IMG/VR virus record: IMGVR_UViG_2529292853_000006
Reading direction: 5' to 3' (one strand)
Length of the DNA: 47,785 nucleotides
Source of the DNA: a virus
Lineage: Duplodnaviria > Heunggongvirae > Uroviricota > Caudoviricetes
The position numbers and the translations under genes were made by a program. Below are positions 1 through 47,785 of this stretch, piece after piece. Under the pieces are notes generated by a model. The model was not told where the DNA came from, did no database searches, and saw only the letters and a list, made by a program, of their open reading frames with translations. Numbering within the stretch: the stretch's first letter is position 1; each line of letters starts with the position of its first letter.

Positions 1-11
1 TGTCATGGGAT

Positions 12-710
12 TTACTGCGAAAGTTTGTTAATGGAAAGGAAGCTGCCAAAGTTGCCGACATTATTGCGAAACTTACAGCCACTCAGGCATTTGCTGCATT
101 TATCCTTCGTGATATCGGACGTCGGCTGGTCATATTCATCCGCGACCGCCGGACCGCTATAACCGCACTCATCGCCGCGATAGGTCCAGGTGCAGGTGTT
201 GGCCAGCATGATACGTCCCGGAAAAACAGCGCCATCCGTTTCAGTCGGCGTGGACAGTACAAAAGAGGCACTGACCGCGCTCAGTTCGCTGCACTGCTCG
301 ATGCGCCAGCGGCTGATCACCTCCTGCTCCGGATCGGCTTCGCTGTTTCCGTTGACGAAGTTCACCGCATCCAGAAAGCGGGCGTAAACCTTACGCCGGA
401 CCACCGTTCCGCCGACCAGACTCTGCAGATCTTCCGCCATCCCGGTGATCATGCCGTGCAGGTTAGAGACCGTCAGTGTCGGACGGGCAGCACTGCCCTT
501 GCCGTTCATCTCAAATCCACTCCCCTGAATGGGATAGGCCTGATACTGCCGACTCTGCCAGGTGACAGACTCACCTTTTTCGTTCTGCTCATTACAGAAA
601 AAGTAGCGATCCCCGCCTACCTCGGTCAGGTCGATTTCCCAGAGCACCACGCTGGCCGACTGCTCCGCACGAATGCATTCATTCAGCGTTTCCTGTTGTA
701 TGTCCTGCAT
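12..710 (-). CDS. phage minor tail protein L (lambda gpL-like)
   Basis: 232-aa ORF; near-identical to lambda gpL as recalled (MQDI.QETLNEC ... SINKLSQ); its start ATG overlaps the stop of the M-like gene. Confidence 0.85.
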   Translation of the reverse strand: MQDIQQETLNECIRAEQSASVVLWEIDLTEVGGDRYFFCNEQNEKGESVTWQSRQYQAYPIQGSGFEMNGKGSAARPTLTVSNLHGMITGMAEDLQSLVGGTVVRRKVYARFLDAVNFVNGNSEADPEQEVISRWRIEQCSELSAVSASFVLSTPTETDGAVFPGRIMLANTCTWTYRGDECGYSGPAVADEYDQPTSDITKDKCSKCLSGCKFRNNVGNFGSFLSINKLSQ

Positions 711-1048
711 CAGATCACCACTTCGTCAAACTGACACGAAAAATCGGTATAGGTGATATGTTCTGTCGCTGACCACGTTCGACACACCACTCTGATTTTT
801 CTGTTAATACCCGGCGGGCGCCAAAAAAAAGATTTATAGCCTTCATGCCGGGCTAAAAATTTTTCAAATGAATCACGTTCATTCGCCTCAACTTTGAAAT
901 CACAGGTGAAAACGCGCAGAGAATGATTAAGTCCATTTGGACTTCGTTGCTCATAACCATCGCCAAATCTTACAGTTTTTATCGATGGTTTATTTTCTGT
1001 TTTCATTCCATCCTCTGGTAACCAGTGAAATTCTTCCGTATTAGCCAC
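710..1048 (-). CDS. phage minor tail protein M (lambda gpM-like)
   Basis: 112-aa ORF directly upstream of L and downstream of the tape measure gene; [10 protein letters not shown] and FDEVV motifs as in gpM (recalled). Confidence 0.75.
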
Positions 1049-4000
1049 TTAACATTCCCCCATCACGTCGCATATTTAACAGATTGCCCTGCACCCGCTG
1101 ATCAACCATCCCCATAAGTGCTTTTATTGCCTGAGGGCCAATCTCTCCATTCTGGCCGTCATTTTGAATAGTGATTTGGTATACAGGGGCATAGGTAATA
1201 TCTCCGCCTCCATTACCACTTTTACTATTAATAGCTCTGACACCAAGAGAACCATCGGAAGTTCGTGTTAATGGCATAATGGCTTCCGGTCCAGCCTCAC
1301 CAAAAACACCAGCCCCTTTTGCAAAAGCAAAAAATTGCGGGGAATCATAAATACCGTTCGAATACGTGCTCAATGACGGAGACTCATAAACACCGCCCTT
1401 TGCATTCGGAATAAATTTACTAATAGCACTCCCGATAGTTCCTAAAATCCCCCCAGAAGAACTGTTACTAATGCTGTCGAAAATCCCAGTAATTGAAGCC
1501 TTTAATGCTATTCGACTAAGATCCGAAATCACGGAAGTAGCGAAAGAACGAAAATTTGCCTTGCCTGTCGTGACAAAATCACCCAGCGCATCGGTCATCC
1601 CATCAAACATCTGAGTCGTGGTTGATTTTATCTGCTCACTGATATCCTTAGTGTCATCCAGCCAGTTATTGAATCCCTGGGAGGCACCACTAACCCAGTC
1701 TCCTGCCTGAATATCGAGCTGCTCGTTTTTCTGTCTGACAATTTCTTTTTCCCGTTCCAGAGCATCATTCAGAGCCTGCATTTTCTCTTGAAAAACATGA
1801 TCTGACATTCCACGGGATTTATCTGCATAGTCACGTTCAAGTTGCAGACGCTGATTGTTATATCCATGTTCAATCCGCAGTAATTCCTGCTGGCGTTGCT
1901 GATTTTTATCGCCAACCCCATAACCAGCAATCTGAATATCATACCCCTGCTGACGATTATCAATCGAAGCCTGCAATGAATCACGCCATGCTGTTATTTC
2001 GGCGGATTCCTTGATTAGCCTGTTATTTTTTTCAATCGCAACATTTTTCTCCATCAACGTGGTTATTTCTTCCCGGTGTAAGAGAAGCGATTTCTGATCC
2101 TGGGTTAATTTCGATGATGGTCGTGACTCTAGGTCGGCAATCCGCTGACGCCACTTAACCAGTTCCTGTTCAGAGGAACTTAATTTAACGGTCAACTCAG
2201 CTTGTGAACTTAGTAACGCATTCTGTTGATTCAGATGATCAATCATTCGTTGGGCTGCATCATCAGAATAATCTTTCGCCTTTGGTTGCTTTGGATCTTT
2301 ATAACGCTCATTTATTTGAGCGATAAGATTATTATATTCTTCCTTTGAATACTGATTCTTTAGCTTTTCCAGTTTTGCAAGTTCACTAGCTCTCTGCTGC
2401 TCCCGGGTCTGATATTGTTTTGAAAAGGCATCTGCTCTCTGTCTGAGTTCAATTCCTTCCTGTTGTCGCTTGTTGTAATCGTTTATTGATGAATTTAGTA
2501 CGTCCTGAGCAATTTTTTCTGCTTGAAGTACGCCCAATTGCTGCTTTAATCGTGCCAGCCTTTTATTTTGAGCTCCGCCATCTCCAATGCCACCTAACCC
2601 GAAAACTCCGGATCGGGTATTTTTTTCTATTTCATCAATTTGACGGAGAACATCTGAGATTTTTTGATCAAGGGAGGCCTCACGGCCAATATCCAGCATG
2701 GAATCCCATGCCCATTTTGCGGAGTCTGCGACAGCTTTCCATGCAGTCTCAAGATAACCAAGATTTTCTTTAATCTGGTTGGTGCGCTGGATCATTGAGG
2801 ATGAGTATTCTTCTGTCGCAATGCGGGCGGCCTCCTGCTGGTTCCCTTCATCCTGTAGCGCCTTAATCTGGTTATAAGTCGCAAGTGTCAGAAAATGGTA
2901 CTGATCATTAAGTTTTGATATGGCACTGACAGGATCCTTTGCAATTTCATTGAAGTCATTAACCAGTTGTTCGGTTGATATTCCTGTTACTTCGCTCGTT
3001 TTTACTATCGCTGTCGTCACTTGCTCCAGCGAACTGCTCGCTACCTTTCCCGAACGCACAAGCTGATTTAATACTGCCGCCGCAGCACCAGTTGTCGAAT
3101 CAGCCGCATTCCCGGCACGTTGAGCTAAATCGCCCAATTGCCCGCTGGTTGTCCCCAACTGATTTCCGGTAAGAATAAGAGATTTATTAAATTCGTCCTG
3201 CTCCTGAGAGCCTTTATAGTAAGCCAGTCCTAAGACCCCAACGGCTGCTGCGGCCAGGGTAAAAGGATTAATTAATCCCAGCACATAAGAACCTACCCCT
3301 TTGATCGCCGGGCCAATCCCACCGAACATATCTTTTAGCTGGCCGCCCTGCTGCATTAACACCATAAATGGCGACTGACCAGTGGACAACCCAACAACAA
3401 TATCCGTCATTTGTGCAGGCAACATGCGCATAGCAAAAGCCGTTTGTTTTGCCGACATTCCGGTTTTGCTTAATTGTGATTGAGTAACCTCAAGCTCACT
3501 CCGCATAGCACGAAGTTTTCCAGAAAGCTCCTCATACATTTCAGGAGAAAGCATCCCCTTAGCTTTTGCTTCATTGAGCTGTTTCTGTTGTTCTACCAGA
3601 CGATTAAAAGCAGTTCCGACAGGATCAAGTTGAGCAATCAGACGTTGCAAAGCAACAACCTGTTCATCATGCGCTTTTGCTGCTTCTCGCTCTGCCTGAG
3701 CCTCTCCGGTAAGCTCTCGCCGTGTTTCCTGTATTTTTCGGCTATAATTCTCAAACTGAGAACCATTTATTTTCCCGGATGCAAACGCAGCATTAAGTTC
3801 ATCATGCTGTTGTTCAAGATTTCTTAGCGCCGCAGCCAGAGGGTCGATCTTGTCCAGCATTCTTTGAAAGGCCTGAGCCTGCGCTTCCTGCTGGGCGGCA
3901 GCAAGTTTTCCGGCCTTCTCGGCTTCTCTCTGCGCTTGCGCAACCCCGCTCAATTCCTCTGTGGTTTCATTAAGTTTACGGACAAGAAATTCATATTCTT

Positions 4001-4274
4001 CTTTATCAATAAGCCCTTTATCGAAAAATTTCTTTAATTCAGAATAGCGTCGACCGACAGTATCAATTGCGGCACCAACTGGATCAATAGCTGCTTTTAA
4101 TTTTGCGAGCGCGTTCTTCTCATCTTCTGTTGCCTTAGTCACTTTCCCTGCGCTATTTGCAGCAGTTTCCCCAGCCTGCGTCATTTTGACTAATGAGGAG
4201 GTCAGATTGTCAGCATTATTTTTCGCTCCAGTGCTATCAATAATTATTGCGAGACGCGAGGTTTGCTCTGCCAT
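1041..4274 (-). CDS. tail tape measure protein
   Basis: 1077-aa ORF; coiled-coil N-terminal region (Ala/Gln/Glu-rich), central hydrophobic segment, glycine-rich C-terminus; position between chaperone and M. Confidence 0.9.
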
Positions 4275-4292
4275 TTATTAAAACTCCTGACA

Positions 4293-4318
4293 ACAAAAAA
4301 CCCACCGCGAAGTGGGTT
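4293..4318 (-). terminator. intrinsic terminator-like hairpin just upstream of the tape measure start
   Basis: CCCAC-cgcgaa-GTGGG stem; on the minus-strand RNA it is followed by a U-rich tract (UUUUUUGUUGU); AGGAG SD for the tape measure gene follows. Confidence 0.4.
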
Positions 4319-4439
4319 TCAGGCGACATAATAGTAGATATAGCGATTACGAGGCCACGCAATGCTTTTCTCCAGGAGCATCATCGATTTAATTAAAGAC
4401 ACCATCACATCTCTGTAACAGAGTGTACGTAATTAACAA

Positions 4440-4753
4440 CTACACACACTGCTCCTGAAAATACTGGTCATCCAGTGCAAAGATCACTGCTTCAAATTCA
4501 TCGCGCTCAATCAATACCGGATGAGTGGTTAAATATTCATTTATCTCTGTCAGAGATAAAGGCAAAGGCACCCCAGCCATTCCAGCATAACGTCGGGCAC
4601 GGGATATTACCGAATAGGCGTACAACAACTCCTTAAGCACCGGGTCTATTTCTGGTTCCGGTATCGGTGGCAACCTGAGTTTTTCTCGCTTCCATCTTGC
4701 CTTTTCCCCCCTTTCTCCCCCGAACTCCGATAACCACCGCTGGGCAGCTATGG
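4440..4753 (-). CDS. tail assembly chaperone, T segment of the G-T -1 frameshift product
   Basis: Frame is open from the slippery site to the stop at 4440 and is -1 relative to G; lambda G/G-T paradigm. Confidence 0.7.
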
Positions 4754-5209
4754 CTTTTTTATCGTATCCTGCTTCTGCTGCTCTTTACCCTGGGCGATGC
4801 TGGCTGCTTCTGCAAGGATCTGCCAGTACAACTCTGGATTCTGCTTAAGCAGCGCGATCCCTCGTTCTGCCGTATATTCCAGTGCAACCTCAACACCATT
4901 AACCAGTTCACCAACCCCTTTCCAGTCTTTCAGCAGATAACGAGCGGCATTATCAATGAGTAAATCATCAACAGAATCCACCTCGGAAACCTTTGAAATA
5001 TCAAACTCCTTCGTTCCGACGTGCAAACTGGCATCCATTTTCTCAATGTGGCGACGGATTAATGCATTACGGGAGCGATACTGATCGTTATCGCTGCTTG
5101 CCACCAACAGTTTTAACCCGTCTACAGGTTTTAAGTCCTTCATTGGCGTAAACCAGCGTTCTACACCAATGATAATTTTCTGATTAAGAATAAACATCCA
5201 TAACCTCAT
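4748..5209 (-). CDS. tail assembly chaperone (gpG-like)
   Basis: 153-aa acidic ORF between the major tail and tape measure genes, ending in the slippery site. Confidence 0.75.
   Translation of the reverse strand: MRLWMFILNQKIIIGVERWFTPMKDLKPVDGLKLLVASSDNDQYRSRNALIRRHIEKMDASLHVGTKEFDISKVSEVDSVDDLLIDNAARYLLKDWKGVGELVNGVEVALEYTAERGIALLKQNPELYWQILAEAASIAQGKEQQKQDTIKKP
4754..4760 (-). other. programmed -1 ribosomal frameshift slippery heptamer A AAA AAG
   Basis: Minus-strand sequence GAT ACG ATA AAA AAG CCA TAG at the 3' end of the G-like ORF; X XXY YYZ motif; shifted frame is continuous with the T ORF. Confidence 0.7.
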
Positions 5210-5257
5210 TCAATGCGTCCCCCTGTAGGGCAGTACCACAGGAGGAATAACGGAAAA

Positions 5258-6220
5258 TCAACTAATCGCCTCAGCACTGGCTTTTGCGATCACGGCAGCC
5301 GGGGAATTTTTTTTTCTGGTTATCGTAGGTGCTTCATCTGCTGCGGTAATGCTCAATTGAACCTGGATAATGTCGCTATTACCCCCATCAGGCCATTCAC
5401 CTGACACCTGAACCTTCGGGAAACTGAAAGTGTATGCCCCCTCTCCATTCGAAAGCGTGAAGCTGAACGGAACTGTTTCTCCAGTCAGTGTTTTACTCCA
5501 GATTTCCCACGCGGCTTTAGACCATGAAAGCGTCACCGTACCGGACGGTGTAAAAGTAGTCGGAATATTTGCTCCTGCATAAGGCGAGCCAGTCCCGATA
5601 CAACGCTGTGTCTGGAGTTTGTTATCGAACTGAATATCAAAACTGTCGATACAAAAACCGTTACCTCCGGCAACACCATTCAGGCTTACTGCTGAAACCT
5701 CCTTAAACGAATAACGTAGCTTTCCTGCACTATCCACAGGTTCGCCTTTGATAAAATTCGTATCATCGGCCTTTGATTCCCAGTCCAGTCCGGCAAAGGT
5801 TACGGTCGCTGTAATATCGCCGTCGTTAGGGATCTGCATTTTCCATGAGCCAACCTGCGCTCCTCTGACGACAGAGGCAATTCCGACATCGGACGCATAG
5901 GTCGCCAGAGAAAATGTTATTCGCTCATTCCCCATTGTCAGAGAATCGCCTGACCATTCCGCGCCGAAACAGGATGCAAGAAAATCATCATGTTGACCCC
6001 AGCGAAATTTGGTACCAACATCACCGCCGACATCCACAGTGCCAGGCGTCGCCCCCTGAGCCATCCGGGAGCCACCAATCTCATTATTTTCGCCTTTATT
6101 CTGGGTGGGTTTTACTCCCCAGCTTGTGCGTTTTAATAAACTCCAGTCACCACTTGCTGGCGTAGTGCCTGCAACCGTCTCCCGGATAAATGCCGAGATA
6201 ACCTTTGCACCTGAACTCAC
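5258..6220 (-). CDS. major tail (tube) protein, probably with a C-terminal Ig-like domain
   Basis: 320-aa Gly/Thr/Ser-rich ORF at the canonical position upstream of the chaperone genes. Confidence 0.75.
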   Translation of the reverse strand: MSSGAKVISAFIRETVAGTTPASGDWSLLKRTSWGVKPTQNKGENNEIGGSRMAQGATPGTVDVGGDVGTKFRWGQHDDFLASCFGAEWSGDSLTMGNERITFSLATYASDVGIASVVRGAQVGSWKMQIPNDGDITATVTFAGLDWESKADDTNFIKGEPVDSAGKLRYSFKEVSAVSLNGVAGGNGFCIDSFDIQFDNKLQTQRCIGTGSPYAGANIPTTFTPSGTVTLSWSKAAWEIWSKTLTGETVPFSFTLSNGEGAYTFSFPKVQVSGEWPDGGNSDIIQVQLSITAADEAPTITRKKNSPAAVIAKASAEAIS

Positions 6221-6246
6221 AGGAGCCTCCTATGTCATTAATTGCG

Positions 6247-6639
6247 CTAGAGCGCGCGATATGGAATTTGAAGATTAAGCTGGAACCAGCCATTCTTTTC
6301 GCCAACGGCTATTGAGGAAACAGCCTGGTAACTGAGACGATCGTCATCCTGAAACTCAAACAGTTCCCGCAATTTATCGGCTGTCTCAGTAATGAGTTTT
6401 GAACCAGAACCTGCGGGGACAAATAACTGAATAATGATTATCCCCGTGCGATAAACAATCGGCCCCGCGCCAATTTCATTAACTCCAGCCTGCCCGGGAA
6501 TATTACTTAACCGCGCCCAGATTAACTTACCGGAAGGATCGAACGTTGGCGCGTTCGGATACAATACGTCTTTTCCATCAATAATCGTCTGTGCCGTCAT
6601 TCTGGAAATAACCGTATTTCTGATTTCAGTAAACGTCAT
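6247..6639 (-). CDS. tail terminator / tail completion protein
   Basis: 130-aa ORF in the head-tail joining block; assignment is by position and size. Confidence 0.5.
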   Translation of the reverse strand: MTFTEIRNTVISRMTAQTIIDGKDVLYPNAPTFDPSGKLIWARLSNIPGQAGVNEIGAGPIVYRTGIIIIQLFVPAGSGSKLITETADKLRELFEFQDDDRLSYQAVSSIAVGEKNGWFQLNLQIPYRAL

Positions 6640-7016
6640 TTGTAAGCCTGTAAAACACCATGAAAAGCGTTGGCATACACGCCAGTTGGCGCTTGTTGTG
6701 AATGACCGTTTTCAAGAGCCTCTGCATAAGGAAGGTTATTCTGGATATAAATAACTCCGTAATTTGCAGCTTTCGAAATAACCCCGATCCCACGCTGAAC
6801 AGCAATCGTACCGTTCGGATCCACGTTATCAGATATACCAAAATCGGGATGCTGTAACGACACCAGGTTGTTATTTCTGAAACGTCCGGTATCAACCGGA
6901 GCAGCAATATCAATAGCAGTAAGAATCTGAATAGCGATGTAGCGAATCTTCAGCCCTACATCTTCCTCAATCATCCCGGCAAATATTGACGGTTCTATAT
7001 CCCATGCCTTTGCCAT
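6636..7016 (-). CDS. tail completion protein (HK97 gp10-like)
   Basis: 126-aa ORF with 4-nt overlap to the next gene; positional. Confidence 0.5.
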   Translation of the reverse strand: MAKAWDIEPSIFAGMIEEDVGLKIRYIAIQILTAIDIAAPVDTGRFRNNNLVSLQHPDFGISDNVDPNGTIAVQRGIGVISKAANYGVIYIQNNLPYAEALENGHSQQAPTGVYANAFHGVLQAYK

Positions 7017-7400
7017 TTACGCTCTCCTTAACTGGATAGAGTAAACTGATGCGGAAGGATCTACACTTGCTGTAATTACCTCGTATCGTTGTAACTGCCT
7101 TGATACAGGATCATAAATCTCAATAATATGGTCGACAGCTGGTTTATCCGTAACCTCGCATACCAGAGCGGTTAATTTAAGGTCACCATGCAAAATATTA
7201 ATCCCATCAATTCTGCCCAGCTTATAACGTGTCAACACGCCTCGCCCGGTATAGATTGCGGTGGATTCGCCGCCAGTTTCCGTCACAGGATCCCAGTGCC
7301 GGTGCGTAACGTAAGAACCAGAAAAATCACTCACGGCGTCCGCTAAATCCTCATCAAAAGCAGCGGCAACCTCTGACTGAATCTCTTCACGAAGCCCCAT
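7017..7400 (-). CDS. head-tail adaptor / head closure protein
   Basis: 127-aa ORF; positional. Confidence 0.5.
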   Translation of the reverse strand: MGLREEIQSEVAAAFDEDLADAVSDFSGSYVTHRHWDPVTETGGESTAIYTGRGVLTRYKLGRIDGINILHGDLKLTALVCEVTDKPAVDHIIEIYDPVSRQLQRYEVITASVDPSASVYSIQLRRA

Positions 7401-7795
7401 TATCCCCCCCTCACAACCCTGACTTGTGAGCGACTAAGTCCGTACGGTTTCAGCAGTGCTATCGCAAGCTGTAAATCGGGTTCAAGCAATGCAGTGCTGT
7501 TTGCTGGCAACTCAGAAAATGATTTCGATACACTGACCCCGTCAGCCGACACGGCTTTACTGATAACAACGCCAGAATCATTTTTCTGCTGAAACAACTT
7601 ACCGAATGAGGCAATTCTGGCTGCATATGCTCCCGCAAGTTTTACCTCTTCCGGAATACGGGATGGGTTAATTTTCAGGTTGAAGCCATTAAGCCAGGCA
7701 TTAGCCATTAAAACAGCTTTATTTTTAGCGTTCTCACTCGTCCAGGCGTTCCCAAACGCATTATCAACGTCATCACAGGTCACGTAAGTGATCAT
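7400..7795 (-). CDS. head-tail connector / DNA packaging protein
   Basis: 131-aa ORF downstream of the capsid gene; positional. Confidence 0.5.
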   Translation of the reverse strand: MITYVTCDDVDNAFGNAWTSENAKNKAVLMANAWLNGFNLKINPSRIPEEVKLAGAYAARIASFGKLFQQKNDSGVVISKAVSADGVSVSKSFSELPANSTALLEPDLQLAIALLKPYGLSRSQVRVVRGG

Positions 7796-7798
7796 GTG

Positions 7799-7975
7799 TT
7801 ACTCCTGAGTTTTCCAGCCCATAGCCTTCCAGTTGTCAACTTCATCAGGATGAACATTAGCGATAGTTGGTGCGCCGGGAAACATCTGATAATCGGTCAC
7901 CATAACCACTAACTCAATTTGCGTTTTTTGTGCGGCTTCACGCTGTGCTCTTTGCTCTTTAGTTAATCCGGCCAT
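7799..7975 (-). CDS. small hypothetical phage protein (58 aa)
   Basis: My own translation (MAGLTKEQRAQREAAQKTQIELVVMVTDYQMFPGAPTIANVHPDEVDNWKAMGWKTQE); not in ORF track (under 60 aa); fills the gap between capsid and connector genes with 3-nt spacing to the next start. Confidence 0.35.
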   Translation of the reverse strand: MAGLTKEQRAQREAAQKTQIELVVMVTDYQMFPGAPTIANVHPDEVDNWKAMGWKTQE

Positions 7976-7984
7976 ATGCCCCCC

Positions 7985-8008
7985 ATTAAAAATGGGGCCG
8001 AAGCCCCG
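7985..8008 (-). terminator. intrinsic terminator after the major capsid gene
   Basis: GGGGC-uucg-GCCCC hairpin followed by AUUUUUAAU on minus-strand RNA, about 10 nt past the capsid stop. Confidence 0.5.
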
Positions 8009-8017
8009 TTTGAATGT

Positions 8018-9157
8018 TTAACCAAGAATCAGACAACCATGTGCCGGCTTCACTGATGAAACACCCCATGCCAGTCCAACTTCATAGCGCACCTGGCGAT
8101 ACTGACGATACAGTGCAATCTGGAACGTAATCCCTGAAATCGGGTCCGTAACATTCATTACATCATCAGCATTATCGCCACCTTCCGGCATTGCCGGAGT
8201 ACGGGATGCCAGCAGAAACGCGTTGCGATCAAACGCCATATTTGCCGTAAAGGCCCCAACAACTGTGATGGCAGTATCATCGGCCAGATCCTGACGCAGT
8301 CCGGGCGCTGCAAGAGTAATCAGATTGCTGGTCGCTGCTGCCACAACATACTGATTCGGATCACCAGCGAACGTAACAATCTGACCTGCAGAAATACTCC
8401 CCGAACCAGTATCAATGGAAATAAGAACATCGCCTTCTTTTTTCTCTCCATTCACGAGATAACCAGTTGCAGCAACCTTTGGCGCTCGTTTCACACCTGC
8501 CGAACTGTGAATATTGAATCCCTCCAGACGCCCCAACACGCCCTCACGCAGTAGCTGTTCAGTGCCGGATTCATTCACTTTAAACAATACAGACTGTTTT
8601 CCGCGCAAATTAGCAATGGCAGTGGAGCCAAGCACCATCTGCAGATCGGTTGTCGGTGCGCCGTTATCCTCCAGAACCTGACGAGCCAGAGCAGCATCAG
8701 AAAGATCATCTTTAACACCAAACGGCGTTGTCCCTGCGGTTCCCACGGCGCGGGAAGCACCGAAATACAACGCACCAAGATCAGCCTCAACCTCGTTTGC
8801 AAGGGCGCGAAAAGCCTGCTTGAACTGATCAGCCAGAATGGTGTTGTAAGTCCCTGAAGGGCCAAGAGCCAGTTGTTCTTCACCATTCCATTTAACCGGT
8901 GCCATTTTGGATTTAGTAATTTTTACATCAACAGTGCCAATATTTTGATCACCGGTATTCGGAGCTGACGGCCCCGGTACGATATCTTCGGTTTTCGCCT
9001 CAGGCGCAACTGGCGCGGTTACCGTCTGATCTTTTGCTGCGGCGTCAGCTTTTACGTTTTTTGCTACCGCAGGGATAAAACCTACCTGCTCACGGGATAC
9101 AACATCCAGGGCGGTATAAATAGTCGGGATCAACCCGGTCAGGGTATTTCCAGCCAT
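8018..9157 (-). CDS. major capsid protein
   Basis: About 380 aa from the internal ATG (MAGNTLTGLIP...) preceded by AAGGAA SD; the longer ORF-track start at 9250 is probably an upstream extension; follows the scaffold gene. Confidence 0.8.
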   Translation of the reverse strand: MAGNTLTGLIPTIYTALDVVSREQVGFIPAVAKNVKADAAAKDQTVTAPVAPEAKTEDIVPGPSAPNTGDQNIGTVDVKITKSKMAPVKWNGEEQLALGPSGTYNTILADQFKQAFRALANEVEADLGALYFGASRAVGTAGTTPFGVKDDLSDAALARQVLEDNGAPTTDLQMVLGSTAIANLRGKQSVLFKVNESGTEQLLREGVLGRLEGFNIHSSAGVKRAPKVAATGYLVNGEKKEGDVLISIDTGSGSISAGQIVTFAGDPNQYVVAAATSNLITLAAPGLRQDLADDTAITVVGAFTANMAFDRNAFLLASRTPAMPEGGDNADDVMNVTDPISGITFQIALYRQYRQVRYEVGLAWGVSSVKPAHGCLILG

Positions 9158-9255
9158 AATTAAATATTCCTTAAAAATTTGCGTAATTGTGAATAGATGG
9201 AGTAATGAGCTATCCAGCCCTGACACCAGCTCCCATCCGGAAGCTGACAAATGTG

Positions 9256-10020
9256 TTAATCAACGATTGTGATACCGTCTTTCAATGCGTTTTGCTTACC
9301 TGCAACATCCAGTGCATCAAAAGCAGAGCGTTTCATCGTTTTCTGACCAATATCATGCTGTGTCGGACGGGAGCCGCCGCCATTGTTGCCACTGGCTTTC
9401 AGGATGTAGTCTTTCTGAGGGTAATTTTCGACAAGGAACTCCAGCGCCTCATCAAACTGCGCCAGTTCGCCAGGCTTCGCGCGGGAATAAATTTTGTTGC
9501 CGGAAGCGTCATAAGCAACGATCTTCCCTTCTTCCACTTTGAATGCCTGCCCGAAGCGGGCTTGTAATAAATCTGCCGGGATCGCAATTTTATCGGCAAT
9601 ATATTTTGAACCCGCAAAACTACCGCCAATCATAGAATCGTAAAGCTGCGTCTCCAGCATCTGAGAGCGTTGCTTTTCTTCATCTAATTGCTGCTGAAAA
9701 TTTTTCGTAATTTCTGCCTTAACCTGGTCAACCTGTCCCGCATCGATCAGCTTTTTCTGGTCGATTTTTAACAGCATTTCCAGTGCCTCGATCGCCTTCT
9801 TCGGGTCTTCGATAGCGGCAAACTTAGCCAGTTTTTCCTCTGCAGCTTCTTTAGCCAGGCGATGATTTTTTGCCTCGCCATTAAGCTCTGTAATTTTTTT
9901 TATCGCCAGCGGTGCATCGAAGCCGATTTCTTTACCATCGTCGTGCACATAAACTGGCAGGCCAGCAGTATCAATTTCTGCGTATTGTTTTCCGTTAATC
10001 TCGACCGTTTTCAGTTTCAT
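9256..10020 (-). CDS. head scaffolding protein
   Basis: Charged, predicted helical protein (MKLKTVEINGKQ...); start chosen at an internal Met with AGGT SD, so the start is uncertain. Confidence 0.65.
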   Translation of the reverse strand: MKLKTVEINGKQYAEIDTAGLPVYVHDDGKEIGFDAPLAIKKITELNGEAKNHRLAKEAAEEKLAKFAAIEDPKKAIEALEMLLKIDQKKLIDAGQVDQVKAEITKNFQQQLDEEKQRSQMLETQLYDSMIGGSFAGSKYIADKIAIPADLLQARFGQAFKVEEGKIVAYDASGNKIYSRAKPGELAQFDEALEFLVENYPQKDYILKASGNNGGGSRPTQHDIGQKTMKRSAFDALDVAGKQNALKDGITIVD

Positions 10021-10124
10021 ATTAGTACCTGGTTTAAGTCTTCCGACAGTTACGCTGCTCACCATCCGGATCGCAGCAATAAAAAAGGCCACCCGAAGGT
10101 AGCCTGTTGTAATAAATGATTTAT

Positions 10125-11240
10125 TTAAATCCCTGCTTTTCTGAATACCTGTGCATCACGCTCACGGAGTTGCTTCAGCGTCAGCCATTCGCCTTTATCG
10201 GTGTAAAATTCATCTGGCGACATACCGCCATCCCGAATCAGCTTTGCCCGGGTTTCCCCCACAATCTGTTTTTGTCTGGTGTAAGGCTGACGCAAAAACC
10301 ATTCCCTGTAGGTTGTATCTCCGGCCACCACGCCATCCATGCTGGCCCGCTCAGCCGGGGAAATATCACGAACATCAATACCCAGTTCCTTCGCTGATTT
10401 CAGAATGAACGTTTCCGTTGAGCGGCAGCAGAAATGAATTTTTCCCGGCCCATGCAAATAAGGCACACTGTGACCTACAGGTTTATTATCCAGCGTATAT
10501 TTGAGGCGATCCCTGATTCGACATTGTGGCGTAGTACGATTATCAAGCGTTGATAACCATTGCTTACCCTTAATCAAATCATTATTCGCGCTGGCAAAAC
10601 TCTCACGGGCAGTAGCAGCAAGATGTCCAACCGCTGTTTTTGCAATGCTGGCCGCATTAGCCCGGCTCATCTGCAATGCACCATCCTGAAATCCCTTGCT
10701 GACATGTCCCCGAATTTTTCTTGCGATCTGCTCATTGGTATCCCCCAGCAAAAAACCCTGACGCACCGTATTTGTTATGCGTCTGAGCCGATCCGCCTCA
10801 AGATCCAAGGCCCACTCACTGAGCAGTCGTCCCTGGAATGGTCGCGCCATTGCAGCGGCGTAAAGTGCATCAGAAGATATACCAACCAGAGGGTGAACAT
10901 CAGCAACAAAATCAGGTAGCAGAGAATCAAACAGACTTAACTGATAACCAGCCTCATAAATTGCCAGCTCGTTCAGCTCTCCGGAGAGACTGGTAAACAT
11001 GCTGTTAATAGCAGCGCGGTTAACCTCTCTGACACTCGCCAGAAGTGACTCCAGGCGCGTAACGGTAAAACTACCAGGATCGAGGCTGTCCAGTGCTACC
11101 AGCAGGCGAGCTGTAAGCTCCGCATCGCTGTCATTCAGTATTTTCACCATTCTGGCAGCCACACCAGTGCTATAGCGGGATATCCAGACTGCATGAGCAA
11201 TTGATTCATCACGCAGCCGTTCATTCACGGTTTGCATCAT
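10125..11240 (-). CDS. head morphogenesis protein (Mu F / SPP1 gp7 family)
   Basis: 371-aa ORF immediately downstream of portal and overlapping it; family assignment from recalled motif content. Confidence 0.75.
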   Translation of the reverse strand: MMQTVNERLRDESIAHAVWISRYSTGVAARMVKILNDSDAELTARLLVALDSLDPGSFTVTRLESLLASVREVNRAAINSMFTSLSGELNELAIYEAGYQLSLFDSLLPDFVADVHPLVGISSDALYAAAMARPFQGRLLSEWALDLEADRLRRITNTVRQGFLLGDTNEQIARKIRGHVSKGFQDGALQMSRANAASIAKTAVGHLAATARESFASANNDLIKGKQWLSTLDNRTTPQCRIRDRLKYTLDNKPVGHSVPYLHGPGKIHFCCRSTETFILKSAKELGIDVRDISPAERASMDGVVAGDTTYREWFLRQPYTRQKQIVGETRAKLIRDGGMSPDEFYTDKGEWLTLKQLRERDAQVFRKAGI

Positions 11241-12627
11241 TGATTTCCATCAACATTACACTCTGATTTTTTAATTCATCGATCACATCCTCTGGACGGG
11301 AATCCTGATCGATAAATTTCAACGCCTGCAACACCCGAACCGCATCAATCTGACGTATATCACCGCCCTGACGCAATGACTGAACAGCCAGCGCGGAGGA
11401 TGAGTCAAACACCTGGGCAGATACATCCAGTTCAGTGCGCACATCCACATTGCCACCGCAACTCTCTCCGCTCCATTCCGCCATTATCTGGAGAATATTA
11501 TCGAGGGCATCTTCGAGGGAGTTCGCCATTGTATAAAGCGGCGAGTGTTCCTGCATCCGCTCTTCATTAGTCTGATCAACAGATTTGGTGGATGTATTTT
11601 CAGCCCGCAGAAGTTTAGCGCCGGCATGACGCATCTGATTTTCCAGCTTCTCAAGTGATGTTTCGCCAGATTCTATCGCTGCGCCACTATGTTCAACATA
11701 TTCGAGGCCATTTTTTGTTCTGTCCTCAAAAATCGTAGCCGTGGATGCACCAACCGTCAGTTCTTCATTCCTGTCCAGCCCGTAGGCCACCAGCAATGGA
11801 ACGCGGGCAACATGAAGAATATTGTCCTGCTCGCTCTGGCTTTGCCAGTGCTTGATATTCAGCAAGCCAAGATTAAGCAATGGCGGTGTACCACGCATAA
11901 ACCCTGTTTTCTTCGTATACAGTGTTACCAGAGGAATATCATCACGGCTGGTATTCCATGACTCATGAAGCATCCAGACAGATTCGCCATTAGTACCTTC
12001 GCTGCGTCGATAAATTTCTACTCGACGGGGCATAATATGGCGGATCTGCTCCACCTTCTTCTGCCCGAAATCATCACCATCAATAATGATGACCTCTTTT
12101 ATACGCAAATCAGTGAGAACAACTTTCCCTTTTTCAACTTTCGATTTCCATCCAATAACCTGGCGTGGATTCAGCATCGTAACGTACGGGCGACCACCGG
12201 CCGCGTTTTCATCGGCTTTTGTCCGAATCTCGTTCATATCCGTTCGTGGATAGTCCACCAGCGCATGTGCCACACCATACTGAAATGCGAGACTGAAAAA
12301 TTGCTGCGCCCACACATCCAGTCGGCTCCCCTCCATGTCGATATTTTCTGCATATTCCCTGATTTTTTCCGGCGTTTCCTCACTCAATACTGTCGGCTCT
12401 GCAAATATGCGCCCAATATTTTGTTTGATGCTTTCTTCATACACAGGAAGTAACGTAGCCACAGACAGGCGTTTTTTATAAGCGTCTTCATCTTCATTAG
12501 GCCATTTGGGGAGATAATTTTCCCCCTGCCTGCGCATTTCAAGCGTACCGCCCATCAATGCGTCGTTAATATCCCACGCCTCCAGCATATCGTTATAGTC
12601 GAGGTTGGGTGTTGATATATCAGCCAT
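11221..12627 (-). CDS. portal protein
   Basis: 468-aa ORF immediately downstream of the terminase large subunit. Confidence 0.85.
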   Translation of the reverse strand: MADISTPNLDYNDMLEAWDINDALMGGTLEMRRQGENYLPKWPNEDEDAYKKRLSVATLLPVYEESIKQNIGRIFAEPTVLSEETPEKIREYAENIDMEGSRLDVWAQQFFSLAFQYGVAHALVDYPRTDMNEIRTKADENAAGGRPYVTMLNPRQVIGWKSKVEKGKVVLTDLRIKEVIIIDGDDFGQKKVEQIRHIMPRRVEIYRRSEGTNGESVWMLHESWNTSRDDIPLVTLYTKKTGFMRGTPPLLNLGLLNIKHWQSQSEQDNILHVARVPLLVAYGLDRNEELTVGASTATIFEDRTKNGLEYVEHSGAAIESGETSLEKLENQMRHAGAKLLRAENTSTKSVDQTNEERMQEHSPLYTMANSLEDALDNILQIMAEWSGESCGGNVDVRTELDVSAQVFDSSSALAVQSLRQGGDIRQIDAVRVLQALKFIDQDSRPEDVIDELKNQSVMLMEINDANRE

Positions 12628-12629
12628 AA

Positions 12630-13940
12630 TTAAATCCGAAGTGATGTGACTCTTCCGGTCGGTTTGACAATAGGGAATTGCTTAACGATGAAATAACCTC
12701 CGGCATCATTCGGGTGATCATTGCCAGATTTTTTATCAGGCTCCCCCTTATCATCCCAGACCTGTTGCTCCAGAGATTCGGCATATACCGGACAACGCTT
12801 CACATTAACTTTATAGCGACGCTCACCATTGGCATTGCAGAACATTGCATTCATTGAGTTAACGCGATCTTTTACTGGCGGGTTCGAGCTGTTCACCACA
12901 ACGTTAAAACCTGCCTGCTTAAGCTGGGCTATATCCGTCGTACTTGCGTTACTTGATTTTCTGGAATCTCCGGAAGCATCTGGATAAATATAAATCTCCC
13001 TCACTTTCCGGTAATCATGCCCGTCATACAGCCAGAAGCGTTCTTTAATGAGGCGGATCATATCCGGCGTATCGTAGGCATTGATGATTTCAGTTACCGC
13101 ACATGGAAGCCCCAAACGCAGCACATGGACGATTCCCGCCATCTTTCCAACGTTAAAATCCATCCCAATATAAATCGGCTCCCCTGGCTGCTCCACTTCT
13201 TCGCAATTATTCAGTTTCCGGTCAAACTGATGGTAAACAGTACCACTTGTCAGGTTAGTAAACCGTCCTAGAAGATAGGCTTTAATCAGCTCTGGAGGGT
13301 ATGATTCAAGAAGTGAAGGAATGTAATCTGCTGGCAGGTTCTTTTCATTATCGAAAGTAGATGCCTGCACCAGACCATACAGTGAGGCCAGATCTGTTTT
13401 TTCACGCACGGCTTTAACAAACTGCTCGTAGACAAATTTGAATCCTTCCGGCGTGGTTGTAACGTCAATACCGTTGCGAAGTCCATCAATCTTATAACGC
13501 ATACGCGCAATTATCTTGCGCCACGCCGTTCTGGCTTTTTCCTTCGGCAAAATGTCCAGTTCATCCACCAGCGCATTACCAATTTTGAAACCGACGATCG
13601 TTTGTGGCTTCTCCATCGATCTGCAGATAGTGGTTCCCCGATACTGGCGTCCGTAATAAAAGTGAACCTCTTTATTTCCCTCATTAATTTTTACGTTCAA
13701 TCCCCAGTCAGCAGCAACTTCTTCCACTGTAGGGTAAAAAATATCGCGAATTTGGGGATACGTTGGCGCAAAATATCCCTGATTTATACCTGGATGCTCC
13801 CAAATCCCCTTGCATATGCCGCCACACCCAACCCATGTTTTGCCCGAGCCAAAACCAGCAATATAGGCTTTAAATTTATGGGGCATTGAAAGAAATCGCG
13901 CCTGAGGCACATTAAGCGTCGGAGAGATCATCTTCATCAC
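12630..13940 (-). CDS. terminase large subunit
   Basis: 436-aa ORF with Walker A-like GFGSGKT and a C-terminal nuclease-type acidic region. Confidence 0.9.
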   Translation of the reverse strand: MMKMISPTLNVPQARFLSMPHKFKAYIAGFGSGKTWVGCGGICKGIWEHPGINQGYFAPTYPQIRDIFYPTVEEVAADWGLNVKINEGNKEVHFYYGRQYRGTTICRSMEKPQTIVGFKIGNALVDELDILPKEKARTAWRKIIARMRYKIDGLRNGIDVTTTPEGFKFVYEQFVKAVREKTDLASLYGLVQASTFDNEKNLPADYIPSLLESYPPELIKAYLLGRFTNLTSGTVYHQFDRKLNNCEEVEQPGEPIYIGMDFNVGKMAGIVHVLRLGLPCAVTEIINAYDTPDMIRLIKERFWLYDGHDYRKVREIYIYPDASGDSRKSSNASTTDIAQLKQAGFNVVVNSSNPPVKDRVNSMNAMFCNANGERRYKVNVKRCPVYAESLEQQVWDDKGEPDKKSGNDHPNDAGGYFIVKQFPIVKPTGRVTSLRI

Positions 13941-15006
13941 TCCTTAATCTGGCATCAACCACATTAATATTGATCGCCACAGGCTGGGGATGTTCATTAT
14001 CCTCCACCGTTTCGATCTCTTTGCGCAGCTTCTGGTTCTCTATTCTGCGCCGTTCAATTTCCAGTTCCTGTAGCCGCTTATCTGCACATAATGCCCCGCC
14101 AGCAGAAAGCAAACGCAACAATTCACGCCGGGCGGCAGCCTTATCCTCCAGCAGGATCTCAACACCGTATTTTCCGAGCTTTGACCCTGCATATAATTGC
14201 CGCGCATCCCCATCAAGCAGTGTGGTATCAGCCATATAAAGCTGTCCTGTTCCCTCACCGCAGCACTTCGGGCAATCAGGATTGGGTATGGCGTTATCAA
14301 CAAAGCCGAGGCCTCCATATTCCGGCTCGGGTTTACCATCTCTGGAGGCCTGTGCCGCAGCCTTATCGAATTCTGCAATATCACGCCACTGGTAGAGATG
14401 ATTCTCGCCCCAGCAATAACGGCAGTTAACACGGCGAAATTGTGCCAACTGATTGGGGTCGGCCTGGACAATGGCCATCAACTGGCTCACCAGTAAATCC
14501 AGGTCTGCGGTATAGCGTTTCTGGTACTGATTGCGGAAGTAGCTGATAGCACGATAAACCCTGGCATTTCTAAGCATACGGCTGGCGTTGCTGTTAGCTG
14601 TCGCACCTTGCCCCTCATAACCAGCCAGTCGGTATGCCTCTGTCGGCTTTTTCCCCTGAGCAACCAACATGGCGAATTTTGCCTGCTGGTCAGAAATACC
14701 GAATTCATCGGGGCAGAACGAAATTTCTTCCGTGTCCCCCTCAATCAGGAGTGCATCGGATACAGCCTTTTTTTTCTGAGATTTTCTGTTCTGCCTTTGC
14801 GCAGTCTGCGCAGTTTTTTTTCGCGCACTTTTTTGCGCAGTTTTGCGCATTTCTTTCTGCGCATTTTTCGGAGTTTTTTTGATGTAACGACGGGCTGTTG
14901 CGTAGTTCAGTCCCCTTGCTTCACACCATGCCACCGGAGATATACCGGAGCGGGTGTATTCAGCAATATACTCCTGCTGCAACGCCCCCCAGTCCGGTCT
15001 GCTCAT
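13912..15006 (-). CDS. terminase small subunit-like DNA-binding protein
   Basis: 364-aa ORF overlapping terL; N-terminal HTH-like segment, lysine-rich low-complexity linker encoded by TGCGCA repeats, Cys-x-x-Cys pairs. Confidence 0.55.
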   Translation of the reverse strand: MSRPDWGALQQEYIAEYTRSGISPVAWCEARGLNYATARRYIKKTPKNAQKEMRKTAQKSARKKTAQTAQRQNRKSQKKKAVSDALLIEGDTEEISFCPDEFGISDQQAKFAMLVAQGKKPTEAYRLAGYEGQGATANSNASRMLRNARVYRAISYFRNQYQKRYTADLDLLVSQLMAIVQADPNQLAQFRRVNCRYCWGENHLYQWRDIAEFDKAAAQASRDGKPEPEYGGLGFVDNAIPNPDCPKCCGEGTGQLYMADTTLLDGDARQLYAGSKLGKYGVEILLEDKAAARRELLRLLSAGGALCADKRLQELEIERRRIENQKLRKEIETVEDNEHPQPVAININVVDARLRSDEDDLSDA

Positions 15007-15009
15007 CAG

Positions 15010-15261
15010 TTAGTCCTGATTTTTATCCACCCTGAGTAGTTCGCGCAGAGCAAAGGCATCCCCTTTTCTGGCAAGCTTAAACAATGCCGCTCGTAACTCG
15101 GCTTCACCTTTCGCTCTGCCCTTACGGATGGCCGCATAAAAATCTGTCATTGCTTCCCGATTTTCTTTCAGTCGGTTCAGATCAACATCCAGAACGTCAG
15201 CGATTTGTTGTGCAGTCATCCGGCACGCTGCCAGAGACTCGACTTTCGAATACGGAATCAT
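15010..15261 (-). CDS. hypothetical small phage protein
   Basis: 83-aa ORF overlapping the upstream gene end; start uncertain. Confidence 0.3.
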   Translation of the reverse strand: MIPYSKVESLAACRMTAQQIADVLDVDLNRLKENREAMTDFYAAIRKGRAKGEAELRAALFKLARKGDAFALRELLRVDKNQD

Positions 15262-16129
15262 TTGTCACCCCCATTGATATGCAGGGTGTCTTCTTCCTGT
15301 ATTTTTCGTGAAGGATTTTTACTGCAGCGTTGTTCCAGGTGACCTGATGGTGAATGCGTTTATGGCTGGCACCCATCAGTGAGATTTTTACGCACGACGG
15401 CGAATACATGACGGAGTAAAAACTTTTAACGTAGGTTCCGGAATCCAGATACAGCTCGGTCATTCCGCCGCTGTTTTTCTGCGTCTGTTTCTGCCCTAAC
15501 TGGACAGCACCGATCGTCATAAACAATTCACCACAGCGACCGAGATTCGTGTACGTATTCACATCCTCGTTAATGCGCCCCATGAATGAGAACGGTCGAT
15601 CAACCGAACAGATAAAGCTGTTCATTGCCTTGCGTTTCACCCACGAAGCATGGCCGCCATTGTCACCAAGAAAATCCCCGCCCTGCGACATAGCGATGGA
15701 AAGCGCGGGTATTGATTCGTAATACGCCAGCATTTCAGAAAGGATCGCATCCAGTTTCCTTATCGGGAAATAGGCCTGGTCATAGTTGCGATCCACCCGA
15801 AACTGGAACTCGTGATAATCATCATCGAGCTGAATGAAGTATTTACACCCGACCAGTTTTGCCAGGTCGAAACAGGCATTACGGGCGTAAAAAATTGAGC
15901 GGCGATCACCAAAATTATCGGCTTCGTCAAAACGACTGGCAATATCGGCTTTGGAAAATACCAGCACCTGTTCACCAAATTCAGCCATGTACTGATGCCG
16001 TGTCTTATCTTCATCATCAACAACGATAAAAATTTTCCCGGTATAGCCAGCACGACGCAACGTCCGGTAAGTCAGAACTTTGTCCGGTCGCCCGTGAGTC
16101 AGAATAAAGGCGCAAAAATCATCACGCAT
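15197..16129 (-). CDS. GT-A fold glycosyltransferase-like protein
   Basis: FILTHGRPD...KIFIVVDDEDKT and YFIQLDDDY resemble the GT-A Rossmann core and DxD motif; no C-terminal TM helices; start at ATG 16129 (or 16153) overlaps the ParB-like stop. Confidence 0.5.
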   Translation of the reverse strand: MRDDFCAFILTHGRPDKVLTYRTLRRAGYTGKIFIVVDDEDKTRHQYMAEFGEQVLVFSKADIASRFDEADNFGDRRSIFYARNACFDLAKLVGCKYFIQLDDDYHEFQFRVDRNYDQAYFPIRKLDAILSEMLAYYESIPALSIAMSQGGDFLGDNGGHASWVKRKAMNSFICSVDRPFSFMGRINEDVNTYTNLGRCGELFMTIGAVQLGQKQTQKNSGGMTELYLDSGTYVKSFYSVMYSPSCVKISLMGASHKRIHHQVTWNNAAVKILHEKYRKKTPCISMGVTNDSVFESRVSGSVPDDCTTNR

Positions 16130-16916
16130 ATTCCTCCTCCTCCTCCCCGCCATGCATGATCTCCACCATGCGCTGCGTCATTCGGACAAATCCATTTTCA
16201 ATAGCCTGCTGATAATCAATGATCACCAGCGCCGACTCCTCGAAAAGGCACTGAATTTCAGCGGGGGCATGAGCGTAATAGTCCGCAATTCTGCTGAAAT
16301 TAAACACTGTGTGACGTTCTGCCGCACACAGGAGGAATTTCTCAATATCAGGATCAAGGGACGCCGAACGTATCCGGCTGATCAGCTCCTGAGTTTTCGT
16401 ATCGTCGTACAGTTCACTGATATCCGGTTTACCGCCCGACGGCTCATAAACAGGCGTATCAATTTTCGTCGTATACGGCTCCTCCTCATTTCCTGTACCG
16501 GGCAAAACATCCGTCAACAGTTCATCAATTTCTGTCGGGATGAAGCCTGTCAGGGAGACATCAAAATCAGCATTGATTAGGTCCGACAGCTCCATCCGCA
16601 ACAGATCTTCATCCCAGCCAGCATTCATCGGCAGGCGATTATCTGCCAGGCGGTACGCCTTTTTCTGCTCATCCGTCAGGCCAGACAGAACAATGACCGG
16701 AACAGAATCCATTTTGAGCATTTCAGCCGCCATAACACGACCGTGACCCGCAATAATTTCGCCCTTTTCGTCAATCAGCACCGGATTAGTCCAGCCGAAT
16801 TGCTTAATACTTTCTACCAGTTGTGCCACCTGCTCAGGGCTGTGCGTCCTGGCGTTGTGCGCATACGGTGACAATTCTTGTAATGGGCGATAGACTATCT
16901 TTAATTTCTCGCTCAT
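16122..16916 (-). CDS. ParB-like nuclease domain protein
   Basis: N-terminal ParB/Srx motif (IDEKGEIIAGHGRVMAA); acidic poly-Glu C-terminus; no methyltransferase domain. Confidence 0.75.
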   Translation of the reverse strand: MSEKLKIVYRPLQELSPYAHNARTHSPEQVAQLVESIKQFGWTNPVLIDEKGEIIAGHGRVMAAEMLKMDSVPVIVLSGLTDEQKKAYRLADNRLPMNAGWDEDLLRMELSDLINADFDVSLTGFIPTEIDELLTDVLPGTGNEEEPYTTKIDTPVYEPSGGKPDISELYDDTKTQELISRIRSASLDPDIEKFLLCAAERHTVFNFSRIADYYAHAPAEIQCLFEESALVIIDYQQAIENGFVRMTQRMVEIMHGGEEEEEYA

Positions 16917-17053
16917 ACAGCCTTGCTTTATGAATAAAACGCACCCCAGCAGCCAGTGCTACTGGGGACGGAGGGGTTGCTGGTAAAGTTAGGTATTGGA
17001 TCAATGAGTGAGTCAACATAATATTAAACTCACAATTATAAATCAGCCATATA

Positions 17054-18511
17054 TTAGGAGCGCCAAAAAAAACCTGAAAACAATATAATAACAGGATAAA
17101 TTTCAAGGCGACCAAGAATCATAGCTATGCACATTAAACATTTTGCAATGTCATTAAGCACTCCGAATGACGATGCAGTAGCCCCAAAACCTAATCCCAT
17201 ATTATTAATACATGCAGCCACTGTTGCAAATGATGTAAGAAAATCATATCCCATACCATTTAACACCAGTATAAAAAACACCGTGAAGAGAGTATAAAGA
17301 AAAAAGAAACTCCATACAGACCTCATTACACGATCTGTAACTATCTTCCCTCCTACATTTACACTCAACAACGCTCTGGGATGAGAAAGCTGATTTATCT
17401 CGTGTTTGCTTTGTTTGAAAAGTATAAGAAATCGAAGTGACTTAATTCCACCACAAGTTGAACCTATACATCCCCCAAAGAAACTTGACAACAGCAAAAA
17501 CACTATCGTGTGCGTGGGCCAACTTGCATAATCCTGCGTAGCTAAACCATTATCAGTGAGCATGGAGCTGGCAAGAAAAAACGAATGAATAAAACTTCCA
17601 TGCAAGTCATACATACCTATATGCCAGACCTGGAAAGAGGGAACAATGATCACCCCTAAGGCTATTAACAGAAAGAAACGAAGTTCAATATCTCTGATTA
17701 AAGGTTTTATCGTTTTCCTGCTAATAACAATATACCAAAGAGTGAAGTTGAAAGCCGATAGCAGGGAAAAAGAACCAGCCACCAGCTCAACCAAATAGTT
17801 ATTAAAATATCCGATACTCTCGCTATGAGTTGAGAAACCACCAAGCGAAACTGTGGAAATCCCGTGACAAATAGCATCAAACAAAGGCATTCCTGCAAGT
17901 CTATAACAGACAATACAAGCAATACCTAATAAAGAATAAGTTATCCACAGTGTCCGTGACGTATCGGCCAGGCGGGGAGTGAGTTTGTCATCCTTAAATG
18001 GCCCCGGCATTTCTGACTGATAAAGCTTTGCACCACCAATACCCAATAATGGCAATACAGCAACCGCCAGAACAATAACTCCTAAACCACCTATAAAATT
18101 TAACTGTGACCGATAGTACAAATATGCCCGAGGTAATGAACTAACATCATCAATTACAGTTGCTCCTGTTGTTGTTATTCCAGAAACCCCTTCAAACAGA
18201 GCATCAATGAACGTTAAATTAAGTTCTGAGTCAATCCATAAAGGGAATGCACTAATAACAGAAAACAAAATCCAAAACATTACAATTATAATAAACCCAT
18301 CACGGGTACGTAATTGAATGCCAGATTTCTTAGTTGTATACCACGCTCCGCCACCAATGCAAAAAAATATAACGAAAGTTATAAAGAAAACGAACAGGCT
18401 TTTTTCTTTATAAAACAATGCTACAACCATTGGTGGCAACATTGAAAGACTATAGAGCCAAACCAGGAACCCACACATATGAGTAACAACTCTTACATGA
18501 GATGTATTCAT
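17054..18511 (-). CDS. trkG: TrkH/TrkG-family potassium uptake protein
   Basis: Multi-pass membrane protein; AT-rich gene; start at MNTSHVRVV gives 485 aa, matching K-12 Rac TrkG as recalled. Confidence 0.85.
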   Translation of the reverse strand: MNTSHVRVVTHMCGFLVWLYSLSMLPPMVVALFYKEKSLFVFFITFVIFFCIGGGAWYTTKKSGIQLRTRDGFIIIVMFWILFSVISAFPLWIDSELNLTFIDALFEGVSGITTTGATVIDDVSSLPRAYLYYRSQLNFIGGLGVIVLAVAVLPLLGIGGAKLYQSEMPGPFKDDKLTPRLADTSRTLWITYSLLGIACIVCYRLAGMPLFDAICHGISTVSLGGFSTHSESIGYFNNYLVELVAGSFSLLSAFNFTLWYIVISRKTIKPLIRDIELRFFLLIALGVIIVPSFQVWHIGMYDLHGSFIHSFFLASSMLTDNGLATQDYASWPTHTIVFLLLSSFFGGCIGSTCGGIKSLRFLILFKQSKHEINQLSHPRALLSVNVGGKIVTDRVMRSVWSFFFLYTLFTVFFILVLNGMGYDFLTSFATVAACINNMGLGFGATASSFGVLNDIAKCLMCIAMILGRLEIYPVIILFSGFFWRS

Positions 18512-18648
18512 ATCTAAATATTCTTTCAATTATAACCACCTTGCTGCAATATTATGATTATACTGTATAAAATTTAACTCCTCTTAGATCTTACTTCACT
18601 GTTTCTTATGAAACAATCATCAAAATGAATCATATTGTAGTTAAGATT

Positions 18649-19125
18649 TTACTTTAAACACTGCTCGGTTATGTATTGCTGAGCACCTTCAAGTTGGGCC
18701 TGCATCATTACCAGTCGTTCCCGGAGGGTGAAATAATCCCGTTCAGCGGTGTCTGCCAGTCGGGGGGAGGCTGCATTATCCACGCCGGAGGCGGTGGTGG
18801 CTTCACGCACTGACTGACAGACTGCTTTGATGTGCAACCGACGACGACCAGCGGCAACATCATCACGCAGAACATCATTTTCAGCTTTCGCATCAGCTAA
18901 CTCCTTCGTGTATTTTGCATCGAGCGCAGCAACATCACGCTGACGCATCTGCATGTCAGTAATTGCCGCGTTCGCCAGCTTCAGTTCTCTGGCATTTTTG
19001 TCGCGCTGTTCTTTGTAGGCGATGGCGTTATCACGGTAATGATTAACACCCCATGACAGGCAGACGACGATGCAGATAACCAGAGCGGAGATAATCGCGG
19101 TTACTCTGTTCATTGCTGACCCCAC
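18649..19125 (-). CDS. spanin inner-membrane subunit (Rz)
   Basis: 158-aa protein with N-terminal TM and coiled coil; overlaps the endolysin end. Confidence 0.85.
18708..18893 (-). CDS. spanin outer-membrane lipoprotein subunit (Rz1), embedded in Rz
   Basis: 61-aa ORF in the +1 frame inside Rz; lipobox VVGC; proline-rich. Confidence 0.8.
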
Positions 19126-19607
19126 AAACAGATTTCACGCTCAATCTCACGACGAGTCATGAGACCTTTCCATTGCTTACCGCCAGCATATGTCCAGCGA
19201 CGTAGCTGATCACATGCGCCTTTGATATCGCCCTGGTTTATTTTGCGAAGAAGCGTCGATGTTCTGAAATTGCCAGCACCCACGTTGTAAACGAATGAGT
19301 AAAGAGCGCCGCGCGTTGTTTCCGGTATATCGACTTTGATGTACGGGTTAATTTGTCTGGCGACCGTGGCAAGGTCTTTATTCAAGAGTGTTTTGCATTC
19401 TGCTTTGGTATACGTTTTACCGAGCATGATGTCTTTTCCTGTATGCCCGTGACATACAGTCCATACACCAACAATATCTTTGTATGGTATGTAGCTGACA
19501 CCTTCCAGACCATCGTTACCACTTGGGCCAGTGATTAACACTGATGCTATAGCAATTGCTCCGCCACCAATAGCAGCAGCAACGACTTTTCGTAATGATG
19601 GAGGCAT
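19110..19607 (-). CDS. SAR endolysin (phage 21 R-like lysozyme)
   Basis: 165 aa; N-terminal Gly/Ala-rich signal-anchor-release segment; near-identical to R21 as recalled. Confidence 0.9.
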
Positions 19608-19822
19608 TATTCACCTCTCGCAGCCTTGCGCTTATCTTCTTTAATCTTGAAATAAAGGTTTGTCAGGTACGTCAGCAGGCCAAATACCAGACTACCCAGC
19701 ACACCGATTGCAGCCCACTGTGACGGAGTTACTCTATCGAGCAACTGTAAAAACCAGTAGCCAGCACTGCCTGCGGAGGTGCCGTAGGCAATGCCTGTTG
19801 AAATTTTGTCCATGGATTTCAT
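19607..19822 (-). CDS. pinholin (phage 21 S-like) with dual-start motif
   Basis: [14 protein letters not shown]... 71 aa; Met1-Lys-Ser-Met4 holin/antiholin arrangement; ORF-track start at 19879 is an upstream extension. Confidence 0.85.
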
Positions 19823-19913
19823 AGCCTCACCTCCGCACGGAACGGATGGCATAGTTATTATGTGTAGGCTTTCAGACACATCAATCAGAGCCTTAATTGA
19901 TATATATGCTGGA

Positions 19914-19940
19914 GACGATGCAATATAAAAAGCTCGCCGT
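19914..19940 (-). terminator. intrinsic terminator downstream of the first moron lipoprotein gene
   Basis: AGCTCGC-uacg-GCGAGCU hairpin followed by UUUUUAUAUU on minus-strand RNA. Confidence 0.5.
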
Positions 19941-20073
19941 AGCGAGCTAATAAAATGTATTTCTCTGATATTATGTTTATTTGTATTAGCTCAGACTTGA
20001 CATCACAGGTTTCGTATATAGAACATCATCAAATCTGTCAGTTTGCTATGAATGAGATATAGTAATTGAAGAG

Positions 20074-28307: not shown

Positions 28308-29585
28308 CTATGGTTTTTTATTAGAATCTTCGCCACTAAATAAATTATAATAAATTGATTTTATTAGATATCTGTCAGAATCTATATGGTCAGCACGAGT
28401 AGCATGCTCTAATGTTTCAAATGCTAGGGTTTGTGCGGCTTCAGCAAAAATTCCAGGCCAACCCTTACTCAGCATCGACAGTCCTTTAAGTACCCTTATC
28501 TGAATTTCCCTCATACTGGCACCATCGCGCGCAACAGGTGAGAAAAAGTCTTCAAGTAGATCGTTATTCTGAAGTGGTGCAACATGTACAGAAGGATATT
28601 TCACTTCTATTTCATCAGATTTATTCTGCGCGTAAGCGGAAAGTATACGTACACCTCTGCCAATGACATCAATGGCGGTTCCAGGATCGTTCACTGCGGG
28701 GGAAAGGGCTCGGCAGGCTATTTCGGCCATGACGCTAAGACAAAATCGGGGGTCCTGAGCAAATGAACGTACATCCGAGACAATAATCGTCTCAAGTAAA
28801 TCGGTGCTGATTGATGACTCCTGGCCCTGACTCAGGTACAAAACTGGCGTGGACGGATGTATGAAACTGCCCGGCTGCGCCACGAGGTATACATGACGGG
28901 GATCATTGGTCAGCAGCTTGCTGAGTTTCACCATATCAACATATTCAATATAGCCAATCTTTTTCGGATAAACTGCAACCGTTCCTTTCGGCTGTTCATT
29001 GTTCTCAAGCCATGGATATCCGCCGAGACAGGGATTTCTTGCTCTCGCAATAAATGTTTCGATGGCCGCCTGTTCTACTTTTGCCGTTGTCTCACCAACC
29101 CTCCCCAGAGAGGTCAAATGCTGTATCCAGCGAAGCAATGTGATGAGGATTAAGGCAATGACAACCAGTGTTACAATGAATAAAATGACTCTCCCCCTTT
29201 CTCCATAAGCTCCCATATTGAGGGCAATAATCCCTACCAGACTGAAGAGAAAAGAACCGATGAAGGTGGCCAGTACATTTTGTGTGGTGACGTCTTCAAC
29301 AACTAAACGAGTAGCTCTGGGAGTCACATTAGTAGTGGCTGAACCGTAGGCTGTGACCATGATGCTCAGCGAAAATGTGGTCACTGCCAGCATACTCGAT
29401 GCCAGTATGTTCAGAATGTTATCGACTGCTTCCGCACCAACCTTCACGGAAACCGACTCAGGTATCATTGATTTAAAAAGAATTGATAAAAGGGCCGTTA
29501 TTATTGCGACAATTGCGAATAACGTTGCCCTGAACCATAGTTTTTTAAATGTCTGCTTCAGCATCCATTTCCAGCGTGAAATCAT
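28308..29585 (-). CDS. DUF2254-type predicted membrane protein
   Basis: N-terminal multi-TM region plus soluble C-terminal domain; start chosen at the internal Met with GAGGGA SD (ORF track gives 29600). Confidence 0.55.
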   Translation of the reverse strand: MISRWKWMLKQTFKKLWFRATLFAIVAIITALLSILFKSMIPESVSVKVGAEAVDNILNILASSMLAVTTFSLSIMVTAYGSATTNVTPRATRLVVEDVTTQNVLATFIGSFLFSLVGIIALNMGAYGERGRVILFIVTLVVIALILITLLRWIQHLTSLGRVGETTAKVEQAAIETFIARARNPCLGGYPWLENNEQPKGTVAVYPKKIGYIEYVDMVKLSKLLTNDPRHVYLVAQPGSFIHPSTPVLYLSQGQESSISTDLLETIIVSDVRSFAQDPRFCLSVMAEIACRALSPAVNDPGTAIDVIGRGVRILSAYAQNKSDEIEVKYPSVHVAPLQNNDLLEDFFSPVARDGASMREIQIRVLKGLSMLSKGWPGIFAEAAQTLAFETLEHATRADHIDSDRYLIKSIYYNLFSGEDSNKKP

Positions 29586-29620
29586 TCTGCATTCCCTCAT
29601 ATTGCAGCCGGGATAAATAA

Positions 29621-29641
29621 ATGCCGCCTCTGTGGCGGCAT
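29621..29641 (-). terminator. intrinsic terminator after the BCCT transporter gene
   Basis: ATGCCGCC-tctgt-GGCGGCAT perfect hairpin followed by UUUAUUUAUCC on minus-strand RNA. Confidence 0.55.
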
Positions 29642-29648
29642 GTTGCTG

Positions 29649-31652
29649 TTAACGAACCAGATGCAGGAAGTGCAGGTGTTTTTCGTACTGGTCCAGTATG
29701 TCATTAATCAGCTGTTCCTGATTCCAGCCCATTACATCATAATTTTGGCCGCCCTCTTTGAGATAGACTTCAGCGCGATAATATCGATGTTGTTCACTCT
29801 GCTGCTCATCATTATCCAGCGCAGCGAGCGCGAAGGTCGGTGAGTTATACCCGCGAAGCCTCACTTCATATATATAATTCAGCTCGTTGCCCAAATCGAC
29901 TTCAAGGCGAATACGATCCTCGGCGGCGTCACTGATGTGGCTTATCGTTCCCTGCTTGTTAAGTTCCTCCTGAACCAGCGTCATGGCGGGGTGGATAATG
30001 TCGTCCATAAAACGTTTCACAAGAGAGCGCTTCGGCAAATACGCGATATTGCGTAACCTTCTCTGCCAGGGAATTGGGTTACGTGCAGCCGTAGGAGCAA
30101 TAGTCGCCATGCTAAGGCTTTCACGCTTGGTCAAATCCCGACGCAGGGCTTTTAACAGTCCGTATATGGATATTAATAAGATAACTGAGAAGGGCAATGC
30201 ACTCGCTATCGTTACGGTTTGCAACGCACTCAGCCCCCCTGCGATCAGCAGGGCAATAGCAACAACGCCCATGAGCGATGCCCAGAAAATTCGCTGCCAG
30301 ACGGGCGTGTTTGCCACCCCACCTGATGCCAGAGTATCCACAACCATTGCCCCCGAATCAGCAGACGTTACAAAGAAGACGATGACCATCGCCATTGCAA
30401 TGAATGACAGCACGGAAGAGAACGGGAAATGCTCCAGGAAATTAAACAGGGCAAGCGCAACATCCTGCTGAACGGTATTGGCGAGGTCAGTGGCGCCCTG
30501 GTTCATGATGAGATAGATGGCGCTGTTTCCAAACACCGTCATCCACATGAGCGTAAAGCCGGCGGGAACAAACAACACGCCAGTCACGAACTCACGAATT
30601 GTCCTGCCGCGGGAAACGCGTGCAATGAACATACCTACAAACGGCGACCATGAAAGCCACCATCCCCAGTATAATAATGTCCAGCCCCCCAGCCAGTTGC
30701 TCGACTTGGGTTCATACGCGTAAAGGTTGAACGTTTTACTCACCAGTTCCGACAGATAACCACCCGTATTTTCCACAAATGACTTCAGCAGAAGCACAGT
30801 GGGACCCAGGCACAAGACCAGCGCCAGGAGCAACACCGCCAGGCCCAGATTAAGCTCAGACAGGATGCGTATTCCCTTGTCCAGGCCGGACACCACCGAA
30901 ATCGTCGCTAACCCCGTGATGACCACGATCAAAATGACCTGTACCGTTTCATTGATGGGCACGCCGAAAAGATGGTTCAAACCGGCATTCACCTGCAATA
31001 CACCGTAACCCAGCGATGTTGCAACGCCAAAGACAGTGCCTATCACGGCGAAGATATCAACCGCGTGGCCTATAGGCCCGTAAATGCGATCGCCGATAAT
31101 GGGATAGAGCGCAGAACGCAGCGTTAAAGGCAGACCGTGACGGTAACTGAAAAAGGCCAGAATCAGCGCCACGATGGCATAAATTGCCCATGCGTGCAGA
31201 CCCCAGTGGAAGAACGTCAGGCGCATGGCTTCCTTCGCTGCCGCAACGGTCTCTGGAGTGCCGACAGGTGGCGAAAGATAATGCATCACAGGTTCGGCAA
31301 CGCCAAAGAACATCAGGCCGATCCCCATCCCTGCCGAAAAAAGCATCGCGAACCAGGAGTGGTAGCTGAAATCAGGCTGCGCATGGTCTGGGCCCAGCTT
31401 TATATCACCGTAACGTGAGAGTCCAAGGAACGTGACGCTCAGTAAAATCAGGGCCACAGCAAGTATGTAGAACCAGCTGGCATTCGTGAAGATTTGTTGC
31501 TGAAGTAGTTTAAAATTTTTGTCGGCGACATCCGGGAATACGGCGGCAAAGGCGACAAGAAGGAAAATTAGCAAAGCAGATGTAAAGAATACCGCTTTGT
31601 TAATCTGGCTTGTAGACTTCTTTGGGGTTGTATCATTTTCACTCATAATCAT
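29649..31652 (-). CDS. BCCT-family transporter (BetT-like)
   Basis: 667 aa; strong similarity along the length to E. coli BetT as recalled, including the C-terminal ILDQYEKHL.F.HL motif; no betABI nearby. Confidence 0.85.
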   Translation of the reverse strand: MIMSENDTTPKKSTSQINKAVFFTSALLIFLLVAFAAVFPDVADKNFKLLQQQIFTNASWFYILAVALILLSVTFLGLSRYGDIKLGPDHAQPDFSYHSWFAMLFSAGMGIGLMFFGVAEPVMHYLSPPVGTPETVAAAKEAMRLTFFHWGLHAWAIYAIVALILAFFSYRHGLPLTLRSALYPIIGDRIYGPIGHAVDIFAVIGTVFGVATSLGYGVLQVNAGLNHLFGVPINETVQVILIVVITGLATISVVSGLDKGIRILSELNLGLAVLLLALVLCLGPTVLLLKSFVENTGGYLSELVSKTFNLYAYEPKSSNWLGGWTLLYWGWWLSWSPFVGMFIARVSRGRTIREFVTGVLFVPAGFTLMWMTVFGNSAIYLIMNQGATDLANTVQQDVALALFNFLEHFPFSSVLSFIAMAMVIVFFVTSADSGAMVVDTLASGGVANTPVWQRIFWASLMGVVAIALLIAGGLSALQTVTIASALPFSVILLISIYGLLKALRRDLTKRESLSMATIAPTAARNPIPWQRRLRNIAYLPKRSLVKRFMDDIIHPAMTLVQEELNKQGTISHISDAAEDRIRLEVDLGNELNYIYEVRLRGYNSPTFALAALDNDEQQSEQHRYYRAEVYLKEGGQNYDVMGWNQEQLINDILDQYEKHLHFLHLVR

Positions 31653-31894
31653 TTATTCCATTAATTAAATCCGCACTGGATAGAAGGTACTACCTCTCAC
31701 AGAGTAGCAAAGTTCAACTGGCTATGCGGGGTTAATCGGAATGCATGGTGGAATGAGTGCCGATACAAATCATCCTATATTCTAAGGAGTTTTAAGTTAC
31801 TCAGCCTGCCAATTACTGGGGCATTTAATTTGTATGATCTGTATCAAAGCTGGGATATAAGTTAAGTGAAGTATATTAGGCACGAATTACCAGC

Positions 31895-31918
31895 GTCTGC
31901 TCTTGGCACAAAGCGGAC
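31895..31918. repeat. palindromic GTCTGCT-cttggcaca-AGCGGAC motif, copy 3 of 3
   Basis: Same arms as the other two copies with the arms exchanged; intergenic. Confidence 0.5.
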
Positions 31919-31986
31919 AACCACGCTAGCTCTACCCTGTGCCACAAAATGTCAATTTGCATCTGAACTAATGCACTTTAATCTCG

Positions 31987-32409
31987 TCACTTCAATAAAT
32001 ACCGAACATCCCCCTGATAAAACGACAATATGCGCTGCATAACTTCGCTCTTCCGGCACTCGCGACAGATTATGTTTAGGCGACTGTCGTAGCGACGTAT
32101 TTCTCCGTCAGGTAATGACCAGATAAGGTCCGGATCAACCACAACCGGTTTCTTCAGCTTTGCCCTCGATAATTTTTTGCGGGCATTTTGCCAGTCTTTA
32201 CGAGCCTGTTCAGACGGGAATAACCCGTAGCCAGAATTGTATACATCGCCACTGGCAACCAGCTCTCTGGCCAGAACGCTCATCAGATATCTTGTTGCCC
32301 CAGTTTTAGCTTCCAGTTGTCGTAACGTCTCGCGCCCACTCTGGCGTACGAGTTCAAGAACCTGCCCTTTAATTTTTTCCCGCTCTTCTTGTGTAAAAAC
32401 TTTTGCCAC
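31987..32409 (-). CDS. hypothetical phage early protein (possible winged-helix; possibly a truncated replication accessory gene)
   Basis: 140-aa ORF downstream of the O-like gene, ending where the cargo block begins. Confidence 0.35.
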   Translation of the reverse strand: MAKVFTQEEREKIKGQVLELVRQSGRETLRQLEAKTGATRYLMSVLARELVASGDVYNSGYGLFPSEQARKDWQNARKKLSRAKLKKPVVVDPDLIWSLPDGEIRRYDSRLNIICRECRKSEVMQRILSFYQGDVRYLLK

Positions 32410-32449
32410 AAGCCCTCCTGAAAATTACCTCATGACCAGAAATTAACAC

Positions 32450-33526
32450 TTACCCCCTGAAGCCCGGCGGAATTTCGTTATCCGGTTCAGAAATATGATT
32501 CACACAACGCTGGTTGTTCGTGCCGCTTACCGGGAGCAACCAGGGGTTCTCAAAATTCCGGTCCGGTCCAAAAAACGTCGTCGCTCGCTGAACAAATTCC
32601 GTTCCCGTTTTCCCGGTAGCCGCCAAGTATCTTGCGTAACGCCTCACGCCATCCAGCATGGCCTCTGGTGGCACCCCCTCGCGTAATCTGGCCTTCCAGG
32701 CACTGAAAGCGGATTTCTTCGGGTTTGCCCCAGCACGCAACGGGTACTCCCGCCAGACCTGTTCGAACACATCCGGATAATCCACTCGTCCCACAGACTG
32801 CCCGGTGTTTTCCGGGACTACCCGATCGGCTTCCCGCTGAATGGCGGAATCGGCTTCGGGCTGCTGCAGTTGGTGTGATTGCTCCGGCCTTGCGGTCATC
32901 ACCTGCTGCACAGCGCCCGAATCGGCTTTCAGCGCATACGCTGAATCGGCTTCCGGTGTCGTGCCTGCTGGCTGACCAAGATTGACGGTCTGAACATCCC
33001 CTGCCTGGTTCGTGGCGTTTTTTACGCCATGGACCATAGTGTTTTGATCTTCTTGATCTGTATCTTTATCTGTATCTTTATCTGTCGTGACTCGTCGTGA
33101 CATATGCGTGACATTTCGTGACGCGCCGTGACAATCGCCATTTTGTTCCCGCTTTCTTTCCCTCTCTCGCTGCGCCCTCTTGCGCTCTGCAGGAGATTTT
33201 GCGGTTTGCGAAATATTGCCGTTGTCCTCTTTAAGCACCTGGCGTTTTTCCCATCCAGTGATTAAATCACCATCAAGTACCCGCCCCTGCATCGTCTGCA
33301 AAATTGAATCAATTACCTCTTCTGTCACGTCGAGCGCACTTGCCAAATCTTCTGTCGTGACCTCAATGTGACCTCGCGTGACATTTCGTGACGCGCTCAC
33401 CAGGAGGTGGATATACACTGCCATCACTGTTGCAATTGGCTGCCCTGACACCCTGGCAATTGTTCGCCACTTAGGGTCATTTGGCATGTCATGCCATAAT
33501 CTGAGCCAGGCGTTAGCCATACTCAC
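32450..33526 (-). CDS. replication initiation protein (lambda O-like organisation; YdaU-like C-terminal region)
   Basis: 358-aa ORF containing two iteron arrays; low-complexity DKDTDKDTD linker encoded by the repeats; position after ydaT. Confidence 0.55.
   Translation of the reverse strand: MSMANAWLRLWHDMPNDPKWRTIARVSGQPIATVMAVYIHLLVSASRNVTRGHIEVTTEDLASALDVTEEVIDSILQTMQGRVLDGDLITGWEKRQVLKEDNGNISQTAKSPAERKRAQRERERKREQNGDCHGASRNVTHMSRRVTTDKDTDKDTDQEDQNTMVHGVKNATNQAGDVQTVNLGQPAGTTPEADSAYALKADSGAVQQVMTARPEQSHQLQQPEADSAIQREADRVVPENTGQSVGRVDYPDVFEQVWREYPLRAGANPKKSAFSAWKARLREGVPPEAMLDGVRRYARYLAATGKTGTEFVQRATTFFGPDRNFENPWLLPVSGTNNQRCVNHISEPDNEIPPGFRG
33055..33133. repeat. iteron array 1 (putative replication origin) inside the O-like gene
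   Basis: Two tandem TGTATCTTTATC units, then five CGTGAC copies at 10-11 bp spacing (33086, 33096, 33107, 33117, 33127). Confidence 0.6.
33324..33392. repeat. iteron array 2 inside the O-like gene
   Basis: Four CGTGAC/TGTGAC copies at 10-11 bp spacing plus one inverted GTCACG; shares the 21-bp string GCGTGACATTTCGTGACGCGC with array 1. Confidence 0.55.
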
Positions 33527-33591
33527 CTCTTTTGATACCGAATCTTTTTACTCACAAATTGCCGGAAGCGATCCGGTATGAATATTGCGAG

Positions 33592-34017
33592 TCAATGCAC
33601 AGCCACAATATTTCCTGCAGGGCCACCACGATTCATCTGGTTGAAACCAGCGATCGCCACTGCGACAAAATCATCAGCGTCTCTCACCAGTCGTTCCCGC
33701 GTCTCCACTAGTTCCCGAAAATAGGCTGAGCTATGACTGCGCATTCGGGCCACCAGCAGAGGTGGCATTGCTTTTTCGATAGCTGGTAACAACGCCTGAA
33801 TTTTTTTAACCGCATCAGGGGTGTCTTTCTCCACCCAGCGGAAAATTTTCTGAGTATTGCGAGCCAGGGCTTCCGGATGGCTGTCGTCATACAGTTCCGG
33901 GAACGTCATTCCCAGCTCGAAATACGCTTTGGTAATTTTCGCAGCCGGTACTTTTTCGCCGTCCGGATGCGCCCAGGCATTCATCGCCATGCGGATGTGT
34001 TCATGCTTGATTTTCAT
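33592..34017 (-). CDS. ydaT: Rac-type YdaT protein
   Basis: 141-aa ORF MKIKHEHIRMAMNAW...; matches K-12 Rac YdaT as recalled; 4-nt overlap with ydaS. Confidence 0.75.
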   Translation of the reverse strand: MKIKHEHIRMAMNAWAHPDGEKVPAAKITKAYFELGMTFPELYDDSHPEALARNTQKIFRWVEKDTPDAVKKIQALLPAIEKAMPPLLVARMRSHSSAYFRELVETRERLVRDADDFVAVAIAGFNQMNRGGPAGNIVAVH

Positions 34018-34268
34018 GAATCAACTCCCATCAGCTTTTTCGTAGTAGTTTTATTCCTGCCAATAGTTAAAATTGCATCGGCAGAAAATAATCCGTTTGA
34101 TGCAAGAGCGATTTTTTCAGCGTAATTTGTTTCGCCGGTATATTCTGTGCGAGGCAATTTTCCGTTATCCATCCATTTATAGATTGCTCTTTGGCTGACA
34201 CCACAAACGTCGGCCACAACAGCAACGCGAACAGTTTTGATTACATCTTCAAGTGTTTTCTGGTTCAT
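34014..34268 (-). CDS. ydaS: Cro-like HTH regulator YdaS
   Basis: Start at the internal ATG with GAGGGTGAT SD; HTH (VADVCGVSQRAIYKW); divergent from racR. Confidence 0.7.
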   Translation of the reverse strand: MNQKTLEDVIKTVRVAVVADVCGVSQRAIYKWMDNGKLPRTEYTGETNYAEKIALASNGLFSADAILTIGRNKTTTKKLMGVDS

Positions 34269-34347
34269 ATCACCCTCACAATGTGAACTTTGAGTACATG
34301 CTATAACAGAACTGACAGTACATTCAAGAGCGAATATCATTGAACTT
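34269..34347. promoter_or_regulatory. OR-like operator/promoter region between ydaS and racR
   Basis: Two AGTACAT sites 24 bp apart (34293, 34317) and palindrome TCACAaTGTGA (34276-34286); racR ATG has no SD. Confidence 0.45.
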
Positions 34348-34767
34348 ATGGTTCATGAAGATAAAGCGCGTAAAGAGTTCGCCAGTAGGCTTGCGCTAGC
34401 CTGTGAAAACGCTGGTTATGAACAACATGGAAGGCAGGCAGAAATTGCCCGTCGAATGAAATTAACACCAAAAGCGGTTAGCAAATGGTTTAATGGCGAA
34501 ACAATTCCTCGCCGGGAGAAATTAAGGGAATTAGCAACACTAATAGGAACAACACCAACCTATCTTTTGGGAGAGGATACAGAAGAAAGTGGACAGGTAC
34601 GTTTCTATCAGGAGTTAAATCCAAGACAAAAAATCATCATTGACCTTCTGGACGAGCTCCCTGACAGTGAGACAGATGAACTTTTAAAAACTCTTGAAGA
34701 GAAAAAACAGAAGTACAATGCAATTTACGAAGAGTTAGCACGAAAGAAAAAACAAAAAGCCTCTTAA
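34348..34767 (+). CDS. racR: prophage repressor RacR (cI-like)
   Basis: 139-aa HTH protein (RQAEIARRMKLTPKAVSKWFNGE) divergent from the Cro-like gene. Confidence 0.75.
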   Translation: MVHEDKARKEFASRLALACENAGYEQHGRQAEIARRMKLTPKAVSKWFNGETIPRREKLRELATLIGTTPTYLLGEDTEESGQVRFYQELNPRQKIIIDLLDELPDSETDELLKTLEEKKQKYNAIYEELARKKKQKAS

Positions 34768-34841
34768 ACCAGCATAAATCCGGTAGCGCCTTCCTCCGGG
34801 TTTGTGCTTCACTTTATCCCATCTCATTTTTTTACACATAA

Positions 34842-34886
34842 AATGTACTAAATGTACTTTACAACAATGAACACAAAGTACATTAT
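34842..34886 (+). promoter_or_regulatory. OL/pL-like operator-promoter downstream of racR
   Basis: Three ATGTACT-containing sites (two direct, one inverted) overlapping a candidate TTTACA-17-CATTAT promoter. Confidence 0.4.
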
Positions 34887-35053
34887 ATGCCTGCCACCCA
34901 CCCCGCCCCACAGAATGCAGGGCAATACTTCGAGTTACCAGGCAGTGGTCAGGGGTTAAGTAGCCAGCCCGAGGCGTAAGAACATGACGGCGGGATTCAA
35001 ATTTTGCAGTGCAGCAGTTAGTTCCGCCACCCGGCGTTAAGGGGAGAGATAAG

Positions 35054-35188
35054 ATGGTGCATTACGAAGTAGTTCAGTATTTGATGGATTGTTGCGGTAT
35101 CACTTACAACCAGGCTGTGCAGGCTTTACGCAGCAACGACTGGGATCTCTGGCAGGCAGAAGTCGCTATACGTAGCAACAAGATGTGA
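35054..35188 (+). CDS. ydaG: Rac small protein YdaG (44 aa)
   Basis: My own translation MVHYEVVQYLMDCCGITYNQAVQALRSNDWDLWQAEVAIRSNKM; GGGGAGAG SD; below the ORF-track size cut-off. Confidence 0.65.
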   Translation: MVHYEVVQYLMDCCGITYNQAVQALRSNDWDLWQAEVAIRSNKM

Positions 35189-35198
35189 GATTCGCAAA

Positions 35199-35354
35199 AT
35201 GCAAAAAATCGACCTCGGCAACAACGAATCCCTGGTGTGCGGCGTGTTCCCCAACCAGGATGGAACGTTCACTGCCATGACGTATACCAAAAGCAAAACA
35301 TTTAAAACCGAAACTGGTGCGCGCCGATGGTTGGAGAAGCACACAGTAAGCTAA
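35199..35354 (+). CDS. ydaF: Rac small protein YdaF (51 aa)
   Basis: My own translation MQKIDLGNNESLVCGVFPNQDGTFTAMTYTKSKTFKTETGARRWLEKHTVS; the 72-aa minus-strand ORF 35126..35344 is antisense to it. Confidence 0.65.
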   Translation: MQKIDLGNNESLVCGVFPNQDGTFTAMTYTKSKTFKTETGARRWLEKHTVS

Positions 35355-35839
35355 CGATTAAAACGTCTACTCCTGCTGTTCCAGAATAACTTCATAAAAT
35401 GGGAGTATTTTTCGGTGACGAGATAATAAGAACAGTTTGCGCTATCACTCTGATGTTGAATGATGCCCTTCCGTTCTAATTTTTTCATAACCGGGTTACG
35501 GCAAGGAGAAGTGATAATAAGATTTCCTGTTTTAAGGAAATCTTTAAATACAGCGATTTCTTTCTCAGATAAACGAAGCAATACTCGTTGCTCTGGTAGT
35601 AATGAATAATGCTTTTGAATATGTGCTCGCAATCTTGAGAAGGAAATGGCGACCACGAAAGAAAAGGCAAAAACGATAATCTGAAAGAGCCAAGGTATTT
35701 CAGTATAAGCATTGAATGCGACAGTAAACTCTTTCGGTATCAGCCAGAGAGTGAGACCAAAAATGATAATCGTATACATAAGTCTTTCGAGTGGCTCGTT
35801 AGCAAAAAGTTTCAACAATGGAGTAAATACATCCAACAT
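35351..35839 (-). CDS. sieB: superinfection exclusion protein SieB
   Basis: 162 aa from the internal Met (MLDVFTPLLKLF...); TM segments; matches Rac SieB as recalled. Confidence 0.8.
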   Translation of the reverse strand: MLDVFTPLLKLFANEPLERLMYTIIIFGLTLWLIPKEFTVAFNAYTEIPWLFQIIVFAFSFVVAISFSRLRAHIQKHYSLLPEQRVLLRLSEKEIAVFKDFLKTGNLIITSPCRNPVMKKLERKGIIQHQSDSANCSYYLVTEKYSHFMKLFWNSRSRRFNR

Positions 35840-36057
35840 ATCAATAACTCTCAACTGTAAGGGTATTGAAATGTTAACACAAGCTCTCGCTGTAGGGGTA
35901 TAGCCGAGACCACCGAAGCCCGGAGGTGGTGAAATAAAACCGGGCACAACACGAAGGCGCATTTCCGATATCCATAAAGAGTCGGTCTTGTCTGTTAAAT
36001 TTAAATGGAGGGAGTGCGCCTCCGGTTGTAAATAACGACATTGCTGTGTGTAGTCCT

Positions 36058-36105
36058 GGCGGCATCAGTTTTTTTCTTGAAGTTCGGCTGATGTCCGCCC
36101 TTTTT
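36058..36105 (+). terminator. terminator-like long-loop hairpin between sieB and kilR
   Basis: GGCGGCATCAG / CTGATGTCCGCC stem with one bulge, 19-nt loop, followed by CTTTTTAAAG. Confidence 0.3.
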
Positions 36106-36280
36106 AAAGTGAATTTTGTGATGCGGTGAATGCGGCTAAGCGCACGTGGCACAGTTAAAAGTCATGTTAGTCCTTATTGGTTTGGGTGGGAAAGCCGACT
36201 GTAATTGTTAACTGGTTGCAGTCACCTGGAGGCACCAGACACCGCATCAACAAAGTTCATTTGTAAAAATGGAGATAATT

Positions 36281-36502
36281 ATGATTGCACATCACTTCGG
36301 AACTGATGAAATACCACGTCAGTGTGTGACTCCTGGCGATTATGTTCTTCATGAAGGCCGGACATATATTGCCTCGGCAAACAATATTAAAAAGCGAAAA
36401 CTATATATTCGTAACCTGACCACAAAAACATTCATTACTGACCGCATGATTAAAGTCTTCCTCGGTCGTGATGGTTTACCTGTAAAGGCGGAGTCATGGT
36501 GA
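36281..36502 (+). CDS. kilR: KilR, FtsZ-inhibiting killing protein
   Basis: 73 aa from [14 protein letters not shown] with GGAG SD; matches K-12 KilR as recalled. Confidence 0.85.
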
Positions 36503-36672
36503 TGACTAAGAAAATAAAATGTGCTTACCACCTTTGCAAAAAAGACGTTGAAGAAAGCAAAGCTATTGAAAGAATGCTTCACTTCATGCACGGGATTTTA
36601 TCAAAAGACGAACCGAGAAAATATTGCAGTGAAGCTTGTGCCGAAAAAGACCAGATGGCACATGAACTTTAA
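36502..36672 (+). CDS. ydaE: YdaE small Cys-rich protein (56 aa)
   Basis: My own translation [56 protein letters not shown]; start overlaps the kilR stop. Confidence 0.7.
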   Translation: MTKKIKCAYHLCKKDVEESKAIERMLHFMHGILSKDEPRKYCSEACAEKDQMAHEL

Positions 36673-36746
36673 TTAATTGACTATTCGAAACTGAATTTAT
36701 GCCAGAAATGGCAGGTATTCGCTCAACCTTAATTAAGGAGAAAAAC

Positions 36747-37022
36747 ATGATTACCAATTATGAAGCCACTGTTGTAACTACCGATGACATTGTTCACGAG
36801 GTGAATCTGGAAGGAAAGCGCATTGGCTACGTAATTAAAACAGAAAATAAAGAAACCCCATTCACTGTGGTTGATATCGATGGTCCATCAGGCAACGTAA
36901 AAACACTTGATGAAGGTGTCAAAAAAATGTGCCTGGTGCATATCGGAAAGAATCTGCCCGCAGAAAAAAAAGCCGAATTTCTGGCAACTCTAATTGCAAT
37001 GAAATTAAAAGGTGAAATCTGA
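36747..37022 (+). CDS. racC: RacC
   Basis: 91 aa from MITNYEATVVTTDD with AAGGAG SD. Confidence 0.8.
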   Translation: MITNYEATVVTTDDIVHEVNLEGKRIGYVIKTENKETPFTVVDIDGPSGNVKTLDEGVKKMCLVHIGKNLPAEKKAEFLATLIAMKLKGEI

Positions 37023-37123
37023 AAGAAATAGCCTGCGTATGGCGCAGGCTATGAACAGTGTGTATCCGGCAAGATCATTCACTGAACAAAACGAATTTTA
37101 ATCTGAGTTGAGGTTAAAAAACA

Positions 37124-47526: not shown

Positions 47527-47785
47527 TGCCACTGCTGGATAAGCTGCGTGAGCAGTACGGGGTCGGACCGCTATGCAGCGAACTGCATATTGCCCCGTCA
47601 ACGTATTACCACTGTCAGCAACAGCGACATCATCCGGATAAACGCAGTGCCCGTGCGCAGCGCGATGACTGGCTGAAGAAAGAGATACAGCGCGTATACG
47701 ATGAAAATCACAAGGTATACGGTGTGCGTAAAGTCTGGCGTCAGTTGTTACGGGAAGGTATCAGAGTGGCCAGATGCACTGTGGC
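47523..47785 (+). CDS. IS629-like transposase OrfB, 5' part (in -1 frame relative to OrfA; truncated by window end)
   Basis: [33 protein letters not shown]... begins in the A-run at the orfA stop. Confidence 0.8.

Follow-up and report, generated by a model that had tools for sequence, protein, structure and literature searches.

The intact Rac prophage of Escherichia coli carries, between trkG and the terminase genes terS and terL, two adjacent genes on the minus strand, the first for a 264-aa ParB-like protein and the second for a 310-aa glycosyltransferase (GT), and the question raised by this locus is what such a pair might do at this place in a phage genome. The original prediction proposed a DNA glycosylation or anti-restriction module, or a packaging accessory. 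The window, the whole stretch of 47,785 nucleotides that was analyzed, takes its annotation from a collinear RefSeq genome (15 positions differ over the first 41.8 kb of the window), which puts Rac at ttcA and gives the gene order Rz, trkG, ParB-like gene, GT gene, small ORF, terS, terL, portal, in agreement with the predicted position of the pair. The features of the locus are as follows.

16122..16916, minus strand: ParB-like/domain-X gene, 264 aa, an ORF that is the full-length form of K-12 ynaK
16512..16916, minus strand: ParB/Srx-fold N-terminal domain of nucleotide-binding type, residues ~1-135, with motifs N21-x-R23, G57-H-G-R60, and D92-N93
16149..16484, minus strand: domain X, residues ~145-256, a conserved linear motif followed by a domain of five to six helices
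16440..16475, minus strand: invariant YTTKIDTPVYEP motif, residues 148-159, from alignments, within a low-confidence linker
16131..16145, minus strand: poly-Glu codons GAGGAGGAGGAGGAA at the 3' end of the ParB-like gene, also the Shine-Dalgarno sequence of the transferase gene
16122..16129, minus strand: stop/start overlap ATGCGTGA, 8 nt, read from the sequence
15197..16129, minus strand: TAGT-family GT-A glycosyltransferase gene, 310 aa
15010..15219, minus strand: small ORF, 69 aa as annotated or 83 aa from the first ATG, with a 23-nt overlap with the 3' end of the transferase gene
12630..15006, minus strand: terS (15006..13912) and terL (13931..12630), directly downstream, from Pfam Terminase_2, phrog_51, and RefSeq annotation
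16944..16967, minus strand: terminator-like hairpin after trkG, a 10-bp stem with 7 G-C pairs, then TGCGTTTTAT

The hairpin lies 28 nt upstream of the ParB-like start codon, and because it furnishes trkG with a terminator-like element of its own, trkG looks like a cargo gene inserted in the prophage late region. The small ORF at 15010..15219 is similar to one segment of a small terminase subunit (positions 145-218 of the 319-position phrog_309 profile, E 8e-23). No parS-like repeats or repeated palindromes were found around the two genes, and no parA is annotated in the prophage. The suggestion that the degraded genes after trkG in K-12 Rac are remnants of this pair held for the first gene only: YnaK (87 aa) matches ParB-like residues 1-86 with 98% identity over 86 residues, the last aligned position differing, and ynaK corresponds to the first 85 residues of the ParB-like gene, whereas the TAGT gene is deleted in K-12. 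The gene ydaY is not a remnant of the GT gene but a tail-region gene at window positions 4748-5107.

The two genes are joined at the level of translation. Plus-strand positions 16122-16129 read TCACGCAT (minus strand, ATGCGTGA), so that the ParB-like stop codon TGA overlaps the GT ATG in the predicted 8-nt overlap, and plus-strand positions 16131-16145 are the reverse complement of GAGGAGGAGGAGGAA, the poly-Glu codons supplying AGGAGG ~6 nt before the ATG, again as predicted. The longest GT ORF could begin eight codons earlier, at 16153, but all 15 aligned homologues share the MRDDFC start, and we therefore place the start at 16129, with a length of 310 aa. A stop/start overlap of 4-20 nt, most commonly 11 or 8 nt, is found in 56 of 63 loci, and purine-rich GGAGG-type tails precede the TAGT start in many unrelated loci; translational coupling is thus real and conserved across loci. 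Both genes are under purifying selection, with dN/dS of 0.05-0.07 for the GT gene and 0.10-0.14 for the ParB-like gene.

Residues 8-222 of the transferase score 121.6 bits with the Pfam profile TAGT (PF20691; curated cut-off 27.5), which places the enzyme in the family to which known phage DNA glycosyltransferases belong (PMC13216743, PMC13390438). The GT-A motifs FILTHGRPD, KIFIVVDDEDKT, and YFIQLDDDY are present as described, and structure comparison returned the GT-A (single Rossmann-like) fold, the absence of which had been named in advance as grounds for rejecting the idea; the C-terminal half of the structure model is of low confidence. R14, D102-D104, E188-D189, and Y193 are invariant in 15 TAGT sequences with identity down to 61%, and these R...DDD...NED..Y residues fit the "R...DDD...EDY/F" active-site motifs of phage GT-A enzymes for which glycosylation of 5hmC in DNA has been demonstrated (bioRxiv 10.1101/2023.12.21.572611). 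This clade carries a conserved C-terminal extension of ~60 residues beyond the Pfam model; NCBIfam holds no model for the transferase, and a TAGT profile found no match among PDB sequences. Tandem TAGTs occur at some loci, and one TAGT is fused to a class I SAM methyltransferase, an arrangement that recalls known DNA hypermodification clusters.

Glycosyltransferases of prophages may also act on the cell envelope, and the position of the pair beside trkG, a likely cargo gene, would suit an enzyme that alters a surface glycan in the manner of GtrABC lysogenic conversion or of the prophage wall teichoic acid transferase TarP. The predicted lack of transmembrane helices proved correct, however, the two proteins peaking at 1.25 and 1.08 in 19-residue Kyte-Doolittle scores where TrkG reaches 2.62, and with no hydrophobic segments and no GtrA flippase or similar neighbour the locus does not resemble a GtrABC-type membrane-bound system. 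The pair is also part of the late operon, its upstream member is ParB-like in fold, and the phages that carry the pair infect Gram-negative, Gram-positive, and CPR (candidate phyla radiation) bacteria as well as archaea, hosts that share no envelope glycan, all of which renders an envelope target so improbable as to be nearly negligible.

The upstream protein is the expected 264-aa ORF (16916..16122), with IIAGHGRVMAA at residues 54-64, a C-terminal end reading GGEEEEEYA, and, as foreseen, no methyltransferase domain, Pfam giving ParB_N only (28.9 bits against a cut-off of 26.3). It matches phrog_620 (E 1.5e-90), and both the profile match and the fold of the N-terminal domain place it in the ParB/Srx superfamily (PF02195), with N21-A-R23, G57-H-G-R60, and D92-N93 as predicted nucleotide-binding motifs. 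It does not have the full architecture of a partition ParB: the match to TIGR00180 covers residues 11-94 only and reaches 38.5 bits against a cut-off of 58.45. The term "nuclease" in the original prediction was a historical family name that did not survive comparison, the closest structures being NTP-binding ParB/Srx proteins, with no nuclease-type relatives in the fold search. The ParB_N domains most similar to this one are found in fusions with DNA methyltransferases. In the PADLOC defence libraries, the ParB part alone matched a methyltransferase model and the transferase matched nothing, and the pair is not a catalogued defence system. A ParB_N domain is present in ~85% of diverse genome loci (42/49); the Box II arginine is gone from it in some orthologues, and many phages do without the domain altogether, so that a ParB clamp cannot be essential.

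It is domain X rather than the ParB domain that accompanies TAGT throughout. This C-terminal helical domain of ~110 aa, with its invariant YTxK..P.YEP motif, is encoded directly upstream of TAGT at 51 of 51 genome loci (49 with an intact X and 2 with a frameshifted X) and at 76 of 76 viral loci, the counts taking in loci of this clade, from bacterial phyla and archaeal viruses, that have a full intact TAGT and upstream DNA. Even in a P. gingivalis phage whose TAGT is only 27% identical the linkage persists (hhalign probability 97.5%), and one locus has two tandem X+TAGT pairs. Mean identity is 47% for X and 49% for TAGT, and divergence is correlated with that of TAGT to a greater degree for X (r 0.63) than for ParB_N (r 0.44). 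In many phages domain X is a standalone protein of 130-147 aa with no ParB domain, and it comprises 1,384 clusters at 50% identity. The so-called solitary TAGT enzymes of this clade are not solitary, domain X being always alongside. Y148, P155, Y157, P164, K174, R201, H202, Y214, Q222, E226, and D234 are invariant in 51 sequences; the domain has no Pfam family and no PDB match by sequence or fold, a profile search of PDB sequences yielding armadillo-repeat and coiled-coil noise only. Natural X-TAGT fusions were sought and none was found: long E. coli variants proved to be deletion chimeras with terS or portal, and where X-bearing proteins extend further at the C terminus, the extension is a Lys- or acid-rich tail and not a transferase. 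An N-terminal [FY][ND]LFG motif occurs in 108 of 122 standalone X proteins, and clamp genes adjoin; as a comparable motif, DFGF, is retained at the equivalent place in ParB-fused forms, a clamp-binding motif in standalone X is a lead only.

The motif in domain X bears on the nature of the acceptor. The YTxK..P.YEP linker is predicted with low confidence (pLDDT below 50 at residues 139-152 and ~60 at residues 151-160), and a partner that carries an invariant, disordered, hydroxyl-rich linear motif could itself be the substrate, by self-priming as in glycogenin, its peptide being the likeliest protein acceptor, or the enzyme could glycosylate some other phage or host protein. The structural neighbours of the transferase include glycogenin and GT-A enzymes that modify proteins, no pathway to a DNA acceptor is linked to the pair, and GREB1, a eukaryotic TAGT-domain protein, has been reported to glycosylate a protein, which also counts against a DNA acceptor. 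On the other hand, a docking motif would explain the invariant peptide equally well, ParB_N domains of this type occur fused to DNA methyltransferases, the pair is found in the replication module of large phages, and the characterized phage members of the TAGT family act on DNA; we consider protein glycosylation unlikely.

The distribution of the pair is broad and its neighbourhoods are informative. It is found in thousands of phages and is conserved from E. coli to Bacteroides, Veillonella, Clostridia, and archaeal viruses, the carriers of the cassette including temperate phages of E. coli, Salmonella, Bacteroides, Lactobacillus, and Veillonella, large gut phages, and haloarchaeal viruses. 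In most prophages it is immediately upstream of terS/terL, and in Lactobacillus phage c5 it follows the cos site directly, an arrangement that would suit a packaging accessory in which the ParB-like protein marks or cuts DNA near pac or cos for terminase and the transferase is secondary; Iyer et al. 2013, as cited in PMC8256090, suggested that ParB directs modification during packaging. However, the terminase genes that the pair abuts in prophages belong to at least five unrelated families, which argues that the cassette entered where modules meet and did not co-adapt with a single packaging machine, and standalone X+TAGT is found far from terminase genes, amid those for polymerase, clamp, dUTPase, RecA, primase, and helicase, in gut phage contigs of 105-137 kb and in a 191-kb Vibrio phage. 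Given also that the constant element is X+TAGT and not ParB_N, and that the fold search gave no nuclease-type relatives, the proposed tie to packaging was not borne out as such and a packaging role is highly improbable.

With the TAGT family holding the known phage DNA glycosyltransferases, and with coupling conserved, a DNA glycosylation or anti-restriction module is the best-supported reading of the pair; that part of the original prediction stands, with DNA as the acceptor inferred. Against it counts the observation that there is no linked enzyme to make the hydroxyl acceptor used by every characterized DNA glycosyltransferase. By annotation, the window has no TET/JBP, thymidylate-synthase-like, or dCMP hydroxymethylase genes; the complete genome of phage c5 (31.8 kb) has no annotated precursor-making gene, and none recurs among 185 neighbouring ORFs of 32 diverse loci. 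The transferase might nevertheless perform a second step, on 5-hydroxymethylcytosine, 5-hydroxymethyluracil, or a glycosylated base made by an enzyme encoded elsewhere in phage or host. Every characterized member of the TAGT family works in this way, the TET-associated and T-even enzymes included, and a 2026 study reported that divergent dioxygenase-like sequences missed by the Pfam TET/JBP model number in the thousands. No candidate for such an enzyme was found in the whole Rac prophage, however, any more than among the neighbouring ORFs. The hypothetical ORFs of phage c5 that were checked are ~155-210 aa, and a 5mYOX-type dioxygenase would, as a rough expectation, be longer. E. coli makes 5mC and 6mA and is not known to make hydroxymethyl bases. 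We judge such a second-step role decidedly unlikely.

We propose, at about an even chance and by analogy with the ParB-dependent phage thymine dioxygenases, that the pair is a self-contained two-subunit DNA glycosylation module. The TAGT protein would be the catalytic subunit, a metal-dependent GT-A enzyme using a nucleotide-sugar, and the upstream protein its obligate partner, in which domain X would bind or activate the transferase or give it acceptor specificity, while the ParB/Srx domain, optional across the family, may keep the complex attached to double-stranded DNA, conceivably by acting as an NTP-dependent clamp. Because the pair is transcribed with the late operon, we suggest that in Rac the concatemeric phage DNA would be modified after replication and just before packaging, and virion DNA would then enter the next host with sugars that may block restriction or other nucleic acid-targeting defences. 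We infer all three of complex formation, DNA as acceptor, and a protective role. As there is no hydroxymethyl-pyrimidine pathway, the acceptor would be a canonical or host-modified base or another position in DNA. More tentatively, and as a possibility that we hold to be doubtful, X+TAGT may glycosylate DNA with no hydroxymethyl precursor at all, adding sugar directly to a canonical or methylated base or another DNA position, with X supplying DNA or base recognition. We know of no precedent for direct glycosylation of canonical DNA, which counts against the DNA module.

All phage DNA glycosylation known to date is a second step, carried out on pyrimidines that have already been hydroxymethylated, and the X+TAGT cassette travels without a precursor-making gene; direct glycosylation of unhydroxymethylated DNA, if true, would constitute a new chemical class of DNA modification, obtained from a two-gene cassette. 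Recent surveys recorded "solitary" TAGT homologues in 288 of 753 GT-encoding phage genomes and no linked precursor pathway in ~65% of GT contigs (PMC13216743; bioRxiv 10.1101/2023.12.21.572611). If the pair does glycosylate DNA, the reading of restriction, BREX-type, and glycosylase-type defences against temperate phages would change. Of 5,426 complete E. coli genomes, 867 contain at least 80% of the 2.1-kb region, making experimental work feasible in the best-equipped model host. Our search of the literature found no characterized ParB/TAGT pair without a dioxygenase and nothing useful on ynaK or on the halovirus HHTV-2.

Among known systems, phage TAGT GT-A enzymes glycosylate 5hmC made by a C5-methyltransferase and TET (Burke et al. 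2021, PMC8256090; bioRxiv 10.1101/2023.12.21.572611). The TET-associated glycosyltransferases share with the present enzyme the Pfam family, the GT-A fold, the R...DDD...ED(Y) motifs, and a phage-borne location with ParB-like and terminase genes noted nearby, but here there is no linked methyltransferase, TET/5mYOX, or thymidylate-synthase-like gene, a domain-X gene always precedes, and the C-terminal extension is present. The association with a TET/JBP dioxygenase from which the family takes its name was not encountered in the prophage, in phage c5, or at the 32 loci. The T2/T6 enzyme, by which glucosyl-hmC DNA receives a second glucose, belongs to the same Pfam family (PMC13216743) and likewise adds sugar to phage DNA, and PHROG 842 and RefSeq phage annotations label the transferase beta-glucosyl-HMC-alpha-glucosyltransferase. 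That enzyme, however, requires hmC DNA and prior alpha-glucosylation, neither of which is possible in this prophage, where neither the T-even hmC pathway (dCMP hydroxymethylase) nor an acceptor-supplying glucosyltransferase is annotated. T4-like relatives are distant: tblastn at E 1e-5 matched one T4-like phage only, Aeromonas Ah1, at 24.7% identity, and what precedes the Ah1 homologue is not a domain-X gene, while the T-even-type enzyme of Klebsiella phage PKO111 ranked 30th in the fold search at 13% identity. For this transferase, then, the inherited T-even product name is misleading.

Phage ParB-DNA methyltransferase fusions (phrog_498; PADLOC MTase_II; Kaljevic et al. 2025, PMC12704722) have the most similar ParB_N and a pre-terminase prophage position; in those proteins ParB and enzyme are one chain, whereas here ParB is fused to domain X and the transferase is encoded separately. 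A phage ParB-like protein with no DNA-binding domain is required for the action of its cognate thymine dioxygenase on double-stranded DNA (PMC13229309), and that system, 5mYOX176/ParB176 (O'Toole et al., PNAS 2026, PMC13229309), likewise sets an HTH-less ParB-like protein, made up of a nucleotide-binding domain and a C-terminal domain, beside a post-replicative DNA-modifying enzyme, often near terminase genes. The enzyme here is a glycosyltransferase and not a dioxygenase, and the ParB domain is dispensable across the X+TAGT family, whereas ParB176 needs both domains. Linkage, overlap, and correlated divergence show that in Rac and its relatives, too, an HTH-less ParB-like protein is co-inherited with an enzyme of DNA-modifying type, and the cassette, as a defined two-protein system, extends the recently recognized principle of ParB-like proteins as partners of DNA-modifying enzymes.

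Both genes are encoded on the minus strand, in a full-length Rac prophage that is integrated beside ttcA. The gene order was taken from a collinear RefSeq genome, which shows 15 mismatches to the window in the first 41.8 kb; there the prophage runs through intR, xisR, ralR, recT, recE, kilR, sieB, an immunity/replication region, and a cargo island to lysis genes, trkG, the pair itself, a small ORF, terS, terL, the portal gene, and head and tail genes. The two genes are as follows.

16916..16122, minus strand: ParB-like gene, 264 aa, containing IIAGHGRVMAA and ending in GGEEEEEYA
16129..15197, minus strand: transferase gene, 310 aa

The ParB-like stop codon overlaps the transferase ATG within the octamer ATGCGTGA, and an AGGAGG about 6 nt ahead of this ATG is formed by GAG/GAA codons of the acidic tail. 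The longest possible transferase ORF starts 8 codons earlier; we place the start at 16129 because the MRDDFC start is kept in all aligned homologues. With dN/dS values of 0.05 to 0.14, the two genes are strongly constrained by purifying selection in E. coli. The original prediction described the ORFs, motifs, stop/start overlap, Shine-Dalgarno sequence, and lack of hydrophobic segments correctly throughout. Since neither protein contains a hydrophobic segment, modification of the envelope by this transferase is highly improbable.

Several features of the surrounding DNA were also recorded. Between trkG and the ParB-like gene, 28 nt ahead of the start codon of the latter, lies a strong terminator-like hairpin with a 10-bp stem and then TGCGTTTTAT (window 16944-16967, minus strand), from which trkG seems to be self-contained cargo placed within the late operon, with antitermination letting transcription pass through it. 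The small ORF between the transferase gene and terS (window 15010-15219) matches the middle of small-terminase phrog_309 (profile positions 145 to 218 of 319) and, on this match, may encode an additional, or a split, HTH protein of small-terminase type ahead of the 364-aa TerS. A non-phage cargo block (window 24334-31646) between late-regulation and replication genes carries genes for DUF1971, an MFS transporter, gamma-glutamylcyclotransferase, a LysR regulator, DUF2254, and a BCCT transporter, and immediately upstream of the lysis cassette (window 20074-20880) are two small genes for TolA C-terminal-domain-like proteins, one of which carries the annotation tolA fragment.

The transferase belongs to Pfam PF20691 ("TET-associated glycosyltransferase"; TAGT), scoring 121.6 bits against a cutoff of 27.5, and matches PHROG 842 with an E value of 1e-103. 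The residues invariant among aligned homologues, R14, D102-D104, and N187-E188-D189..Y193, are the counterparts of the R...DDD...EDY/F motifs in phage GT-A enzymes whose transfer of sugars to 5hmC in DNA has been demonstrated. The E. coli protein has a C-terminal extension of about 22 to 25 residues (ISMGVTNDSVFESRVSGSVPDDCTTNR; window 15197-15261) that is missing from other enterobacterial orthologues (about 285 to 290 aa) and runs into the next ORF; the overlap is 23 nt with that ORF as annotated and 65 nt if it is read from its first ATG.

Residues 1 to 135 of the upstream protein form a ParB/Srx domain predicted with a pLDDT above 90, for which PadC, KorB, pNOB8 ParB-N, and sulfiredoxin were the nearest solved structures by fold search. 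The NxR, GxxR, and DN motifs are kept, and the best profile matches are the ParB parts of phage ParB-methyltransferase fusions; nothing beyond an old family name backs the "nuclease" label attached to this protein originally. A partition ParB was rejected, as TIGR00180 fell below its cutoff and covered residues 11 to 94 only; no parA is annotated in the Rac prophage, and there are no parS-like repeats around the pair.

Beyond the ParB domain, a disordered acidic linker leads to an invariant peptide, YTxK..P.YEP (residues 148 to 159), and a small helical domain extending to about residue 256. This peptide and helical domain, together termed domain X, include the invariant residues R201, H202, Y214, Q222, E226, and D234; no Pfam family covers domain X, and no solved-structure relative was found by sequence or by fold. 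Its profile recovered 1,384 clusters at 50% identity from 1.84 billion representatives. Domain X lies at or near the C terminus in nearly all of the best 150 matches (proteins of 119 to 346 aa), and most of the best database matches are standalone proteins of 130 to 147 aa that have no ParB domain. These standalone proteins (P0241-P0360, P0361-P0510) have a near-invariant start, [FY][ND]LFG[IV] or QLF, with "LF" in the short leader of 108 of 122, resembling the QL[SD]LF sliding-clamp-binding motif; a comparable motif, DFGF, occupies this position in ParB-fused forms. Directly upstream of standalone X, two groups of gut phage contigs encode a beta-clamp homologue (PF00712; 30.7 and 25.4 bits).

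L047:4441-5559: clamp-adjacent standalone-X locus, gut phage contigs
L142:5841-6974: clamp-adjacent standalone-X locus, gut phage contigs

The original prediction also supposed that degraded forms of both genes follow trkG in K-12. This holds for ynaK, whose 87-aa product matches residues 1 to 86 of the ParB-like protein (98% identity), and fails for the transferase: ydaY, directly after ynaK in K-12, is in the intact prophage a tail-region gene about 11.5 kb away, so that domain X, the transferase, the terminase, and head genes were lost in one deletion. In-frame chimeras in other degraded Rac prophages of E. coli assemblies (ParB-like::TerS, TAGT::TerS, and TAGT::portal; P0004, P0008, P0122, and P0158) mark ynaK through the head genes as a zone of recurrent deletion, of which K-12 is one example. 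At least 80% of the 2.1-kb region was found in 867 of 5,426 complete E. coli genomes. RefSeq/PGAP often labels the intact 264-aa gene "ynaK, pseudogene, incomplete, missing C-terminus" (window 16659-16916; genomic loci L001 and L002) in strains 100% identical to the window over this region, apparently because the truncated K-12 YnaK serves as the reference; the transferase in these strains is annotated as "hypothetical" or "GREB1-related protein."

Linkage was assessed with a search seeded by a TAGT homologue alignment, which gave 59 genome loci from many phyla and 80 viral contigs; the genome loci span Enterobacteria, Bacteroidota, Veillonella, Clostridia, Verrucomicrobia, Kiritimatiellae, Spirochaetes, Ignavibacteria, and Saccharibacteria, together with archaeal MAGs. 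Where TAGT was full length and 450 nt or more of upstream DNA was available, an intact X-bearing gene lay directly upstream in 49 of 51 genome loci and all 76 viral loci, the two exceptions having a frameshifted X. Stop and start codons overlap in 56 of 63 diverse loci, most commonly by 11 or 8 nt. The pair is carried by the cultured Lactobacillus phages c5, LL-Ku, Ld17, phiLdb, and phi jlb1, by Nocardia phage NTR1 and haloarchaeal virus HHTV-2, and, with standalone X, by 191-kb Vibrio phages. X is retained in the upstream ParB-like protein of a P. gingivalis phage (hhalign probability, 97.5%) although TAGT identity there is only 27%; a T4-like Aeromonas phage encodes a TAGT homologue at 25% identity that is not preceded by an X gene. 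Across 41 loci, mean pairwise identities were 47% for X, 49% for TAGT, and 34% for the ParB N-terminal domain, and distances for TAGT correlated better with those for X (r = 0.63) than with those for the ParB domain (r = 0.44). One locus holds two consecutive X+TAGT pairs (L034:4460-6906), suggesting that each transferase has its own cognate X; in another, TAGT is fused to a class I SAM methyltransferase and followed by a second TAGT (L033:2614-6161). The tandem-TAGT and TAGT-methyltransferase variants look like glycan-tailoring additions. Elsewhere, a methyltransferase-like domain is fused ahead of the ParB-X protein (L022:189-1739).

In prophages, the pair is followed by terminase genes, small and large, that represent at least five unrelated families, and then by portals; its upstream neighbors are heterogeneous (replication, recombination, or lysis genes). 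The cassette thus occupies the boundary between early and late modules in many phage backbones that are unrelated to one another. Standalone X+TAGT lies inside the replication module of 105- to 137-kb gut phage contigs and Vibrio phages, among polymerase, sliding clamp, dUTPase, RecA, primase, and helicase genes. A packaging accessory, as originally offered, would suit the terminase-side position and not the replication-module loci, and is very unlikely.

We consider a two-subunit, DNA-directed glycosyltransferase to be the best-supported reading, with DNA glycosylation standing at about an even chance. TAGT would be the catalytic subunit, domain X an obligate partner acting as activator, acceptor-specificity subunit, or tether, and the ParB domain an optional DNA-holding module; as the pair is expressed late in Rac, the target would be replicated DNA that has yet to be packaged. 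Single-chain models are poor for three conserved parts, the YTxK..P.YEP motif, the SALVIIDF stretch of X, and the C-terminal half of TAGT, as would fit an interface that orders on binding. The original interpretation was right in direction and incomplete.

The weak point of the DNA reading is the acceptor. To our knowledge, every characterized DNA glycosyltransferase requires a hydroxymethyl or hydroxyl group, and no gene of the pair or its context can make one: TET/JBP, thymidylate-synthase-like, hydroxymethylase, and recurrent methyltransferase genes were absent, with one C5-methyltransferase among 185 neighboring ORFs at 32 loci. No precursor-making genes were found in the Rac prophage, and none is annotated in the complete 31.8-kb genome of phage c5, in which the pair forms ORF1 and ORF2 directly after the cos site. 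One way out, a part of the DNA reading that we hold less likely than not, is that the cassette performs chemistry not yet seen on DNA, modifying precursor-free DNA directly. Another is that the substrate is not DNA, in which case the first protein candidate to consider is the invariant Tyr/Thr motif of the partner itself; protein glycosylation is nevertheless unlikely. What is glycosylated is directly testable in E. coli.

Among known systems, the T2/T6 enzyme adding a second glucose to glucosyl-hmC belongs to TAGT (PMC13216743); a comparable second-step role for this transferase, with the precursor enzyme unlinked, is quite unlikely. "Solitary" TAGT homologues occur in 288 of 753 GT-encoding phage genomes, their function being termed "yet-to-be defined" (PMC13216743), and about 65% of GT contigs lack a precursor pathway and were judged less obviously tied to DNA modification (bioRxiv 10.1101/2023.12.21.572611). 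The pair is a member of a recognized class that has no assigned function, and what is newly defined is the obligate partnership with domain X; the literature searched contained no account of a ParB/TAGT pair without a dioxygenase, and none of domain X. Phage GT-A enzymes that glycosylate 5hmC are encoded beside a C5-methyltransferase and TET (PMC8256090; bioRxiv 10.1101/2023.12.21.572611), and ParB-like and terminase genes are listed among the neighbors of phage GT-A genes (bioRxiv 10.1101/2023.12.21.572611). Iyer et al. (2013), as cited in PMC8256090, are credited with suggesting that ParB guides modification machinery at the time of packaging. The most relevant precedent is a phage ParB-like protein, composed of a nucleotide-binding domain and a C-terminal domain without a DNA-binding domain, that its cognate thymine dioxygenase needs in order to act on double-stranded DNA, as reported in 2026 (PMC13229309).

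Follow-up and report, generated by a model that had tools for sequence, protein, structure and literature searches.

A putative two-part replication origin within the initiator gene of a Rac-type Escherichia coli prophage

The initiator gene and its repeat arrays

The DNA considered here, referred to as the window, is a stretch of 47,785 nucleotides from a Rac-type Escherichia coli prophage. The features of its replication initiator gene are listed in Table 1. The gene belongs to the early-right operon, where cro-like and cII-like genes precede it, and it is followed by a DUF977 gene and then by a gene for a BCCT transporter. No P-like or DnaC-like helicase-delivery gene follows it, and phage Tritos is likewise without a loader gene after its initiator. 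The encoded protein contains 356 residues when read from the RefSeq ATG and 358 residues when read from an in-frame GTG located upstream at position 33526. The RefSeq 356-residue numbering is employed throughout.

Table 1 Features of the initiator gene and the origin-like elements within it (positions in the window).
Feature	Position	Strand	Basis or remark
Replication initiator gene	32450-33520	minus	ORF list, PHROG match, phage annotations
N-terminal winged-helix domain (residues 1-93)	33242-33520	minus	
Array 2, four direct GTCAC(G/A) on the coding strand	33356-33392	minus	33387-33392, 33377-33382, 33367-33372 (GTCACA), 33356-33361
Inverted hexamer copy (GTCACG on +, CGTGAC on the coding strand)	33324-33329	plus	encodes Val 65-Thr 66
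Basic helix, residues 110-126, SPAERKRAQRERERKRE	33143-33193	minus	helix 110-126 in structure model
Lys 114	33179-33181	minus	covaries with repeat type
Gln 117	33170-33172	minus	covaries with repeat type
Array 1, five direct GTCACG on the coding strand	33086-33132	minus	spacing 10, 10, 11, 10 bp
AT-rich tract, purine-rich on the coding strand, ACAGATAAAGAT units, two GATC sites	33041-33085	minus	TRF, GC content
Imperfect palindrome, 13-nt arms, 5-nt loop	33006-33036		directly after the AT-rich tract
C-terminal 24 residues, DnaT-tail match (SEPDNEIPPGFRG)	32453-32524	minus	PDB and NCBIfam matches

RefSeq labels the gene product a "hypothetical protein," and in phage records it is variously named "DNA replication protein O," "primosomal protein I," or "replisome organiser." It is matched by PHROG 3729, "replication initiation protein," with an E-value of 2e-257, and also by PHROG replisome-organizer families with E-values of 4e-6 and 4e-4. 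Proteins nearly identical to it carry the NCBI name "phage replisome organizer." A search of the whole protein against Pfam returned zero families at E ≤ 0.01. When the limit was relaxed to E ≤ 10, the N-terminus was matched by PF09681 and by a Crp-type helix-turn-helix model, both below threshold. The PF09681 alignment, which places residues 5-123 on positions 1-119 of a profile of 121, is weak, scoring 16.1 bits (E = 0.012) where the cutoff is 23.3. The initiator thus appears to be of the replisome-organizer type, to which its N-terminal region is weakly similar. A lambda O homologue was considered and rejected given the lack of a Pfam match to the Phage_rep_O family. Accordingly, the term "O-like" used for this gene in the original prediction is apt with respect to function but not to sequence, which has no Pfam lambda O match and is weakly replisome-organizer-like. 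The predicted fold of the N-terminus resembles the N-terminal domain of DnaD.

The C-terminal 24 residues match the C-terminal tail of DnaT, a replication-restart protein of the host, as judged by a PDB sequence search (6aep_A, 2ru8_A, and 9zbt_D). The NCBIfam DnaT equivalog model scores 19.2 bits, far below its cutoff of 201, and aligns only with residues 335-358 of the 358-residue reading frame, which correspond to residues 333-356 in the RefSeq numbering. This tail may provide a putative handle for host primosome or helicase-loading factors.

On the plus strand, the hexamers of array 1 begin at positions 33086, 33096, 33107, 33117, and 33127 (CGTGAC in each case, with spacings of 10, 11, 10, and 10 bp), such that the five copies anticipated at intervals of 10-11 bp are all present. 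The array encodes residues 130-145 of the interdomain linker (CHGASRNVTHMSRRVTT). Abutting it is a tract that is translated as DKDTDKDTDQEDQ and in which TRF identifies 2.9 copies of the 12-mer TCTTTATCTGTA at 33051-33085. The repeat units reported earlier as lying ahead of array 1 were located here as well, TGTATCTTTATC being this same 12-mer in another register. The GC content of 0.275 at 33040-33079 is the lowest in the initiator gene, and the tract at 33041-33085 is a candidate DNA-unwinding element. The copy number of the 12-mer is polymorphic in E. coli, and in the first set of relatives the 52 typed members have a tract rich in purines after their linker array, regardless of repeat type. 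Additionally, the family shows an enrichment of short GC-rich hairpins 40-60 nt past the final repeat of the linker, where the perfect stem measures 5.7 nt, as compared to 4.7 nt in the control windows (Mann-Whitney p = 2e-7).

Array 2 lies 130 nt inside the coding region, ∼230 bp upstream of array 1. On the plus strand it consists of CGTGAC at 33356, 33377, and 33387 and TGTGAC at 33367, with spacings of 11, 10, and 10 bp. These four copies and the single inverted one were found as had been described. The array encodes residues 43-55 (SASRNVTRGHIEVTT), which form the end of helix 3 and the loop preceding the helix-turn-helix, and is thus written inside the folded N-terminal domain. Val 65 and Thr 66 sit in the turn of the helix-turn-helix motif, and the inverted copy that encodes them occupies the same position in many relatives. 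The GC content beside array 2 is 0.43-0.53, and there is neither an unwinding tract nor a palindrome belonging to this array. The identical string of 21 bp said to be common to both arrays, GCGTGACATTTCGTGACGCGC, is indeed located at 33106 and 33376, and both arrays encode the peptide ASRNVT. The proposal that the repeats are translated as a low-complexity Asp/Lys/Thr linker holds for the 12-mer tract only (DKDTDKDTD). It does not hold for either array, the second of which encodes part of a folded domain.

The repeats are direct cores of 6-7 bp without internal symmetry, and their spacing of 10-11 bp phases them with the DNA helix, each array having at least the three phased direct copies by which iterons are recognized. 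The nine direct copies in the window can be placed on one lattice of 10.40 bp to within 0.42 nt, but 28% of random displacements fit equally well, and the common register between the arrays is not significant. In the first set of relatives, a Rayleigh test of the gap between the arrays likewise gave no significant result for a period of 10.5 bp. With the larger set, the periodicity of the gap length peaks at 9.9-10.0 bp, with p ∼1e-3 before correction for ∼20 periods, and there is no periodicity at 3, 6, or 9 bp. Such a peak at ∼10 bp is partly expected since whole repeat units are gained or lost. There are no DnaA boxes near the arrays, and their count in the window is at the level of chance. 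Promoter-like matches were observed only at 34312 and inside array 1, the latter (33108-33135) being built from two repeats. The numbers of promoters and terminators are those expected by chance, and the promoter scan gave no support for an internal promoter at array 2.

Selection on the repeats and their covariation with the protein

The repeats exceed chance expectation, with nine of the 26 CGTGAC hexamers in the window falling in the 307 bp that hold the two arrays. Shuffled sequences contain 16 per window and ∼0.1 per span of that length. When the codons of the gene were resampled synonymously, the mean number of GTCACG copies was 0.78 and the maximum in 20,000 trials was 5, as compared to the 8 observed. 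Translation passes through the repeats in each of the three frames (ASR, VT, GH, CH, and MSR), and the hexamers are therefore not a peptide repeat. The codon entropy at residues that are at least fourfold degenerate, calculated for 19 non-redundant relatives with amino acid sequence identities of 55-97%, is 0.20 bits inside the hexamers versus 1.77 bits elsewhere (p = 1e-7). The third positions of Arg 45 and Arg 49, which fall in the spacers, remain free. In the inverted copy, the codon for Val 65 is GTG in 15 of 15 relatives and that for Thr 66 is ACA in 11 of 14. These comparisons of related genes show both arrays to be under purifying selection as DNA. The possibility that the repeats have no function as DNA and result merely from a repeated peptide motif or from codon bias might seem to be favored by the occurrence of the ASRNVT peptide in both arrays. 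It is refuted by the use of three reading frames, by the synonymous freeze that is limited to the hexamers, by the resampling result, by the inverted arrays of two relatives (L139 and L148), and by the joint change of the repeat in both arrays, as described below.

A phased linker array with at least three copies of a hexamer is present in 87 of 124 non-redundant relatives. The same hexamer is found in the N-terminal coding part of 74 of these 87, as a phased direct run in 72 and as an inverted run in 2. The N-terminal array is absent in the other 13 (∼15%; 7 of 52 in the first set), and thus array 2 is not universally essential. Within 214 kb of flanking DNA from the first set of 52, the cognate hexamer formed no phased cluster. 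The hexamer differs by lineage, with GTCACG, CGAACG, GCAACG, GTGACG, GTAACG, and GGAACG all represented, and across lineages its type shifts in both arrays together. In a group from the Xanthomonadales, the N-terminal array is located in another loop, and in L139 and L148 its orientation is inverted. The arrays and the N-terminal module occur together in Enterobacteria, Pseudomonas, Aeromonas, Burkholderiales, and Xanthomonadales, with neighboring genes and C-terminal domains that vary. Both arrays are kept, for example, in Pseudomonas and Aeromonas phages having different C-terminal domains, and helicase or primase-helicase genes adjoin the initiator in relatives. The same module is present in isolated or induced phages, namely Tritos, Evi, and the vB_Eco series.

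The two alignment columns with the highest mutual information with respect to repeat type are those of Lys 114 and Gln 117 (z = 16.5 and 13.6, respectively), which lie in a basic helix that is not encoded by either array. Among 86 typed genes, the pair Lys/Gln accompanies GTCACG in 46 of 48 cases and Ala/Trp accompanies CGAACG, and the residue at position 114 is a serine in 12 of 12 genes with GCAACG and a threonine in 6 of 6 with GTGACG. This tracking is observed in both subfamilies of the protein. Note that it is a correlation across related sequences and not a contact. The alignments show concerted evolution of array 1, array 2, and residues 114 and 117. These two residues could constitute a simple code in which Lys/Gln specifies GTCACG, Ala/Trp CGAACG, Ser/His GCAACG, Thr/Tyr GTGACG, and Val/Tyr or Val/Phe GTAACG. 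The odds seem to us about even that what is at hand is a large initiator family in which a second set of the protein's own sites is overprinted on a surface loop of a folded domain, the DNA dictating the peptide and the set having been moved or flipped, together with a reprogrammable code at positions 114 and 117 for the variable half of the repeat.

A proposed two-part origin and competing explanations

The comparative evidence shows that both arrays are functional DNA. Our favored reading, to which we assign a probability of roughly 0.7, is that the region is the replication origin of the prophage, located in its own initiator gene and composed of a core (array 1) and an auxiliary cluster (array 2). 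The core would consist, in the direction of transcription, of array 1, the unwinding tract, and the palindrome. Array 2 would provide auxiliary sites for the initiator, within codons for a variable loop on the surface of the protein's own winged-helix domain. We infer that the initiator binds each repeat, with a single protomer at each turn along the same face of the helix, and that the basic helix serves as the reader, Lys 114 and Gln 117 addressing the variable half of the hexamer and invariant arginines the constant ACG half. The winged-helix domain, similar to the oligomerizing N-terminal domain of DnaD, would hold the protomers together. Bridging of the two clusters, with looping of the DNA into one nucleoprotein complex, would then place stress on the adjacent tract and open it, and the DnaT-like C-terminus would bring in the host helicase machinery.

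The original prediction of a putative origin made up of initiator-binding repeats at helical-turn spacing in a replication gene is thereby strongly, if indirectly, supported, namely by the selection on the DNA, the concerted change of the arrays, their covariation with the protein, and the adjoining AT- and purine-rich tract. It had left the choice among a split origin, a duplicated origin, and an origin with an autoregulatory site, and the first fits better than the second since array 2 is accompanied by neither an unwinding tract nor a palindrome. Two independent origins, arising by tandem duplication with each array firing alone, would account for the identical 21-mer and the shared ASRNVT peptide, both suggestive of a past duplication. 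That such an arrangement exists is highly improbable, however, given that an AT/purine tract and a palindrome occur only after array 1, that the DNA beside array 2 has the higher GC content noted above, and that array 2 lies in a different loop or is inverted in some lineages.

A distinct possibility is that array 1 and its tract form the origin, and that array 2 is an operator-like control site that limits initiator synthesis or re-initiation, rather than promoting opening. Initiator bound there, in the 5' part of its gene, would either block the passage of transcription that comes from the early promoter or shut the origin through a handcuffing-like pairing with array 1. In the iteron plasmids F, P1, and RK2, a second set of repeats serves in negative control. 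The repeats are shared and coevolving, so the same protein probably binds both arrays; the inverted copy beside the direct ones and the dispensability of array 2 in some lineages, as might befit a regulatory accessory, also agree with such a role. Nevertheless, array 2 overlaps no promoter-like site and is well inside the coding region, its orientation and distance with respect to array 1 are mostly conserved, which a simple roadblock does not require, and a lytic phage would gain little by limiting its own origin. We regard this explanation as unlikely. That the repeats are the sites of another protein, be it a host factor or the product of a neighboring gene (YdaT-like or DUF977), is improbable. 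In its favor, the repeat on the plus strand (GTGACA) is similar to a -35 hexamer, and a pair of repeats makes up one promoter-like match. Yet in two subfamilies the repeat type and residues 114 and 117 of the initiator itself vary together, the arrays travel with the N-terminal module while the neighboring genes and C-terminal domains differ, and a host factor would leave six repeat types unexplained. In the literature searched, no binding or replication experiments were found for any member of the family.

Known origins and the distribution of the module

With respect to known systems, the two-part origin proposed here would represent a familiar general type, arranged in a way that appears to be undescribed. 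In the iteron plasmids F, P1, RK2, and R6K, two sets of iterons of ∼17-22 bp flank the rep gene in noncoding DNA, with the second set serving to control copy number. The prophage shares with them two helix-phased clusters of direct repeats split by rep coding sequence with an AT-rich element beside one of them, but here phage hexamers are overprinted on the codons of the initiator.

The lambda origin is situated inside gene O and contains four ITN iterons and a High-AT-rich region, the iterons being inverted repeats of 18 bp with an O dimer on each (PMC6022878). As in lambda, the proposed origin lies within the initiator gene, in the stretch encoding the linker from the (here predicted) DNA-binding N-terminus to the C-terminal domain for recruitment, and the gene occupies the same place in the early-right operon. 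The repeats are in both cases followed by an AT-rich region, prone to unwinding in lambda and predicted to be so here, where the purine- and AT-rich tract after array 1 is succeeded, as at lambda ori, by a small palindrome. The differences are that the units in the prophage are direct ones of 6-7 bp every 10-11 bp, that there are two arrays rather than one, that a relationship between the initiator and lambda O is undetectable by Pfam, and that the initiator ends in a DnaT-like tail with no P-like or DnaC-like gene after it.

In phage SPP1, oriL is formed by AB boxes and an unwinding element inside gene 38, and a separate short region at another place in the genome constitutes oriR (PMC5737612). 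The initiator described here appears to be, like G38P, of the replisome-organizer type, as judged by the weak but nearly full-length PF09681 match, the PHROG matches, and the NCBI names, albeit with a similarity below the Pfam threshold. In oriL and the prophage alike, the gene of the initiator itself contains direct repeats beside an AT-rich unwinding element, a candidate one in the prophage. In both there is also a second repeat region for the initiator, which is the G38P-bound oriR in SPP1 and the predicted sites of array 2 here. However, oriR is distant, whereas array 2 is in the same gene, ∼230 bp off and inside a folded domain. SPP1 also encodes its own loader and helicase, neither of which is found next to the initiator in the prophage. 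DnaD and DnaT are not known to be origin-specific repeat binders, and the initiator is neither of these proteins.

If the proposed reading is correct, an origin can be assigned to widespread Rac-type and other temperate phages of Proteobacteria. Furthermore, it would provide a clean example from nature of a folded domain whose codons double as regulatory DNA, with a synonymous constraint that can be measured. A two-residue specificity code could permit the prediction of replication incompatibility or cross-activation among co-resident prophages and the construction of orthogonal pairs of origins and initiators. Finally, one origin and N-terminal cassette would be joined to various helicase recruiters, including the DnaT tail, a full DnaT domain, or a neighboring primase-helicase or DnaB gene.

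The module is common, yet its gene retains the label "hypothetical protein" in RefSeq, and no paper on its origin was found. Literature searches for Rac oriJ, replisome organizer iterons, a GTCACG iteron, and lambdoid iteron number returned nothing on the family, which is not proof that it is undescribed. The first scan of viral contigs provided near-identical E. coli copies only, and the diversity described above was obtained from genome contigs and from scans seeded with distant relatives. The module matches DNA in 2,925 of 5,426 complete E. coli genomes, with at least 80% of the query covered in 1,647, and the N-terminal domain is represented by ∼4,000 protein clusters at 50% identity.

The initiator gene and its two repeat arrays

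The window, a Rac-type prophage at ttcA, has the local gene order RacR-like repressor, YdaS-like Cro analogue, YdaT-like protein, initiator gene, DUF977, and BCCT transporter. Of 5,426 complete E. coli genomes, 2,925 match DNA of the initiator module, and 1,647 of these contain 80% or more of the query; the module is also carried by phages that were isolated or induced, Tritos and Evi among them. The initiator product is named "hypothetical protein" in RefSeq and matches PHROG 3729, a replication initiation protein. No above-threshold Pfam family was found for the whole protein; the replisome-organizer domain PF09681 gives a full-length but weak alignment to the N-terminus, below the Pfam threshold. 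The protein ends in 24 residues that match the DnaT C-terminal tail (SEPDNEIPPGFRG). There is no helicase or loader gene beside the initiator gene in the E. coli prophage or in phage Tritos. The family comprises 4,174 clusters at 50% identity (E<=1e-3).

The BCCT-family transporter appears to be cargo directly following the replication module and the DUF977 gene; beyond it, one matching genome continues with an IS3-like element and a fragment of DUF2254. Antisense within the YdaT-like gene is a terminator-like hairpin, with a T run, whose position resembles that of the oop RNA opposite cII of lambda; such matches are not above chance regionally.

The original prediction placed two CGTGAC arrays (GTCACG on the coding strand) in the replication gene, and this was borne out by the positions and by the counts. 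Nine of the 26 CGTGAC copies of the whole window are packed into 307 bp, where shuffles give ∼0.1 per such span. Resampling of synonymous codons for the same protein yielded a mean of 0.78 copies and a maximum of 5 in 20,000 trials, the observed number being 8. In plus-strand direction the repeat reads GTGACA, five of six bases of the -35 consensus, and two repeats form a promoter-like match antisense to the initiator gene; the count of such matches is at chance level.

Features of the initiator gene, its surroundings and the loci compared
Feature	Position	Strand	Remark
Initiator gene	32450-33520	minus	356 aa; carries both arrays
DnaT-like tail (C-terminus/neighbour feature)	32453-32524	minus	
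C-terminus/neighbour feature, relative L003	2439-2900		
C-terminus/neighbour feature, relative L002	730-2559		
Palindrome	33006-33036		counterpart of the GC-rich hairpin
12-mer tract, extent compared among prophage copies	33041-33085		
12-mer tract	33051-33085		2.9 copies; directly before array 1 in plus-strand coordinates
Array 1, CGTGAC	33086, 33096, 33107, 33117, 33127	plus	
Array 2, CGTGAC or TGTGAC	33356, 33367, 33377, 33387	plus	
Inverted hexamer copy	33324-33329		
21-mer	33106 and 33376		identical at both sites
Promoter-like match	33108-33135	plus	
Terminator-like hairpin	33749-33776	plus	
BCCT-family transporter	29649-31652	minus	667 aa
Stx phage 75/02 initiator, L168	3001-4089		compared with window 32450-33085

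A single lattice of 10.40 bp fits all nine direct copies within 0.42 nt over 29 repeat intervals, a fit equalled by 28% of random displacements (period free, 10.2-10.6 bp). Across the family the inner gap between the arrays takes 28 distinct values, in which a period of 9.9-10.0 bp stands out (R 0.49, p about 1e-3) and none of 3, 6 or 9 bp does; part of this signal is expected from whole repeat units gained or lost. Phase-locking of the two arrays to each other is thus suggestive but unproven, because random displacements often fit and repeat-unit gain or loss yields part of the periodicity.

Selection on the repeats, and array 2 within a folded domain

Since the GTCACG copies sit 10-11 nt apart, they are read in all three frames of the coding strand (ASR, VT, GH, CH, MSR), and therefore no peptide repeat results. 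Codon usage was examined in an alignment of 19 non-redundant relatives spanning many genera (amino acid identity 55-97%). Across the domain, synonymous sites have reached saturation; Arg 7, Leu 8, and Arg 80, for example, each employ five codons. Within the hexamers the codons are frozen, both in array 2 (Val 47 GTC 18/18, Thr 48 ACG 18/18, Gly 50 GGT 19/19, Val 54 GTC 18/18) and in array 1 (Ser 141 TCA 18/18, Val 144 GTC 18/18), and the third positions of the spacer residues Arg 45 and Arg 49 remain free. Codon entropy is 0.20 bits within the hexamers versus 1.77 bits outside (p 1e-7). This freeze shows, at the level of codon usage, selection on the DNA of both arrays. The possibility that the repeats are a by-product of the peptide is refuted by the three reading frames, the restriction of the freeze to the hexamers, and the resampled counts, which fall below that observed.

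An AlphaFold2 model of residues 1-131 (mean pLDDT 81) displays three helices, a loop from residues 46 to 55, a helix-turn-helix motif with a β-hairpin wing (56-87), a disordered stretch (94-109), and a basic helix (110-126). In this model array 2 codes for the end of helix 3 and the 46-55 loop, and the inverted copy for the turn at 64-66. Loop length differs among family members, and the added residues of longer loops are encoded by added repeat copies (loci L089, L119, L126, L167, and L112). In a Xanthomonadales group the N-terminal array lies in another loop, as an SRNVTVGH insertion between helices 2 and 3. Loci with an altered N-terminal array include L139 and L148, where it is inverted, together with L138, L143, and L145-L147; in L148 most copies are 9 nt apart, yielding a VTS/VTN peptide repeat. 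Given this variation in length, relocation, and inversion, the array is thus retained as DNA and put where the protein tolerates it.

Repeat type and initiator residues across relatives

Pseudomonas phage phita81A and Aeromonas phage pAEv1818 have the N-terminal module in common with the window gene at ∼70% DNA identity, and in each both arrays are retained, as is the ATCTTTATCT element, though their C-terminal halves differ. Farther relatives carry another hexamer, switched in both arrays together, such as CGAACG in a Manatee Spring phage and GCAACG in Ralstonia phage Hennie. A set of 124 non-redundant genes was gathered from a one-genome-per-species scan and scans seeded with distant relatives. 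A linker with at least three phased hexamer copies occurs in 87; of these, 72 contain a phased direct run of the same hexamer in the part coding for the N-terminus (at least three copies in 62), and two more an inverted run. About 15% of linker-array genes have no N-terminal array, so that array 2, judged by this distribution, is accessory and not universally essential. No phased cognate-hexamer cluster was present in 214 kb of flanking DNA from the first set of 52 relatives. The repeat types are GTCACG, CGAACG, GCAACG, GTGACG, GTAACG, and GGAACG; every one ends in ACG(C), with variation confined to the three bases before it.

Protein alignment columns were ranked by how much mutual information they share with repeat type. 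The top two were Lys 114 (z 16.5) and Gln 117 (z 13.6), both in the basic helix and encoded ∼40 nt upstream of array 1, outside every repeat. The next-ranked columns are array-encoded and trivially linked to repeat type. Arg 113 and Arg 118 are nearly invariant.

Residues 114 and 117 by repeat type in 86 typed non-redundant genes
Repeat	Residue 114	Residue 117	Genes
GTCACG	K	Q	46/48
GCAACG	S (12/12)	H, R or L	
GTGACG	T (6/6)	Y or W	
CGAACG	A	W	7/9; remaining two S/W and A/H
GTAACG	V	Y or F	2/2
(G/A)GAACG	K	W	3/3

Both deep protein subfamilies (WLRLWHDMP and WFRWHHGTV) show these pairings, which favours a functional link over shared descent. Comparison of these genes shows that the two arrays have evolved in concert, together with residues 114 and 117. 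The correlation, which does not demonstrate contact, suggests that the repeat is read by the basic helix, whose residues 114 and 117 would touch the variable half of the repeat.

Proposed origin layout and exchange of modules

The GC minimum of 0.275 adjoins array 1. In 52/52 typed relatives of the first set, the last linker repeat gives way to a purine-rich tract built of AGATAA, AGATAC or AGAGGA units, irrespective of repeat type and of host GC content. A short GC-rich hairpin 40-60 nt past that repeat is commoner than in control windows (p 2e-7). Among near-identical E. coli prophage copies (L004-L083) the ACAGATAAAGAT 12-mer tract contains between 1.5 and 5.5 units; in 76 of 80 neither array shows any change in repeat positions, and the other four have lost one exact array 1 copy. 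In the window, array 1 and then the tract stand in the linker-coding part of the initiator gene, an order of repeats and AT-rich region that is also that of lambda ori (PMC6022878), likewise in linker-coding sequence, and of SPP1 oriL (PMC5737612), inside its initiator gene.

Array 2 has no comparable purine/AT tract, and for this reason a duplicated origin is unlikely. Binding of the repeats by a protein other than the initiator is likewise unlikely because repeat type covaries with the initiator. That array 2 serves as a control site, in the manner of a roadblock or of handcuffing, we consider rather improbable. In the preferred two-part origin, initiator protomers would bind once per helical turn on one DNA face, and the DnaD-NTD-like domain would drive oligomerization, bridging both arrays. 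The resulting nucleoprotein complex would open the purine/AT tract, and the DnaT-like C-terminus may contact the host primosome or helicase-loading factors.

An origin within the initiator gene is the classical, already known arrangement. Three features look new: a conserved layout of two arrays in which the second is overprinted on a folded domain, the mobility of array 2 from loop to loop, and the covariation of repeat type with two residues. A literature search found no description of them.

The C-terminus is variable. An Aeromonas phage relative carries a full DnaT DNA-binding domain there (PF17948, E 1.6e-16), and a Pseudomonas phage relative has a different C-terminus and an adjoining Toprim+DnaB primase-helicase gene; a DnaB gene adjoins the initiator gene in a Ralstonia phage and a cyanophage. 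One cassette of N-terminal module and proposed origin is therefore joined to several helicase-recruitment solutions. The initiator of Shigella Stx phage 75/02 has its C-terminal domain, a (GAACAG)n purine tract and the palindrome in common with the window gene. Its N-terminal domain is unrelated and without GTCACG repeats, and a DnaC-like gene follows. A recombination joint between the two genes seems to lie at the unwinding tract.

Follow-up and report, generated by a model that had tools for sequence, protein, structure and literature searches.

In the 47,785-nucleotide stretch of DNA analysed here (the window), the region around the repressor gene is very probably the immunity switch of a prophage with a Rac backbone, in which a module of the HK022/933W type replaces the racR-ydaS of K-12 and a dimer of a 139-aa repressor acts on five dyads. 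This reading draws directly on sequence layout, homology, conservation and the way in which the operators change together with the repressor; the binding, regulation, transcript ends and oligomeric state that belong to it are what we infer. The switch as predicted is an ordinary lambda-style one of the HK022/933W type and not of the K-12 RacR type. Its genes are as follows.

34348..34767, plus strand: repressor gene (139 aa), with a Pfam HTH_3 match and the same start as RefSeq WP_000233319.1
34014..34268, minus strand: cro-like gene (84 aa; the 'ydaS' of an earlier note), 60% identical to HK022 Cro over 73 aa (E = 1e-33)
33592..34017, minus strand: ydaT-like gene, a CII-type activator analogue (Pfam YdaT_toxin; PHROG 163, CII-like activator)

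The names racR and ydaS, which the earlier note had given to the first two genes, are wrong by homology, the repressor helix-turn-helix (HTH) being 40-50% identical to that of HK022/933W CI and the 'ydaS' product matching HK022 Cro at the 60% given above. Using tblastn, the N-terminal part of the repressor showed 47.5% identity to HK022 CI and 50.7% to the 933W-type CI, and in a four-way alignment over all aligned columns the values were 40% and 31%, respectively. The recognition helix reads TPKAVSKWFNGE in the repressor, TPKAISKWFNGE in HK022 and SSKGVSKWFNAE in the 933W-type protein. The only alignment with K-12 RacR (P76062) covered 12 of 33 HTH residues at 25.8 bits, the cro-like protein had no significant similarity to K-12 YdaS, and the ydaT-like product was 33% identical to K-12 YdaT. 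A PaaR2-type repressor was also considered as a homologue and was rejected for want of significant similarity (E = 4.3). The repressor is 100% identical to the 'CI' of phage Tritos.

Five copies of the heptamer ATGTACT had been described around the repressor gene, and all five were found, at 34293-34299, 34317-34323 and 34877-34883 on the minus strand and at 34843-34849 and 34852-34858 on the plus strand. The window holds nine copies against 4.0 expected; five of them fall within 591 bp, a length for which arithmetic from the window count gives an expectation of about 0.05. The predicted binding unit is nevertheless the 17-bp dyad ATGWAC-N5-GTWCAT and not the heptamer. Four of the five heptamers are in-register half-sites of the GTAC type, and the copy at 34852-34858 merely reads the palindromic GTAC core out of register; the 'two direct copies' placed downstream of the repressor gene are therefore one operator (34843-34859). 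The site at 34340-34356 had been overlooked because both of its halves are the GAAC/GTTC variant and contain no heptamer. The proposed OR and OL layout is supported as regards the two clusters (one OR-like between the divergent genes, one OL-like over the leftward promoter) and a cI-like repressor, and needs correcting as regards the heptamer as the unit. The five predicted operators are given below.

34283..34299: OR1-equivalent, GTGAAC-tttga-GTACAT (core match; one mismatch to the 17-mer; second-best match in the window to the HK022-trained PWM)
34307..34323: OR2-equivalent, CAGAAC-tgaca-GTACAT (core match, 17-mer comparison, PWM)
34340..34356: OR3-equivalent, TTGAAC-ttATG-GTTCAT (best PWM match in the window)
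34843..34859: OL2-equivalent, ATGTAC-taaat-GTACTT (core match, 17-mer comparison, PWM)
34867..34883: OL1-equivalent, ATGAAC-acaaa-GTACAT (perfect match to the 17-mer consensus; core match; PWM)

The core GWAC-N5-GTWC occurs seven times in the window against 1.55 expected, a number reached in no shuffle, and five of the seven are the switch sites, which sit in two clusters of 40-75 bp within the 47.8 kb. When scored with a PWM built from the HK022 operators only, or from those of HK022, Kp4864-1 and Omnitron, the five sites were the top five of ~47,800 positions. Single sites scored 14-20 bits and the best matches in shuffled windows had a mean of 13 and a maximum of 19, so that the case rests on clustering, position and conservation and on no single site. 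That the repeats arose by chance in AT-rich promoter DNA, in keeping with the recurrence of short AT-rich words in intergenic DNA and with shuffles that reach the best single-site scores, has next to no probability: the confinement of five of the seven core matches to two clusters at the expected positions, the top five ranks under a matrix trained on other phages and a layout conserved over seven lineages speak against it, and a chance origin is effectively refuted. Three further operator candidates were rejected as chance matches, none of them being conserved or operator-like in position. These were 23619-23635 (11 bits, right core broken to CTAC, in AT-rich intergenic DNA), 21235-21251 (core intact, flanks poor at 8 bits, within a match to the STnc100 sRNA) and 46796 (a match to the core alone).

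HK022, Kp4864-1, Omnitron, two Salmonella prophages and Tritos all show this 3+2 arrangement, in which the repressor ATG falls within OR3 and the site centres are 24 and 33 bp apart in OR and 24 bp apart in OL; the two Salmonella prophages encode a short repressor 62-65% identical to the 139-aa protein. Si3 and the 933W-type record share this plan as well; in these two, however, OR2 does not fit the core pattern and is known solely through the annotation of the record. Among the loci compared, L003-L008, L010 and L011 have the shared layout. The OR and OL DNA aligns with HK022 and with the 933W-type record, in which OR1-3 and OL1-2 are annotated at equivalent positions; the OR1-equivalent aligns with HK022 OR1 and the annotated 933W-type OR1, and the OL2-equivalent with the corresponding OL2 of each. 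Across seven lineages identity was 0.82-0.94 in the half-sites, 0.63-0.71 in ordinary spacers and 0.55-0.70 in the flanks. The spacer of the OR2-equivalent is unusually conserved (0.91, with four of five columns invariant over the seven lineages). Two loci served as controls for co-variation: K-12 Rac, which has a different repressor, has no GWAC dyads, and phiES15, which has a different N-terminal domain, has none of them either. K-12 Rac instead carries five TAGGC-N3-GCCTA sites, against 0.09 expected, in the same 3+2 arrangement.

This comparison also bears on the literal form of the earlier model, in which a K-12-type RacR recognises single ATGTACT heptamers, direct and inverted. The heptamer is indeed enriched and clustered, and the gene occupies the racR position of K-12 Rac. 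Such a model is nonetheless very improbable and, at the level of sequence, already contradicted: the protein shares only the 12 of 33 residues with K-12 RacR; the K-12 operators are TAGGC-N3-GCCTA, intergenic copies of which were footprinted with RacR (PMC9638921), and this motif is absent from the switch region, the window having a single one-mismatch match at 19785, about the chance expectation; relatives vary the 'AT' of 34852-34858 within the OL2-equivalent (tg, aa, ag), as spacer bases should, yet keep the dyad GTAC-N5-GTAC; and the third OR site has no heptamer. K-12 Rac resembles this prophage in its backbone, in the position of the switch between ydaG and ydaT, in a YdaT-box at the ydaT start and in a 3+2 operator plan whose third site lies over a leaderless start codon (PMC9638921; PMC11879457). 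It differs in its operators and in a repressor and Cro-like protein that are unrelated beyond the HTH, and the two would therefore be heteroimmune alleles of one locus. Identity to K-12 Rac is 99.8% from 34894 onward, 8 bp after the -10 of the leftward promoter.

A second operator type had been suggested in the form of the 11-bp palindrome TCACAATGTGA, which is present at 34276-34286 and unique in sequence in the window. Its candidacy found neither statistical nor comparative support and was rejected: the window contains 63 palindromes of the same form, and it is kept in no relative, its stretch being the least conserved part of the region (mean identity 0.55, no invariant column). Its right end is the left half-site of the OR1-equivalent, and it also overlaps the Shine-Dalgarno (SD) sequence of the cro-like gene.

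Three promoters were predicted around these sites.

34300..34327, minus strand: putative PR-like promoter TTGAAT-16-TATAGC with a TG extension (ctgtTATAGC), read by eye
34312..34340, plus strand: PRM-like promoter CTGACA-17-TATCAT, from the promoter scan (10/12 matches)
34858..34886, plus strand: PL-like promoter TTTACA-17-CATTAT, from the promoter scan, facing ydaG-ydaF-kilR-recET

The scan thus recovered the TTTACA-17-CATTAT promoter already pointed out downstream of the repressor gene, and its -35 region CTTTACA is conserved in five of the seven lineages. The OL2-equivalent abuts or overlaps this -35, and the OL1-equivalent, 24 bp further on, overlaps the -10. The PR-like promoter, which would drive the cro-like and ydaT-like genes, was missed by the scan because the last base of its -10 is C, the conserved final T being absent; the corresponding positions in relatives read TTGACT/TTGCA and CATAAT. 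The OR1-equivalent covers the predicted start point of this promoter, and the OR2-equivalent, 24 bp from OR1 centre to centre, fills its spacer with a 2-bp overlap of its -35. The spacer of the OR2-equivalent is at the same time the -35 core of the repressor promoter.

The PRM-like -10 (TATCAT) ends 7 nt before the ATG at 34348, which would place the start point at, or 1 nt before, the A of this codon, a predicted geometry that is kept in relatives; the aligned HK022 hexamers are CTGATA and TATAGT. The OR3-equivalent holds the start codon itself, and its right half-site forms codons 2-3 (Val, His/Gln). The ATG lies within this operator in 7/7 lineages, and in the 933W-type record, too, OR3 as annotated extends over the cI start. 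As previously claimed, the repressor gene has no SD: the anti-SD duplex energy of the upstream 20 nt was -1.9 kcal/mol against a random mean of -2.0, compared with -6.1 to -8.3 kcal/mol for the cro-like (GAGGG, -6.1), ydaT-like and ydaG genes. An in-frame TGA at 34291 rules out an upstream start. The missing SD and the position of the predicted -10 support the suggestion of a leaderless repressor mRNA, and the maintenance transcript is probably leaderless and made from the predicted PRM-like promoter. In neighbouring types of immunity, leaderless repressor transcripts have been established for PaaR2 by 5'-RACE and N-terminal sequencing (PMC8630535) and for PracR3 of K-12 RacR by primer extension (PMC9638921).

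A second route to the repressor is suggested by one further feature.

34007..34024: YdaT-box TTGATT-N6-AATCAA, perfect, over the start codon of the ydaT-like gene

It is the only zero-mismatch match in the window and lies within the sole DNA island common to K-12 left of 34894. It is probably the site that activates an establishment (PRE-like) promoter toward the repressor gene. A box of the same sequence was footprinted in K-12 Rac (PMC11879457), and a consensus for it has been reported from CP-933P (PMC9986795). The repressor might accordingly come mainly from longer transcripts that begin further upstream, either within the cro-like gene at a PRE-like promoter switched on by YdaT or elsewhere, and on which translation initiates internally without an SD. 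We consider this rather unlikely as the main source. Besides the perfect box at 34007-34024, it has on its side that YdaT of K-12 Rac acts on this box to activate a reverse promoter within ydaS, raising racR expression (PMC11879457), and that K-12 racR has three mapped start points, of which one is leaderless (PMC9638921). Here, however, the best promoter match on the plus strand puts the start at the ATG, and the ATG is inside OR3 in seven lineages. The long-transcript and leaderless routes are not mutually exclusive, and lambda uses both PRE and PRM.

In the mechanism that we propose, a dimer of the 139-aa repressor, probably joined through its long C-terminal helix, would bind the five 17-bp dyads via a 434/P22-like helix-turn-helix. 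Occupation of OR1 and OR2 would block the rightward promoter of the cro-like and ydaT-like genes, and that of OL2 and OL1 the leftward promoter of ydaG-ydaF-kilR-recET. Since OR3 coincides with the predicted transcription start of the repressor gene and with its initiation codon, the repressor would turn down its own synthesis once abundant. OR2 covers the repressor promoter's -35 and probably stimulates that promoter, by analogy with 933W, where PRM is activated when OR2 is filled and repressed when OR3 is (PMC4848623). With its centre near -33 relative to the predicted start, OR2 sits squarely on the -35 hexamer, a position that by simple geometry looks repressive; the argument for activation is solely the 933W analogy. 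The PRM-like mRNA would start at or next to the AUG and be translated without an SD, the homologue of HK022 Cro would be expected on the same operators as the repressor, and the YdaT-like protein, via the YdaT-box, would probably raise repressor synthesis from the upstream establishment promoter.

Such a circuit could also be a fossil, with operators that are true by descent, a repressor or promoters that are dead in a cryptic prophage, and a layout kept by recent ancestry. In its favour are the cryptic state of K-12 Rac and the imperfect rightward -10 (TATAGC); most E. coli copies, moreover, are at least 95% identical, so that conservation inside E. coli says little. We nevertheless regard a dead switch as improbable, since the identical repressor occurs in a deposited phage genome (Tritos), the Salmonella versions at 62-65% identity retain an intact ORF, the C-terminal domain and all five operators, and the ORFs here are intact with proper signals.

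The repressor consists of an HTH of the HK022/933W type, a linker and a helical C-terminal domain, which is two helices in the AF2 model; the linker (model residues 77-87) was of low confidence and is probably flexible. A Pfam search of the repressor gave no Peptidase_S24 match, and its alignment to full-length CIs stops before the GDSM motif; PF00717 is present in the full-length relatives but absent from the 139-aa family. Structure and fold searches with the C-terminal domain gave generic HTH matches only, none at E <= 1e-3. The Cronobacter phage phiES15 encodes the same C-terminal domain with a different N-terminal domain. Weak analogies were noted with short HTH repressors that have helical tails (SinR, DdrO, the SPC32H repressor and an arbitrium-phage repressor). 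The literature searched yielded no paper on phage Tritos, WP_000233319 or the 139-aa repressor. As the C-terminal domain is unlike that of HK022/933W CI, dimerisation, cooperativity and OR-OL looping are not transferable from those proteins. It is possible, if on balance doubtful, that the repressor is a natural chimera of a DNA-binding domain of HK022 specificity and a non-cleavable helical C-terminal module, making its hosts immune to HK022-type phages and the prophage insensitive to RecA-mediated cleavage; if so, induction would need an anti-repressor or never occur. A LexA box that might have hinted at a LexA-controlled anti-repressor was sought, and the only CTGT-N8-ACAG match, at 25567 inside a transporter-like ORF, was at chance level and was discarded.

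Among known systems HK022 comes close, having three OR dyads at 24/33-bp spacing, the cI ATG inside OR3, two OL dyads 24 bp apart over PL, the half-site (A/T)TG(A/T)AC, a nearly identical recognition helix and the Cro homologue. DNA identity to HK022 was 72% across cro-OR-cI and 81.5% across OL. However, HK022 CI has 235 aa and an S24 (LexA-like) C-terminal domain, whereas the repressor here has 139 aa and an unrelated two-helix domain, and the downstream partner is of lambda-CII type in HK022 and of YdaT type here. A further dyad lies between cro and cII in HK022 (L004 2165); we take it to be the O_FR site of Carlson and Little, and no equivalent of it was found here. The literature searched yielded no description of the HK022 operators. 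The layout also resembles that of lambda, with its 17-bp dyads, 24 bp between OR1 and OR2, divergent PR and PRM, OL over PL and a cI mRNA that starts at the AUG. Lambda differs in operator sequence and in having three OL sites instead of two; its OR2 adjoins the PRM -35 and its OR3 lies upstream of the start point, whereas here these sites lie on the -35 and on the start point, respectively.

933W shares the G-W-A-C core dyad, the three OR and two OL sites, the OR3 over the cI ATG and an N-terminal domain 51% identical to that of the repressor here. Its operator is a 15-bp symmetric site, with experimentally mapped determinants, in which positions 2-5 are conserved and touched by the recognition helix (PMC3317979). 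The 933W sites thus differ in described length and mostly have C instead of T before G; recognition-helix residues 41 and 43 are S and G versus P and A, and the repressor is of S24 type and reported to be non-cooperative (PMC3317979). The PaaR2-YdaS-YdaT system of CP-933P is likewise a bistable switch of lambda type located in a Rac-like prophage, with OR/OL clusters, a YdaT/CII analogue and, as predicted here, a leaderless repressor (PMC8630535). It differs in its repeats, which are of the GTTTAGTAA type, and in a toxin-antitoxin pair downstream of the repressor.

The immunity module was found in 1047 of 5426 complete E. coli genomes, so that in ~19% of them the gene at the racR position encodes a different repressor with different operators, which is a trap for annotation; results obtained with K-12 RacR on essentiality, operators and C-protein cross-talk are thus not transferable to these strains. 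What is gained is a predicted map of five operators, three promoters and one YdaT-box for an immunity type that is very common and apparently unstudied, and a clean natural case of lambdoid immunity-module swapping with its breakpoint 8 bp after the PL -10. The switch would control kilR, recET and the cro-like and ydaT-like genes, and cross-immunity with phage HK022 is predicted.

The five copies of the heptamer ATGTACT that had been noticed around the gene for the 139-aa repressor lie where they were reported, at 34293-34299(-), 34317-34323(-), 34843-34849(+), 34852-34858(+) and 34877-34883(-). The window holds nine copies (4.0 expected from shuffles), and the five fall inside 591 bp, a length for which about 0.05 would be expected; the clustering is therefore far above chance. 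Each heptamer, read in context, was found to be part of a 17-bp imperfect inverted repeat, ATGWAC-N5-GTWCAT, of which there are five.

Putative operators flanking the repressor gene
34283-34299, right cluster, OR1: GTGAAC-tttga-GTACAT
34307-34323, right cluster, OR2: CAGAAC-tgaca-GTACAT
34340-34356, right cluster, OR3, with the repressor ATG inside: TTGAAC-ttatg-GTTCAT
34843-34859, left cluster, OL2: ATGTAC-taaat-GTACTT
34867-34883, left cluster, OL1: ATGAAC-acaaa-GTACAT

Seven matches to the core GWAC-N5-GTWC were counted in the 47.8 kb, where 1.55 would be expected; no shuffle contained seven, and five of the matches are these sites. A core-only GAAC-N5-GTTC at 21237-21249 lies inside an intergenic Rfam match to the STnc100 sRNA (21159-21345(-), 86.6 bits), probably by coincidence. 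Four of the heptamers are half-sites of GTAC type read in register; that at 34852-34858 is an out-of-register reading of a self-complementary GTAC core, so that the "two direct copies" of the earlier note are one operator. The third right-cluster site had been overlooked because both its halves are of the GAAC/GTTC variant. The centres of neighbouring sites are 24 and then 33 bp apart on the right, and 24 bp apart on the left. The proposed OR/OL layout for a cI-like repressor was essentially right, but with the 17-bp dyad rather than the heptamer as its unit, and with five operators. Nothing supported the 11-bp palindrome at 34276-34286 as a second operator type; the window contains 63 of this kind, and this copy runs into both the left half-site of OR1 and the Shine-Dalgarno (SD) sequence of the cro-like gene, within the stretch that is least conserved among relatives.

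The OR and OL DNA could be aligned directly with that of HK022, and a 933W-type record carries annotated OR1, OR2, OR3, OL2 and OL1 at equivalent places in the alignment. A weight matrix trained on the HK022 sites, alone or with those of two other phages, returned the five sites as its top five positions in the window. The same 3+2 plan was found in seven diverged lineages: HK022, Klebsiella phage Kp4864-1, Citrobacter phage Omnitron, Salmonella phage Si3, the 933W-type phage and two Salmonella prophages with short repressors 62-65% identical to that of the window (OR2 of the 933W-type record and of Si3 is off the core pattern and was placed by annotation and alignment). All seven have the start codon within the OR3 spacer, with codons 2-3 (Val, His/Gln) making up the right half of that site. 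Mean identity across the lineages was 0.82-0.94 in half-sites, 0.63-0.71 in ordinary spacers and 0.55-0.70 in flanks; the spacers of OR2 (0.91) and OR3 (0.83) are conserved because the former also supplies the core of the repressor promoter's -35 and the latter contains the ATG. In the Salmonella prophages a higB-higA-like toxin-antitoxin pair (L010 4553-5220; L011 4588-5255) separates the repressor gene from the left cluster, which is displaced together with its promoter, as expected for OL/PL. This slot is also that of paaA2-parE2 in CP-933P and rexAB in lambda. HK022 has a sixth dyad, GTAC-N5-GTAC, at 2165-2177 between cro and cII, which we take to be, probably, the 'far right' operator of the HK022 literature; no counterpart exists in the window, since its cro-like and ydaT-like genes overlap.

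No GWAC dyads were present in 6 kb of K-12 Rac, whose repressor differs. Instead, five TAGGC-N3-GCCTA sites were found there (0.09 expected), three in the racR-ydaS intergenic region, which have been footprinted with purified RacR (PMC9638921), and two downstream of racR. The latter dyads, TAGGTAATGCCTA and TAGGCTATGCCTA, 25 bp apart, flank a TTGACA-17-TATAGT promoter (2631-2668 of the K-12 MG1655 Rac record) and are an OL/PL equivalent; a word search of PMC9638921 found no mention of ydaG, kilR or 'downstream of racR'. TAGGC-N3-GCCTA was absent from this region of the window. Cronobacter phage phiES15, in whose repressor the C-terminal domain of the window's protein is joined to another N-terminal domain, also lacks GWAC dyads. 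Together, phiES15 and K-12 Rac indicate that operator type tracks the DNA-binding domain.

The backbone is Rac: from 34894 rightwards (ydaG, ydaF, sieB, kilR and onward) the window is 99.8% identical to K-12 Rac. The right-hand swap boundary lies 8 bp past the PL-like -10, the classic pattern of heteroimmune lambdoid immunity cassettes. Neither earlier label held: alignment with K-12 RacR was limited to 12/33 HTH residues, and the product of the gene called ydaS did not match K-12 YdaS significantly. Escherichia phage Tritos has an annotated CI that is the same protein as the repressor (100% identity). Over the N-terminal domain, identity to HK022 CI is 47.5% and to 933W-type CI 50.7%, and the recognition helix of the repressor reads TPKAVSKWFNGE against TPKAISKWFNGE in HK022. 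Against HK022 Cro, the divergently encoded cro-like protein (84 aa) has 60% identity (E = 1e-33). The closest full-length match to 33500-35500, NZ_CP102853.1 (strain 573), spans 2778 bp against the 2001-bp query and has an IS1A inserted within the region; the window has no such IS1A. Elsewhere, a full-length RalA antitoxin sRNA (225 bits, 40776-40954(-)) adjoins ralR as in K-12 Rac, and an ALIL pseudoknot (an IS3-family frameshift element, 47481-47597(+)) points to an IS element near the right window end.

A promoter scan recovered the TTTACA-17-CATTAT promoter of the earlier note at 34858-34886(+), and a second on the same strand, CTGACA-17-TATCAT at 34312-34340. On the minus strand (34327-34300) we read a rightward, PR-like promoter, TTGAAT-16-TATAGC with a TG extension; the scan missed it, as its -10 ends in C. 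An in-frame TGA at 34291 leaves the 139-codon ORF (34348-34767) no possible start further upstream, and RefSeq uses the same ATG. Anti-SD pairing in the 20 nt upstream was -1.9 kcal/mol against a random mean of -2.0, and -6.1 to -8.3 kcal/mol for the neighbouring cro-like, ydaT-like and ydaG genes. With no SD and a -10 that stops 7 nt short of the ATG, the repressor gene is predicted to give a leaderless mRNA, essentially as had been suggested. Lambda cI mRNA is leaderless. Leaderless mRNAs have also been demonstrated for PaaR2 of CP-933P (PMC8630535) and from the strongest promoter of K-12 racR (PMC9638921).

If the switch works like its homologues in HK022 and 933W, as is most likely, dimers bound at OR1 and OR2 would lie across both the rightward promoter and the site where its transcript begins, and dimers bound at OL2 and OL1 across both hexamers (-35 and -10) of the leftward promoter facing ydaG-ydaF-kilR-recET. 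OR3 coincides with the predicted transcription start of the repressor gene itself and would give negative autoregulation. The 933W operator is a 15-bp symmetric site whose natural copies conserve positions 2-5 (G, A/T, A, C); mutation of positions 3-5 lowers binding, and in a structural model residues of the recognition helix come to lie on positions 2 and 3 (PMC3317979). In 933W, PRM is stimulated by OR2 occupancy and repressed by OR3 occupancy (PMC4848623). Here the OR2 spacer, TGACA (site 34307-34323), nearly invariant in the seven lineages, is the core of the repressor promoter -35 (34312-34317), so that repressor at OR2 would sit at about -33, directly over the -35. This is unusual and unlike lambda, where repressor sits beside the -35; by geometry alone the placement would look repressive, against the PRM stimulation reported for 933W.

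A perfect YdaT-box, TTGATT-N6-AATCAA (TTGATTTTCATGAATCAA), covers the ydaT-like start codon at 34007-34024; the window contains no other exact match. The box falls in a 30-bp stretch, 33994-34023, that matches K-12 Rac at 97% identity and is the only island of DNA shared with it left of 34894, among genes diverged to 33% amino-acid identity. In K-12 Rac, box-bound YdaT activates a reverse, PRE-like promoter and raises repressor expression (PMC11879457), and the YdaT-like protein probably does the same here.

The least ordinary part of the system is the repressor, which, unlike HK022 and 933W CI, has no S24 peptidase domain. Its AlphaFold model (mean pLDDT 82.6) has a five-helix HTH domain, a low-confidence and probably flexible linker (residues 77-87) and a C-terminal domain made up of a short helix (92-103) followed by one of 33 residues (106-138); we infer that the repressor dimerises through this domain. 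Structure searches gave generic HTH matches only. The C-terminal domain is kept in the Salmonella relatives and phiES15 gp11 and a PHROG 5736 match covers residues 27-139, so that this is a genuine family rather than a truncation. No LexA box was found across the window. Of 5426 complete E. coli genomes, 1047 carry the immunity module at 80% coverage or more. The module belongs to the HK022/933W operator type, which is well studied, and has been set into a Rac backbone; it is distinct from the RacR system of K-12, and its short repressor is predicted to be non-cleavable and of HK022 specificity.
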